NCBI GenBank assembly: GCA_964106645.2
Contig: OZ067043.1
Reading direction: 5' to 3' (one strand)
Source: Podarcis pityusensis
Taxonomy: Eukaryota
DNA: 64,000 nt
The position numbers and the translations under genes are program-made. How positions within the stretch are numbered: the first letter of the stretch is position 1; each line of letters begins with the position of its first letter. Below, in pieces: positions 1-64,000 of this stretch. The notes under the pieces are model-generated. The model was given only the letters and a program-made list of their open reading frames with translations, was not told where the DNA came from and ran no database searches.

Positions 1-324
1 TATTCTTTGAAGTTGCAGACCTATCCCACTTACCTGGGAGGAAGCCTCACTGTAATCAATGGGACTTGATTCTGAGTAGGCATGTACTGTATAGGAAGTT
101 CTTTTTAAAAAAAACCAACCCCAATACTTTCCCTTATTATTTTCCTCCTCAAGCTACATGTGTCCTTTTACCTTTTGCCATACATCACCCAGAGTCTGTG
201 TGTGTTGCTGTCTTCTGAATTGTCTTCAGTTAGTATGTCTTCTCTTTAAAAGCAATTTCAAAACGTGCTGCAGCAGTAAAGGTCAAATTTATACACCATA
301 TCCTCACCTCTCCCAGTGCATATA

Positions 325-550
325 CAGTGGTACCTCAGGTTACATACGCTTCAGGTTACAGACTCCGCTAACCCAGAAATAGTGCTTCAGGTTAAGAACT
401 TTGCTTCAGGATGAGAATAGAAATCGTGCTCCGGTGGCACGGCAGCAGCAGGAGGCCCCATTAGCTAAAGTGGTGCTTCAGGTTAAGAACAGTTTCAGGT
501 TAAGAACAGACCTCCGGAACGAATTAAGTACTTAACCTGAGGTACCACTG
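325..550. mobile_element. Tc1/mariner (Tigger-like) MITE, copy 1
   Basis: Terminal inverted repeats (TIRs) CAGTGGTACCTCAGGTTA...TAACCTGAGGTACCACTG flanked by TA dinucleotides; near-identical copy at 6458-6694. Confidence 0.9.
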
Positions 551-1206
551 TATTGCCCTATTCCAGATGAGCTGGCCTTAAGCCTTTCTATTTATGCTTG
601 CTGAGAAAAAGCCCTGTTGGCAACACTTAAACTGGAATAAGTTACACCAGTGTAAAGGACAAAAAACAAACAAACCCCAGAGAATGGGCAGAGAATTGGA
701 ATGTTGGGGCTGGAAGGGATAGTGGGGCAAGAAAGTGAGTAGATAGAAGCCCCCCCCCCCGAAGTTTTCCCCACCCCAAACACACACTGAGGACACCTAG
801 CCCAAGAGACCCCCAGAACCTGGAGCCAGCACTACACCAATTTGAAACAAGCTGTTGAACTAGAATTTTATTCAGCAAGTCTGCGCTTGGGCTTTTATGA
901 TCGAGATGCAGCAGTAAGTCCCTGTTTGTCGGCATTGCACTACTGATTCATATTCAGAGTATAATTAGCCGCTCTCTCATACACACCCCTACACACACAT
1001 AGTGTCTGGGACAGTTTTTGGCAAATGGACTCTGTTTTCCCTTCAAGGTCTGGCAAGTTCCCATTTAAAGAAGGAATCCTGAATTCCTTTTCCCTCTGAT
1101 ATTTAAGCAGGAATTAATGCTGAGAGGAGAGGCGGACCTGGAAAGGGTGATATTGTAGAGTAAATAGCTAGAATCAACATTTTGGCCCAATAAACAATAA
1201 GTCTAA

Positions 1207-1539
1207 GGCTGTGTACACACTATACCTCTAAAATACAATTGAAGCACATTTATGCCTTCAATGAATTCTGGGCACTGTAGTTTGTTAAAGGGTGTTGGGA
1301 AAATGCAACTCTGTGAGGGGTAGACTACAGTGCCCAGAATTATTTTGAAGAAAATAATGTGCTTTAAAGGCAATGCTCCCCCTCCAATAATGTTTAGGGG
1401 TACTCTCATTTTCCTACTCATACTGAAATACTGCCCCTCAATGAGGCCAAACTTAGATTCACAAAATGTTTAGGGGTATGCGTACCCCTGTGTACCCCCA
1501 GAAAAAAGCACTGTTTAAAGGTATAATGTGGATACAACC
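1207..1539. mobile_element. Palindromic PIF/Harbinger-like MITE interrupted by a hAT MITE
   Basis: TAA on both sides, imperfect TIRs GGCTGTGTACACAC/GTGGATACAACC, internal inverted repeat ATTCTGGGCACTGTAGT/ACTACAGTGCCCAGAAT. Confidence 0.7.
1371..1513. mobile_element. hAT MITE
   Basis: 8-bp TSD TTTAAAGG (1363-1370, 1514-1521); ends ...AAAAAAGCACTG; related inverted copy at 2900-3072. Confidence 0.85.
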
Positions 1540-1555
1540 TAAAACACATTGAGAA

Positions 1556-1802
1556 TGTTAAGTTGTGGGTGAACATATCAGACGACACAGCGATTCTTCA
1601 AACAGCTCTTGTTTATTCACAGGCCAGGACAGAACTGAACTTAAGGGTTCAGTCAGCCTGCTTATATAGAGCTCCAGTACAACGTTACTGTAACAACTTT
1701 CTAAAACTATCCAATCACTGAATGTCACTTTCGATCCCTTATTTGCATAACTATCTACAGTATCTCCCTGCTGGCCCAGGGTGAGAACTTCAGTACATAA
1801 CA
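1556..1802 (-). mobile_element. Solo LTR of an LTR retrotransposon
   Basis: TGTTA...TAACA termini and 5-bp TSD GAGAA; read along the - strand it carries an octamer, a CCAAT box, TATATAA and AATAAA in LTR order. Confidence 0.85.
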
Positions 1803-2899
1803 GAGAAGGTTTAGATGCTGAATGGTATATGGAGCCCACGGGAGAAATGATGCTGGGTGACTTGAGGAAAGGGGCTAATCAAGAGGAGATAGCTGCCAAC
1901 CTGTACTTCTACAGCACAGCTCCAAGTCACAGCCTCTCTGGAGGTCTATCTCAGATGTAGGGGTTGTCTGTAACATATCACTTTTATTGACCTAGGTAAA
2001 GGCAGCTCTGTTTCAAGAAGCACGCAAGTGCACAGAGTGGACTTCAGCAGGAAGCTTCTAACTGTCTTTGTTTATTGATGCACACAGTGTATTTATACTA
2101 TAGACAGAGCCTGGGTTACTCCCAAATTGGAGAAGTTGTGTACAGGAGATGTGGGGCGTGGGGGGGGGGGCTTACCAAAGGGTATTGTGGAGGACAGAGA
2201 AAGGAGTTAAGGGTTGAAAACTAACAAAAACCACTGTGCAAAGGCAAAAGGGCTCCTGCATACACAGAAGTGACCCAGCTGGAGAGAGTGTCCCCTGGGA
2301 GCTTGCACTGAATTTGGATTGAAGATAAAAAGAGGCTTTCAAATAATCCAAAGTGTGACATTCTAAAATAGCTTCCCTAGCAAAGTTGTGAGAACAAAGG
2401 TTCTAATTCATTTGAAAACTCAGCAGGGTGTATTTGAAAAATATTCCATGTGAGGTCTATCTGATGCTTCCACATTTTTTCCTGGTGCTTTCTTATTTAC
2501 TCCCTGAAGTTTTAAAATATACACCCCTGCCATACATGTCTGCGAATTGTAGAACTCACAACCAGCATAGCTGAAGCACCCAGCTTATGAACAATCAGCT
2601 TTTGGATGCGGTTTGACAGATCACAGGATTACTCCAAGTGATGTTTAAAAATAAAAACCTGCAGGAGTAAAATGGACTAATTTGGACTATTATTAACATT
2701 ATTATAGTGATTAATTTCATTTAAGAATTGCTTCCTATGAGGCATATAAAATATAAAATAGAATAGCAGCCATATATAAAACAGTTAAAACAATTGTATA
2801 TATAAAAACCATTTAAATAAAACAATTATAAATATACAAAACCAGTTTAATACAGCAAGAGAACATACATAAAATCAATTCAAATTCAAGACAGATACC

Positions 2900-3072
2900 C
2901 AGTGCTTTTTATCCTGGGGGTACGTAAGGGTACGCATACTCCTAAACATTTTGTGAATCTTCATACTTTTGTCCATTTACTGTATTTATTTCCCCCGATT
3001 TGAACTATAATGGTGATTTTCTTGAGTCAAAATGAGAGTACCCCTAAAGATTTTTGTAGAAAAAAAGCACTT
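2900..3072. mobile_element. hAT MITE, same family as 1371-1513, opposite orientation
   Basis: CAGTGCTTTTT...AAAAAAGCACT termini; shares internal GGGTACGCATAC/CCTAAACATTTTGTGAATCT sequence. Confidence 0.8.
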
Positions 3073-3276
3073 AGTGGGGATGAATATTTTAGAAGGCTTG
3101 TTGAAGGAGGAATTTGAAGCTACATGTTCACAGAAGCGCATCTCTCTCTGTTAAAAATAAGAGCACACAGAAGGACACTTCTCCCACCCCCTTCCCCACA
3201 GAGAGGGTAGCGCCAATGTATTTTGTGGGGGTGGGTGTTGGCTGGATTACACCTAGCATTAGTAAAACATGGATCG

Positions 3277-3637
3277 CAGGTGGGGGGGGGACCTCAGGCT
3301 TGGGGCTGAATGCAGGATTCTCCTCAAGCCAAAGCTCCTCCTCAGCCACACCCCCATTCTCCAGGCCACACCCCTCACTGGTGCTGCTTTGTAACCTCTT
3401 TGAGGGTTTGCCTGGCTGGAATGTGCGTTCGAAGTCTCTTCATGCCTCTTACTTCTCTGGATGGAGACTAGCGAGGGGTGTGTGTGTGTGTGTATAAAAA
3501 CAAGCCTAGTGTACAAAGCTAAAATTTACATTAATTGCCCCACCCACTTTTGCCTCTGGCCTCTGTCACCATGTGGTCCCTGGAAGGTTGCCTATAAGGG
3601 AATGAGGCCCTCAGCTGAACATGGTTTGCCACCCTGA
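3277..3637. mobile_element. Degenerate hAT-Charlie-like non-autonomous element
   Basis: CAGG...GGGGACCT and GGTTTGCCACCCTG termini typical of squamate hAT MITEs. Confidence 0.5.
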
Positions 3638-4600
3638 CTTAACACTAAGTGTGCACTTTAAATTTGTTTTAATATATACAGTATACAGTTATGCTCTTTG
3701 GTTCAGGAGAACACCAGAAACTTATTAACATGGCCAGAAAAGAAATGAAAGCATTGAGGCAGTAGTGGGTGTGGAAAGGAGAAGAGCAGAAATTGATGGT
3801 TGATCCTCCCACCCCAAAACACCAAAGCAAATTTTCTGTAACCCCCGAGCACAGCAATTTGGAGCCCAATTTCCTCAACTTTTTGGATTATCTCCATATT
3901 GGACAAAGTCAAATTTACAGGGGAAAGCATAGATTTTTGTGTTATTTGACTGCACAAATTAAGCAACCACACAGTAAATTCTGTGTGGACAAGCCCTTAG
4001 TCTCTCAATACTTACACATGCTACTGAGAGAGAAAGACAGGACAAATACATCCACTCTCCACCCCAACAATGAGATGTGATTGCATATGTGAATACATTT
4101 TGGCAAAAGTTACGTCTGCTCAGCAAAGGATGCATCCCACAGTTCAGCATGTGAGAGTCTGTGTTCTGGCAGAGGGAATGTGATCGCCAGCAATGGTTCT
4201 TTCTTGTGGTGAGTGCTGCTCTCTTCTGGTGAGGGTGCATACATGCACTGTTTGTCTCTATTTGCATAAAATTGTCCAGGAAGTTATTGTGATTTTTCTA
4301 TCTCTGCATTTTCTTTCTCTAGGCAGGAAGGAAAAGATTCGGCTGAAAGCTTACTGAGCATGTAACCTGACACAGAATGTTCCCTGGATAGTGTGGTACC
4401 TGCAATGAGCATGTGGGTCTGTCTGTCTGTCTTCTGTCTATCCGTCATGGGTACAGTGAAGACGTATGAACAAAGGGAAATAATTATTGTGCATCAGATT
4501 GTTTTTACTCATATGTACAACCAAATACCATTTGTGGTAAGCAAATGCTACTTTCAGTATTGATATCAACATATGGAACCAACATTGATAGGGTAGCCAT

Positions 4601-4780
4601 CATAGGAGCCAACTCCTAGGGGCTGAGGTCTCTTTGCGCCCCCCTAAAACATTTCAGGGTCTCCCTGCCAAGTTGATGGGCATTGCCATTCAAATGGTGT
4701 GTGTGTCTCATGTCTTGTGATCAATTATGTGGGGCAGGGCTTACCCGGACCCCCCTATTTTATTCAAGTTGACACTCCTG
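4601..4780. mobile_element. hAT MITE
   Basis: CATAGGAGCCAAC/GTTGACACTCCTG imperfect TIRs; degenerate 8-bp TSD GTAGCCAT/GTGGCTAT. Confidence 0.55.
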
Positions 4781-5479
4781 GTGGCTATGTGTCCTATTTT
4801 ACAGAGGATGCTCCTCTATTTCCCACCCTGCACTTTTAATTACACCTGGAAAAGAACTGCCAGTCAGTAAAGTTGTAATAAAATCAGAGTGACATGATAC
4901 TCCATAAAACTGACTCTGGTAAAAAGCCTCATAACTTCAGTTTGAACCAGCTGCATTTTTTGGATGCTTTTGAAAGCACCCCTATATAGAACACATTGAC
5001 ATCTCAGTGTAACTAAGGGATGTGTTACCCTGACTAGTTTTGCTTTCTTCAGAAATCAGTGCAACTGGTATGATAACCGCTGGGCAAAAATAGTCCTGGC
5101 TACAATAGCCATTCAGTAACCTAAAGCACTGGATCCAGGAGTACCCAATTGCAGAAGTTGGCTGCAAATTACTGCATAGACTCTGTGAGGAGTCTGCCCT
5201 CCTCCCCTCTAGCAGTTAACCACTGTCTCTTCAAATTATTGCAGAGATTTTCCAGGGGGTCTGTCCTCCTCCCTTGGATTTTTTTCCTCCTTTGGTGGAC
5301 TACAGCTCCCTTCACATTCTTTGCCTTTAACACAGATACTGGGGAATAAATTGTTTTGTCTGTTCAAATCAGACTGGATGAGTTTGATTTGTAGCTATTC
5401 TATGGAAATGCCACTTGTGGGAATAAATATTGTACTAAAATTACTAACTTTTTTAAAAAAGGAAAACCGTTATGGCGAT

Positions 5480-6200
5480 CATCCAGTTTAAGAATTTATG
5501 CAGTGTGCGTTAAGGGGAGAACGGAAAACGTGCTGTAAGATGTTACAGGCGCAGTAGCATTCCCTGCTTTTACCTATAAAGTGTAGCTTCAACTTACAGG
5601 CAGCCTTACTTTTTAGTAGCGATGCTCTGACATCGACTGAGGGGCGTTGACTCTGTTTGCCACGGCCCTTGTATAGTGAAAAACGCATCAGAAGAATTTG
5701 ACGCAAACAAAGCAATCGCCATCCGCATTCTACTTTAGTGATATTAGTTTTACGCCTACTCTCCACCCTGTACTTTATCGTCAAAATTTTAGAAAGTTTT
5801 TTCCACTTCAAGCGGGGAAACGGAACCAGCAACTTGGAACTCTTGACGCTAGCCGAGCCACAATTGGTGTTGCACGTTCGGACCCAAGTGGGAAACGATT
5901 CTCGGATTAAACGGGGACCGGAAGTAGTATTGGGATTCCCGTATCGGCGCTGCACAACCGGTGTCCGCTGCTGCTGGTTTAGGGTTGGTAGCTTGTGAAA
6001 GGAAAGTGTGAGGTACGGGGGAAGGGAAATGGGAATGTGCGTGGGGGATAAGCTGGGAGTTGGGAATGTGTAAGAAACCGTGAAGAGCGGGAAACTTGAG
6101 GCGCGCGGAGTTGGTAACGTGGGTTGGGGAGCCTGGGGCCATTTGAGCGGGCTGCAGCGTATGTGGAGGAGAGCTGGGGGTGTATCTTTCATTAGTATCC
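5480..6200 (+). promoter_or_regulatory. DMAP1: CpG-rich DMAP1 promoter region with ETS/GABPA motif
   Basis: Local CpG enrichment; ACCGGAAGT at 5917-5925 lies about 90 nt upstream of a GAG|GTACGG donor at 6012/6013. Confidence 0.8.
5925..6012 (+). other. DMAP1: Probable non-coding exon 1 of DMAP1 (5' boundary approximate)
   Basis: Ends at donor GT 6013 inside the CpG island. Exon 2 begins at an acceptor (ttttatttcag|8691) 8 nt before the ATG, so an upstream non-coding exon is required. Confidence 0.65.
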
Positions 6201-6457
6201 GGTGTCTTTTCCCTTGGGGCTCCGGAACTCCAGAGCTACCATAGGAAAAAGTCCACGCCAAAACATCATGAAAAACATACATTTGTCGAAATGTAACGCT
6301 ATCTCAATACTATTCCAGAAATATTGTTCCATTCATAATGCAACAATTGAGGCCGCAAATTGAACTCCCGAATTCCAACTAAGGCTGCCATCCTAGCCCC
6401 ACACGCTTGGGAGTAACCTCCATAGAGTTTAGGAGGACTTCTGTCTGAGTAGACATA

Positions 6458-6694
6458 CAGTGGTACCTCGGGTTACATACGCTTCAGGTTACATACGCTT
6501 CAGGTTACAGACTCCGCTAACCCAGAAATATTACCTCAGGTTAAGAACTTTGCTTCAGGATGAGAACAGAAATTGTTCTCCGGCGGCGCGGCGGCAGCAG
6601 GAGGCCCCATTAGCTAAAGTGGTGCTTCAGGTTAAGAACAGTTTCAGGTTAAGAACGGACCTCCAGAACGAATTAAGTACTTAACCTGAAACTG
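6458..6694. mobile_element. Tc1/mariner MITE, copy 2, inserted in an older short palindromic repeat (about 6382-6710)
   Basis: Same sequence as 325-550 with a small deletion in the right TIR; TA flanks. The host repeat resembles 12-95 and 50285-50372. Confidence 0.88.
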
Positions 6695-7328
6695 TAGTTA
6701 GGATTGCACTTGACATTCTTATCAGGGAGCAGCGGGGCGATCTAAACTGCAGCCAGGCAGTAGTGGGAGAGGGCAGATGGGCAGAGACACTGCCTCCTCT
6801 GCAGCCCCGTTGTTCACAGTGGCTTGGGCAGAAGGCAAGAGGGCAGGCAGAAACCTGCTCTGGGAACTGCTATAGCTTTCAGGTCCGATGTCATCAAGTG
6901 ACTGCAGGAGTGGACAAAGCAGCAAATAAAGTCTGTGTTATTGTGTGGGATATCTTTAGGCTCGTTTTTAATAACAGGGATTAAGGTTTGTGCACGTATA
7001 TTTCAGTGGCCCACTTTGCACATCTCATTATACCATAGTTTACAACAAATAATGGTTTAATGTGAATGAGCAGCATCCTGGTGCAAATGGATCAAAATTT
7101 CCCACAGCACTCTTCCCCCATTCCTACCAGTGCTGTGCTGTGGATATGGCTCTACACAAAGCATGAGTGTACCTAAGATTTGTTGTGGTCACCCACTCAT
7201 GTTTCATTTGGAGAGGAACAAGCCACGAGCCCAGGTTTGGATCACATAACTAGCCAGACCCTGACTTGTTTTGTCTGCAGTGCAGCAGGAACAGAGTAGG
7301 AATTCTGTGAGAATGTTTGAGCACTTGT

Positions 7329-7435
7329 CATGGATGTAGCCAGGATTTTTGTGGTGGGGGCAGGCCTCAGCTATGTATTTTTATTGATTTTTATTGATTT
7401 AGAGGGGGGAGCTGCCCCCCTTGGTTACGCCCGTG
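7329..7435. mobile_element. hAT MITE nested in a larger palindromic MITE (about 7008-7501)
   Basis: Perfect 8-bp TSD GCACTTGT (7321-7328, 7436-7443); TIRs CATGGATGTAGCCA/TGGTTACGCCCGTG. Confidence 0.8.
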
Positions 7436-7831
7436 GCACTTGTTCATTTTAAACTATAGTTTGTTTTAAACCATGGTTTAATGTGACATGCAAACCAGGC
7501 CAGTATCTGCTTCCTAATGCTTGTCTACCTCCATATTTCAGAATAGTTGTTTATATAAACAGAATTTTATAAACAGAATTGTTTTGTTATGGTTTCTTAT
7601 TCAACTTCTTTTTCTATTTTATGTCGTGTCTGGGCCTGGATACCATTATATATTGGACAGTGGATGCAAAGGAGCTCTTTTATTTAATCAAGTTTTATTT
7701 AATCAAGCTAATCAAGTTTGACACCAGGCATGTGTGTAATCTACTAAAATTTCTAAATTTGGTTTGGCTAGATTACATAGATGTGATTATGTTTATTTTT
7801 TTCCTGCTTCAGAGATTCAGGTTTTCAAATA

Positions 7832-8170
7832 CAGTGGTGCCCCGCAAGACGAATGCCTCGCAAGACGGAAAACCCGCTAGACGAAAGGGTTTTCCGTTTT
7901 TCGATGCGCTTCGCAGGACGAATTTCCCTATGGGCTTGCTTCGCAAGACGAAAATGTCTTGCGAGTCTTGAGATTTTTTCCCGCTTTCCCCCCCTTTTTC
8001 TAAGCCGCTAAGCCGCTAATAGCCTTTTAGCAGCTAAGCCGCTAAGCCTTTAATAGCTGCTAAACCGCTAATAGCGCTAAGCCGCTAATAGGGTTGCTTC
8101 GCAAGACGAAAAAACCGCTAGACGAAGACACTCGCGGAACGGATTAATTTCATCTTGCGAGGCACCACTG
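7832..8170. mobile_element. Tc1/mariner (Tigger-like) MITE, second family, CpG-rich
   Basis: TA-flanked TIRs CAGTGGTGCCCCGCAAGA/TCTTGCGAGGCACCACTG; internal GCTAAGCC and CGCAAGACG repeats. Confidence 0.88.
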
Positions 8171-8698
8171 TAATTTGTCTGCTGCTTTTGACATAGACTG
8201 TTAGGAGGGAATGGCAAGAAGATTGATTTGTATATAGACTTGTAGTGATGGTGATAGCGAGGAGCAACCATAGTAGACACAGACACATAGCTGACACGAA
8301 ACGCCCATCCCCTACGGGAAGTCTAGAAACCATGTTCTAGGATTCTAAGTCTTTATCAGATGCTGCCTGTGCTTTTCACATAATATAACATAACATAAAT
8401 ATCAGGTTCTGCAGTGTGGTGGAAAACACACGGGTGCATGGAATAAACAAAGCTCTGGTCATTAGTCCCATGGGTATAGAAGTTTCATGTGCCTGCCAAG
8501 ACTGTTGCAGGTGCTTGTATTTTCGGTAAGTTAACTGTATGGAGAAGAGAAAATTAATTCCTAAGTAAGTAACAAGCAGTCTGTTGTATGTAGAGGGAGT
8601 CAACAAATTTTGCAGCTAATTTTCTGAAGGCTAGTCTGTATCCTTTTGGTATTCACTTAATTTTAAATTATGCCTTGATTTTTATTTCAGGTGACAAA

Positions 8699-8800
8699 AT
8701 GACTACAGGAGCTGATGTCCGGGATATATTGGAACTGGGGGGCACAGAATCTGAGAACATAGGAACTATTAATAAAAAAGATATCATCAATTCTGATAAG
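8699..8800 (+). CDS. DMAP1: DMAP1 coding exon 1 (exon 2; exon starts 8691): MTTGADVRDILELGGTESENIGTINKKDIINSDK
   Basis: Acceptor ends 8690, ATG 8699, donor GTACAA 8801. Confidence 0.96.
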
Positions 8801-11800
8801 GTACAAAAGGGGTGAAGAAAGGGGATAGGAGGAGGAGAAGCTTTGTGCTTGTAATTCTAAGTTATGTGCATGCAACATGATCTTCTTTTGGATCTTGCCA
8901 GCATGATTGCTGCATACAGCAATATTGTTTACCCTACTCTTGAACAAGTTGTGAGGCTACATTCCTCTTAAAAAATAGAAATAAAAGATCAGATTCTTTT
9001 TCTTTTTTTGAAATATGAAATATAACACATTTTTCAGCACCCTCATTCTGTGCTGTCCCTATAGTTCTGCATTTGAGTGTCTAAAGAAATTAATATCTCT
9101 GTACCTGCTGGTGAAAGCAATGTGCTATCACTTATTTCAATTTTGTTTCATCTATATACAGCATAAAGCTGGGATGCATAATTTGAATGTCCTTTTTGGG
9201 CATAAGGAAAATAGCAATCCATTCTACTTTTGTTAATGATATTTACATTTACATTCTTTACACTAGGATTTGCAGGGTCTCAGGAAACCTCTCAGGCTAT
9301 ATTCACTGAAGGGCTCCTCTCTCTTGCTTTTTGCTGCTTCCTGTTTATATTTGCAGCATTGTTTAGATTGTTGAGTATAAATGAGAATCACACCTGCAGC
9401 AGAATGACAGAAATGTGGAGGGATGGGAGAATTAGGGAAAGTTGGTTTGTCTGCGGAACTTTGGGAGGTCTGGTTGACACTGCAGGTATTGTCTGTCATC
9501 AAATAGAAATTCTGCTACCCTCTTAATCCCCACCTCCAGAATGTTCCTGCATTTTGAGAACTATGAGTAAAGTAGGATGTGAAGACTTTGCAGGAAAGCA
9601 AAATATAAACAACATCCTCTTGCTGCTCATATGTTTTTGTACTGAGAGTTTAAGCTTGACTAAAGTTAGATCAATAAAGCTGGATTGTGATGTTTTGAGG
9701 CATTGCATAGGAGAGAACAGATGCAATCTGTCAGATGTAAAAATCAGAATAAACAGAGACTGATGTTTATACTCCCACATAATTTTGGTGTTAAGGTTGC
9801 ACAGCCTTTGATAAAAACCTTATTTTTCAGAAAAAATCCAAGAAGTCATCGGAGACCCTCACATTTAAGAGACCAGAAGGAATGCACCGGGAGGTCTATG
9901 CACTACTGTACTCTGATAAAAAGTAAGTTTTGTTACCTGGATAGTTGGTGTTTTCCTTAAACCAGCCTCTCATCTCCTAGGTATTTGACAGATGAAAGCC
10001 TTGACAAGTCTGTTCTTGAAAATTTACTTTCTCCAGCTTTCGATAGTGTTTTTACCTTTAGCCCCTTCCTAGTATCTATGACTTGCTCTACTGGAAGTGC
10101 TGTTTCAACATTTTTGATCTCCATAAGCTAAATGTGTGAAGCCCTTTTGATATGTAAAAATTTCAGATGTTGAGGGCATGGAACTCTCCTTTTAAAAAGA
10201 ATGTTGGGAAATACTGAACTATTTACTGTCTGGAAGAGCTATAGTTTTTGATTCTGAATTTTCATTTTGGGTTCATGAACCTTAGACAATGGAAAGTTCA
10301 CATGAATTGTAACAGATTTCTCAACTCTCACATTCTGTTTTGTTCCTTGAATTTATCTGTATTTTCAAACGTTCATCTGTTTGTGGTAGATGATGAAGGA
10401 GAATCAGAAGCAAGTAAAGGGCAAGAGATGTCAGAGGCTGAATTGTAAGAAGGCCGTGCTATTATGCCTTGCCTAAATAATGTTTTAGGAGCACTATGCT
10501 TCGTGGATTCCTAGATTGAATGAAAAAAGCAGATTTTCTGTATACTGCAGTATTTGAAAGTGCATAACAGGAAACTATGGTATTCCATTATGAGAATGTG
10601 CTGTGATTAGCCTTTAGCTTGTATTTAACTTCTAAGAGGTCTCTTCCTTGCTATCAGAAAAATGACACCTTAGAGGTGATTATAAGACCTACTTTTTGGT
10701 TTTTGGTTGGCTTTCTCATTTTCTATAGAGGAACTGAACATATGGGGATAAATGGTCACTAGAGCTAACCTTGCTGCCCAGTGAGCCCTTAATGAGCCCA
10801 CCAGCTCCGTCTTTTATAGCTTCAAGCAAAGAGGCATCCTATTCCTGAAACATACTTGTTCTTGGGATCTGTCCTAGGAGATCTTTGGGCATGCTCTTTT
10901 TTTAAGGTCTGACAGTTCCATTTGTCCTTTTTTTACACTTCATGCCAGTGACCATGAACAGCAACTTGAGGAAGTGGAAAACCAGGCTCTGTGTCAGCAG
11001 CAGCTGCAAGCAGAGCTGCTATTAGCCAATGCACATCCAGGCTAAATAACGGGGGGGGGGGGGGGGCTGATTGCAGACTCTGTACCTCACTGGCCTATGT
11101 TCACGTAAGAGACTAATAAATTGTGACCCTCTTTGGTCTGTGGAGCTTTGGGTTGTGTGCTGAGTGTGTAAGATCAGTCTACAGTATACAGAATTGTCCT
11201 AGATTTACACTGATCTTTAAGCAGTCCTCAGAGATCATAGAAGGGGATTAAATATGCAAAATGAGCCTCATGCAGACAGTAGGTTCCATTAATTTGTACC
11301 TTGTCTTTGTTTCAGGGATGCACCTCCCCTTCTTCCAAGTGACACAACACAGGGCTACCGCACAGTTAAGGCAAAGCTGGGATCTAAGAAAGTGCGGCCT
11401 TGGAAGTGGATGCCTTTCACCAACCCTGCTAGGAAGGATGGAGCAATGTTTTACCACTGGAGGAGGGCAGCAGAAGAGGGCAAGGATTACCCTTTCGCCA
11501 GATTCAACAAAGTATGGAGGCTTGATCAGAGCTTGTATTAAGTATGAAGGCTTGAACAGGGTTTGTGAAATGGGAGTGAGTGGATAAATTTGTGCCAAAA
11601 TATCTCAAAGGACATCTCCAAATACCCTCTTTCTTTCACTTGCTATCTCTAGGGTTAATTCCCATACCAACTTCAGAAGTGTAAGACTGATTCTGGTATC
11701 ACAGGACATTAAACTCTGTAGTATTCTTTAATTTTTTTAAATACTTGAGTCCTGTGGGGTGTTTGCACTGTTGCTACTTATCAGTGTCCACACTGAAAGT

Positions 11801-14800
11801 TCTGATTTGGAAGGCATCTAAGTAATATTGGGTTGGGTAGTGCCTTAAAGCCACAAGTTAAAGTTAGCATGAAAAAGTCACAAAAAGTTAGCAACTTTTC
11901 TCTTAGGAGCGTGCAGGTGTGAACACACACACAAACACACAAAATTATGTGAGGTCAGATTGGACCAGGAGCATTGCAAACTTTATTATACTGTGACATC
12001 TGAAACTGAAATTCTTTCCAGTAGAGTTGGCACCCTTAGGGTAGGGTTGAACATTTGTTAGATGCCCAAACAAACTTTGCACTTCTGCTTTTTATGCTTC
12101 TGATGTAGTGCCCCGAGTGGAGGTTGTGTTAGGAGAGAGGCACATTCCTCAGATGTGATTCTCACGTGTACATCTTCCCCCTGTGTTATGTTGAAAGCAG
12201 AAAAAGTAGATTATCAACTGGGAACACATCTGTGGCTGTTCATATCTTTAAGGAGATAGCATTGAGTAAAGGTGCAATTGCCCCAAGATTGAGGGGGCCC
12301 GCCACGTGTGACATCACACATGTAACGCATGTGCAATGTTGCATCATCTGGAGGAGTGCTCTGAAGGAACCGGCCACTAAAGCTGCGCCACGTTCGGCTG
12401 TGTGCTTAGCCTCCTCTGTCCCTTAAACATTGGAATAACAGATAAAACTAATGGAAGGAACTAGCGGCCCCCACTGTATCATTTGGGTGGCAGCAAAGAT
12501 GGGATGTGGGAAATAAAGCTTACATTTTGAAGATACATTTGACTTGTGATTGGGGCATAGAAGTGGGCAACTGGATTTCTTTCCTGTGAAATCATGGGTT
12601 TGTTTTACCTCAAAGTAATCCTGCTCGATGAAACAATCCTGCATGAGGGGGAGTATGTTGTGCAAGCCGTCTCATTCAGTCTGCTCTTTCCTTCTGCAGA
12701 CAGTGCAAATTCCAATTTACTCAGAACAGGAGTATCAGATGTACCTTCATGATGATGCTTGGACCAAAGCTGAAACAGACCACCTCTTTGACTTATCCAG
12801 ACGGTTCGATCTTCGCTTTGTGGTCATTCATGACCGTTATGACCACCAGCAGTTCAAAGTAAGTGCCTGTCAGCTAATACCGTCTACAGTGAAGTTGCCA
12901 TGGTGCAGTTTGTTGAATAAAACTTATTTCCAGTTTAAGGATCTGCAGACATGGACTATGCAGTGTGCTGGTTAAAATAATACATGCCTGTTAAGGGTTC
13001 CTGAATTCTCTTCCTGAAGTTTTGTGTGAAACATTATAAGCACCAGCTGCACTGGGTAAGAGACTTACAAAAGCAAGGAAAAAATGGGTTGTTAAGTTCT
13101 GAGAGGCATCTCAACAGTGTTTATTTGGAGGTGAGATAGCTAGGACAGAATAGGGATTCTGTTGGTGTACTACCCACCCTGTCACTCAACAGTCTCATTT
13201 CTAGCAGGAGTAGTCTTGGTGTTGGAGTCCTCTCAACTTGTTGTGCTGGAGAACTTCAACATTTGTGCTGATGCCTTGTCAGGACTGGCTCAGGTTTTCA
13301 TGGCTGCCATGACAACCATGAATCTGTCCTAAGTAATATCTGGCCCTACCCATGCTGCAGGGCACATTCTGGACTTGGTTTTCTGTGCTGGATTGGATTA
13401 TGGTGATCTTAGCATGGAGGAACTTTCTGTTAGTTCCACTGTCATGGTCAGATCACTCCTTGGTGGGGTTTAGACTCGCTGAAGCTCATAACCTTAGTGG
13501 GTGTGTGGGTGTGATTAAGATGTTCCACCCTAGAAAGCAAGGTATCTGGAGTGTGTGTTGGCATCTCAGATCATGGATGAGACAGATTATCTAGATCTAT
13601 TTCAATCTGGTTTCAGGCCTGGTTATGGGAGCGAGATGGCTTTGGTTGCCTTGGTGGATGACATGCCAGGAATTGGACAGGGGGAGTGTGTCCCTTTTGG
13701 TTCTGCTGGACTTTTCAGTGGCTTTCAATACCAACTTGGGATGCCTTGTTGGAATGCAGCTTGGAGCCACTGTTTTACAATGGCTTTGTTTCTTCTTGGA
13801 GGGGTGAACCTAGAAGGGGGAGCTGGAGGACTCCTGTTTGACACATTGGCTGTTGACCTTTGGGGTCTCTCAAGGTTGTGTTTTGTCCCCCATGCTCTTT
13901 AACATTTACATGAAACTGCTGGGAGAGGTTGTCTGGAGCGTTGAAGTTCAGTGTCACCAGTATGCTGTTGACACCCTGCTCTATTTCTCCTTTCCACCTA
14001 AATTCAAGGAAGTTGTCTTGATTCTAAACCAGTGTCTGTCATCAGTGATGGACTGGATGAGGGCGAACAAATAGAAACTTAATCCACACAAAACAGAGGT
14101 GCTCCTGGTCAGTCAAAAGGCTGTGCTGGATAGAGTTGTACTCTCCCTGTAGACACATGTTTGCAGTTTGGGTGTGCTCCTTTATTCAGCCCTGGGCCCT
14201 CTCTTTGGGAGCCTCTCTTATTCCAGCAAAGGAACAATCAGCAACCCACTTTAAGCTCCCAGTAGCTCCTTTGAATCCCCACCCTTACTTGCCCAAAACC
14301 TGACGTCATGTGCAAGGAGAAGAACTAAGTTGATTAAGCTAGAAAAAGAATTTTAGGGTTTCTACTGCTGGGTAACTGATTAAGTGAGGTGAGATGGAGA
14401 GTGTTAGTGAAGATGTTGCCATGGAATCAGGAGACATGGAACAGAGGATTTTGGAGAATGGCTATATTTTTAATAAAATTGTATTGGTGAGGGAAGATCC
14501 CAGAATATGCAGTCCTGTCTTGATTTGTGATTATTGAATGAAGAGCAACAAAGCCTTGTATGTAGCATGGGACCACGATATTGTGATAACTAAGCCCGGA
14601 TACTACTGCCCAGAGAACGATAAGTTATTGGATGCTTTGCAGATGCTGGAAATAAATAAAACTATTTCCTGTGATAGAGTTCACTCATTGGCGCTGATTA
14701 CAATCATTTTCCTAACATTTCTCTGATGCTTTGTTCATGTTGCATAACTTTAAGCTATTTTTTCATGGTGTTAGATTTCTTTAAGCTCAGTTGTATCCTT

Positions 14801-17800
14801 GTTCTCTCCTTAGAAGCGGTCAGTGGAAGATTTAAAGGAGCGCTACTATCACATCTGTGCCAAGCTGGCCAACATCCGTGCTACCCCAGGCACTGACTTG
14901 AAAATCCCCGTTTTTGATGCTGGCCATGAAAGGCGCCGGAAAGAACAGCTAGAGAGGCTATATAATCGGACACCAGAGCAGGTAATGTCAGGAAATGTTG
15001 CAAGGGAGCCTGGCTCACATTATCTTACACTGGACCTGTAGCAATAGCTTGTCATTTCTGGGTACTCCCCAGTGCCCTTCAGGGCTGCTAATGTGACTCC
15101 TGTTGGAGGTAGTAGTAGGTGCACCTGCCATCCTTTAAGCGTGATTTATCAAGTAATGGGCATACACATATTAAGTGATCAATGTGAATAATGGAATAAC
15201 TACTAGAAAACAAAGTGTGTTAAAATATGTTTTATTTGAGTTTTGTCTGAGAAGGATAGAAGCATAGTGCTGATTACGCTTGTCAAGTTCTATCTCTGGA
15301 TTTCAGACAATGCATTTAGCATATTTTTCTTTTCAGTAATGCAGTGGTATCCACACTTTTTTCAAAGAGGGCCAGATTTGATGAAGTGAAGGGCTGTGAG
15401 GGCCAACCAAAGTTGTTGACCTTTTTTTAGGATTGAAGTTGTTGAGCGGATTAGGTCCCCGAAACTACTGTATGGGTACTTGCATTACCTGGAGAAAAAC
15501 AGTTGCTTTCATGAAACACCCTGGACACGCCATCATTTTGTAGCTTGTAGTTTGTCTTTTGTAGCTCGTAGTTTGGTGGTGAAGGAGCTGGCAGCAACTG
15601 CCTGATCTGGTATTGGCTGAGAATGTTAATAAACATTCATATTTCTGAGGAAATGAAACAAAGCGAAAGGTAGGTTTGACTGTGTTAAACACACTCAGAA
15701 AGCTCTGTGAGCAGGAGTATCTGTGAGGGTATAGCAAGGGCAGCCTGTGTGCTGAAAATGGGGGAAGGGGTCAAGAAAGGAAAGGCATGGACTTGTAAAT
15801 TATGTGTGGTGGAAGAAAGTGAGACTGTGAAGAGCCCTTATATAGGCAGGAGATGCAAAAAGAGAGACAATGAGATAGTGACATTAACAACGTAGAATCT
15901 ATATACTATAGCCTGCTATATACATAGTGAGAGCTTTGGAATCTGATTGGCTGTGGAATCTAGTGTTTCACGGCTTCATGAGCCTTTAAAAATTGCTTGG
16001 GTGAGAACATTGTACTATTTGTTGCTGCTTTTGTCTCTCTAGTAGTATATTACTTGGCTCCCAGAAGACCACAGGGCAGGTGAAACCCAGGCCAGAAGCA
16101 CATCTGTTGCCATTAAGTGGCCCCTTTGGATTGCTTTTCCAGTCATGTTTCCGTTTCACCTGTAGGTGGCAGAGGAGGAATATCTAATCCAGGAGCTGCG
16201 GAAAATCGAAGCCAGGAAGAAAGAGAGGGAGAAGCGAACACAAGACTTGCAGAAACTCATCACCGCCGCTGACACCACCACTGAACAAAGACGTGCAGAG
16301 CGCAAGGCACCCAAGAAGAAGCTGCCACAGAAGAAAGAGACGGAGAAGCCTGTAAATATCTTGTGCCTGCCCTCTTTGTTAGGGTCTACCTTGCCATTTG
16401 TCTGCCACGGCCTGGGGCAGGGAGTGAGGGGTGGTTTGTCGGTCCTCGCCATATAAGCATTGTTTCTGTGTTTTTGTTTGTTTCTTTTTAGACCCTCATA
16501 TCTCTTGGGGTGTGGAGAAAAGTTGGGTTTCAATCATAGCAAGCTGCAGAGGGATTTTGGTTAAGCTGGAAGGACTTGAAAGTGCTGCACTAGGAAGGAG
16601 AGAAACTGGACTCATGCAAAGCCCTCTCAGAGAGCAAGCAGTTCAGTGGTTAGTGAATACACAGCAAGGAACTTGCTCTTCTTTGTGCCATGCAGCATAG
16701 CAACACAAGGGGAGATTAGGGAAATTTGAAAGAAGCACATTTTCCAGCTGATTTCTTCTAAAAAATTACAATTACAGGATGAGGTAGTGGTCAGACTCCC
16801 TTCTCGGGTTTCCCAGAGCTTCTGGTTCTGGCATAATTGACAGGCTTGCAGAGGAATTGAAGCTCTTCCAATCTAGGGTTAAGCCAATATTTTTGAAATG
16901 TTAAAGAGAATGATCTTTAGTTGATGTTCCTGCCCTCACCTTATTGACATTCATTTATTTATAAAGAAAAAATTATATACCACCCATACACAGAACACCA
17001 AGGTGGTGTACAAAAAATACCAATGTAAATGCAATGCCTCTTTGCCTCTACCTTTCCTATGTTCAGTTGTGAACTTCTCACTCATTCTATGAAATATTAG
17101 ACCACAATATGATTTACATGTTGTGAGTGGTGGAACAACGGAATGTCTTAATAATATATGAAATGTCTAGCACTGTGTTTTATTTAGAATACACTGTGGA
17201 ATTACCACATTGACGCCATGCAGTTTCTGGGGAAAGGACTCTGCCTTTCAGATGGCTCTAAGGAGGGAGATGAGTAGGAAGAAGCCACTACATACTTAAA
17301 AAAAAAAAAAAAAAAAAAGTGTGCACCACTTTGTGTCACTACAGGCTTACTGCTTGTTAGGACTGCTCTACTGACTTGGGTTGGGCTGCCCTGAAGGTTT
17401 GTGGTTTCAGTTTCCCTTTGCCTCTTAGTCAGCCAGATTGTTCCATGCCATGCAGCATGTGGAATCAAATAGCCACTCAAAATGCTTGAGGCGTGTTTGG
17501 CTGTCTCCCCCAGTATTGCCTGGGGCCCTTGTGCCTGCCTATAGGTAAGCACCTCAGGGCTCCTGAAGGCAGCTTCTGTTGTTGCACTAGTGCTGTTTCA
17601 ACCATGACAGAGTCCATTAGGAGTCAATTACCAACTGTAGCAGGGAAACGTGTGTGTGTTTTTTTGAAAAAAAAATGCATTTTAACTAAGAATTTGAATT
17701 GAGGGCTGTATCAGCATCATCTCAACAAAGGGAAGTCATTTACCAAAGAGTCAATTGAGGTTGAAGCATTTACAGCTCATGCTGGCGTGTGAGGGATAGC

Positions 17801-20800
17801 AACCTGTTTAATTGCTCTGATGTGAGGTGAAGACAGACTGTGCAGTGTGGGAGGGAGTTAGTGTGTCCCTCATTTTCATTAGGGATTAGGCGGATAATTG
17901 TCAAGGGGAGATGGCAGGGGCATGCCCAAAACTGCTCCAGGATTCTCTTGAACAGAATAACATGGAGAAGTTTGGTTGCATCAGTGCCTTTAGTATGGAG
18001 CGGAGTCTGCCGGTCCCAGCATGCATTGCTGCGGTCAGTGTAGAGTTTATCTGTACCCCCTCCTGCTGCCATCACGGTAGTCCATCTTTCTTGCTTTGGC
18101 TTCAGGTCACCCTAGGCACTAGGTTCAATTTATTAACTAGGGACTGCAATAAAGTGTTCTTTAATACTGTGTGTGTCAGGCTAAAGAGCCCCCACAACAG
18201 ATTTTGACTCTTTAGTGAAGGGCCAAATGATAAAGGGAATTTGTCATATTATCTTCCCTCCGGTGTCCCGAAGGGATAGAATAACTAATTTGTTGTAATC
18301 AACACAGTTTCCTGGGCTGTGAATGGGGGCTTTCCTTTGTTTGCAACGTGGGAAATCAAATGGCATAGCTTCAACAGGTTAGGTCTTGGCCAAACACAAG
18401 TAAGAAAGTTTGCTGCTAAATGACGGGAGATAATTCCCTGCTCAGCGAATTATCTTAGTGATTATTGTACTAGTCATCAGTATTTCCTTGGGTTCACAGA
18501 ATATATCAGTTGTCTCATGGATGATCCATGGTATATCTCTTTACAATATTGAAATTTCTGGGTGGAAAGGCTTTTTATTATTATTAATAGAAGATGTTCA
18601 ATAAAATGATGTGTTGGACTGGTGACAATTTTTCTTTTGAGAAGCATATATGTATCCAAACATATATGTATCCAACTCAGCCCGTCTTCTGACTTCCAGT
18701 CAGCTTTAACAGCTTCCTAGGATTACTATAGCTCCCTTTTAATTAAGCAAGACCCACGTTATTTGGAGGCAAAGATAGAGGGATCTGCAATAGAGCTTAT
18801 TATGTTGGGTTTCTTTCTTCCTCTGCTGAGGATATGCACACACGCTTTTAAAATTATAGCTTAATTGTCCAAGAATTTATTGTATTGAAGCATTTCTGAA
18901 TCTGCAGTGTTTAAACAGCGGATAAATTACATGCTTAGCTTGTAATGGGAAAATATTTGGCTAGAAGAGAAAGACATTATTCCTGGTGAAAAATGCAAGG
19001 CACTATGAGATGGGTATATTTCCCCACAGCATGAAGTTCATGCAGGGAACAAATGGCTAGAACAAGAATAGTAAAGTTGTTTAGTACAAATGGTACAGAA
19101 GTTAAATAGTTAATGGAAAGTGATACTAATCTTGGTTTATTGGCCGTAAACATGGAACAGAAAACATGCAATGATCAGGTGGGGAAAGTTTAAAGATATT
19201 CTTAAACAAATCTTAGATTCTCAAGATTTTGAGAAGTCATAATTTTGCATTTCAGAGTTGCACTCCAAAATATATCCATACTTGGGACCATGCAGGGTTT
19301 TAAAACCTGCCTTGTATCCAGGTTTGTAGTTATACTAGCGTGTTGTGAGTTCTACAGGTCAAGACTATAAGGTTGCATTCAGTGTAGTGTTAAGGTGACT
19401 GTTCTGTCAGTTCAAGGGTTTCCTTTGCTCAGCTGAATGTTCTTTTCTCTCCTCATGTGTCCCCAAATCTGTTCTGGGGGTTCCCCCAACCCTCTGGTTC
19501 AGATCTGGATCACAGGGAGGAGGAAGGGAGAAATCCCATTGTGCTGGAGCTAATCCTTGTGCTTCTGCAAGAATTTAATTGACTATTGCTATAATGCTTT
19601 AGGGCTGGGGGCCAGAAGGCATACCCTCCAATATTCCGCATGAAAATAGGGACATTCTATGCTTTAGAAATGTCCCTATCTTCAGACTGTTCAGGTAGCA
19701 ATGGGCATTCTACTTTATGCAGCATAGTAAAAAGATTGAGGCTAAAATAATTCAGAATGGATCAAAGCAAACAGATTTTAAACCAGTGAGCAAATCAGTG
19801 TGGTGGTTGACTAACTTTGTGTAAAATGATTCATGAAAGTAATTTTATCTATTGGAGTCTGTTTTCAGGAATTGGGTAAAACAAAGATGTAGAAGTTAAT
19901 TGAGGTTTTGGAGACCTAGGAAACCTGAATAGCATTCTTACAGTCCTAGCTAGTGTGAGGCCCTGTAGATTTTAGCCTAGTAGAATCTTTCTGGTTCATC
20001 CAGAAGAGACTGCTGTTAGGGTAGTGCTGCTTTTAAGGACAATGTCACATGTTATGTCAGTATAGTTTGTGCTATTTTGTTTCGCCTAGCGCTATGAAAC
20101 CCTTTCCATGTCCCACTGGTTGTTTTAGATGCAATTTGCCTCCATAATTTTTAGTACGTTCCTAGTACGGCTAGATTTGTACCAGCAGACATTGTTGATA
20201 TCTTAACATATCAAAGCCACCTTTGACAATTTAAAAGGCATTAAAATTAATGGGTGCAGTTCTCAAAATCCATAGTTTCCCCCAGTCTTGCTTAGCAGGG
20301 CCTTCTTAGTGCAGACATTGACAGCTGCCTCTCTGTCAGAGAGTGGTCCTTGTACATCCTTTTGCATTTCCTTTTCTAAACATATGCTGTCTCTTTCTCT
20401 TTTAGGCTGTTCCAGAGACTGCTGGCATCAAGTTTCCGGACTTCAAGTCTGCAGGTGTCACACTGCGGAGTCAGAGGGTAGGCTACTATGTTGGTCGTTG
20501 GAGCCCTGTGTGGATGCTTGATTGCTTTCATTTCCTATTTATTCTCCTTTAAAAGCTGTTAAAGGTCCATTGGAGTCTGGGCTGTAATATCAATGTGGGT
20601 TCTGGCTGGTCTCAGAAATAATAGCTGTGTGTTTGCACTAGAGGCCCACTAGAGGTGCCAGTTGTGCATGGCTGAACTTGCTTCTTTGCTCCTTAAGCCT
20701 CAACTGTTCTGACTATGTCTCTGTGCTCTTATGCTTCCATCTGAGGTCAGGTTATCATTCCTGATAATGGGACCCCAGCAGAATATGTAGCCAGGAGAAG

Positions 20801-23800
20801 AGTCCTGGGAAAATCATTGGGAAATGGGTCACAAGCTAGCTCTGTCTTCTGCAAACTGCACTGTTCCCACGAGTAGTTTTAAAATAAAAATTAGACATCT
20901 GGATTTTGCAGCATTCTTCATGAGAAGAAGCAGTTGGGACATGGAACTAACTTTCTGCCTCTTTTGAAGTTAATCAGAGGGCATTTTTAATATTACAATG
21001 TTAACTTGGCAAATAACTTTCTGTTTCCCCATTCTGTTGCTACTCCCCCCCCCCCCCATTTACATAATGGTTCTTTTTCATAAATGATAAACAAGGCAAA
21101 GGTGTTAGGTGCAGCTTAGACCCACTGCCCAGCAGTCTCCCTGCCTGAGCTGACAGAGCTGGTCTCAGAGCCTGTGTTGAGGACTCCCAGACTGCTGGTT
21201 CTGGGGGACTTCAACATCCATGCTGAAGTAACTGGCTCTGGGGTGGCTCAGGGCTTCACGGCCACCATGACACCTTTTCCCCTCTGCAGAGGCAGGGGAT
21301 CTCTTAGGATGGTCCACCCTCAGAGGCTGATGGATCCAATGGGTTTCCAGTCAGCGCTGGGGTATTTCCCAGCTGATATGACTGGTGCTCTTGTCAAAGC
21401 CTCGGCCGACCTCTGGAACATCTGAATGGCAAAATCATCTGCATCTGCTGGTGGGATCTTGAGTTCACGAGTACAACATATGAATTTCAAAGGGTATCCT
21501 GAGCACTGTCTAGACCTGTTGTGTTTGGAAGGCTTGATATAGACAAGGTGCTTGGATTGGTCAGGGTGACCATTTGCGCTCTGGACTCTTGCTCCCCTTG
21601 GCTGATAAAAACTAACAGGGAGGGGACAGCTGGCTGGGCCAGGCAGGTGATTACTGCCTCCTTGCGAGATGAGGTGGTCCCTGCCTGCTTGAAGGAGGCA
21701 ATAGTGAAATCATTCCTCAAGAAACCTTCCCTGGATTCAGAAAATCTAAGTAACTACCGGCCAGTTGTCAAGCTCCCCTCCTTGGTCAAGGTTCTTGAGC
21801 AAGTGGTTGTAGATCAGATCCCTTCCTTGTTACTGAGCAAGCTAATCACTGATGGCGTTGTCAGGGTTGTGGCTTTGCTGTATGACATGTCTCAGAACTC
21901 CTAATACAGTAGGAAGAGCGAATTGGCATATATGAGAAATCTGTTGCTGACAGTAGGTTAATTGGTGTAACTTTGGGATATGCCTTGGAATGCTACTTGG
22001 AGCAGCAGCAGGGAGGTGAGTGGCTATCGCTTGGTTCAGCCTTAATAACAAACCATGGTTTGTTTGCTTTGAGCATGAGCCTTGGGTTTACATGGTCTTC
22101 CCACTTCTTTTCAAGTGAGGAGAGGAGATTGAAAGCAATTTCTTGTTTTGTCCAAACCTGAGGAAACTGAAGTTTCTCCACTTTCAAAAAGAAAAAAAGG
22201 AAAGATGGGAGAGTGCATGAGACTTTCATTTGAAACAACTGTCTGAATCAGGCCAAAGCATTGAAGTGAAATGTTCTGGCAAGGTCACCAGGTTTTCCAC
22301 AGTCTTCATCATACTCCAGCATGGACAGGGACTTTGGCTTATTAGGCAGGCCTGGGTTTAGTTTTGCAGAGATCCTAGACCAGGGGTCGGCAACCCGCGG
22401 CTCCGGAGCCGCATGTGGCTCTTTTACACCTTTGTCGCGGCTCTGGGGCGGATACTAGCGAGGGGAGGAGGCGCATTGTTCGCCCCGACACTCCCCACTG
22501 TGGAGGGTGCTGTACTGGCTGTGACGTCGCATGGGGGCGGTGCGTGCGTTAGTCATGCACCGTCCTGACGTCACCTTCCCGCCCACCTGCCCGCTACATT
22601 GTAAGGGGCATGTACGCTGGTCACTGCATTGAAAGGGGGCATGTACGCTGGTCACTGTTTTGAAGGGTAGTGAAGAACACACACACACAAAAAGGTAACT
22701 TGTTAATTTAACGTTTATTTCTATGAGGAGGAGTAATTCTGAGGGGTCAAACAAAGAAATAATAAAAAAGTGACAAAAAAGTTATTTTTATAATGACGAG
22801 TTTTGCGGCTCCCAGTTTTTTTTTCTTCGGAAACGGGTCCAAGTGGCTCTTTTTGTCTTAAAGGTTGCAGACCCCTGTCCTAGACTATTACTTATTTTAG
22901 TCCCTCCTTCTGAACTCAAATCTGTACCATCTTTATCAGCTTCGTTTTATACTCAACATAGTAAGCAAGATTTTATATTTTTGTTTATTTTCATGCAACT
23001 ATAAAACTAAAGATTAAAAAACCCATCCACCAGCAAGGATTTCTCATGTTCTATATTATTAGAAGTACTCCATTAACAGAGTTTGTCTTTTGCCCAGGAC
23101 CATTTCCCCCTCTTCAAAGATCTTGAGATGCCTAAAATTTAAGACCATAGTCATATGCCAAGACTGGTCGTTGGTAAATCTAGCTCCATTACTGGGATAT
23201 GTTGGCATTAAATATCAACATTGTTTTGGCTAGGGAATCACTGGGTGAAAAGATATTGGGTGATGAGACTTGACCTTTGACCACTCATTTAACCTTGTCT
23301 GAGGTCCCAGTTCTTGCATTAGGAGTGTAGCCCCGCTGCCATTGCTTTGTAATTGGATCCTTTGCTTCGCTGGCAAGATTCACAGGGCAGAACTGCATAG
23401 AATGGGGGGATAAAATGCTAAGTTAACATCAGTGCACTAGTGCCCAGCCGTTCCTGCAGCCATGCTATATCCATAATCTCTTAATTGGGCCTCTGTCTTC
23501 AAGGGTTAATAGTTTTCTCTATGCTACTGGCACTCATGGAGCCTGGAGGCTTTACCAATATTTGTGTGGCATTTCCAAAGCTTCTGCAAGTGATTGTGAT
23601 TCTAAGTGTTGGCCTGGATTGGGAAAAGCTGGCTTTATTGGGCTGTTATTTCTGCCAGTATGTGCTTTGGTGCCAGCACTCCCACCTCTGTTTTTGATTG
23701 ACAAGGTTTGGAGATGGTGTGCAGTGTGACATACGCAAAGGTGAGCAGACATGGAAGCCCTGGGGAGCAATTGGGAGAGGATTTGTTAACTGCCTGGATT

Positions 23801-26800
23801 AAGTCCTCTTTCTAAACAGCTTGTTCAGATTTTCTTCTGCAGTTCGTTGCAATGGAGAAGCAAGGGGCAGCTTTGTATCTAAGATCAACTTGATGTTTTC
23901 TGCATAATAGTGAGGGAAACGATTTGCTTGAATATCATAAAAAAACCAGTGCCCCCCCCCCCCGTTCTGGCATAATGAAGATCTTACAAATTAACAGATT
24001 TGTTTGAAAGTGCCCTGATAATGTCCTGTATTCTTTCCTACTCCTGATAATTTCCTTAATTCGATAATAGTCTTTTAAAGCTTGCAGAGTAACCAAGTGC
24101 TGGCAATCAGGAGTTTAGAGAAATTTGAAGGGGGGAGAAGCAGTTATCACTACAAGTTCTATACAGATCTTTTGCTTCTACAATTAATTATCAGAAATTA
24201 ACAGCTGAATTTGGTTTTCAAAAGACCAAACCTGATCATTGTAGTCCTTAAAGAATTGAACAAAAGCAGTCTTCCCTTCCTCAATCTAGACCTCTTGGGA
24301 AGAGTGGGGTGTAGTAGTCACTTTGGAAAAGGGGCAGTTTTGTATGATTCAAATATATTGTGTGCCAATGAATTTGAAATGTGTGCACAAATTTCATATC
24401 TCCCCTCACTTTTTTTGGGAGAAATTAATTTATTCCTGTAGACTTTCATGCTGCCAGCTTAGAATAGAATGAAGGCTTTAAATTTGTGTTCTCTCTGAAT
24501 GTGGACTTCTTTTATATTTAACCTTAATATTCCCTCTGTGTTAATATACATTTTGTCAGGCAATTTTAGTGATACGTTTTCTTGCTACCCTATCCTCCTT
24601 GCTAAAGAGAACATTGGCAAAGAATAGGTGTGTGTTTGGGTTCTGCTTTGGGGCTCTTGCCCTGAGTCTATGGGATGAGGCAAGAGGTTTGGACTCTAGA
24701 CTGCTAAGTCTTTGATAATGAGGCAAAAACAGTAGGATAAAAGAAAGTTCTTAGCAGCCTCAGAGCCAGGGAGCGCACTGGGAGATGCTGTGGCGCAATT
24801 GTTTAGTTCACAGCTGGACACCTTCCACCAAGAAAGGCTTCCAGCCGGCAGTTTTACTTGTTACCTGCTAACTAGGATCTTGTAGACAAATTGGTGGTCA
24901 GACCAATTAAAAAGAAATAGGGGGAGAGGGAGCTTTCATTCCCATTGATTCACACATCCACCCTCACTGGCTTTTAAATATTTACTAGCCAACTGAGCAC
25001 TTTTTTAGCACTGATTAATGAGGTACAATCTACTGTGGTGCTTGCTTTCTCGGAGCACGGGGCTGGGGGGGGGCTAGGATTGTACTACGCATTCAAGATA
25101 AACGAGTATTTTGGTCAAAGCTTGGCACGAGGGATGGGGGCGGCTTAGGTATGTGTATATATTAAATGCATGTTCTCAATATTTGATTTGTTTCGCTGTG
25201 AAGCAGTTGTGTGCGATGCCTGTTTACTCTTCACCAGAGGCCCTTGGCCATGCGCCTTCTCTCTGACATTAATGCAGAGCCAGACCTCATCAGCTGCTAA
25301 CGGGGGAAACATCTGTCTTTCTTCGCTTGATCAATACTGTCCCTTCAGAGGCCGAGCCTTGAAAGCAGTTACATAAAATACCAGTAATATTTATTTGGAT
25401 TTGATAAATTTAATTACTTGGAACAATTAATAATTTATCTCTTTAGTATTGACTGTGCTGCAAGGCATTTTGGTGAGATAAGCTGATGGTAATCAGCACC
25501 TTCTTATTAGCCGGAAATTGTATGTTGCCACGATGGGAAAAGACTTCCAATGGTTAGAAAGATGAAGTGTTCTTGTTGCTTTTACTGACACATTCATGTA
25601 GTAACAGCGTGCAGAGCTAGACTCCACTACACAAATGTGTGAGATAATAGCTTGGGACATGGAGCACGTGGCAAGATGGGCGGAAAGTGTGATTTGAATG
25701 TCATCTCTGTTTTACTAACAGATATTGAGCGCTGAAGCAATACAACTCAGAAGTATTCTTCTAACCCTTCATCAGTATGTCCAGTACTGCGGTGGTTCTC
25801 AGATCTTTTACTTATGGGAGACTGGTTGTAAAAAATGTGGGGCTTGTGTAATACTGTCATGCCAGTGGATAGGATTTCCTCTCCTCCCCATCTGCTCCAA
25901 AGGGTCTCCCAGCTTTCTGGAGGGAATTTGGGGAGATTGCGGAAGGAGGAAAGGAAGGTTAAGTAGAAGTTTTTGTCGTGCCAGTGTGATGCCACAAATG
26001 GCTGTCACCCTTGATTAATTGAAAGATGAGATTTCATAAGCTAAAGCGCCTGATCACAAATGCACCAAATGGGCAATGAAGGTTTCGTACGAATGTGCAA
26101 GTGTGTGTGCACCCACTTACCCCCTGCATTTGGGGCCAAATTTAAAGTGCTGGCTTTAGCGATTGAAGTCTTAAGTCCAGGTTATGTGAAAGACTGCCTG
26201 TACCTGCATCAGGCTGCCTGAGCTTTATGATAAGTTATGGACACTATATTTTCTGAACTGTAGATTAGAGGCTAATGGGTATCAAGAAAAGGGCCTTTTC
26301 AGTGGTGATCCCACAGTTACAGAATATGACCCCCACCCCCTGCCCATGAAGTGACTTTTACTTGCTTTCAGAAAAGGATCCTTAAGATGTTCTTATTTTA
26401 ATCATCTTTTTAAATTCTTTTTTTAAAAAATAGTTGTCTTTTACTGCTAACTTTAAATGAATTACTTATATGATTGAATGCATCTGTTCTATTACTGGTT
26501 TTATATGCTGCCTTGGGAGGACAATTGTCCTGCCAAGTGGAATGTAAATCTTTAAATAAACAAATACCTGTTACCTGAATTACTAGTTTTGCTAATAATA
26601 TTTGCATATATTGGTTTATTAATTCTGCCTATAGTGCACTTCTGAGATTTAGCTCTAGGCAGAAGGTTGGACATTGAAAGGCTTCTGGTCCTTTCAGAAT
26701 ATTGGGTTTGGGGCATGTATCCATGTAGTAAGGTGTTAAGTTTTGTTAGAGCCCATTATTTGCCAGAATTACTTCTAGGCATGTGCCAGATTGCTTAACA

Positions 26801-29800
26801 TGGCCTGGAAGTAATTTTTGCAGCGTAATCTTGGAAGAATTTGGTCCCCAATCAGAGTCAACCTTCCTGTGATTTGCGTATAGTAAAATGCAGCTGTGAG
26901 TGAAAGAATTTCCTTAAAAGTGAGCTGTCATTACAAAAATAACCTAGAATCCACATAAAGGAAAGAACAGCTGAAAAGCGTAAATACTTTGCATAGCTGT
27001 GAACAATCAAATACTAAAGGAAGAACTCTACTCAATCTGCAGCTGTGACTGAAAAATGCCAAGAGGATGTTGGGTCACATAAAGGAAGGGAAACCCATAT
27101 GGAAAATATCCTAATGCTCCTGGACAATTTGATGGTTCCCTCTTATCTGGGTAATGTCTGCATCACTGCTCACTTTATCCTTCAAAGGAAATTACTCAGT
27201 CGGAGCTTGAGAAGGTGATTTCACAACCTCCTTGGGCAGCCTGTTCCATCGCTGTAGTGATCTGACAGTTAGGAAAACCTTTCCTAATGGATGACTTAAA
27301 TCTAAATGCTTTTAATTGAAATCCTTCGGTCTGTGTCTTATTCCTAAAAGACATGGTGAAGAAAAGTTCTCTCCATCTTGGGAGTTGAGGATGGAGGTGG
27401 AAACCCACCAGGAATGCCTTTCTGTGTAACCCTCACTGAAATGAGTTGAAGTTGCACAGCAGTACAGTATTTGTGTGTAATGCCCATTGATTCCAGAGCC
27501 GCTGGCTCAGAACCCAAAGTGGATCATGCTCTGCATGTGAATCTTTAGATATGGTTACAGGAAATCTAGGACAGCATAAAAATGGCTGATGGTATGCATT
27601 TAGTAGATTATTGTTTTACAATAAACCTTGAAGAGTGGCAGACAAAAATCTGCCCTTTGATCAGATTTAAATACAACAGAGGATGAGCTCACTTCTCTAG
27701 GGTGACCATAGCATGGAATTTAAAGCCAGTTTGGACATTTCTGTGAGTGAAAAAGAAAGCAATTCAGGGCTTGAGCAATTAACAGGAAATTAAAAAACTC
27801 TAATTCCAGGGATGTTTCTAGTGCCTGATTGGAAGCTGTAGAAAAAAGAAGACAGATTTTTCTTTTTCTTTTTTTAAATAATATTTATTGATTTTCCAAC
27901 CATTTAAACACAATAAAGCAGAAAAAAGAAAAAAGAAAAAGAAAAAGCAAAGCAAAGAAACGAAAAAACACAATATTAACAAAACAAGACCATTTAAAAC
28001 CATTTAAAACACAAAACAATTTCAATATCTTAACTTTCATTCCCTTATTTCCACGACCTCCTCACACCTCCCTTTTTGTATTCCACTTCTATTAATTGTT
28101 TCAGCAATTCCTTTCCATCTCCCTCTGTTTTCTATCCTATAATTATCTTAACATATTCTAATCTTATTTTTCCCTTTAATACTCTATTAGTCTATTTATA
28201 CTTAATTCCTTATAGCATTTCTACTAAAGCCATATAACTTCATTCCAACATTTTTCTAACATTCATTATTTTTACAATATTTCTATAAATAATCTTAAAC
28301 TTTTTCCAGTCTTCTTCCACCGACTCTTCTCCCTGGTCTCGGATTTCTGCCAGTCGTTTCCGCCAATTCCATATAGTCCATCAACTTCATCTGCCATTCT
28401 TCCCGGATAAATAAATCTTGTGTCTTCCAGTTCTTCACAATGAGTATTCTTGCTGCTATTGTTACATACGTGAAAAGAGTTCTATCCTTCTTTAACACCA
28501 ATTGGCCGACCATGCCCAGGAGAAAGGCCTCTGGTTTCTTCAAAAAGGTATATTTAAATACCTTTTTCATTTCATTATGAATCATCTCCCAAAGTGTCTT
28601 AATCCTTGGGCATGTCCACCAAAGGTGAACTCTAATCCTCAAATTCGTCTGTTTTTCTTTAAGTTCAGTCATAGCAAGCGTCAACTTATATTCATCAAGT
28701 TTCTTCTGTAGGACTGGGGCTCTCTTGCTCTTTCTCTCCAGTTGTGTTTCTTTACATTCAGCAACAACAGCTTTTTCCCTGGCCTCCTCCGCAGTTTGCC
28801 GTATCGAAATAGGTTCCTGTGTCAATTTCTGGGTAGTTTCTATATTAGTATTATTTATACTTTCTATACTTAAGTTAGTTTTAATGATTGAAACATCCAC
28901 TTTTGCATTTATTGTGTCCATTTTCCTGTGAAGCTGATCCAATGAATCATTTATCTTAAATAATGCAGCCACTAGAGCCTCTTCTGTCAACATTTCTCTT
29001 GGTTTTACATATACTGGTACCAAGGCTGCCACAGAAAAAGCAGGGGGGCCTGATGGTGGACCTCTCCTGGATTGTTGCCAAGTCCTCCCAGACCTTAATG
29101 TTTTGTCAGCAGTTGACTGGTCCGTTTTTCCTCTTCCATTAACCATAACACTTAAAAGATTCAAGGTCAGTCCCAGAGTCTCACGGTTTTTAACTTGCAG
29201 CTGGAAATTTCCCTAACCCAACTCTTGTAAAGCAACCGGTTTCAGAGGCTTCCACTAGGGGGAAACAGTTTCTATTTGTAATAGTCAATAGTATCCTCTT
29301 TTAAACAATCCGAAAATTAGTTTCAAGTTAGTTTCAATTTTCAGTTACTTTTACTCCTTTTTAAAGCAGCCGGAAACAGTAGAAACAATGTATTTCTCTT
29401 GTTTAACTAGCTGTCAATGAACATTCCAAAAGACGTCAGTCCTACCAGCAGCCCGTTTCCAGGGTCAGAGCGGCGGTGTTTTAGATCTCTTCGCTCTCTC
29501 CTGCAGGCATATTCAGTCCACAACTTCCCCCCCTCTTCTCCTGCCTCCAAAGGGAGGTTTTGTTCTTTGCCGATGGAAATTTAATCTTTTACAAAAGACT
29601 TTCCAGGACTCCAGCTTGCAACTTCATTGCCTCAGTCTATTTACAAAAGGGGAAGGCGGACTTCCTGTTTTGAACCTCCCCGCTTTGATACCAAATTATA
29701 CTTTTAAAAATCCAATTCTCCCGTTTCAGCTCTACTCATGGGTAATTACTTTAAAGTCAAATTGTCCACAGGAAAAAGTCAGCGCTCTCCGGCAACGGCT

Positions 29801-32800
29801 GTGCGGCTTCGCTCAGTGGAAGAAGCAGACGATTCGAAGCACCGCGCCACTCACCCCACGTCACTCCGGAGCCCCGAAAACGGGTTTCCCCACGAGTAGG
29901 GGAGGCGCAGAAGGTGCCCGCCGAATCCCACGTTCACAGGCTTCTCCCACCTGTGATTTTTACGGGTCTCCGCCTTCGCCGTGGCGGCCAGACCCAATTT
30001 CCCACGGGGCAAATTCCTCCCGGTCAGAGGAATTCCGCCATTGCCGATGGCGCCAACCCGGAAGTCCAAAGAAGACAGATTTTTCTGATACTTGTTGCTG
30101 CAAGAGTCTGGCACTTTTGTTTGAAATCTTTGCAATTGGACCATGGACTTCAGTTGAGCCCAGATGTGGTGGCACTCTCCTTGCAGAATTTTATGAGACC
30201 TAAATGTATCTCAATCAGTGTTCTGAGCAGGCTTAAGGAAAATGGTAATGGTTTAAATAATACGCTCATAATAGCCCTTACACACATGCTTACACACATT
30301 CTTACAGTGTCTGGTAGGATTCTTGATCATTGTGGCATAGAATGTAAGCACAAGTTCTTCAGTAGGAAAACCCATGAAGAAATGTAGTAGCTGTGCAGGA
30401 CAAGTCGGAGCCTTCTTTGTGGTGGCACCCTATTTGTGGAGTTTTCACTTATTAACAGCAGAGGTGGCAAACCTTCATAAAGACAAAGAGCTGCATTCCC
30501 GTCTGTGAAAGCTTCTTGAGGGCCACATGCCAGTGGCAAATGAGGCTGGAGGCAAATGTGGGCCAAGCAGCAAATGTAAATGTTGTCTTTATACCATAAA
30601 CTAGTTTCTACACACACTGATGCACCCACCCTGCTATTCTCTGTCAGGACAAGCAAGAGGCATTCTCAGAGTTCAAGGACACATTCCAGCCAGGCAAAGG
30701 GTATGAAGCAGGGCCTGTGATGGGTGTTGCCTGGGGAGAGTCCTGAGGTTCGGCCAGAGAAGCCTAGAGGGTTTCATTTGGCCTCAGGCCTGAGGTTCCC
30801 CACCCACAGCTATGTTAGGCACCTACACTGTGACCACGTGAACAGCAAATGAGGTGTACCTGTTTACTCAAACTTTTTAGGTTTTAAACAACTGACTGAT
30901 TTAGCTCTCTTCTCCTTTTTAGTTGTCTTTGTTGGTGTAAGAACATATTTTTTTGTTTTACTGCTTTTTCAAAATAAAAGAGGACTTGGAAGTGTGCCAG
31001 GCGTGAATATTCTTGCCTGTATTGGTTCATTGTCTTACTCTGGCAACCAGGAGGTTGTTTACTAGTCTGCTCCCTGCCAGTCTCATTGGTGGTTCAGGGA
31101 GAAAGTCCCACCTACTTGCCCCTCTGCAAACTTGCTCTCTTCTTCCAGTCACGTGGCCTTGATTCATATATTGGTGTGTTGCCCTTTTATTTATTTTTCT
31201 CTTTCTGCACAGTTCATGCATTTACTGGTTGTTTATAGCGAGGACAAAGGCTCAGAGTCCCTAAATCAAAAGTGATGCTGGCATAATTATAAGCACAAGC
31301 TGGCGTTGCAAAGAGGGCTGCAGGGAGAGGTTGTCAGAAGACGGGAGAATCCAAGATATATTAACCTCAAAAATTCCAGCTAATCACTTCTTCAATGTGA
31401 GCAATCCATTTTTTGAGATATGATTATTTGGGGACTTTAGTAATAATAAATAATTCTAATAGATTACAAACAGGGAGGGCCTGACACTACATGCTTTTCA
31501 AGAATCCTTCCATTGCACTTGCTTAACAACAAACTTTCTCCGGTGTTGCAGTGGGGTGCTAAGGGAAGCACTTTATTGCCTAGTGGAAAATAGCAGGTTG
31601 TGATTGGCCACCTTTAATCTAATGTGGCTCCCGAAGGCTTTCAATCTGCCATAAATCCCAGCATGTAGTGTTGCCATTTTGAGCTGAGATGTGTTGCCAG
31701 ATACAGAATGGTTGTTTCAGATATGTAGCCTGAAGATTCCATCTAGGTGGCTAATGGCCACCAGCATTTTTCGGAAGCATCTTTGTCAAACTGATTCAGC
31801 CCTGTGCCTCATCCCAATGTTTTGTTTCCAGCACTATCCAGTCAAAGAGCAATGCTAAACAGCTGGATTATTGCATTAATCTGCCCCCATTAAAGATCCA
31901 TGCAAGATTTGTCTGGGAAGGAAATGGAGAAGTGTGCATAGGAACAAAACTGCACATGCTACTAATATCAACTTCATACTTGGTTTTACATCAGCCTTCA
32001 GTACATGTACCAACATGTGACTATTGACATCCCCAGTTTTGCTCATAAATTGATACAAGCATCCTTTTGAAGCAGAAAGGGTTAATTGACAGAGTTGGGA
32101 ACGAAGCTGTATCTCTTCTTATCCAGTGTAGCGGGATCTCTGCTGAAGGGCTGGTGCGGAATGTGGACTCTTAATGCAGGGAAACGTCCTTCCTGCACAT
32201 TATTAGGGCAATAACTTGGGACTCCTGGATTTGAGGAACTTTAGTGAGCTCTGTCAGAAAGGCACTTCTATTACAGGCGTTGGGTTACCCAGATCTCTTT
32301 GTGGGCAAATAGTCCTGAATCTCACTCCTGAACCTAGATAGGTCTCTGAAGGAAGCAGAAAAGAGCATAGAACATCAACAGTTTTAGTCACAGGTCCTGC
32401 TTGAGGGAAACGCCACACATAGCCAGGGGAATAGGTCCTTGTGGTAGCCAAAACCAGCACCGTTTATCAGAGTCCTGCATTTTGTAGCCTGAGAGTTCTG
32501 TCAAACTTGATTGCACCAAAAATCTTGCAAGATTTGAGAATGCCTGCTCTTCTTAGCTGCCTGTGCTTTTGGCTGCCGAGGTGAGTGGAGCATTGGGCCT
32601 TCCCGCTGCCGCTGAGACAGCCAGGCTAACGGAGCCTACCTAACAGATTATCAGCGCCCTGTGAGTAATAGACTCCTCATTTAGTTTTAATACATTTTGC
32701 ATAGAGAGCAATCAACCTTCATCAGTCTTAAAGATGAATTGGCTTAGCCAGCTAAATTTTAAAGATATTAGTTCGACAGCAGCCGCATAAATCATAACGT

Positions 32801-35800
32801 TTTCTTAATGACGGTAAAATTAAAATATACTCTTGCTTGAAGAAGCCAATGGAGCTTTCATGTTCACAGGCCAAATCCTCCCCCAAAATTAAAGGAAAGC
32901 TTAATTGATGTTCTCTAAAGCCGAGTAAACTCAAAACAGTCCCGCTTCTCCTGAGTTGGCCTCGTATTTCTTCTGCGGTCTATTGGTAGATCTAAATCCA
33001 TCCAGACTGCTTCTGTCCCTTCCTATTCTTGAAGCTGCCAATATATCAGGCCAAAACATAGCAAGGCAATAATCCTGGCTGTTTAAAGACTCTGGGTCCA
33101 GCTGTCAGCCCTTCCTCGCTTGTCATTGATGGAGCTCTGATTGACACATGAAGGAGATCCTCCTTATTTCCTTCTGCTAGTATATAGAAGACAGCATATC
33201 TGGAGCTGCGATTAGCAGGGAGGAGTGAGCTAGAAACCTAGCAAAGCTCTTTCAGATAGGAAAGGTGCTTATTCTGAATGGAAAGCATCACATGGCTTCC
33301 CCCCAGATCTCAGCCATGCAAGTGTTGTTCTACTGGCTAGAAAACTTATATAGTGAGGTGGTAGATTTTCTAAGGATACATGAAGAGCCTCAAAACAGGA
33401 TGTGATGAAATAGTGTTGCCTTGTGAGGAGATGCTGTTCTCTTAATCAGGGTACCATGTGTTAAGAATCTAATCTTCCATATTTTATTGCTGACCCTTGT
33501 TGGCATCTTCAGAATCCCATTAGACATCTCATTCTGGCTACTTCCACATACTCTAAGGCAGGGTTTCTCAAACTTGGGTCTCCGGCTGTTGTTGGACTGC
33601 AACTCCCATCATCCCTAGCTAGCAGGACCAGTGGTCAGGGGTGATGGGAATTGTAGTCCAAAAGCAGCTTGAGGCCCAAGTTTAGGAAACCCTGCTCTAA
33701 GGGAACCTCTGCCTGCCCTTTGCGGATTTGGGAATTCTTCACAATCCCCATTTCTGGCCTGAAGTTCTGAGAACCTACTGCAAAGGGATGGGCACTATGG
33801 GGGGTAGTAATGACTAAGAGAAGGCAAAAATTATTGTTGCCTCATGAGAATTCTGATAGTGCCTACCTGAAACCAGGCCTCTGATTGGCTTACCTTGGCA
33901 GCCAGTAGAAATCTGTTTCCCTCTCACCACTGCAGTTGATCCCTTCACTTGTAGGTGAGGCTGATTTATGTGAGTATCTGTGCTGTGTCTTTCCTGATTT
34001 TAGGCTGATTGTTTTTCACAAGATGGTTGTAACCATGCTGTGATTGTCCATGAGGCTGACAGCCTTGGTGGTGTGTCCCAGCAGTATTTGTCAATGCAGA
34101 GAGATGCTTTACATGCTATAATCCTCCTGCGAGTTGGTAATGCGAATCTGCTCTAAATTATTTAACTGGTCAGAGGCTGGAAGCAACTGGGAAGTTTTTC
34201 CAGTTTCCTGCTCCCAGTATCTTCATGACTTGGAAGTGGCCCTTTGAGAGAGGCTGATATCTGTATTTCCTATTGAAAAATCAAGGAGCACCGACCTGAT
34301 ACTGGAAACTGAGCAGTGGTGCTTGTGTAAGAAAAGGGCAAAGGGCAGAAATGGAAAGAGGCAGGTATCCAAAGTCGATGTCCTTCCAGGTAGTCCTTGT
34401 TATACTTGGGTTTTTGGAAGCCCAAAGGGTGTGTTTGAAGGCCATTAGCTTGGCTAGTTTTCCCTTCATGCTCAAGTCCCCCTTTCCCACTTGAAATTGT
34501 GCTTGAGTTCTTTGTACTTTTCTTTAGCTGAGTTGCTCCTGCCTGTAGGGTTGTAGTGAGGGTGGTTTGGGGTTTTTTTTGAGCTAAGCGTGATCTCATG
34601 CCCAGCTTGGGTTCCGTTCCCTGCCCCTGCCTAATACTTCCCTGCTCCCCATACCCCCCTCAGCTCCACTGTGAATGTGTGTTCACACTTCTGCCAATTG
34701 AGTTAGTGTGTGTGCTCTTTGTGCCTCTTTGCGTCTTTTGTTAGAAAACTGGCTCTGTAAATGAATCCCACGGCTCTGGGCTCGGCAGGTAAAGGGAGAA
34801 GGAAGTCTGTTAGTGCACGAGTCTAATCAGGCTGGCAAGAGCAAGTAAAGTAGGGCAGCATCGCACATTAGCTGCTGTGTAATTGAGCTCTTTGATGGGC
34901 AGGGCACTGCGGGAGAGGGTTCGAAGCGGAGCAGAACTTTTGTTGTTAATTCAGTTGCACATGGAAGCTGTAAAGCTGTGCATCTCCGCATCTTGGCACC
35001 GGGAGGAACTGAAAAGCCCTTGCGACCAGGCTTTTCAGTCCCTGCCCTTGGCCCTCGTCTGCAAACTTTCAGGCCTTCTTTCTGCCTCCCTCTCCCAGCA
35101 CTTGATTTCCCTTTTCTCTCTTTCTTTCTTTGGCTCGCTTTTTTCCCCGTGCACTATAAAAAGCAAAGCTCCCTTGCCGTTTGAACTAGGCGGCTGTGAG
35201 TGAGGGCTAGCTCAGAGCTGTGTGGCTGTTACCTTTGTATTCCAGATGAAACTGCCGAGCTCCGTGGGACAGAAGAAGATTAAAGCCTTGGAGCAGATGC
35301 TGATGGAACTCGGAGTAGGTGAGTAAAGAGGGCAGGTAGAGAGAGAGAGAGACCCATGGAGCAAAGCCTTTGTAGTCGAGAGGGGCTATTTTTTCCCCCA
35401 AGTAATACAGCCAGTTCCTTGAATAACACTATGTGAATGGGTTTGAAAATAAGATCTTATGTGTTTTGTTAAAAAAAAAGAAGCAGCAGCAGAGGGGTAA
35501 AAGCCAGAAGATGATGCACAAGAATATCCCCCCTCAAAAAATTCCTCCCAGTCGAAAAGTATTTGAACAGAGTCTTTTGTCTCTTTCTCTCTTGTTTGGG
35601 TTCTTTAAGCCATCGAGAGTGACAGCCCAGTATTAAGGAGGCAAATCTCTTCGTGCAGGGAGAGGTACTGTGAAAGGGGTTAGTGGCCATTGTCTGTGAG
35701 ACTCTGCCTGGCTTTTGTGCATCCTTGTTGCTCCTCTTCTGGATGGGTCCCACGCGACCTGTGTGGGGATATGCCTGGCCTGCACTTTTTGGCTAAGGGG

Positions 35801-38800
35801 CAAAATACAACCCCCCTCTAGCCTCTCCTGGGTAGGGGAGGCAGTGGACTCCCTGGATTCAGCGAGTACAGTAATGCTTGGCTTCAGTGGCTTGCTCAGG
35901 TTGTGTACTAACGGGGTTGCACAACTGATGCCTTCCCTTGAAGAGGAGCTTCTTCTAGACCATCCCAACCTTGGGTCTCCAGCTGATTTGGGACTACAAC
36001 GCCTATCATCCCTAGCTAGCAAGACCAGTGGTCAGGGACGATGGGAACTGTAGTCCAAAAACAGCTGGAGACCCAAGGTTGCAAAATACTGATCTAGACT
36101 GTCCTCACATCCCTGGCTTGGCACAGCAGTGAAGGCTTGGCTGGCAGTGAGTCTGATGCAGGCAAAACTTCCCAGTTGTGCTACATCTGGGGCAATAAAG
36201 GACTTCGACTTTTTAATGCTTTCTGCTTTAGCCAGTATGGACTGCTTTAGCCAGTATGCTCCTACAGAGGAGCATTGGAGCAGTCTGCAGCTGGCAAGGG
36301 ACAGAGTTCCCTTGCTTAACTTTTTTCCTTTCGCCTCCTCCAGACCTGAGTCCAATGCCGACAGAGGAGATTGTCCAGATGTTCAACGAGTTGCGCAGTG
36401 ATCTGGTGCTGCTATATGAGCTCAAGCAAGCATTCGCAAACTGTGAATATGAGCTGCAGATGTTGCGGCATCGCTATGAGGCATTGGCCAAAGCGGGTAG
36501 CACAGGGCCCAGCACAGATGGTGGCTCACATGCTGATGGACAGTCAGGCTTGTGCACTGAAGAGAGCAAGGGTGACGCAAAGGAGCAGATCATTGATGTG
36601 GTGGGGGCTCCCCTCACACCCAATTCGGTGAGTAGATATTGATGTTGGCATGCCCTTGCACCCCTTTAGGCCTGCTTGAAACACTATCACTGCAAAGGTC
36701 ACTCGGGAATCATAGAATTGTAGAGTTGGAAGGGACCCCAAGGGCCATCTAGTCCAACCCCCTGCAATGAAGGACTCTGAACTAAAGCATGCATAGCAGA
36801 TGGCCATCCAATCTCTGCTTTAAAACCTCAGAGAGTCCATCACATCTTGTGGGGTTCTGTTCCACGGTCAAACAGCTCTTACTGTCAGAAAGTTCTTCCT
36901 GATGCTTAGTCAGAATATCCTTTCTTGTAACTTGAAGCCATTGGTTTAAGTGCTACCCTTCAGAGCAGGAGAAAACAAGCTTGCTCCATCTCCTCTCAGT
37001 AAAGGAGATCCTCTGTCTTTCCGCTCCATGGTTCTATGCCCAAGAAAGTTTTTTTCCAGTGGAGTAAATGGGATTACTCCAATGACTTTTGCTTAACATG
37101 GATATGATCAGGTCATTAGTCAGCTGGCCACCAAACCCTTCTTGCTTCCTTGCATAATGGCTGTCCCAGTATGTTGGCACAGCAGTGTGTCAGGATTTTT
37201 TTTTTAATGACTTCTTTTTTTGATATTCAAGTAACTTTCTCTGTAAGCTCTAAAGGTGACATGGAGTTTTGAGTAATCGCTCATTCTTAGAGGCTTCTGC
37301 TACTGAATGGGCTTCACCATACTATTGAGCCCCACATCTGTGTGTCATAAATTCTCACCTGCTTTGGGGGGCGGGGTCAGCAAGCCTCAGCAGCAGGCCA
37401 GTTCAGAATCTGTTTCTTCCTCTAGAGAGTTTTCACTGACTTGCGTCTGTTTGCAAAACATTGCACTTATGTTTCCCTAGTGCTGCTCTTTTCCAACTCC
37501 ATGCTTGGAATAGGAACAAAAAGAATGAAGGCAGCACCAGGAGGGTTAATGTGACCTGGGCTCTGACATATTTGAAAGAAATATAATCAAGTTAATTCAC
37601 TGCAAGGCAAATTTGGTACCTAAAGGGCCCCCCTGTTAAATACAGCTCTGACCTTTACCGGCTGGTTACACAAAGACGACACAATTAGATTAGTCCAAGA
37701 CAAAAGGTCAAGCGCATTCACACTGTGACCACTTTATGCTGTCTTTGGAGGGGAAAGAAATTCCACCCAGCAGGAGGGGGGCATCTCAGGGAGGTTCACT
37801 GTTGCTGCCAAGATGGAGGGGAGGGGCATAAGTATGTGGGGGAGTGGTGTCATTGGGGTGTGTGTGGAATGACTTCTGCCAATCAGAGAAGCTGCCCCAC
37901 TTTTGGTGGAGTGTGTGTGTGTCTCCCTGCCCTTCAGGGAGCTGATCCTGCTGCTGTAGGAGTTATTTGGGCATAGAACAATTCTGCTCCATGACTAAAG
38001 CATCCAGAGTATTTTTCCTACTGCCTGTCTCTATGTATATGACACCACCTGAGTGAACAAGTGGACATTGGCTTAAACAAGTGGTCAGTGAGCGATAATT
38101 TTCTGCAATTCTCAGACGTGGGAGCCATTGTTGTTGTTGTGGCTAGATTATTGGGGTTGAACATGGGAAGCCTGGGTTCAAATCACTATTTGGCTATGAA
38201 GCTCCGTGAGTGACTTGGGCAAGGCAGCATCTCTCAGGCTGGTCTACCACATAGAATTGTTGCTAGGCTAAATTGTCATTCTGAGCTCCTGTGTGGAAAA
38301 GTGTAACAAATAAAACACTCTCTAAATGCTCGCAGCTCCAGTAGTGTGGCCTTTCCCCAATCCATGATATGCAGAAAAGACAAGAGCACAGAACAAGGCC
38401 GGCAATCACACGCAGAATGAAGTCTATTAGGACTTTACCCTGGCAGCCAGGGTGATTCTGTAGACTAGGGAACACATAAAATATCATGCCTGTCTCCAAC
38501 AGCTCTTGTTAAGTTGCCTGGCATGGAGCTACTATGTATGTGGAGAAACACATCTTGGCTTCACGTTTCACCATGTTCTCTGCATATTAAAAAGTGCCTT
38601 GCTTGGTATTTTCCAAAAGTTCTAGCTTTCAGTTTTCTGCTCCCTCTCCTGACAGCACCTCCTTCCCAGTAATGAATTTGGGATCCTCCCCACTGTATCC
38701 TGCATTAGCAACAAACCCACCCACCACATGCTCTCTCATCCCAAATAATATATACAGGCATTTGAACCACCTGTGAATGGCAACCAAATTGCTGGTCATT

Positions 38801-40984
38801 GGTGTGGACCTGAAAGACTACACAGGAACCTTAGGGGAGCAATTGTTCCTTCCCCAAAGCTTCTTCAATATTTCCCTTGGGGTGCTAGCTCTGTTACAAT
38901 GGAAAGTGGACTCTTTTTTGTAATACTGTAGGAGAGATGGTCTAGCATTCAAGCATCTGCACGTGACACCACTAGGCTTTTAGTGCTACATTTCCCTCTC
39001 ATCGCAGGCTGGAAAAAAATAGAATATCCACCTTCATAGGCTCAGCTTTTGGCCACCGGACTGCCAGCCCAGTGAACCCCAGCCTTGGTTAGTCTGCTGT
39101 GGGCATGTCATGATGCCCACTGCTGGCAGCCCACAGTGAAGGGAGCCTTCTCCCCACCCCCACCCTAGAGCATTGCTCTGCTGACCCAGGAGGGACGCTA
39201 CTCTGGGCCTTTGCAGGGTGAAAGGTGAGTATAACTTGGGAACAAATTAGTTCCAAGCAGAAGTGCAGCCAGTTACTCCAGATTAGAGCCTTTGATTTGT
39301 GCGACTCAGACTCCACTCGCCCATCCATAATGAGTTGACTCTCCTCAGAATTCCTCACATCAGCGCACTTTGTTCCTGGGCTCACAAGTCAGCCCATTAA
39401 TGGGGAAAGGAAAGGACCTTGCCTCTAAGAAGTCTCAGGTTCAGAGTCAGAATCATTTGACTTTTAAGCTGCCTTTATCTGAACTCCTGCCGGCTCCTTG
39501 TTTTCTGAGCCTGCTTGAAAGTGAGAAGTTACATTGTTAACATCAAACATCCTTCCTTCCAGATGGAGTTAGAAAGCTCGCTTGCGCGTCTATATAAATG
39601 TGTATCTGTATCATGATACGTGTGTGTTTTATAATATATATTTTCTCATTTTAAAATCATTCCTTTCCATTAACAGGGAGCCAGGTTCCCAGGCTCTTGT
39701 AAATTACAATGTAGAACATTTTTCCTAACCAGACACTTTCCGTTTTTGCCCACGGCGACGGGCAGAGCCAAGCTAGGGAAGGTGATTAATATGAATTTGT
39801 GACATATTTGAAAGATGGCTCTTTTGCCATATAAAGATTATCAAACACATGCGCTCATCCCCATTAATTCGGCAGCCTCCCTGGGAAGCTCTCGGGCCCC
39901 CACTCCTTTGTTTCCAGGTTGGGCTGGCTGCTTTAAATGTACCTTTGCTCCTAATTTCCCCAAATTCTAGGTATTGTTTTTCACAGGGTGCCAGTTAACG
40001 AAGTGGTGCTCTTTCCCCACTAATCAAAGCCACTGAAGGCAGTTAGGCATGCATTTTCTGCCATGGAGATAGTTGCATCCCCAAGAAGTGTGGGGGCTTC
40101 ATTATTAATACAGGCTCTCAATCATTTATGCCTGAAACATTTAAAACAAGGAAAGGTGGGGGACGGCAGCCTGTGGTTCCCAAGAGGGCTCATTTTAATT
40201 TCTTTCCTCCATTCACCGTAGACCTGGAAAAGGAGAGGGTGCTGGGTTTTTTTGTTTGTTTGTTTAAATGCCTCTCACTTCCTGCATTGGCCTTAAGCTG
40301 CCAATGTTGCTTGATAATTTCTGTGAATCATTTCCCTTTTCTCTGCATTCGCACTCTCTCTCCCAGTTGGTCTGTTGAGGAAACTTCAGGCACTTTTAGT
40401 ACAATTTGCAAACATCCCAACTTTGCTAAGTTTTCACTGTGTGCCCTTGGGAGGGGCCTGTGACTGATTTAGGGGTCATGCATCAGCCAGTGGAATCTGC
40501 AAATCCCGTTAAATGCTAATTCACAAGCTTCAGGCAGGCTTGTGGTTACCTCTACTCCTTTCCTTTGTGTCAGACCCAGAAATACTGGCTCCGGAAAGGT
40601 CTGCCCCATACCAGGGGGTTTGTATTGGAACTTTCATCCTCTTTTCATCCCTTCCTTAGTTTTGTCACTAGAGTCATTTATAAGACAATTTATGGTGAAA
40701 AAACAAGCTTAATGTTGTGCCTCAAGGTTCCTCCAGGGCTTTTAAGTACCAGGCCTGGTCCAGAGTCTTCTCAGGTGTTGTGTGGTGGTTTTCTTCCTGA
40801 ATTCCTTGTCTGGACACACCCAATACCTTGGGTTCTAGAAAAGGGTTTGTGTTGCATCTAGCACTGAGCCGAATGGTCTGACCTCTTATTAACACCTGTC
40901 TTTCATTTCTGCTTCTTGGAACAGAGAAAGCGCAGGGAATCTGCTTCCAGTTCATCGTCTGTCAAAAAAGTGAAGAAGCCATGA
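8699..40984 (+). CDS. DMAP1: DNA methyltransferase 1-associated protein 1 (NuA4/TIP60 and SRCAP subunit, SANT domain); join(8699..8800,9831..9922,11316..11511,12700..12858,14814..14981,16166..16351,20406..20477,35246..35318,36344..36627,40925..40984), 463 aa
   Basis: Ten GT-AG-bounded exons join into a 1392-nt open frame from MTTGADVRDILELGG to RKRRESASSSSSVKKVKKP*, matching vertebrate DMAP1 along its length; intron phases are consistent. Confidence 0.98.
9831..9922 (+). CDS. DMAP1: DMAP1 exon 3: KKSKKSSETLTFKRPEGMHREVYALLYSDK
   Basis: ttttcag| ... |GTAAGT, 92 nt. Confidence 0.97.
11316..11511 (+). CDS. DMAP1: DMAP1 exon 4: DAPPLLPSDT...WKWMPFTNPARKDG...DYPFARFNK
   Basis: tttcag| ... |GTATGG, 196 nt. 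Confidence 0.97.
12700..12858 (+). CDS. DMAP1: DMAP1 exon 5 (SANT domain): TVQIPIYSEQEY...WTKAETDHLFDLSRRFDLRF...QQFK
   Basis: ctgcag| ... |GTAAGT, 159 nt; lies within track ORF 12628..12975. Confidence 0.97.
13100..14200 (+). mobile_element. Decayed L2/CR1-group LINE fragment (endonuclease and RT remnants)
   Basis: Frameshifted motifs FQSGFRPGYGSE, LLVLLDFSVAF, GVSQGCVLSPMLFNIYM and HQYAVDT (YADD-like). Confidence 0.85.
14814..14981 (+). CDS. DMAP1: DMAP1 exon 6: KRSVEDLKERYY...LYNRTPEQ
   Basis: ccttag| ... |GTAATG, 168 nt. Confidence 0.97.
16166..16351 (+). CDS. DMAP1: DMAP1 exon 7: VAEEEYLIQELRKIE...KKETEKP
   Basis: tgtag| ... |GTAAAT, 186 nt. Confidence 0.96.
20406..20477 (+). CDS. DMAP1: DMAP1 exon 8: AVPETAGIKFPDFKSAGVTLRSQR
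   Basis: Long pyrimidine tract then tttag| ... |GTAGGC, 72 nt. Confidence 0.97.
21120..21820 (+). mobile_element. Decayed L2-type LINE fragment
   Basis: LVLGDFNIH (APE endonuclease) and KKPSLD...NYRPV...KVLEQVV (pre-RT) motifs. Confidence 0.8.
22381..22877. mobile_element. Young hAT-Charlie-type non-autonomous element
   Basis: Perfect 8-bp TSD TCCTAGAC; TIRs CAGGGGTCGGCAACC/GGTTGCAGACCCCTG; CpG-rich. Confidence 0.9.
27864..30067 (-). mobile_element. Internally deleted L1-clade element (5'UTR, ORF1/ORF2 chimera, 3'UTR, A-tail)
   Basis: 19-bp TSD AAAGAAGACAGATTTTTCT (27845-27863, 30068-30086); 5' end GGACTTCCGG...ATGGCGG; AATAAA and A-rich tail at the 3' end; ORF carries an L1 ORF1-like coiled coil and an ORF2 C-terminal HLWWTCP motif. 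Confidence 0.88.
28295..29146 (-). pseudogene. Chimeric L1 ORF1(N-terminal)/ORF2(C-terminal) reading frame, 283 aa from ATG 29146
   Basis: Coiled coil ending ...KEKQTNLRIR is joined in frame to HLWWTCPRIKTLW...AARILIVKNWK...EEW; no endonuclease or RT domain. Confidence 0.7.
33559..33694. mobile_element. Palindromic hAT MITE
   Basis: 8-bp TSD CTCTAAGG; TIRs CAGGGTTTCTCAAACTTGGG/CCCAAGTTTAGGAAACCCTG. Confidence 0.9.
35246..35318 (+). CDS. DMAP1: DMAP1 exon 9: MKLPSSVGQKKIKALEQMLMELGV
   Basis: ttccag| ... |GTGAGT, 73 nt. Confidence 0.97.
35961..36091. mobile_element. Palindromic hAT MITE, same family as 33559-33694
   Basis: Shared core CATCCCTAGCTAGCA.GACCAGTGGTCAGGG; TSD (T/A)TCTAGAC. Confidence 0.85.
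36344..36627 (+). CDS. DMAP1: DMAP1 exon 10: LSPMPTEEIVQMFNELRSDLVLLYELKQ...IIDVVGAPLTPNS
   Basis: ctccag| ... |GTGAGT, 284 nt. Confidence 0.97.
36707..36995 (-). mobile_element. CR1 LINE 3' fragment
   Basis: GAATCATAGAAT is the reverse of the CR1 (ATTCTATG)n terminus and is followed by typical CR1 3'UTR sequence (GTTGGAAGGGACC...ATCTAGTCCAACCCC). Confidence 0.8.
40925..40984 (+). CDS. DMAP1: DMAP1 last coding exon: RKRRESASSSSSVKKVKKP*
   Basis: aacag| acceptor, TGA at 40982-40984. Confidence 0.96.
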   Translation, partial: RKRRESASSSSSVKKVKKP

Positions 40985-41572
40985 ATAGCCTGAAGTTCCA
41001 GATCCTGGATGTCGGAGGATCAGGACACTGACTGCAGGGGCAAGATGGCTGCATTTGCCAGTATGCCTACTTTATGCTATGGGATTCTTGCAGTGACATT
41101 GCCCTCTCGTTCCAGAAAAGGGTGTTGCCGCCCCAGGTAAATGGGTTGGACTTCCTTGCATTAACAGCCTCATACTGGTTGTTGCTGTGGTGATTGTGTT
41201 GTCTTTCCTATGTCTGATTTTTGTAAACTTCCTTGTAAATACAGAATCCATTAGCTCTTGTTCCGTAATCTGAATCTAATCCAGCATTTGTGGGTGGGCA
41301 GAAGCACCTTTATGGAGGTAGGAGCTGCTTTCGTCTAGGTAGATCTTGAGCTGGAGTAGGCAGGTGCTGGATCATCAGCTAGATCTTATGGATTAGAATA
41401 GTTTTTATGATGCATGTGAGGCAGGAGGGGACGAACGCCCGCCTAAGACTCCCTAGTATAATGTTACACATGATTAACTATCTCACAGCTGCAAGGAACA
41501 CTCGGTTGTAGTAGCAGAGACTGCAATGCACAGCTACATGGATAAATTATTTTATTGAAAACTTATCTTTGC

Positions 41573-41578
41573 AATAAA
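41573..41578 (+). terminator. DMAP1: DMAP1 polyadenylation signal AATAAA
   Basis: AATAAA about 590 nt after the stop, preceded by an AT-rich stretch. Confidence 0.7.
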
Positions 41579-44500
41579 AGAGACATATCTCAGGCTGCTT
41601 TGAACACTGAAGGTCTTCCACCTTTTGCAGTGCCACCATTGAAGCATGGTCTTTTTTATGGTCCTAGTTGGGCACTAATTCTCACACCACCATCCCATTC
41701 CCACTGGAAGACATGCTTGCTTGTTTCTGTCTTATTCTTACACAGTGTTCTTCTGGATGTCCACAAAGTTCCTATTTCCCTCAGTGTTTCATCTAATTAT
41801 AGAACAGTTGCTTGCCTCATGTGCCCTGCATATGAATTAAACAATAGAGTTGAGGAAAAGAACCCCATACTGTATCTTAGGTGATGCATTCATTCGTTGC
41901 AGGAGGTATTTCCTGCTCTGATGAGAGGGGGTCATGCCTCTGCCAAGATGTTGTCTGCTCTCCATGTATTTTTCTAAGTCCTTATACTAAAAATAATTTA
42001 GATTTTCCGTTTGATTTAAGCAGTGGCACCTTTTTAGTTAAACAAATTTTCAATATCAATTTAGCGAGCCAATTTAATGCTGCATCCCTAGTTTTCTCAT
42101 CTCTCAGGTAGCTGAGGTACCCTCCCATATCTATTTAAAAGTAGCCAGAATTATTCTGTGTTATTTTGTGGACATACATACCCATCCCGAGTGTCGTGGT
42201 GAGTTCTTTGTGCTAACATAAAAAAGTAGTTCTACAGACTCTTTTAACAGGACAATCCTGTGTGTATTTGCTTGGAAGGAAGTTCCATTTTGTTCAGTGT
42301 GTTCCTGTTGTAGCCTGCTGCATGCAGACCAGTATCTCTTATACCCTCCAGAGGCGACTTGGTGTGTGATAATTGTGTTGATTAGTGACCAATGGAGCAA
42401 CCAGCTGTATGCATGCTGGTTTTCCAAGAACCAAGAAGCATCCATTTCTCATTGCTAGACTCAGCTTCAGCTGTGAAGGTTTGGTTTGATAGTGTAGGGT
42501 TGAATATTCCAAGTCAGTATAATTAAGCCTGTGTATACAATTGCAGGAAAGGCTATGTTTTGCTATTAAATATAGAATTCAGCACCAAGAAGGAAGTTTC
42601 TAGCCCATAAGCTTTTACAAAGGTCACCTTGAAGGTGCGTGAGTATTTCTGGTGAGATCTCTGAAGCCATAGGAGGGCTAAGTAGGACTTCTAGTGATCA
42701 GACTGTGGTGTTTTGCATAGCTCTTTACCCTTCCCTAGAGTAGCAAAATAAATTATGCAAAATGAGCAAATATGTGCACATTTGCATAATGCATACAGGC
42801 CATGGAATTCCAGTTTTAATTTTAATTTTGATGGGGTTTTTAGTGCAGAACACAAAGCCCTAGGTATAACCCTTGCCCTCAGCAGGAAGAAATTGACTGG
42901 CTACGTCTAAGACTTCAGTCGCATGTTCTCCAGTGTGTGGCAGGCAGTGAAGCCAGTGATACCTTCAAGAAGAGCTAACTGTAAGTAACTTTGGTTTCAC
43001 CAGTGTAAAAATATTGAGTGCTAGCCTATGAGGTAGCCCTCCATTCTGGTCTGGAGTTTCTCCTACTTGCTGACTGTTTTAATGACTGAATTGTACTCTT
43101 CCCCCCCCCCCAGCCCTTTCAGATATTCATCTTCCATCAGAAACATGTTGGAAGAGGGGCTATGATACTTTTGGCCTGCTGCTGTCAGACCTAACTCATG
43201 CTCTACCTTCCCCTTCCCATTTCAAGTGCAACTGGGAATCGATAGTGCATGACAACGCCCTTTGATTTACATTCTTGCTGGCAGAAAGAAAGGTCAAAGG
43301 CCAAGTTCTTCGTTTTCATAGAAAACTAATTAGACGACTCCATCGACACTGAATCAATAAAACTGATCAGGTGATTACACAGAGGGAGCCATTAAAATCC
43401 CTATGACCTTTGATCTCAAGTCCCTAACCTGAGGTGGGAAAGGCTCAGTTATATTCTCTAGTGCTTGGAGGACAAACCTCCCAAAGTGAGATGGACTGGC
43501 CTACAAGGCTTCAGTGGGTGGTGGAGGACACAGCCTTTGCTGACTCTGCTGGTTGTATGTTAGTATGTTCTCATTTCAACCCCTACTGCATGAATGGTCA
43601 TGTGGATAGAAAGGCATGGCAGACATAGACAAAGGGTTGATAAGGCAATTACCTTCTGCAGTGGTTCCATAAAGAGAGAGGTGGCCCTAACTGGAACAGA
43701 CCCCCAAACTTCACTGCTACAATGGGAGGGGAAAGAGCAGAGACCTACACTGAAAGGGGATAGTGATTTATTTGGGGCTTTGTCTTAACCTACGGAGTCA
43801 ATTAGTATGTTCTCCAAGCAGCTTGCTTTGTTTTCAATCTCCCATTTGTCATTGTTGTCTAAATCATAAAAGATTGTTCACATTGGTGCATAAGCCATCT
43901 TAGGTCATGTAGCACTAAACAAACATTTGGTAATTATTCATTGGCCTTCTGTGTTCATGTTTATTTGACTTCTATAAAATGAGTCATGATTTTTTTAACA
44001 TGTAGCTCCAGGCTTTGCTCTGTTTTACATGGTATATTGTCGTAGCTAACGGAGAGAAAAGGATGGGAAACCATATAAACTTCAACAGGGGCCAGTATCT
44101 AGACCTGAGTATTGCCCTCTGTGAACACCACTTCTACCTGCAGATTGGGGAGGGTGCATGAGCCAAAGTGTTCTCCTGTGGCCGAAGCAGCCTATGCACT
44201 TTGTGTGCTAAGCATCCTTGATGGTGCAATGAGCTGAGGTGATGAGATGTAAATATTTGGCTTCTTCAGGATCCTCCTTTCATTGAGGGGCCCTTCAGTA
44301 ATGTTAAACAGATGGTATGAAAACATTTTAATGGTGCCCACTGATTGGCAGTGGGTGCAAATACCACTTTCAGCAAAACTCAGCTTTACTTGGGAGCTCC
44401 AAATCTAAAAGGTGTCAGATACAAGCTCCACTTGCTAAGGAAGAAGCAGGCTCAAACTTTAAGGTTCCTGCTTCTTCCTTTGCAGCTGCATCTTTGCCTG

Positions 44501-45708
44501 ACATCACATTATGTCAGGTGTGAGGCAGGTGAGTGTGACTTGGACAAAATGGCCCCTGAGGCCTCATTAGGGCTGTGGGCTGGAGGTTTCCCACCCCTGG
44601 TGTAGAGCACAGGGCAGGAGGCTTATTGTAAAGGAAAGTATGACCTATTCTCAAGATACTTTCCTGGGGAAGAACTAATAAGGAAGCAGCTTTTGTTTTG
44701 GCTACAGATGGGAATATGTGGGTGATTTTCTCTCATGAAGGTACTTGTGTCACAAAACAATCCCAGAACGCAAATCCATTTAAGGATGGGAGAAACATCT
44801 GTGCAGTTAGTGCCAGGTTGCATGGGCAGTTGAAGAGGTATTGGGAAAAGGAGTTTACTTAGCAGCATATTTCAGATAAACCCTCCCCCCGGCCCCACTC
44901 CCTTACAGCATACAAGGAGCCAGGTTCCTTTCCCCCAAACTTTATTCATGTGGCACATTTACAGCAAGGATGGGAATAACGAGCCAATGAGGAGGTCAGG
45001 TTGGGTTCAGCTGGAACATCCACACACCATGCATTATTTACCGGTAAGGCCCAGTGCCTGTATCAGCTCACAGCCTGACTCTTGGTGTGGCTCCCAGGTA
45101 GGTGGCAGCTGGAGCCTATCCATCTGGGGATCCATTCAGCAAAAGCTAGGGCAGAAGGTTTCAGGAAAATACTGAGCTGGGAGAGGGCGAGTCATTCTTT
45201 ATTTCCGTCTTCCCACACTGGACCAAGGTGATGGGAATAGGATAGGAAGAATAGGCCACACCTCTCAAAGCAACAAGTCAGTTGCAGCCGTTGTAGGAGG
45301 AGGAGGAAGTCAGGTGAGCAAAGGGGCAGTAACAGAGATGTCAGTCAATTTGCAGATCCCTGCTGGGTAATGGGAACACAACCCCCTGCTGGGCTAGCAG
45401 TAATGGGCACGTCCACTGCCTGCAATGGACTGCATGCTCCATAGGGGGGCCATGCGCAAGTGCAGGGTGGATGCACAGTAGGGTTCCCCATGTTCTGGGG
45501 AGGCATGAGCAAGGGATCACAGGGTTCAAGAAATGCAGGACATGGCAATGAGCATCAGCCAGGATGCTCCTGCCTACAATAACCCCTGCTGAATGAAGCC
45601 CCAGGGAGATAGGTGGCTCTTGGTGGGCAGGGAATACAGGCACTTTACCTTGAACAGAAAGAGCCGAGCTTCCTCAGATCACATACAGAAGGAATCAGAG
45701 GGTTAGTG

Positions 45709-45714
45709 TTTATT
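45709..45714 (-). terminator. ERI3: ERI3 candidate proximal polyA signal (alternatives at 45198-45203 and 44941-44946)
   Basis: TTTATT on + strand = AATAAA on - strand, about 550 nt past the stop. Confidence 0.55.
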
Positions 45715-46265
45715 CAAAACAGAAGGGAAGGAGGGAAGAAGCCTGCAGAAGAAGGGGGGGGGCTGTCTGGATGCTGCTCAGTCAATATTTAGCTGACACG
45801 CAGGAGACACAGTAACAGATTCACACAGGAAAAGGGGAGGGGGGCTTGACCGCGGTTGTTGCGATATTGGACTCAAAGTAATAAGGGCGAGTGCCCCATA
45901 CATGGCGCCACGGTCTTGCTACAGGCGCAAATATGAGCAGAGAGAGAGAGAAAGATGCCAATGGAAATCGGAAGCCAACAAAAGGGAAAACAATCTACGT
46001 CTCTAACCATGTGGAGCAAGCGCCCTAGGGGGCTGCAGGCTGGGCCAGGCCGGGCAGGCAGCCGGCCCCAGAGAGGGAGTCACGTCAGGCCTACACAGAG
46101 ATTCCAGTTCCATATATACAGCCTCTACTGGCAGAACAGCAAAACTGACGGAGTCGTGGGGTTGCTCGTTCCTCTGTCCTCTTTCTGTCGTTCGAATGCT
46201 CCAGCCCATCACGCCCAGGTAGCAGGAGCCGGCCGCATGCAGCCCTGTCTGGCCGGCCCCAGAGA

Positions 46266-46348
46266 TCAAAAGGGCTTGGAGGTCTGCTTGAAGATGAACC
46301 CTCTGTGAGCCAGTGTCTTCATGATGTTGGCAATGTTCTTGCAGTCAT
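46266..46348 (-). CDS. ERI3: ERI1 exoribonuclease family member 3, final coding exon: (D)DCKNIANIMKTLAHRGFIFKQTSKPF*
   Basis: The reverse complement reads pyrimidine tract-ggcag|AT GAC TGC AAG...CCC TTT TGA. It matches the ERI3 C-terminus, and DMAP1 and ERI3 are known tail-to-tail neighbours in vertebrates. No further ERI3 exon was recognised in the window. Confidence 0.95.
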
Positions 46349-46560
46349 CTGCCAGTCAAAGGAAGAAAGGGCGTGAGAACGGTCATGTTATTCTTCTTCT
46401 TCTTCTTCTTATTATTTATTTCATTTCTATACCACTTTATATTTTAAAGAAAAATCTCAGCGGTTTACAGCATATTAAAACATAAATAAAACAATGTTGA
46501 ATTGGACAGGTACGAAAATGCTTGGAAAAAAGGATCACACACATACCCCATACTTATAGG

Positions 46561-46632
46561 CAGTGCTTTGCTTCTAGAAAAAAAGCTGCCAGTATTGGGT
46601 ATCCTTGAGTACCCCCAGGAAAAAAAGCACTG
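46561..46632. mobile_element. 72-bp mini hAT MITE
   Basis: CAGTGCTTT...AAAGCACTG TIRs; TSD CTTATAGG/CTCATAGG; same termini as 1371-1513 and 2900-3072. Confidence 0.8.
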
Positions 46633-49600
46633 CTCATAGGCATACAACAATCCACACATAAATGCTGACCTTTCGCAGACATATGTGCCCATAAGCATGC
46701 ATGCATGCAAACACCTCTATGATTCATGCACACCCTAGATGTGCTGTGGTAGTACTGGCAGCATGGAATGTGCTTCTTGTCTCTGGGCTCGTCCACACTT
46801 CTGCTTGTCCCACTACTTTCCCCTGGGAAAACCTGCTCTTTACCACTGAATCGGAGCAAATGCCAGTCGGGATTTTGGCGTGTTGATGTTTGCTGTGATT
46901 CAGAGATAAAGAGTGGGTTTTCCTGGGGAAAGAGGCAAGGCAAATGGAAAACTGCTCAGAGCTGTGCCTAAAAAGCATGGGACAAGCAGAAAGCCTCTTG
47001 GAAAGCTGAAGTGTGGATTTGTCTCAGCCCTACTTAAGCTTCCTGACTATGGCAAGTAGATCTTCACGGTGCATTCTGCCATTTCCAATAAAGTGGGGTA
47101 TGGTTTAATTCAGTTTTACATCCCTCCTCCAACTAGCCTAGACTGCATCCTTTTACTGCTTGGCTGTGCTCCCACCCACATGCATGAGCTCTGGGAGTTT
47201 CCAGTAGGTCCCAGCTCTTGAAAAATGGAAGACCACTGCTTTAGAGCAAGGCTGCAATATACCAGCTATCATTTTTGTATCAATTCAAGTGGAACAACTA
47301 CTTCCTCTTCGAAACAGGAATAATATGGCATGTGGTAATCCTGATATGATATAATTGAGGCTAAGTCTAGCCTCGATTTAGTATTTTAAGGAGATTTTTC
47401 ATTTCATATCTCATAAAAATACATACAGATAATATGAGAACACAAAACATACATTGCAGGTTTGTATTATTTAATTTTTTTATAACATTAGAAATATAGT
47501 TAAATAGAAGTTTGGAATTTCTCACTTCAAAGAGAAATGAACAAGGAGCAGTTTTGTATGACTGTACAGCTTTGGGAGTTATACTGACCACTTGAAAATT
47601 GAAAAATTTCAGTTTTGTGAGCAGGGACACATCCTATTGGGGGAAATCACATTCTGTAACACCGGGTGGCCCTGCTGATTTCTAGCGTTGGAGCATGCAT
47701 ATCTTAGTTGCTAGTCTTAAATGCCAGGTTGACCACTAAAGAAAGAGAACAAACACCATGCAATGGTTGCGCTCCACTATAATAACACTAAACCTGTGGA
47801 GGGATCTAATAACACTCATTAGACGAGGGCCCAGTGGTCAAAATGTCCACATTTCAAATTCTGAGGAAGTGCTATGGGTGCCAGCCACAAAATGGCTGCC
47901 GTGGGAGCATGGCCTAACACAAAACTAGAGCATAGTTATTGCTGCTTTCCCCCACCCCCAAGACAACCTCATGTTTTCCACAGGAAGTGAGCTATTTCCT
48001 GCTGGTTCTGATATTGACCCTCTCTCTGTGATACTGTTGCTGTCTAATAACAATAGGGAGCATTCCCCAGTACCAGGAAAAATATACAGGGTGGCTACAC
48101 CACACTCTTGCACACGCATCACATGCACACATCTCTCATTCACTACATCCACATTGCAAGCACATCTTTCCCCATCTCTCAGCCCAAGTGCATCTTTCCT
48201 TCTCTCCCTCACCACATTCATATATACTCCCATCTCCCCCACACATACACCTCTCCTCAGCTGCACCTTTCTCAGTCACACACAGAGCATGCTTGAGCAA
48301 TCCACCCACCCATTCATAAAAGGCTATCCACAAGCAAAGGGAGTGCCTACAATTTCAATCCCCACCCAAACTAAATAAAACAAATATTCACGGGGGTCAC
48401 CAGCCCCACCACCCGCAGGCATCGGGCATTGGGGAGGGAGAAGGAAGGCTTTGTGGGTGCTGTGGGGCCCACAGGAGCCGGGTTGGCAGTCCCAGCATTA
48501 GAGCGACTCCATCAAAACAGTAAAGATGAAGAAAAGGGCTCAGCTTCATGGACTCAGCTGTGTTACTGTTCTACCAAGATATTTTGAATTAGGTGTGCAA
48601 AAGATTTTGATGATGATTTAAGTAAATTTGCCTGCAAAATGCCCGTTTATCTAATTTATACAAAATGAAAAATTGCAAATCAGCAGAATTTGTTTTTGGT
48701 TTTTTGACAAAACAAAGGGGGCAGGGGTTTGGAGACATGAAAGGAAGCTGTGAATCCCTCACATTCTCTAAATGTTTGAAATAGAAGATAAAACTCCTGG
48801 CAACACCACTCATCTATTTTTTCATCCTGAAGCATTAACAGAAACTGGTCGCATTTCTTTCTTTTCAAAAACCAACAATGAGGGATAGAAACATGCTTTT
48901 AAAGTTGCATTTCAGATTTTCTAGATTCTAGGTTCTGTATTGCACAACACACTAAATAAAAAGCCTTGATTAGGGCAACAGCTATAAATGTAGGTTTCCT
49001 GCACACTTTTGGTGTGGGCTTTCATCACAGGCCCCCACTAGTTTCAGTCCAGCTCTTGCACCTTTCCTCATCTTTTATATTGGAAGGATGACAGAAGGAT
49101 GGACCGGTAAGTAGAGCAAGCTCCATTCTCTTCTGAACTAACAGGGAAGCAGGGTTGGGCTGGCTCGCATTATTTACCTGGGACTAAACGCAAGCAGAGT
49201 TTGCTAAAATAGAAGCAAGCCTTAAATTGATTCCTGGTGTCTATATTTCATGTTGAAAATTGGCTTGTAAATCCATGTTTTGATCTATGGTGGCCGTCTC
49301 CTTAAGAAAAAGCAAGAGTAAATGTGTAATTTCTCCCTTGACAGCACACGGTGGCGAGGCGATCCTTCTTCCCGCTCCCCTCCGACTCGGGACAGCTCCG
49401 CTGCCTCCCATCAGCACTCTTTCTTCCTCGCCCCACGCCTTGATGTCTCCATTTCATTAGTGTGCGCCCATTCATCACGCTGTTACCGTAAGGGTGACTT
49501 TGCCCACTTGCATGTGGCAGGCAGGGCCTGGATGACATGGGGTGGCGCTGCCACTCTGACGGGGGGAGGGAAGCAGAACACCCACCCACACCCCTGCTAG

Positions 49601-52600
49601 TAAATGGATGTTGTGGCAGAAGGACAGCTGCATCATTACTGATGTGTAAATGATAAAGCAGCGCCTCCACATCCGTCTCTTAACTGTAAATCCAGGGAGT
49701 GCTTTATAATCAAGCGGCAGCGATAATAATGTGAAATTAGGTCTCTCTATCAAAGGGGGGAGGCCTTTTAATCACGGCTTAAAGGGTGCAAGCGCTGTTT
49801 ATCATAATTGAACTGTATCCGGGCTAATTGTGGCCATATTTCACTGTCTAGGAGACAGGCACACCGACTGAGGAATGAACGCCAGGGGCCGAATGGAGCA
49901 GGAAGCTGCCACCCAACCTGTCTTGGCCCCAAAGTGCAGGAGCTTGAGTATTTGGAGAGGGTGTCAACAGATACACGAAACAGCCCCCCATCTACCTTCC
50001 TCCTGCTTAACCTATTGAATGCTGGTAGCACAACTGGGGGGAAACAGATGGCATTCTGCTGTTCAACTGCGTTGGGAGTTTACACAGCTAGGCTAACAAA
50101 ACCAAGATTTTTTTATCAAAAGCAACTAGAAGATGAAAATTCTGTGTTTAAAAAAATAGAAATCGGCATACACCAAGGTGCATAAATTAGTCAGATTGGC
50201 AACAGCTGCAAAGAAGCAGCAGAATGACTACAGAAATGGGAGGGGGGCAAGGGATCTTATATAATGAGCAGAGCTTGCCCATTTGCAATGCAACCCTTAC
50301 CGTGTCTACTCAGGTGTAAGTCCTATTGAATTCAGTGAGGCTTACATCTAGGTAAGTGGGGATAGGATTGCAGAAAAAAGTCAGAAGAGTACTTCTTTAA
50401 GAGTACCCTAGAGAGTAAGATAGATTGCAATGGAACATGTTATGTGGTGTGTAGCTGCAAGTAGTCAAATAGCCTACAGTTGAAGCTGTAGGCTATTTTT
50501 GGCCTGCTCAACACTTAATTTGCTCTGTTTATGAATTTGAGGCACACCCCAAAAAGAATTGGGTGGGGGAACATCCATCAGCTTCACGTCTCACCCACGC
50601 TCAGCCAGAACACATTCAAAACAGGGATTGGCCATATTTGCAACAAGTCACTACTAGTATCACTTTCACCAAACTTACTGATCTTCAATCAGAAGGAAGG
50701 GCATAAAGGCATAAAGATAGAAGTTTGGTCATGTGCACACCTGAGCATTAGCTGCTTCCTAGTACAGCTATCTAGCAAAGTATGTCTCAATGGCTGAAAT
50801 ACAAAGCAAATAGACCCACTTCTAGATGTACAAAATGTCTGATTATCTGCTGGACATTAGCTCCCATAACTTCTCTGCCTTGTACAAAGTCTAATGGCTC
50901 GTCAAATCCGTGGTGATGTTCAACATTCTTGCAGTATGTTTTTCTACCTGAAGAGCTCTGATTCGTCTCTGCCCTTGAAAACATCTCACTGATTTCCAGC
51001 TAAAGAAACCTGTGTTGTCAGGAATTGTGGAGGGTATCTCTGAGGGGTTCATATTCTTGGAATCTATGGGTGAAAGCAGACCACCACCAATGGTCTCTCT
51101 TGATATGTGCAAAGATTTTCAAAGGGGCAAAAAAAACCTTAAACAATGGACCCTGGTAAAAACTTTGTTTACAATTATAGGCAAAACTGAGGAACCACTA
51201 TGACTTAGTGGAACAGAAACATGGACCTGGTTCTGTAAGCTCCATATGTTCCATCTTCTCTTGAGAGATCTCCTTATCTGAGTAGATAGAAACATCAAGA
51301 GTCTCAAGCCTATTGCTTGTCTACAGTGGGGCTTCCTCTTTCATACACCCTCTGGAACCTGCTCTTTCATGCCTCCAGTGCCTGTTGAAGGGGATACTGC
51401 CGGCTATCTTTCCAGATGTTCATTCCTTAACCTCTATAGTGGCCTAAACTGACCTATACCTGCTCAGCCACTTGTAATTTCCTCAGTGGGTACACACAAT
51501 GAAAACATCTGGGGAGGGGGATTCTTGCTTCCAAAGCTCACTGTTTTGGTTGCTCCCCTTTGGACCATCTTCAGTTAATATTGTCTTCTCTCTCTGTATG
51601 CCCCTTGACTGAATCCATACTGACCTTTCTACATCAAATGTTGAACTTTGATCCCCACCACCCGCCCATTGTCCATACTGGGGGTTGTCATCCAATACCT
51701 GAGCACCCAAGGCAGGAGAAAACACCTGAGGATCCAAGGCAGAGGAAGTCTGCCTTAAGATTCTCTTATCTTAGCCGCGAACCATCTTCTGCAATATGGT
51801 GATAACTATACTGGTCTAATTCATAGGGCTGTTGTAAAGATTATTGAGATACTGTACAGGAAGAGTTCTAAACACCTGGAATACATTACACTAATTACTA
51901 TAGTAATTATTATACATAGCATCCCAGTACAGGTGGCAGTCTGAATGAGATCACCAAAGATGGGCAATAGACAGATCTCCATACAGATTCTATTAGGTCT
52001 CCAGTAGCTAGAAGCGATCAACTGGAAGTACCCTAATGTGGGTAACGTTCTGCTACGCATTTCTACTAAAAGATCCAGAATTAATCTGAATACTCACACA
52101 TCAAGTTCTTTGATTTCTGACATCATATTGCAACTTGCATGTGTGAAACATCACAGATTGAATGCTACAGTCAGAGCTTTCATATTGCCCTACATCTGCC
52201 ATTTAAAAAGTTTTCAATGTAGGCAATTCACAAATTTGCCTGGAAGCAACAGGTCAAGTGAGAAGCTACTACATAACACACATGTGAAATAAATTTCCAT
52301 TGCAGGAAGATTCAGGATACTAAGCCATTCGCCTGACCCATTGTGACTGTTCTCAATTTCTTGCCATCTGTGGGCTATTCTTTCTGTGCAAATTTACTCT
52401 GGCTATGACCACATCCTGTGCCATTTGGTTGTGTTAGTGCAAAGAAAGCCAAGCTGCCAGCCTTCCCACCCGGGACACTCTTTTGTGCCCCTCTATCTTA
52501 AACCAGACTATGCCAGGTGTGTTTCAGATACTTGGTACAGGTGGCTCCTAACAAGCCATTGCAAAGCTCACTTGCCACAAGTCATTTAGCAAGACTGACT

Positions 52601-55600
52601 TCAAATCAGCACGAAGGTAAACACGCTTATTACAATTATCCGTGTACAAAAAAATCAACAACAGCCGAACAACTTTCTAATATGCAATTACAGCCGCTTA
52701 TTGATTTTACAATGTAATCCGCTCCGATTGATTTAATAACACAATTATAGGCTGGCTCCCGGGATATTAGTGCGGGAGATTTTCATAAACTCCAAAGCAA
52801 AAAACTAAGCGGCTTTTAAAACAACACCGTCAGATGGCTGTTTGGGGAATTATTAGCCATATGAAATCTCCTAAATCTCCTCGTTGTTACCTTGAAAGAG
52901 TATTTTCTACAAAAATGGCAACTAAGGAGGCCACTGATCATGCAGCACTGGGTGCTTTGCTGACGCTCAATCCATTTCAAGGGTAGACACAGATGCCAGG
53001 CTGTCCACATTTGGACCAGCTCTTCAATGCAGGGAAAGCCACACAATTTGACCCTCTTGTGTCTAGCTGTGCAATCCCTGCACTATAGCCAGACCTGGTT
53101 CAGTTTGCTCTTGCAGGGTATATTGTCTCACCCCAATTTGAATGACTTTGTTGCTTGTGCTCATCCTTTGCATGGTGGGTTGAAGGGTTTCTGAACATTC
53201 CTCTTTCCAATACTTTTAATACTTCCTCTTTCCTGTACTTTTAATACTTCCTTACAGACAAATTAAAGACTTTGAGAAAGTTCTCCTAAAAAGATATCCT
53301 TTGCATGTCACTGTATCCTATACTATATTCCTTCCACAACTAAGTTGGACCGGTGATGAATTCTTCCACTACCATCCAACACCCTGAGAGAGTCACACAG
53401 TGCCAGCTTGGAGAGAATATATCAGATTGCACAAAATGAAACCAAACCTCTGGACTCACACCCAAGCTACCTTGTCTTGATAGAGAGAAGTGAACAATTC
53501 GGAGCCATCTGATTGATACTGGAACTGCTCACCCTCAGCCAATATTGCTACCTTTTCTTCCACTGCAATGGTTCCTGCTGCATTTGCACCAGGTGGGTGA
53601 ACCTGGTTGCTTTAAGCAGAAGACAGGGAGAAGCCATCCTGGCACTACAACAATCTTAGCTGAATCTGTGTAAGAGCCATAAAAAGAAAGGCCTGCCATG
53701 TGGGGAACATCCACAACCATAAAGACAGAGACCTACACAACTGAGCACCTTCACTCCTAAATGTACAACCATCCCACCTCCCCAGCTGAGAATGCCACAC
53801 ATTTGTTTAGAACTGACAAATGCTCCCTTTGTAGGCCTGCCCACTGGCACAGAATGGCTCCCAAACACACAAAACGCACATGCTTAGCTCTTTCCCCGCA
53901 ATGTATTTGCCAGCTTTATGGGCCCATTTTTCTTGTCAAGCTGACAGCGCTGCTAAGTGGATTTCTCTCTGATATGCGGACAGATTATCACATTACCCCA
54001 ATGTCCAACACAAACATATTACTTTATATTCAATAGCTCTAATGAATATAAACTGCTTTTTCTCTTTTTGGGAGGGGAAGGAGGCTGGTGGGAGGGGGCA
54101 ATCTATAGATTTTTAATGAGGGCTGCTATTTACTCCCTCCTCTTTAAAACAGGCTGAGGTGCAGCCTCTGGCTGGAAAATCAATGTTGTTATTGTTGGAA
54201 TATTGTATATTGATATTGTAATAATAAGATGCAATTGATTTAGGGGTGCGTATGGATGGGGTCAACCCAGGGTTACTCTGCCTAGAGTGTGGTGCTGTCT
54301 CTCAAAGTGGACCATTTGTTTTAGGCAACCCAATTCCCCATTTGAACGCAGTGAATCCTCCCATCTGCACCCCTCCAAAAAGAAAAATGTTTGCAAACGG
54401 TAGCATAGCACTGATAGCAGCCCCCAAAGAAGGACCAAAGCTCTGCTAAGGAAAAAACAAACAAAATCTGGTGATCTTGAGAGCTGATTATCTAGGGTCC
54501 CAGCCCCTGAGGAAAAGAAAGAGGGGGAAATGAGAGACACTCCTAGAATTTCAGAAAAGGTGGACCCCTCTGGGCTGTGTGTGGAAAACAAAAAGATGAT
54601 TTGGCCAAGCGTGGGAACAGGGCAACAACTTATCTTTATAGTTTACATGGCCAAAAGGCTAAAGCCTGCCCTGCCCTTGTGTAAATGAGAGTTTAAATTC
54701 TGGCCCCAGCAGATGCAGACACAGACCCAAATATGAAGTGTGTGCAACAGATGACCCTGCACAGTAGGGACAGCGAGGCTAGAGGTGCTGAAACAGTCCC
54801 TCATGAAATCCCAATGAGATGCTGGAACTAACTGGTCTCTGCGCCTGGCCTTGGGAAATGTGCTCATTTGGAGTGAAGCTGGCTGCACCTGCATTATAGC
54901 CACCAAGACGGATCACCCAATGGCCTGCGCTGAGCAGGTCCATATTTAAGCTGTCCCCATGCTTTATGGTCTGTACAGGAGCTGATGCAGAGGCAGCGAG
55001 AGGCCATTTGTCACTGCTGGAATGGCAGATTCCTGTTAATGAATAATATCGCTGCTCTCTTTGTACAACAGCTCTCGGCACTGGGGGTGGTGGGGGAGGA
55101 CGTTCATTGGGCTGCCTGCCTTGCTTCTGGCTTCCCTTTATTTGCCTTTGTTACCCAACGAAAGAGTCTGCTCAAACAACCTGTGCGCCGTCACCCACTG
55201 TCACAGTATCTCACAACTCTGCCTACGCAACTGGAAATAAGGATGTTTTCTGTCTTGCCATCATACCTGTAAGTCCTAACCTTGCTGCCTGCCAGTTTGC
55301 TAACAACCAGCGCCAGACTGAAATCCATCACTCTGTGACCGATGAGCTGCCGGATGATGGCTGTATTGTTGAGAGAGAGATGCCCCCCACTGTCCATGAG
55401 GCACAGGCTTGCACCTGTGCCTCACACCTCACTCACATCAGTCTCAGCCCCTTCACCCCTTCCATGGGCCAGCTTTCTCTCAGGTTTTTCTCAAGAGCAT
55501 CCCCAACGTATCACAGGTCAGAGTGGACTGGTTATCACAGGAAAGACAGGTGCTTTCTGGATCTAGTCAAGCATTATCTCCTGACTTAAACAAAGCCTTT

Positions 55601-57522
55601 TCAGCATCCACTAGCAACTGATCTGCAGACTTCCAGGGCAAAAATGAAAGGCAAGTTAGGGCAGAGCGCATTTTTCTTAGACCAATGCGTCTTGTAGGCT
55701 GAGGCAGGTTCTTCAAGGTTCAGGAGCTTCTCCCCCCGAGATGGACCAGTGAAAGACAGCATATGCCCCAGTTTCACTTACACTCATTTACTCAGAAGCA
55801 AGCACAGCTGATTTCTATTATTTCACTTCCTTGTAGAAAAAGAAACAGTAGTTAGGAGGTCTAAAACTGTCACGACTGCCCCAGCCCTTTATCACAGATA
55901 GACAGTCCTGGGATTCTTCACAACTGCATGAACACTAGCTTCCTTTAAGCCATATTAATGATATTAGATATTATTTGGTTGTGTCTGATTTGGTTCCACT
56001 TTTTGACATACTGAATACAAAACAGAAAGCAACAAGAATAAAAATACAAGAATAAAAATGCAAGAATACAAGAATAAAAATAGAAGTGTTTTAAAGCAAC
56101 ATGTTTCTAGTCCTCATTATTCAAAAAGGAACAAAATCACTAAAAGGCACCTGTGCCAATGGGGACACAGAGCTGCATGAAGTAAAGAAGACTGGTCTCG
56201 TGGGAAACATCCCCTTCTCCCCACCCCAATATCCTCTCTGCTTTCTGAACCTTTATTATTAACCACAAATGTAGTAATTTTAGGCTGCTGTCCTGCATGC
56301 TAATATGACCCTCTGAAAAATTAAACAGGATGCATGAATGTGCAAATGTAAGGTACTAGTTTAAGCTTTAGCATGCATAATGTTTTTCAATATATATTGC
56401 TTCAGTTATTCTCAAAACGACCCTATCAGTTTTGCAAAAGGTGGAGAACCTAGGCAAGATCCACACTAACAGTTTTGCCACATTTCATTTCAGAGAGGTT
56501 CCTCATTGTCCCAGGACGCATCTTTCTGTCTTTCCTGTAAATGCACACTCCTCACAGAATTGCACTTGGTTTTTAAATACATTTTTCTTAGACAACATTG
56601 AATTTGTCACATTTCTGATAAGTTTGATGTATTGTGATTTAAAAGGCAGCCGGGGCAAGGGGAATGTTGAAGCAGGATATAGTTTGGATAATATCTTCTT
56701 GTGGTATTTTCCCTATAATTTTCTCTACTACTTTTTTTAAATAATCTTTTGCAAAACCTGCAATCAGAATAAAATATAGCAGATTAAGAAATTCTATTCG
56801 AATTCTAATGTGTCATATTTGCATCATTTCTAACCAAGGGCACCCTACTGGTTCAAGTTCCAGGTCAGATGCAAAACTAACTCAAGTGAGCTCCCTTTGC
56901 TGTCTCAAGCAAAACCACTACATTGCTGCTGGTCCACAAATAAATTCTCAGCATTTTAATCAGCCTTGTCTTTAGCCACAGGGGATCACAACAGTGCCAG
57001 TTTCAATCCCAGTGCCCTTTCAAAAATATAGGAAGCTGAGAAAGGGTTGTTGCCACCATAGGATCAGAACCCCTTGAAGTCAGCCAGTTTATCTAGCCTG
57101 TTTGCCCTATTTGTGTCCAAGTTCCGTAAATTTTAAAAGGGGGGATTTATTAAGGATGCTGGGATAATGAGCATATGGAATAAGCTTGCTGGAACCAAAT
57201 ACTAATCTAAACATACCATAGTTTCAAGTACGATCCAAAGCAAATACTAAATTTCTCTATAGCTCTCATTGTTACACCCATACTTCACAATCCTTTGCAC
57301 CCTCCTTTATTCCCTGTTTGGGAAATTTCACTGCTCAAATAGTTCAAGCCCACACTTGTTTCCATATAACTGCAAAGGTCAATTACTCATACTGGCCCAT
57401 AAAGAATGAAGTCCTAATGCTGACTTCATCCAATCGCTGTGTACTCAGTGAGGAACATCTAAAAGATAATGGAGTTAGCCTGCGCATAAACTGCTGATCA
57501 ATTAATGTGTTTTTTGGGGGAT

Positions 57523-57705
57523 GGAATCATGGCCCAGTGCTTAAGCACATGCTGAAGGGTTCAGTTCCTAGCATCTCTAGTTAAAGGGTTCACAGGTAAA
57601 CTGGCCTAGGGAAGACCACTTCCTGAAACAAAGGTAACTGTTGCCACCAATTGGAGCAGGCAGCACTGGCCCAGGTGGATCAGTGCTCTGACTCAGTTTA
57701 AAAAA
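57523..57705 (+). mobile_element. Degenerate tRNA-derived squamate SINE (Squam3-like)
   Basis: Decayed box A/B head (TGGCCCAGTG...GGTTCAGTTCC) and a tail resembling Squam3 (CACTGG...GGATCAGTG..CTGACTCAG). Confidence 0.45.
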
Positions 57706-57953
57706 CACATAATATGGCCATAGAAACAGGCGAGGAACCTGAGTCATAAAACAGGGCATCTTAGAAGCCATTCCTGTGAAGCTGATTGTCACGTATACCT
57801 GTCACTTTTAATCACAAACCTCTTTGAGGGAAATGAACTGCTTGCTACATGGAACAGCCACACTATAGTACTTTTTAAATAGTCACTACTGTGTGTGACA
57901 GCTTCTTTGCATGAATCAGACCAAATTACACCACACTTAGCTCTCAAAAAAAA

Positions 57954-58316
57954 GGGACGCGGGTGGCGCTGTGGGTAAAACCTCAGTGCCTAGGGCTTGC
58001 CGATCGCATAGTCGGCGGTTCGAATCCCCGCGGCGGGGTGAGCTCCCATCCTTCGGTCCCAGCTCCTGCCCACCTAGCAGTTCAAAAGCACCCCTAAGTG
58101 CAAGTAGATAAATAGGTACCGCTTTATAGCGGGAAGGTAAACAGCGTTTCCGTGTGCTGCGCTGGTGCTGGCTCGCCAGAGCAGCTTCGACACGCTGGCC
58201 ACGTGACCCGGAAGTGTCTCCGGACAGCGCTGGCCCCCGGCCTCTTAAGTGAGATGGGCACACAACCCTAGAGTCGGACACGACTGGCCCGTACGGGCAG
58301 GGGTACCTTTACCTTA
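57954..58316 (+). mobile_element. Full-length Sauria (POM-like) SINE
   Basis: Pol III box A TGGCGCTGTGG (57964-57974), box B GGTTCGAATCC (58017-58027), Bov-B-like tail GAGTCGGACACGACTG...ACCTTTACCTT, and 11-bp TSD TAGCTCTCAAA. Confidence 0.93.
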
Positions 58317-61300
58317 TAGCTCTCAAAGCCTCAGCCACCAACTAGATGCAGCCGCTGCATGTGTATTATCTATGCAAGTTCTTTATGTGTTTACACACAC
58401 AACAGAAATCTGTGGCTATGAGTTCCACAGTAGAATAGCATGTTTAGTAAAAATAGCACTTGCTGAATTAAAAAGATGAAGTTAATGGACTAACGGAATA
58501 TGAAATTCCCTCCACAAGACAGTCGCAATGCCACCAGAATACAGAATGATGACAACAACGAACCAGAAGTGAGAATTAAATTGGGGTGTTCTCTCTCTCC
58601 TCCCTCATACCTTCAATATGGCCCCAGTGAGAAGGTCCCTGGGACTGCCGGCAGGTATCTCAGATAGTGCTGACAGCAGATGGACAGAACATTAAGAATA
58701 ACTTACCTCATTATCTGCAATTACATTACTGCCACACACCTCATTTCTTCGCAAAGAAAAGAAAATTAGTTTTATATTGACTTCATCCTAGCACTTTTCC
58801 CAACCGGCCACTGGATAAACCACTCATTGTTTGAAGGTGGGGATTTGGGACATAGAGTGGGGGGTGGGCTTTGATGCTTCAATGAATAACAATTTCTCCT
58901 AACCTGTTGCCTAAAGGTGAGACTCCCCTCACACACAGGAGTCCATGTTTTTGTGTGGAAGCATAGGCCTGAGTGGTTTAGGAATGAGACACAAGTTACT
59001 AGGGCTTGATCTTGGATTATTAGCCCCTGAAATGAGAAACTTCAATTCACAAATCACCCGTGTGGTAGTCAATGGCATTCAAAAGTCCCAGCCTGGAGGT
59101 GAAAAGTTCTCAGGCCATATAGGGATCTGTGTCTGCTATACACAACATGCTTCATTTCCATTTCCTGTCTGGCCCCTGCCATGGGATGTCACCTTTCCAA
59201 CGTACATAAAGACCCCAAACAATGGCCTGCCCTCAAGGGCCAGCATGCCTGAGAACCGAAATGGGGGAAGCGTGCAGGGAAGGGGCAGCAGGTTACAATG
59301 GAGACATTTCCCCCTGTGTCGGCATCCCGCAACCTCTCCATCCATTAGCCGTAATTGCTGGCAGCAGAATAACAGCATTTTTAAAAGCAGAGCTTTGCTC
59401 TGCTGGGCAGAAAGAAGGGGGAACATGCTCTCTGCTTCAAGGTGCAAATGCCAGGCTCCCATCTGTCAGGAGGAAGGGCAGACGGAGCCACCCGAGGGTC
59501 CGTCACATATCCATTTTTGCTCGAGAACATGGGAGGGTCCTGCATGCAAAGGGAACACTCACAGCCCAGGAATCCTTGAGCAGGTAGAAATCATGCCCAG
59601 CTCTGGGCTAAACAAGTTGCCCCCTGCTGAGAGATGAAGAGGCTGACAGTGATTCACATCTTCATTTACAGCCACAGAAAAAGGCTAGACCACCCTAATG
59701 GCTCACCACTTTTATCCATGCAAATATATACTATATCTATATCTCGCCTGCATCCAACACAATGAGCTAAATTTAGGTTTTAAGGCACCATCCAAGCCAC
59801 TCTAAATACAGGTTAGTGGTGGCTTGCCAGAATCCTAATCTGTGCTGAATTCAGCCTGTGGTAGCATATGCTATACTACAGGCTTGGGATGGATAGCAAT
59901 GTACAGAACAAAAGTTAGAGGTAGAAAGTCATTTCCAGTGGTTACTATGAGCTGAAATGTTTGGTGTAAATCATCCCTGAGGCTCAGTGAGGAAGACACT
60001 CAGCCTGCTAAATTTCTCACATAGTGTGGGTGGGGCTGAACTCAGTTGTGGGTGGTGCCATCACTTTTCAATGTCTCCCTCCCCACTTTGTGGGTGTGGA
60101 GGGGGGGCTGGCCCTTGCCAGAGGTCTGACCTTATCACCTGTAAATTCCTTTGAAACTAGGTTGAGGGTTTTCCAACTGGCCTGTGTCAACCATGCCAAA
60201 GGTCTCTTCACTGAGGACAAAGAAAGGCAACTTTTTTGGAGAATGGCCAAAGTACTGTTTGGATTGCCATTTAGTAGCCTCGGTTAACCTGGCATTGCAA
60301 TGAGGTGGAAGGCTGGTGAGGCTCAAATCCAGTTGCCGTTCAAAACAGATGTATCAATAAATACCAGCCATCACATCGCCTGAATGATCTACTGTTCTAT
60401 GTAGTTGTACCTCTAAGGTATATACTGAAATCATGCACTAGCTGGAGTCCAGACTGCAGGTGATATGTCTGCCCCACTCCTTACTGTGCATGCTATCGGG
60501 AACAGCAAAGCAAGAGATGTTTGCCCCTCTTTCTAAACTGGTCACTGAGAAATTCTTCTGGTATCTAGCTTCCGCAGCTGCTCTTGTGCTGGTTATAAGG
60601 AGCTGCTTTAGACAGTGCAATTGGCCCTCCTCGTCCCATAATATCTACCATACTTTCAGAAAAAGATTGTTCCCAGCTAGGAGTTCACAGTCTTGTTCAC
60701 CATTCTTGCCATACTGCCATACAGCCAGGCTCTAGTATAAAAGAGAAGCCCAAGTCTCTGCTGAAGGGAGAAGGAAGAGATACGTTGGCTTGTCTCTGCC
60801 TTGCTAGGGATTCCAAGTATAGAGACAAAACAAGTACAGATGGTGACCATTTTAGGCACGATCACTGATGTGTGGGTCCTTTTGGACCCGAAGAAGGCAC
60901 AATGGGGCGTAACAGGGCACAAAATGGTTGTTGCCTGTAGACTCATTTCCACTTCCCTTGCCTAGCTCTGCGATGAAGCAGGAGCAGAGGGATGTAGAGG
61001 CACATGGGCTTGTTTGAAGCTGCCATGCACTGAACCTGCCAGCAACTACAGAGTCAAAGCAAGCCTCTTCTCACCTCCAGTTCCAAGATGGAGAGGGCAG
61101 GAGGTTATTTTCACACTGTGCAAAATGCTCCACCACCACTCCGGACTTCCAGCTGGAGAAGGAAGCAGGGGAATGCTCTCGGATTTGTGCTATGTTTTAG
61201 GGGTCCAGTATGCGGTCAAGGACCAGGCCTCACCCAGTGAAGGATGATGATGATACTCTTGGCACCAACCAATTTTGGGTTGGCCACCAAGGCAAGAAAT

Positions 61301-61965
61301 ATTTACTGGCCTCTAATCCCAACTCTAGTACCTGAGATGCCAGAGATTGAAACTGATACCTTATACATGCAAAAAGGATTATGCTCTGTCGCAAAGCAAT
61401 GATTCCTCCCATGCTTCTCTTAATGACAATTATGATTATGTTATGAAAACAGTCACTGTTGGCTTGATCCCTAGGATACACCTGTGCATAGATGAGTGTC
61501 CAACAGCCAAGGCATTTGTTTTCTCCAGCATTTCCTTCTTTCCTGGCCAGGCCTAAAGAGTAGCTTCCTTGCTATACCCTAGGAGCTGCATTCCTCATCA
61601 GCCTTCTTTCTCCCTGGCCACCATCCAAACAAAAAAAAGAACATCCCATGACATCATAACCCCTTCCACTCGCTCAACATTTATATTTGTTAAACTTTTT
61701 AGCAAACTTTCATATTTTTGTGTGCATTTGAAGACCTCAGGATTTACTCAACATCTTGCACCCAGTAGTCCAATCAACCTGGGCCTATTTATTAATCATC
61801 TCCCAAGAAGCATCCCAAAATGACTGAACAATAAAAACATCAACAGCAAAAAACATATAAAAACAAGTTATTTATTGCACTTTTAACCCGCTCTTCAATC
61901 AAAACGGCTCCCAGAGCAGCTTATTTATCAAGACGAAAGTCCCTGCCCTCAGGTTTATAATCTAA

Positions 61966-62240
61966 AACATAATAAGATAAGAAGAGCCTGCTGGATTCAG
62001 GCCAGTGGCCCATCTAGTCCAGCGTCCTGTTCTCACAGTGGCCAACCAAATGCCTATGGCAAGTTCGCAAGCAGGATCTGAGCACAACAGCATACTCTCC
62101 TCTTTTGATTCTGAACAACTGGTATTCAGAAGTATACTGTCTCCAGCAGTGGAGGCAGAACATAGCCATCATGACTAGTAGTCAATGACAGCCTTATTCT
62201 CCATTAATTTGTCTAATCCTCTTTTAAGGCCATCCCAGTT
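61966..62240 (-). mobile_element. CR1-type LINE 3' fragment
   Basis: AACATAA..AAGAAGAGCCTGCTGGAT..CAGGCCAGTGGCCCATCTAGTCCAGC, typical of a reversed squamate CR1 3' end. Confidence 0.7.
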
Positions 62241-62949
62241 TCAGAACCCAGTTCTGAAAGTTACAGTTCTTATGATGATCAGCTGTGATAGAAACAGTTC
62301 AGGTAGACTGACGGAAAGTGATGGTTGGGAAAGCACCAAAGGCTGCTGGTCTCTGGGCAAAACCAATAGAATAGTCCTGCTTCCCTTCTCTCCTTCTGCT
62401 CTGCAGCCGGCTTCCACCTGCCTTGCTTTGATCTGGAGGGTCAGAAGCTGTGCTCTTTTGCAACTTAAAGTGTTTCTGTACCTACGACTGCATTGCATAA
62501 GATTCCCTTTGGGTCTTGTATAGCTCTGTAATTCAACCCAAGTCACAGCTTGCAAACTAATTCTGGGGCTCATATAGAAAGGTGCTTTCAAGGCATGTGA
62601 GGAGGAAAATTCTATCAAGTCTCCCACCATCAGCCATTTCTAATAATGAGATGTGGTAACAGCCTCCTGTTGTGACAGGATACTAAAGAAAAACAGTTCC
62701 TAAAATGATATAATTTTGTATGCATTGTTATTTATTCTATGATTTGGCTGTATGCTTTTTATTTAGTGTTCTATACACCATATCTGTACGGTGGGTTATA
62801 AATACTTTAATAAAATAAAAATAAATCATAAATGTACATCAGCTTTGTAATACGCTATTATCTGCATCTACCTTAAGATTCATAAATGCTTTCGTAAATT
62901 GGAAAAATCCTGTAAGCCAGGCCCCAAATGCAGCCATTATTTCTATTAA

Positions 62950-63170
62950 TATATTTATTTGTATCCTGTCTTTCCTCTAAGTAGCTCAGGGTGAAATATA
63001 TGGTTTCCTCTTCCCTTCTATGATCACACAAGTCATGTGAGTTAGGTTAGGCTGAGAGGCAGGAAACAGGCCCAATGTCAAATAGCAGGCTTTGTAGCTG
63101 AGCAAGGATTTCAACTCCAGCCTTCCTAGTCTAAGTCCAACACTCTAGTGACTGTCACTACACCACACTA
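62950..63170 (-). mobile_element. Old MIR/CORE-like SINE remnant
   Basis: Reverse-orientation AGGCTGAGAG...GGATTTCAACTCCAG...CTACACCACAC signature. Confidence 0.5.
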
Positions 63171-64000
63171 ACTCTCATGAGGCCACAGGCGCTTTTGCTA
63201 CATGTTTGAGGTGGCCTTTGGCCCCAGCAATTCTTTATGGGATGCTATTTTCCACAACTCCTGAACACAGTCGTGTTCTAAAGGAAAAAAGTCTCAAAGA
63301 GCTGTATTTCTGTCAACCAGGCCCACATTGGGGCTTTCTGACGGCTGTCTTAACAATGGCAAGGCTGGTGAGACATCTTCATTAAGCACAGTCTCAGCCA
63401 GTTGCAAGGTCTCCCATGAATGTCCACCTGCCCTTTCGGACTTACTCTTCTTCACTACTTTTCCTAAGTCCCAACTCTTTACTGCAGACAATTTGAACAC
63501 TGAATTTGTACTGTTGCAAAGAACTCCAGCATCGGAACCACCAGCACCTTGAAATTACCATATGACAGGACACAAGCTGTAATAAAAATATCTTTACCTG
63601 TCAGTGAAAGACAGTCAGAGAAGGAGCCACCCAAATTTTGTGAAGCAATGTCTATCTCCTGTTCCCATAAAATACCGAAGCATATAATATTTATTCACAA
63701 AAATGCAGGGCATTCTCCTCCAATGTGGTACCCACTCTTTGGAACTCCTTCTTCTGGCAGATCAGACAGGCAAGGTTGCGAAGAGTTGGTGAAAAACTGC
63801 ACACCAAGGTGTTTGTGGTCTTTCATGACTGTTCTTTGTGTTTTTCAATAGTGTTTTATTATGATGGGTTTAGATAGCCTTGAGTTCCTAGCAATGCCTA
63901 GAAAGAGTTCTGAAAATGTTTATGCAGAAACAAATAGATGAATAAATGCAGGGTAGACTACCTGGGCATATAGTGGGACGCCAAGGACCTGCACTGGAGA

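Follow-up and report, generated by a model that had tools for sequence, protein, structure and literature searches.

The locus and its parts

One copy of a shortened L1 family lies on the minus strand at positions 27845-30086 of the window, by which we mean the whole stretch of 64,000 nucleotides analysed from Podarcis pityusensis (contig OZ067043.1). Its parts are the following:

30068..30086, minus strand: 5′ target-site duplication (TSD), 19 bp, identical to 27845-27863
29683..30067, minus strand: CpG-rich 5′ promoter segment with YY1-like and ETS-like motifs, from diagnostic sites and CpG counts
29147..30067, minus strand: 5′UTR, 921 nt, containing five short upstream ORFs (5-12 codons)
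28994..29146, minus strand: ORF1 N-terminal region, codons 1-51, unbroken in the window copy and dispensable in the family
28630..28993, minus strand: Met52 through NLRIR (first RRM strand), the predicted coiled coil of ORF1, from the parent model and its fold match
28629..28630, minus strand: blunt deletion junction, about 4.0 kb removed, from comparison with undeleted L1 copies
28295..28629, minus strand: ORF2 C-terminal piece (approximately human ORF2p 1142-1240), in frame, followed out of frame by about 17 codons before the stop
27864..28294, minus strand: 3′UTR with a T-rich tract, then AATAAA (27884-27889), then the short A-tail (27864-27875)
27845..27863, minus strand: 3′ TSD, 19 bp, identical to 30068-30086

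Much of this anatomy had been claimed from the letters of the DNA, in what we call the sequence-only reading, and the perfect TSD, the single 283-aa ORF (28295-29146), the in-frame join of ORF1 to ORF2 (between 28630 and 28629), and the AATAAA with its A-tail were all recovered. Both promoter motifs are also present, the YY1-like one at 30035-30042 and, at 30058-30065, one that we take to be an ETS site. Three claims held in part. The CpG richness attributed to a 5′UTR of about 900 bp is confined to its first 350-400 nt or so, with an observed/expected ratio of 0.83-1.12 at 29701-30100 against 0.26 for the window, and does not extend to the remainder. At the CCHC end of ORF2p the H..W.C half survives, the CxxC half of the zinc knuckle being deleted. 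The L1-endonuclease-like target is not, in its mammalian form, a trait of the family, as base preferences are mixed across 43 of its TSDs (T21/C14/G6/A2 for the base before the insertion site, A21/T11/G9/C2 for the first base).

Several features recur among the copies. A +1 frameshift near codon 266 replaces the conserved end of ORF2 in the six commonest variants, which account for 108/124 copies; a proline occupies codon 112, in mid-helix, in 121 of the 124; of the 12 most frequent contexts, 11 retain Met52; and a run of T directly precedes the A-tail in 39/52 copies.

The family, its parent and a second fusion

The junction is not unique to this locus, the outcome against which the sequence-only reading had set its proposal of a bipartite non-autonomous L1 family: exact matches occur at 209 places in the genome (none for the control), and all 150 fetched loci span the junction. 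A position-ordered sample of 60 copies contains 47 full-length ones, and 43 of the 60 are flanked by a TSD of their own, 10-21 nt long. The family, here called family A, is thus real and multi-copy, and we estimate its size at 350-400 copies. Since endonuclease and reverse transcriptase (RT) are missing and the 3′ end is 90-92% identical to that of the parent, the family is almost certainly an L1 family mobilised in trans. A junction-crossing piece found in 4/4 contig sets of other organisms, whose short side measures only 14-17 letters against a threshold of 31, is suggestive only of a junction that may be present in other species. In four RNA runs of another organism, whose DNA run has a word share of 0.34 and which have no bearing on expression in this lizard, depth is about 40-370 over the bulk of the ORF2 and 3′ region common to ordinary L1 but does not exceed 3.4 per strand at 28630-29140; those loose ends that are listed at 28629 continue into undeleted ORF2.

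The element consists of two blocks of its parent, L1 positions 1-1475 and 5499 onward, and the ORF2 and 3′ piece is 90-92% identical to the closest parents. Lost between the blocks are the RRM and CTD of ORF1, the endonuclease, the RT and the CxxC half of the zinc knuckle, a deletion of 4023 nt against the full-length copy L145 and of 3987-4033 nt against seven undeleted copies. One blunt deletion, which took about 4.0 kb out of a lizard L1, gave rise to the family. Two other origins of the junction had been offered, a splice and a microhomology. Splicing of the SpIRE type leaves its mark as a GT donor and an AG acceptor at the ends of the deletion. It is rejected here because the closest parent has neither: the left break is followed by CC in the closest parent, and by CC or CT in 22/22 closest-parent loci, and the right break is preceded by CT there and in 8/8 informative loci. 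GT follows the left break in some distant subfamilies and is absent from the closest parent. Nor is there any microhomology at the junction.

The parent belongs to the L1 clade: its ORF2 matches human L1 ORF2p with E 1.5e-106 as against 2e-23 for R2, and Pfam finds RVT_1 (E 1e-39) and Exo_endo_phos (E 9e-7) in full-length relatives. On the 283-aa fusion Pfam returned nothing significant (only match, E 0.26), so that the ORF1 identity is founded on the predicted fold of the parent protein, itself undetected by Pfam or by PDB sequence search. The parent model has a helix at 70-177 followed by a strand at 180-187, behind an N-terminal region of low confidence; its top 11 fold matches are all human L1 ORF1p, the best being 2ykp (E 1.4e-9). 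The parent ORF1 is accordingly predicted to comprise coiled coil, RRM and CTD. Parent comparison and fold thus agree with the earlier view that the N-terminal part of the fusion came from L1 ORF1.

The first part of the element has a distinct history. Within element positions 1-385, 23 of 27 diagnostic sites side with the full-length copies L145 and L147, as against three sites past position 399, and this 5′ type is carried by 28/97 typed copies. The subfamily of the window probably acquired its first 390 bases or so from a full-length L1 by recombination. The family has had several successive source lineages, and such a promoter swap between parasite and helper would let non-autonomous elements track changes in the L1 5′UTR.

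A second family, B, with 72 exact junctions, is another in-frame ORF1-ORF2 fusion, with a different ORF2 piece and about 20% divergence from full-length L1. Codons 10-50 or so are deleted in frame, a frame of about 270 codons is kept in 14/30 copies, and shared changes include no stop in 55 as against 23 in 328 private ones. Descent of family A from present-day family B was rejected, as 8/8 examined B copies lack the HLWWTC region; an older ancestor common to both is possible (support 0.83, long branches).

Source lineages and the open frame

The reading frame was analysed on 124 copies, shared branches of the tree representing source lineages and private branches single copies. Codons 52-283 carry no shared break and 48 private ones, whereas codons 1-51, a zone of 153 nt that tolerates breaks, carry five shared (2 stops, 3 frameshifts) and 30 private. 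This contrast has a p of 0.011 (0.024 without homopolymer sites, 0.003-0.009 pooled with UTR indels) on a tree of shared changes that is blurred by recombination; frameshifts alone give 0.023 (0.07-0.10 without homopolymer sites) and stops alone 0.06-0.10. The frame is open from Met52 in 81 of the copies, the N-terminal part is broken in 90, and the full 283-aa frame is kept by the window copy and 19 others. We consider it quite probable that the frame is under selection.

Constraint on the amino acids themselves is another matter. None was detected for the coiled coil when nonsynonymous/synonymous (N/S) changes on shared and private branches were compared (OR 0.92, p 0.74), and in the source lineages it changes about 1.7-1.9 times faster than the 5′UTR. 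There are hints that the ORF2 piece may be constrained, its stem w being 0.33 (p 0.011, on a stem that also includes evolution along the lineage of the parent) and the shared-versus-private OR 0.59 (p 0.12). A model against UTR-derived rates gave it a w of 0.34 (p 0.0045) but expects 26 private-branch stops where 11 are seen, and we therefore relied on the shared-versus-private tests. Private changes have N/S near expectation and look neutral. RNA editing as a source of the source-lineage changes is not supported, C>T (112) and T>C (109) being balanced and A>G low.

A translated passenger, its rivals and known systems

We propose, at about even chance of being right, that the element is a protein-coding parasite derived from L1 by internal deletion, that its RNA probably needs translation, and that its source copies, likely for this reason, retained an open frame from Met52 onward. 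In the model, the RNA would be transcribed from the L1 promoter, early stops would be followed by reinitiation at Met52, and an RNA translated nearly to its end would likely stay stable and be captured; ORF2p of a full-length L1 would likely copy it. The fusion protein would be mostly a by-product. Because the element is short, most copies would land with their promoter and could found new lineages. Stops within the first 150 coding nt escape nonsense-mediated decay (NMD), and reinitiation is favoured where an AUG lies close by (PMC9661723). The main NMD route follows a last-exon rule (PMC12477815); with no intron in this RNA the main route should not apply, leaving only the long-3′UTR route. 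Given selection, translation rather than the protein is somewhat the more probable reason for the frame. The protein looks loose, with coiled-coil N/S alike on shared and private branches, a proline fixed in mid-helix and a frameshifted ORF2 end. Retention of the coiled coil in A and B, for its part, is not something that translation requires.

L1 proteins prefer the RNA that encoded them (cis-preference). That retained coiled coil, common to both families, is an argument for the main rival, an unlikely explanation in which the nascent coiled coil joins helper ORF1p trimers and so brings the RNA that encodes it into L1 particles, the ORF2 piece perhaps adding a folded or RNA-contacting module. 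Two or more lizard parasite families, with ORF1p cut to its coiled coil, an ORF2 scrap fused in frame, the helper-poisoning N-terminus shed and promoters swapped with active L1, might then carry a docking tag that delivers their RNA and defeats cis-preference, a picture that we likewise regard as doubtful. Within the coiled coil, conservation is highest immediately ahead of the junction (stem w 0.49, p 0.3), and the stem w of the ORF2 piece is low. A complex of two full-length ORF1p with the fusion was predicted with a score of 0.47 against 0.00 for the best control, which points weakly the same way (agreement between runs no lower than 62% of contacts, partner pLDDT no lower than 59); of the benchmark pairs, 51/78 solved and 2/108 mismatched ones attained the mark, and scores of 0.60 or less comprise only 5 solved pairs and all 4 passing mismatches. 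The human ORF1p trimer being already solved, the prediction may reflect likeness. Multimerisation with a helper protein has been proposed (PMC5786205), and such piggybacking was suggested earlier for HAL1 and HeT-A. Against it stand the unconstrained, fast-changing coiled coil of the source lineages, its fixed proline 112, and the report that a human coiled coil without the N-terminus formed no heterodimers (PMC5605252).

Improbable, in our judgment, is a frame open by chance in an RNA passenger that wins by its shortness and its retained promoter and 3′ end. An in-frame join has a prior of about one in three, only some 6-8 shared breaks would be expected (an estimate from break ratios), single tests are borderline, and large internal deletions are common in this lineage of L1, with 5 or more among 19 ORF1-anchored loci. 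However, shared breaks run up to Met52 and none lies beyond, family B is also fused in frame with its long frame kept, and the coiled-coil indels that distinguish family A from the parent preserve the frame.

The sequence-only reading had also raised interference with the autonomous protein; a truncated ORF1p that restrains L1 by poisoning the trimers of its helper, perhaps to the host's advantage, would accord with the 20 full frames, with the weak heterotrimer prediction and with human N-terminus and coiled-coil fragments that suppress L1 in trans, to 4% of control (PMC5605252), but it is very improbable, as the N-terminal part required for suppression in human cells is broken in most copies, a parasite poisoning its helper would lose, and inserted copies, with private N/S near expectation, show no host selection.

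With the translated passenger as the preferred reading, these several hundred copies constitute a natural experiment: the passenger keeps promoter, 3′ end and, it appears, a frame that is open from Met52, and dispenses with the RNA-binding domains and the N-terminus. They bear on how a passenger other than a SINE steals L1 proteins in spite of cis-preference.

Literature searches on shortened and lizard L1s brought up no such family in lizards, and a Repbase or Dfam entry may exist; a supposed non-autonomous L1 of rhinoceros was not borne out. The bipartite-LINE papers, in the parts available, list no comparable L1 case besides HAL1 (PMC6740152, PMC5786205). The truncated human ORF1p suppressor likewise consists of N-terminus and coiled coil without RRM and CTD (PMC5605252), but it comes from stop codons in single loci, whereas here a family amplifies, most of its copies without the N-terminus that suppression needs. 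SpIREs are also internally deleted with both ends kept (PMC5860796); the lizard junction differs in having no splice donor or acceptor. The SIDEs and ORF-absent bipartite LINEs of R2, CR1, RTE, Ingi and Vingi share the join of 5′ and 3′ parts by internal deletion and the amplification beside a partner LINE (PMC6740152, PMC5786205). Here, in contrast, the clade is L1, the length 2.2 kb, and the junction blunt, that of Persaeus having a 5-bp direct repeat; a long frame open from Met52 in most copies sets the element apart from the ORF-absent subtype. HAL1 of mammals, beside which HeT-A and Ag-Sponge may be named, is also non-autonomous, L1-derived and multi-copy, with a 5′UTR, an ORF1-derived frame and a 3′ end (PMC5753468, PMC5786205). 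Derivation from L1 without endonuclease and RT is common to both, but HAL1 encodes a complete ORF1p only, whereas the lizard ORF1 breaks off where the RRM begins, lacks the RNA-binding domains and is fused in frame to an ORF2 piece. The element resembles HAL1 and the SIDEs and fits neither fully.

The element and its copies

27864-30067, minus strand, 2204 nt: shortened L1 element, flanked by identical 19-bp repeats

The perfect 19-bp target-site duplication (TSD) announced by the sequence-only reading borders the element, and the single 283-aa ORF followed by AATAAA and an A-tail is likewise present, the 3′UTR being T-rich and the tail short. The 5′UTR, described as CpG-rich over about 900 bp, does measure 921 nt, but its CpG richness is confined to the first 350-400 nt. 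The host gene is DMAP1 (window 9870-40950, plus strand), and the element lies antisense within a long intron, between the exons mapped near 16205 and 36256. The exon at 36256 matches PF05499 (DMAP1, E 5e-23); peptide motifs put the other exons at 9870-16205 and 40925. Protein matches fall on Podarcis records, which makes a lacertid lizard the likely host.

Family A, in which the ORF1 coiled coil is fused in frame to the ORF2 tail, is real and multi-copy. Of the matches to a 121-nt query spanning the junction (758 candidates), all 40 that were scored reached 99-100%, and all 150 fetched loci span the junction, with 87-97.7% identity to the window copy. The junction search proposed by the sequence-only reading returned many copies with the same junction; among 60 taken in genome order, 47 extend to the 5′ end, and an automated search recognised a TSD of 10-21 nt around 43. 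Target sites across the sampled copies are only weakly pyrimidine/purine. The exact junction 31-mer occurs at 209 places and the 19-mer at 267 (controls, 0), a ratio that by our estimate corresponds to a per-site divergence of about 2% and a family of some 350-400 copies. Since terminal branches are ~1.5% long and no pair of copies exceeds 98.6% identity, the burst was recent and is not visibly ongoing. Ordinary L1 in this genome is clearly mostly truncated, because the 3′ piece without the family A junction, our comparison count, occurs 905 times and two ORF1 patterns, unequal in strictness, at only 35 and 22 places.

Parental L1, junction and 5′ end

The full-length relatives of family A measure about 6.2-6.3 kb. 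Their ORF2 contains endonuclease and RT domains (match to human L1 ORF2p, E 1.5e-106), and their ORF1 is predicted to fold like a subunit of the human ORF1p trimer. In the 5′ 1.46 kb, the closest subfamily found shares 85-90% identity with a basal family A member, and its 3′ piece shares 90-92% with the window copy (8 of 13 loci informative); there, NLRIR runs on into ALPE in 22/22. Relative to the full-length L145, the deletion removes 4023 nt; it begins within the RRM of ORF1, in the first strand, and ends inside the zinc knuckle of ORF2. The conserved ORF2 end was lost subsequently, through a +1 frameshift close to codon 266. The junction is blunt: the closest parent lacks a GT donor, and neither an AG acceptor nor microhomology was found, which tells against both the splice and the microhomology considered by the sequence-only reading. 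Such a junction is compatible with a template jump of the reverse transcriptase and also with repair by end joining.

More kb-scale internal deletions were seen in individual L1 loci, namely L144, L150, L157, L158, L159, L264 and L268. The points at which L144, L158, L268 and a second shortened family, B, re-enter the parent sequence all fall in a span of about 40 nt (positions 4341-4380), which may be a deletion hotspot. Near-identical copies of the closest parent with common ORF1 breaks (L254-L259, C2:0.3-1.4 Mb; L273-L275, small contigs) cluster at one chromosome end, likely through segmental duplication rather than transposition.

Diagnostic sites and sliding identity were used to trace promoter exchange. 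In its first 385 nt the subfamily of the window copy agrees with the full-length L145/L147 at 23/27 diagnostic sites, and beyond them with other family A members; this 5′ type is found in 28/97 typed copies. As the basal and sister subfamilies carry the other 5′ type, the segment was probably captured from a full-length L1 into family A.

Reading frames of families A and B

The frame test alignment held the 124 of 150 copies covering the ORF, 26 being left out as truncated or interrupted; changes in three or more copies were taken as shared, arising in source elements, and the rest as private. Codons 1-51 contain 30 private breaks and five shared ones, of which two are stops (49 and 9 copies) and three are frameshifts (14, 4 and 3 copies); codons 52-283 contain none shared and 48 private (Fisher p 0.011; 0.024 without homopolymer sites). 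Frameshifts compared with UTR frameshift-type indels alone give p 0.023 (0.07-0.10 without homopolymer sites) and stops alone p 0.06-0.10; a 1-bp deletion at codon 281 is common to two copies. The frame is open from Met52 in 81/124 copies and over all 283 codons in 20/124.

Amino-acid constraint on the fusion protein is weak. Shared versus private amino-acid change gives an odds ratio of 0.92 (p 0.74) for the coiled coil and 0.59 (p 0.12) for the ORF2 piece, and parent-to-family w along the ORF is 1.07, 0.76, 0.49 and 0.33, the last value alone being significant and mixed with the parent's own lineage. A proline lies mid-helix in the coiled coil in 121/124 copies. A small in-frame insertion within the coiled coil (window about 28715-28730) made RKRKR (RKSKR in the window copy), resembling a nuclear localisation signal; 71/124 copies read RKRKRAPA.

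One subfamily has a stop as codon 24 (window 28994-29075; L096, L101, L125, L128, L132), and in it successive C>T changes have made codons 25-50 drift towards a hydrophobic run. Source-lineage changes of family A are strand-biased: on the sense strand, C/T transitions number 221 and A/G transitions 72 (private, 508 versus 386, non-CpG), which may reflect the errors that the reverse transcriptase of this L1 tends to make.

L162:1156-3990 (G000:C1:32409000-32414500) and loci L164-L193: family B, about 2.3 kb, in-frame ORF1-ORF2 fusion of ~270 codons

Family B was first met at L162, whose 3′ part is different from and longer than that of the other copies. Its own junction gave 40/40 scored matches at 95-100% and 72 exact matches (control, 0). 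ORF1 codons ~10-50 are deleted in frame with the coiled coil kept, and the join lies 13 codons further on than that of A, to an ORF2 piece just after the RT core. The ~270-codon frame is kept in 14/30 copies, stops accounting for 0/55 shared changes versus 23/328 private. The first ~650 nt share 93-99% identity with one family A subfamily, and A and B group together in the ORF1 tree (support 0.83, long branches). A Podarcis raffonei record, LOC128406054, has the B junction with an intact N-terminus; as it may derive from the very species of the window, it is not counted as a second one. The ORF2 piece (e.g. L168, L188, L193) includes a strongly hydrophobic, membrane-segment-like stretch (19-residue hydropathy 2.2-2.4 versus 1.4 in the parent), and 39/78 of its differences from full-length L1 are A>G, with selection, editing or drift as candidate causes.

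Propagation and relation to known families

What the element lacks, together with its TSDs and tails, leads us to infer that family A is copied in trans by L1 ORF2p. Being short, the element retains its promoter in the majority of new insertions, in agreement with the ladder of successive source lineages. We favour the explanation that the frame is kept because the RNA needs translation, a reading supported by the different ORF2 scraps in A and B and by the drifting coiled coil. The break-tolerant zone ends at nucleotide 153, directly before the in-frame AUG, matching the NMD escape by reinitiation reported in PMC9661723 for stops within the first 150 coding nt; the same paper states that UPF1 can destabilise RNAs whose 3′UTR exceeds 800 nt. 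Stops before Met52 would then be tolerated through reinitiation. Against the need for translation stand the lack of an intron in the element RNA and the coiled coil kept in both families. The latter would suit a more tentative alternative, in which the fusion's coiled coil joins helper ORF1p. Complex prediction supports it weakly, with 0.47 versus 0.00 for the best control (at least 62% agreement in contacts, partner pLDDT of at least 59), but in the benchmark 5/78 solved pairs and every one of the 4 mismatches that passed did so with a score of 0.60 or less. That the human ORF1p trimer is already solved is a further caveat. Interference by a truncated ORF1p, also put forward by the sequence-only reading, has a human precedent, although there the isolated coiled coil showed neither pairing nor suppression.

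P0007 and P0008, Podarcis muralis protein records named TRIM39-like with RING-type Pfam families, align at 62% identity with 68% of the lizard ORF1, which points either to a fusion of host and L1 sequence or to an artefact of the gene model. No lizard case of such a shortened L1 family was found in the literature searched, repeat catalogues lying outside that search, and term look-ups in PMC5381506 and PMC5203782 met no passage on one. SIDEs are termed rare in the literature, and Kojima recognises two types of bipartite non-autonomous LINE, an ORF1-present one to which HAL1, HeT-A and Ag-Sponge belong and an ORF-absent one. Unlike HAL1, family A is without the RNA-binding half of ORF1 and so without HAL1's defining feature; unlike the ORF-absent elements, it retains a long frame. 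Family A therefore fits neither type.
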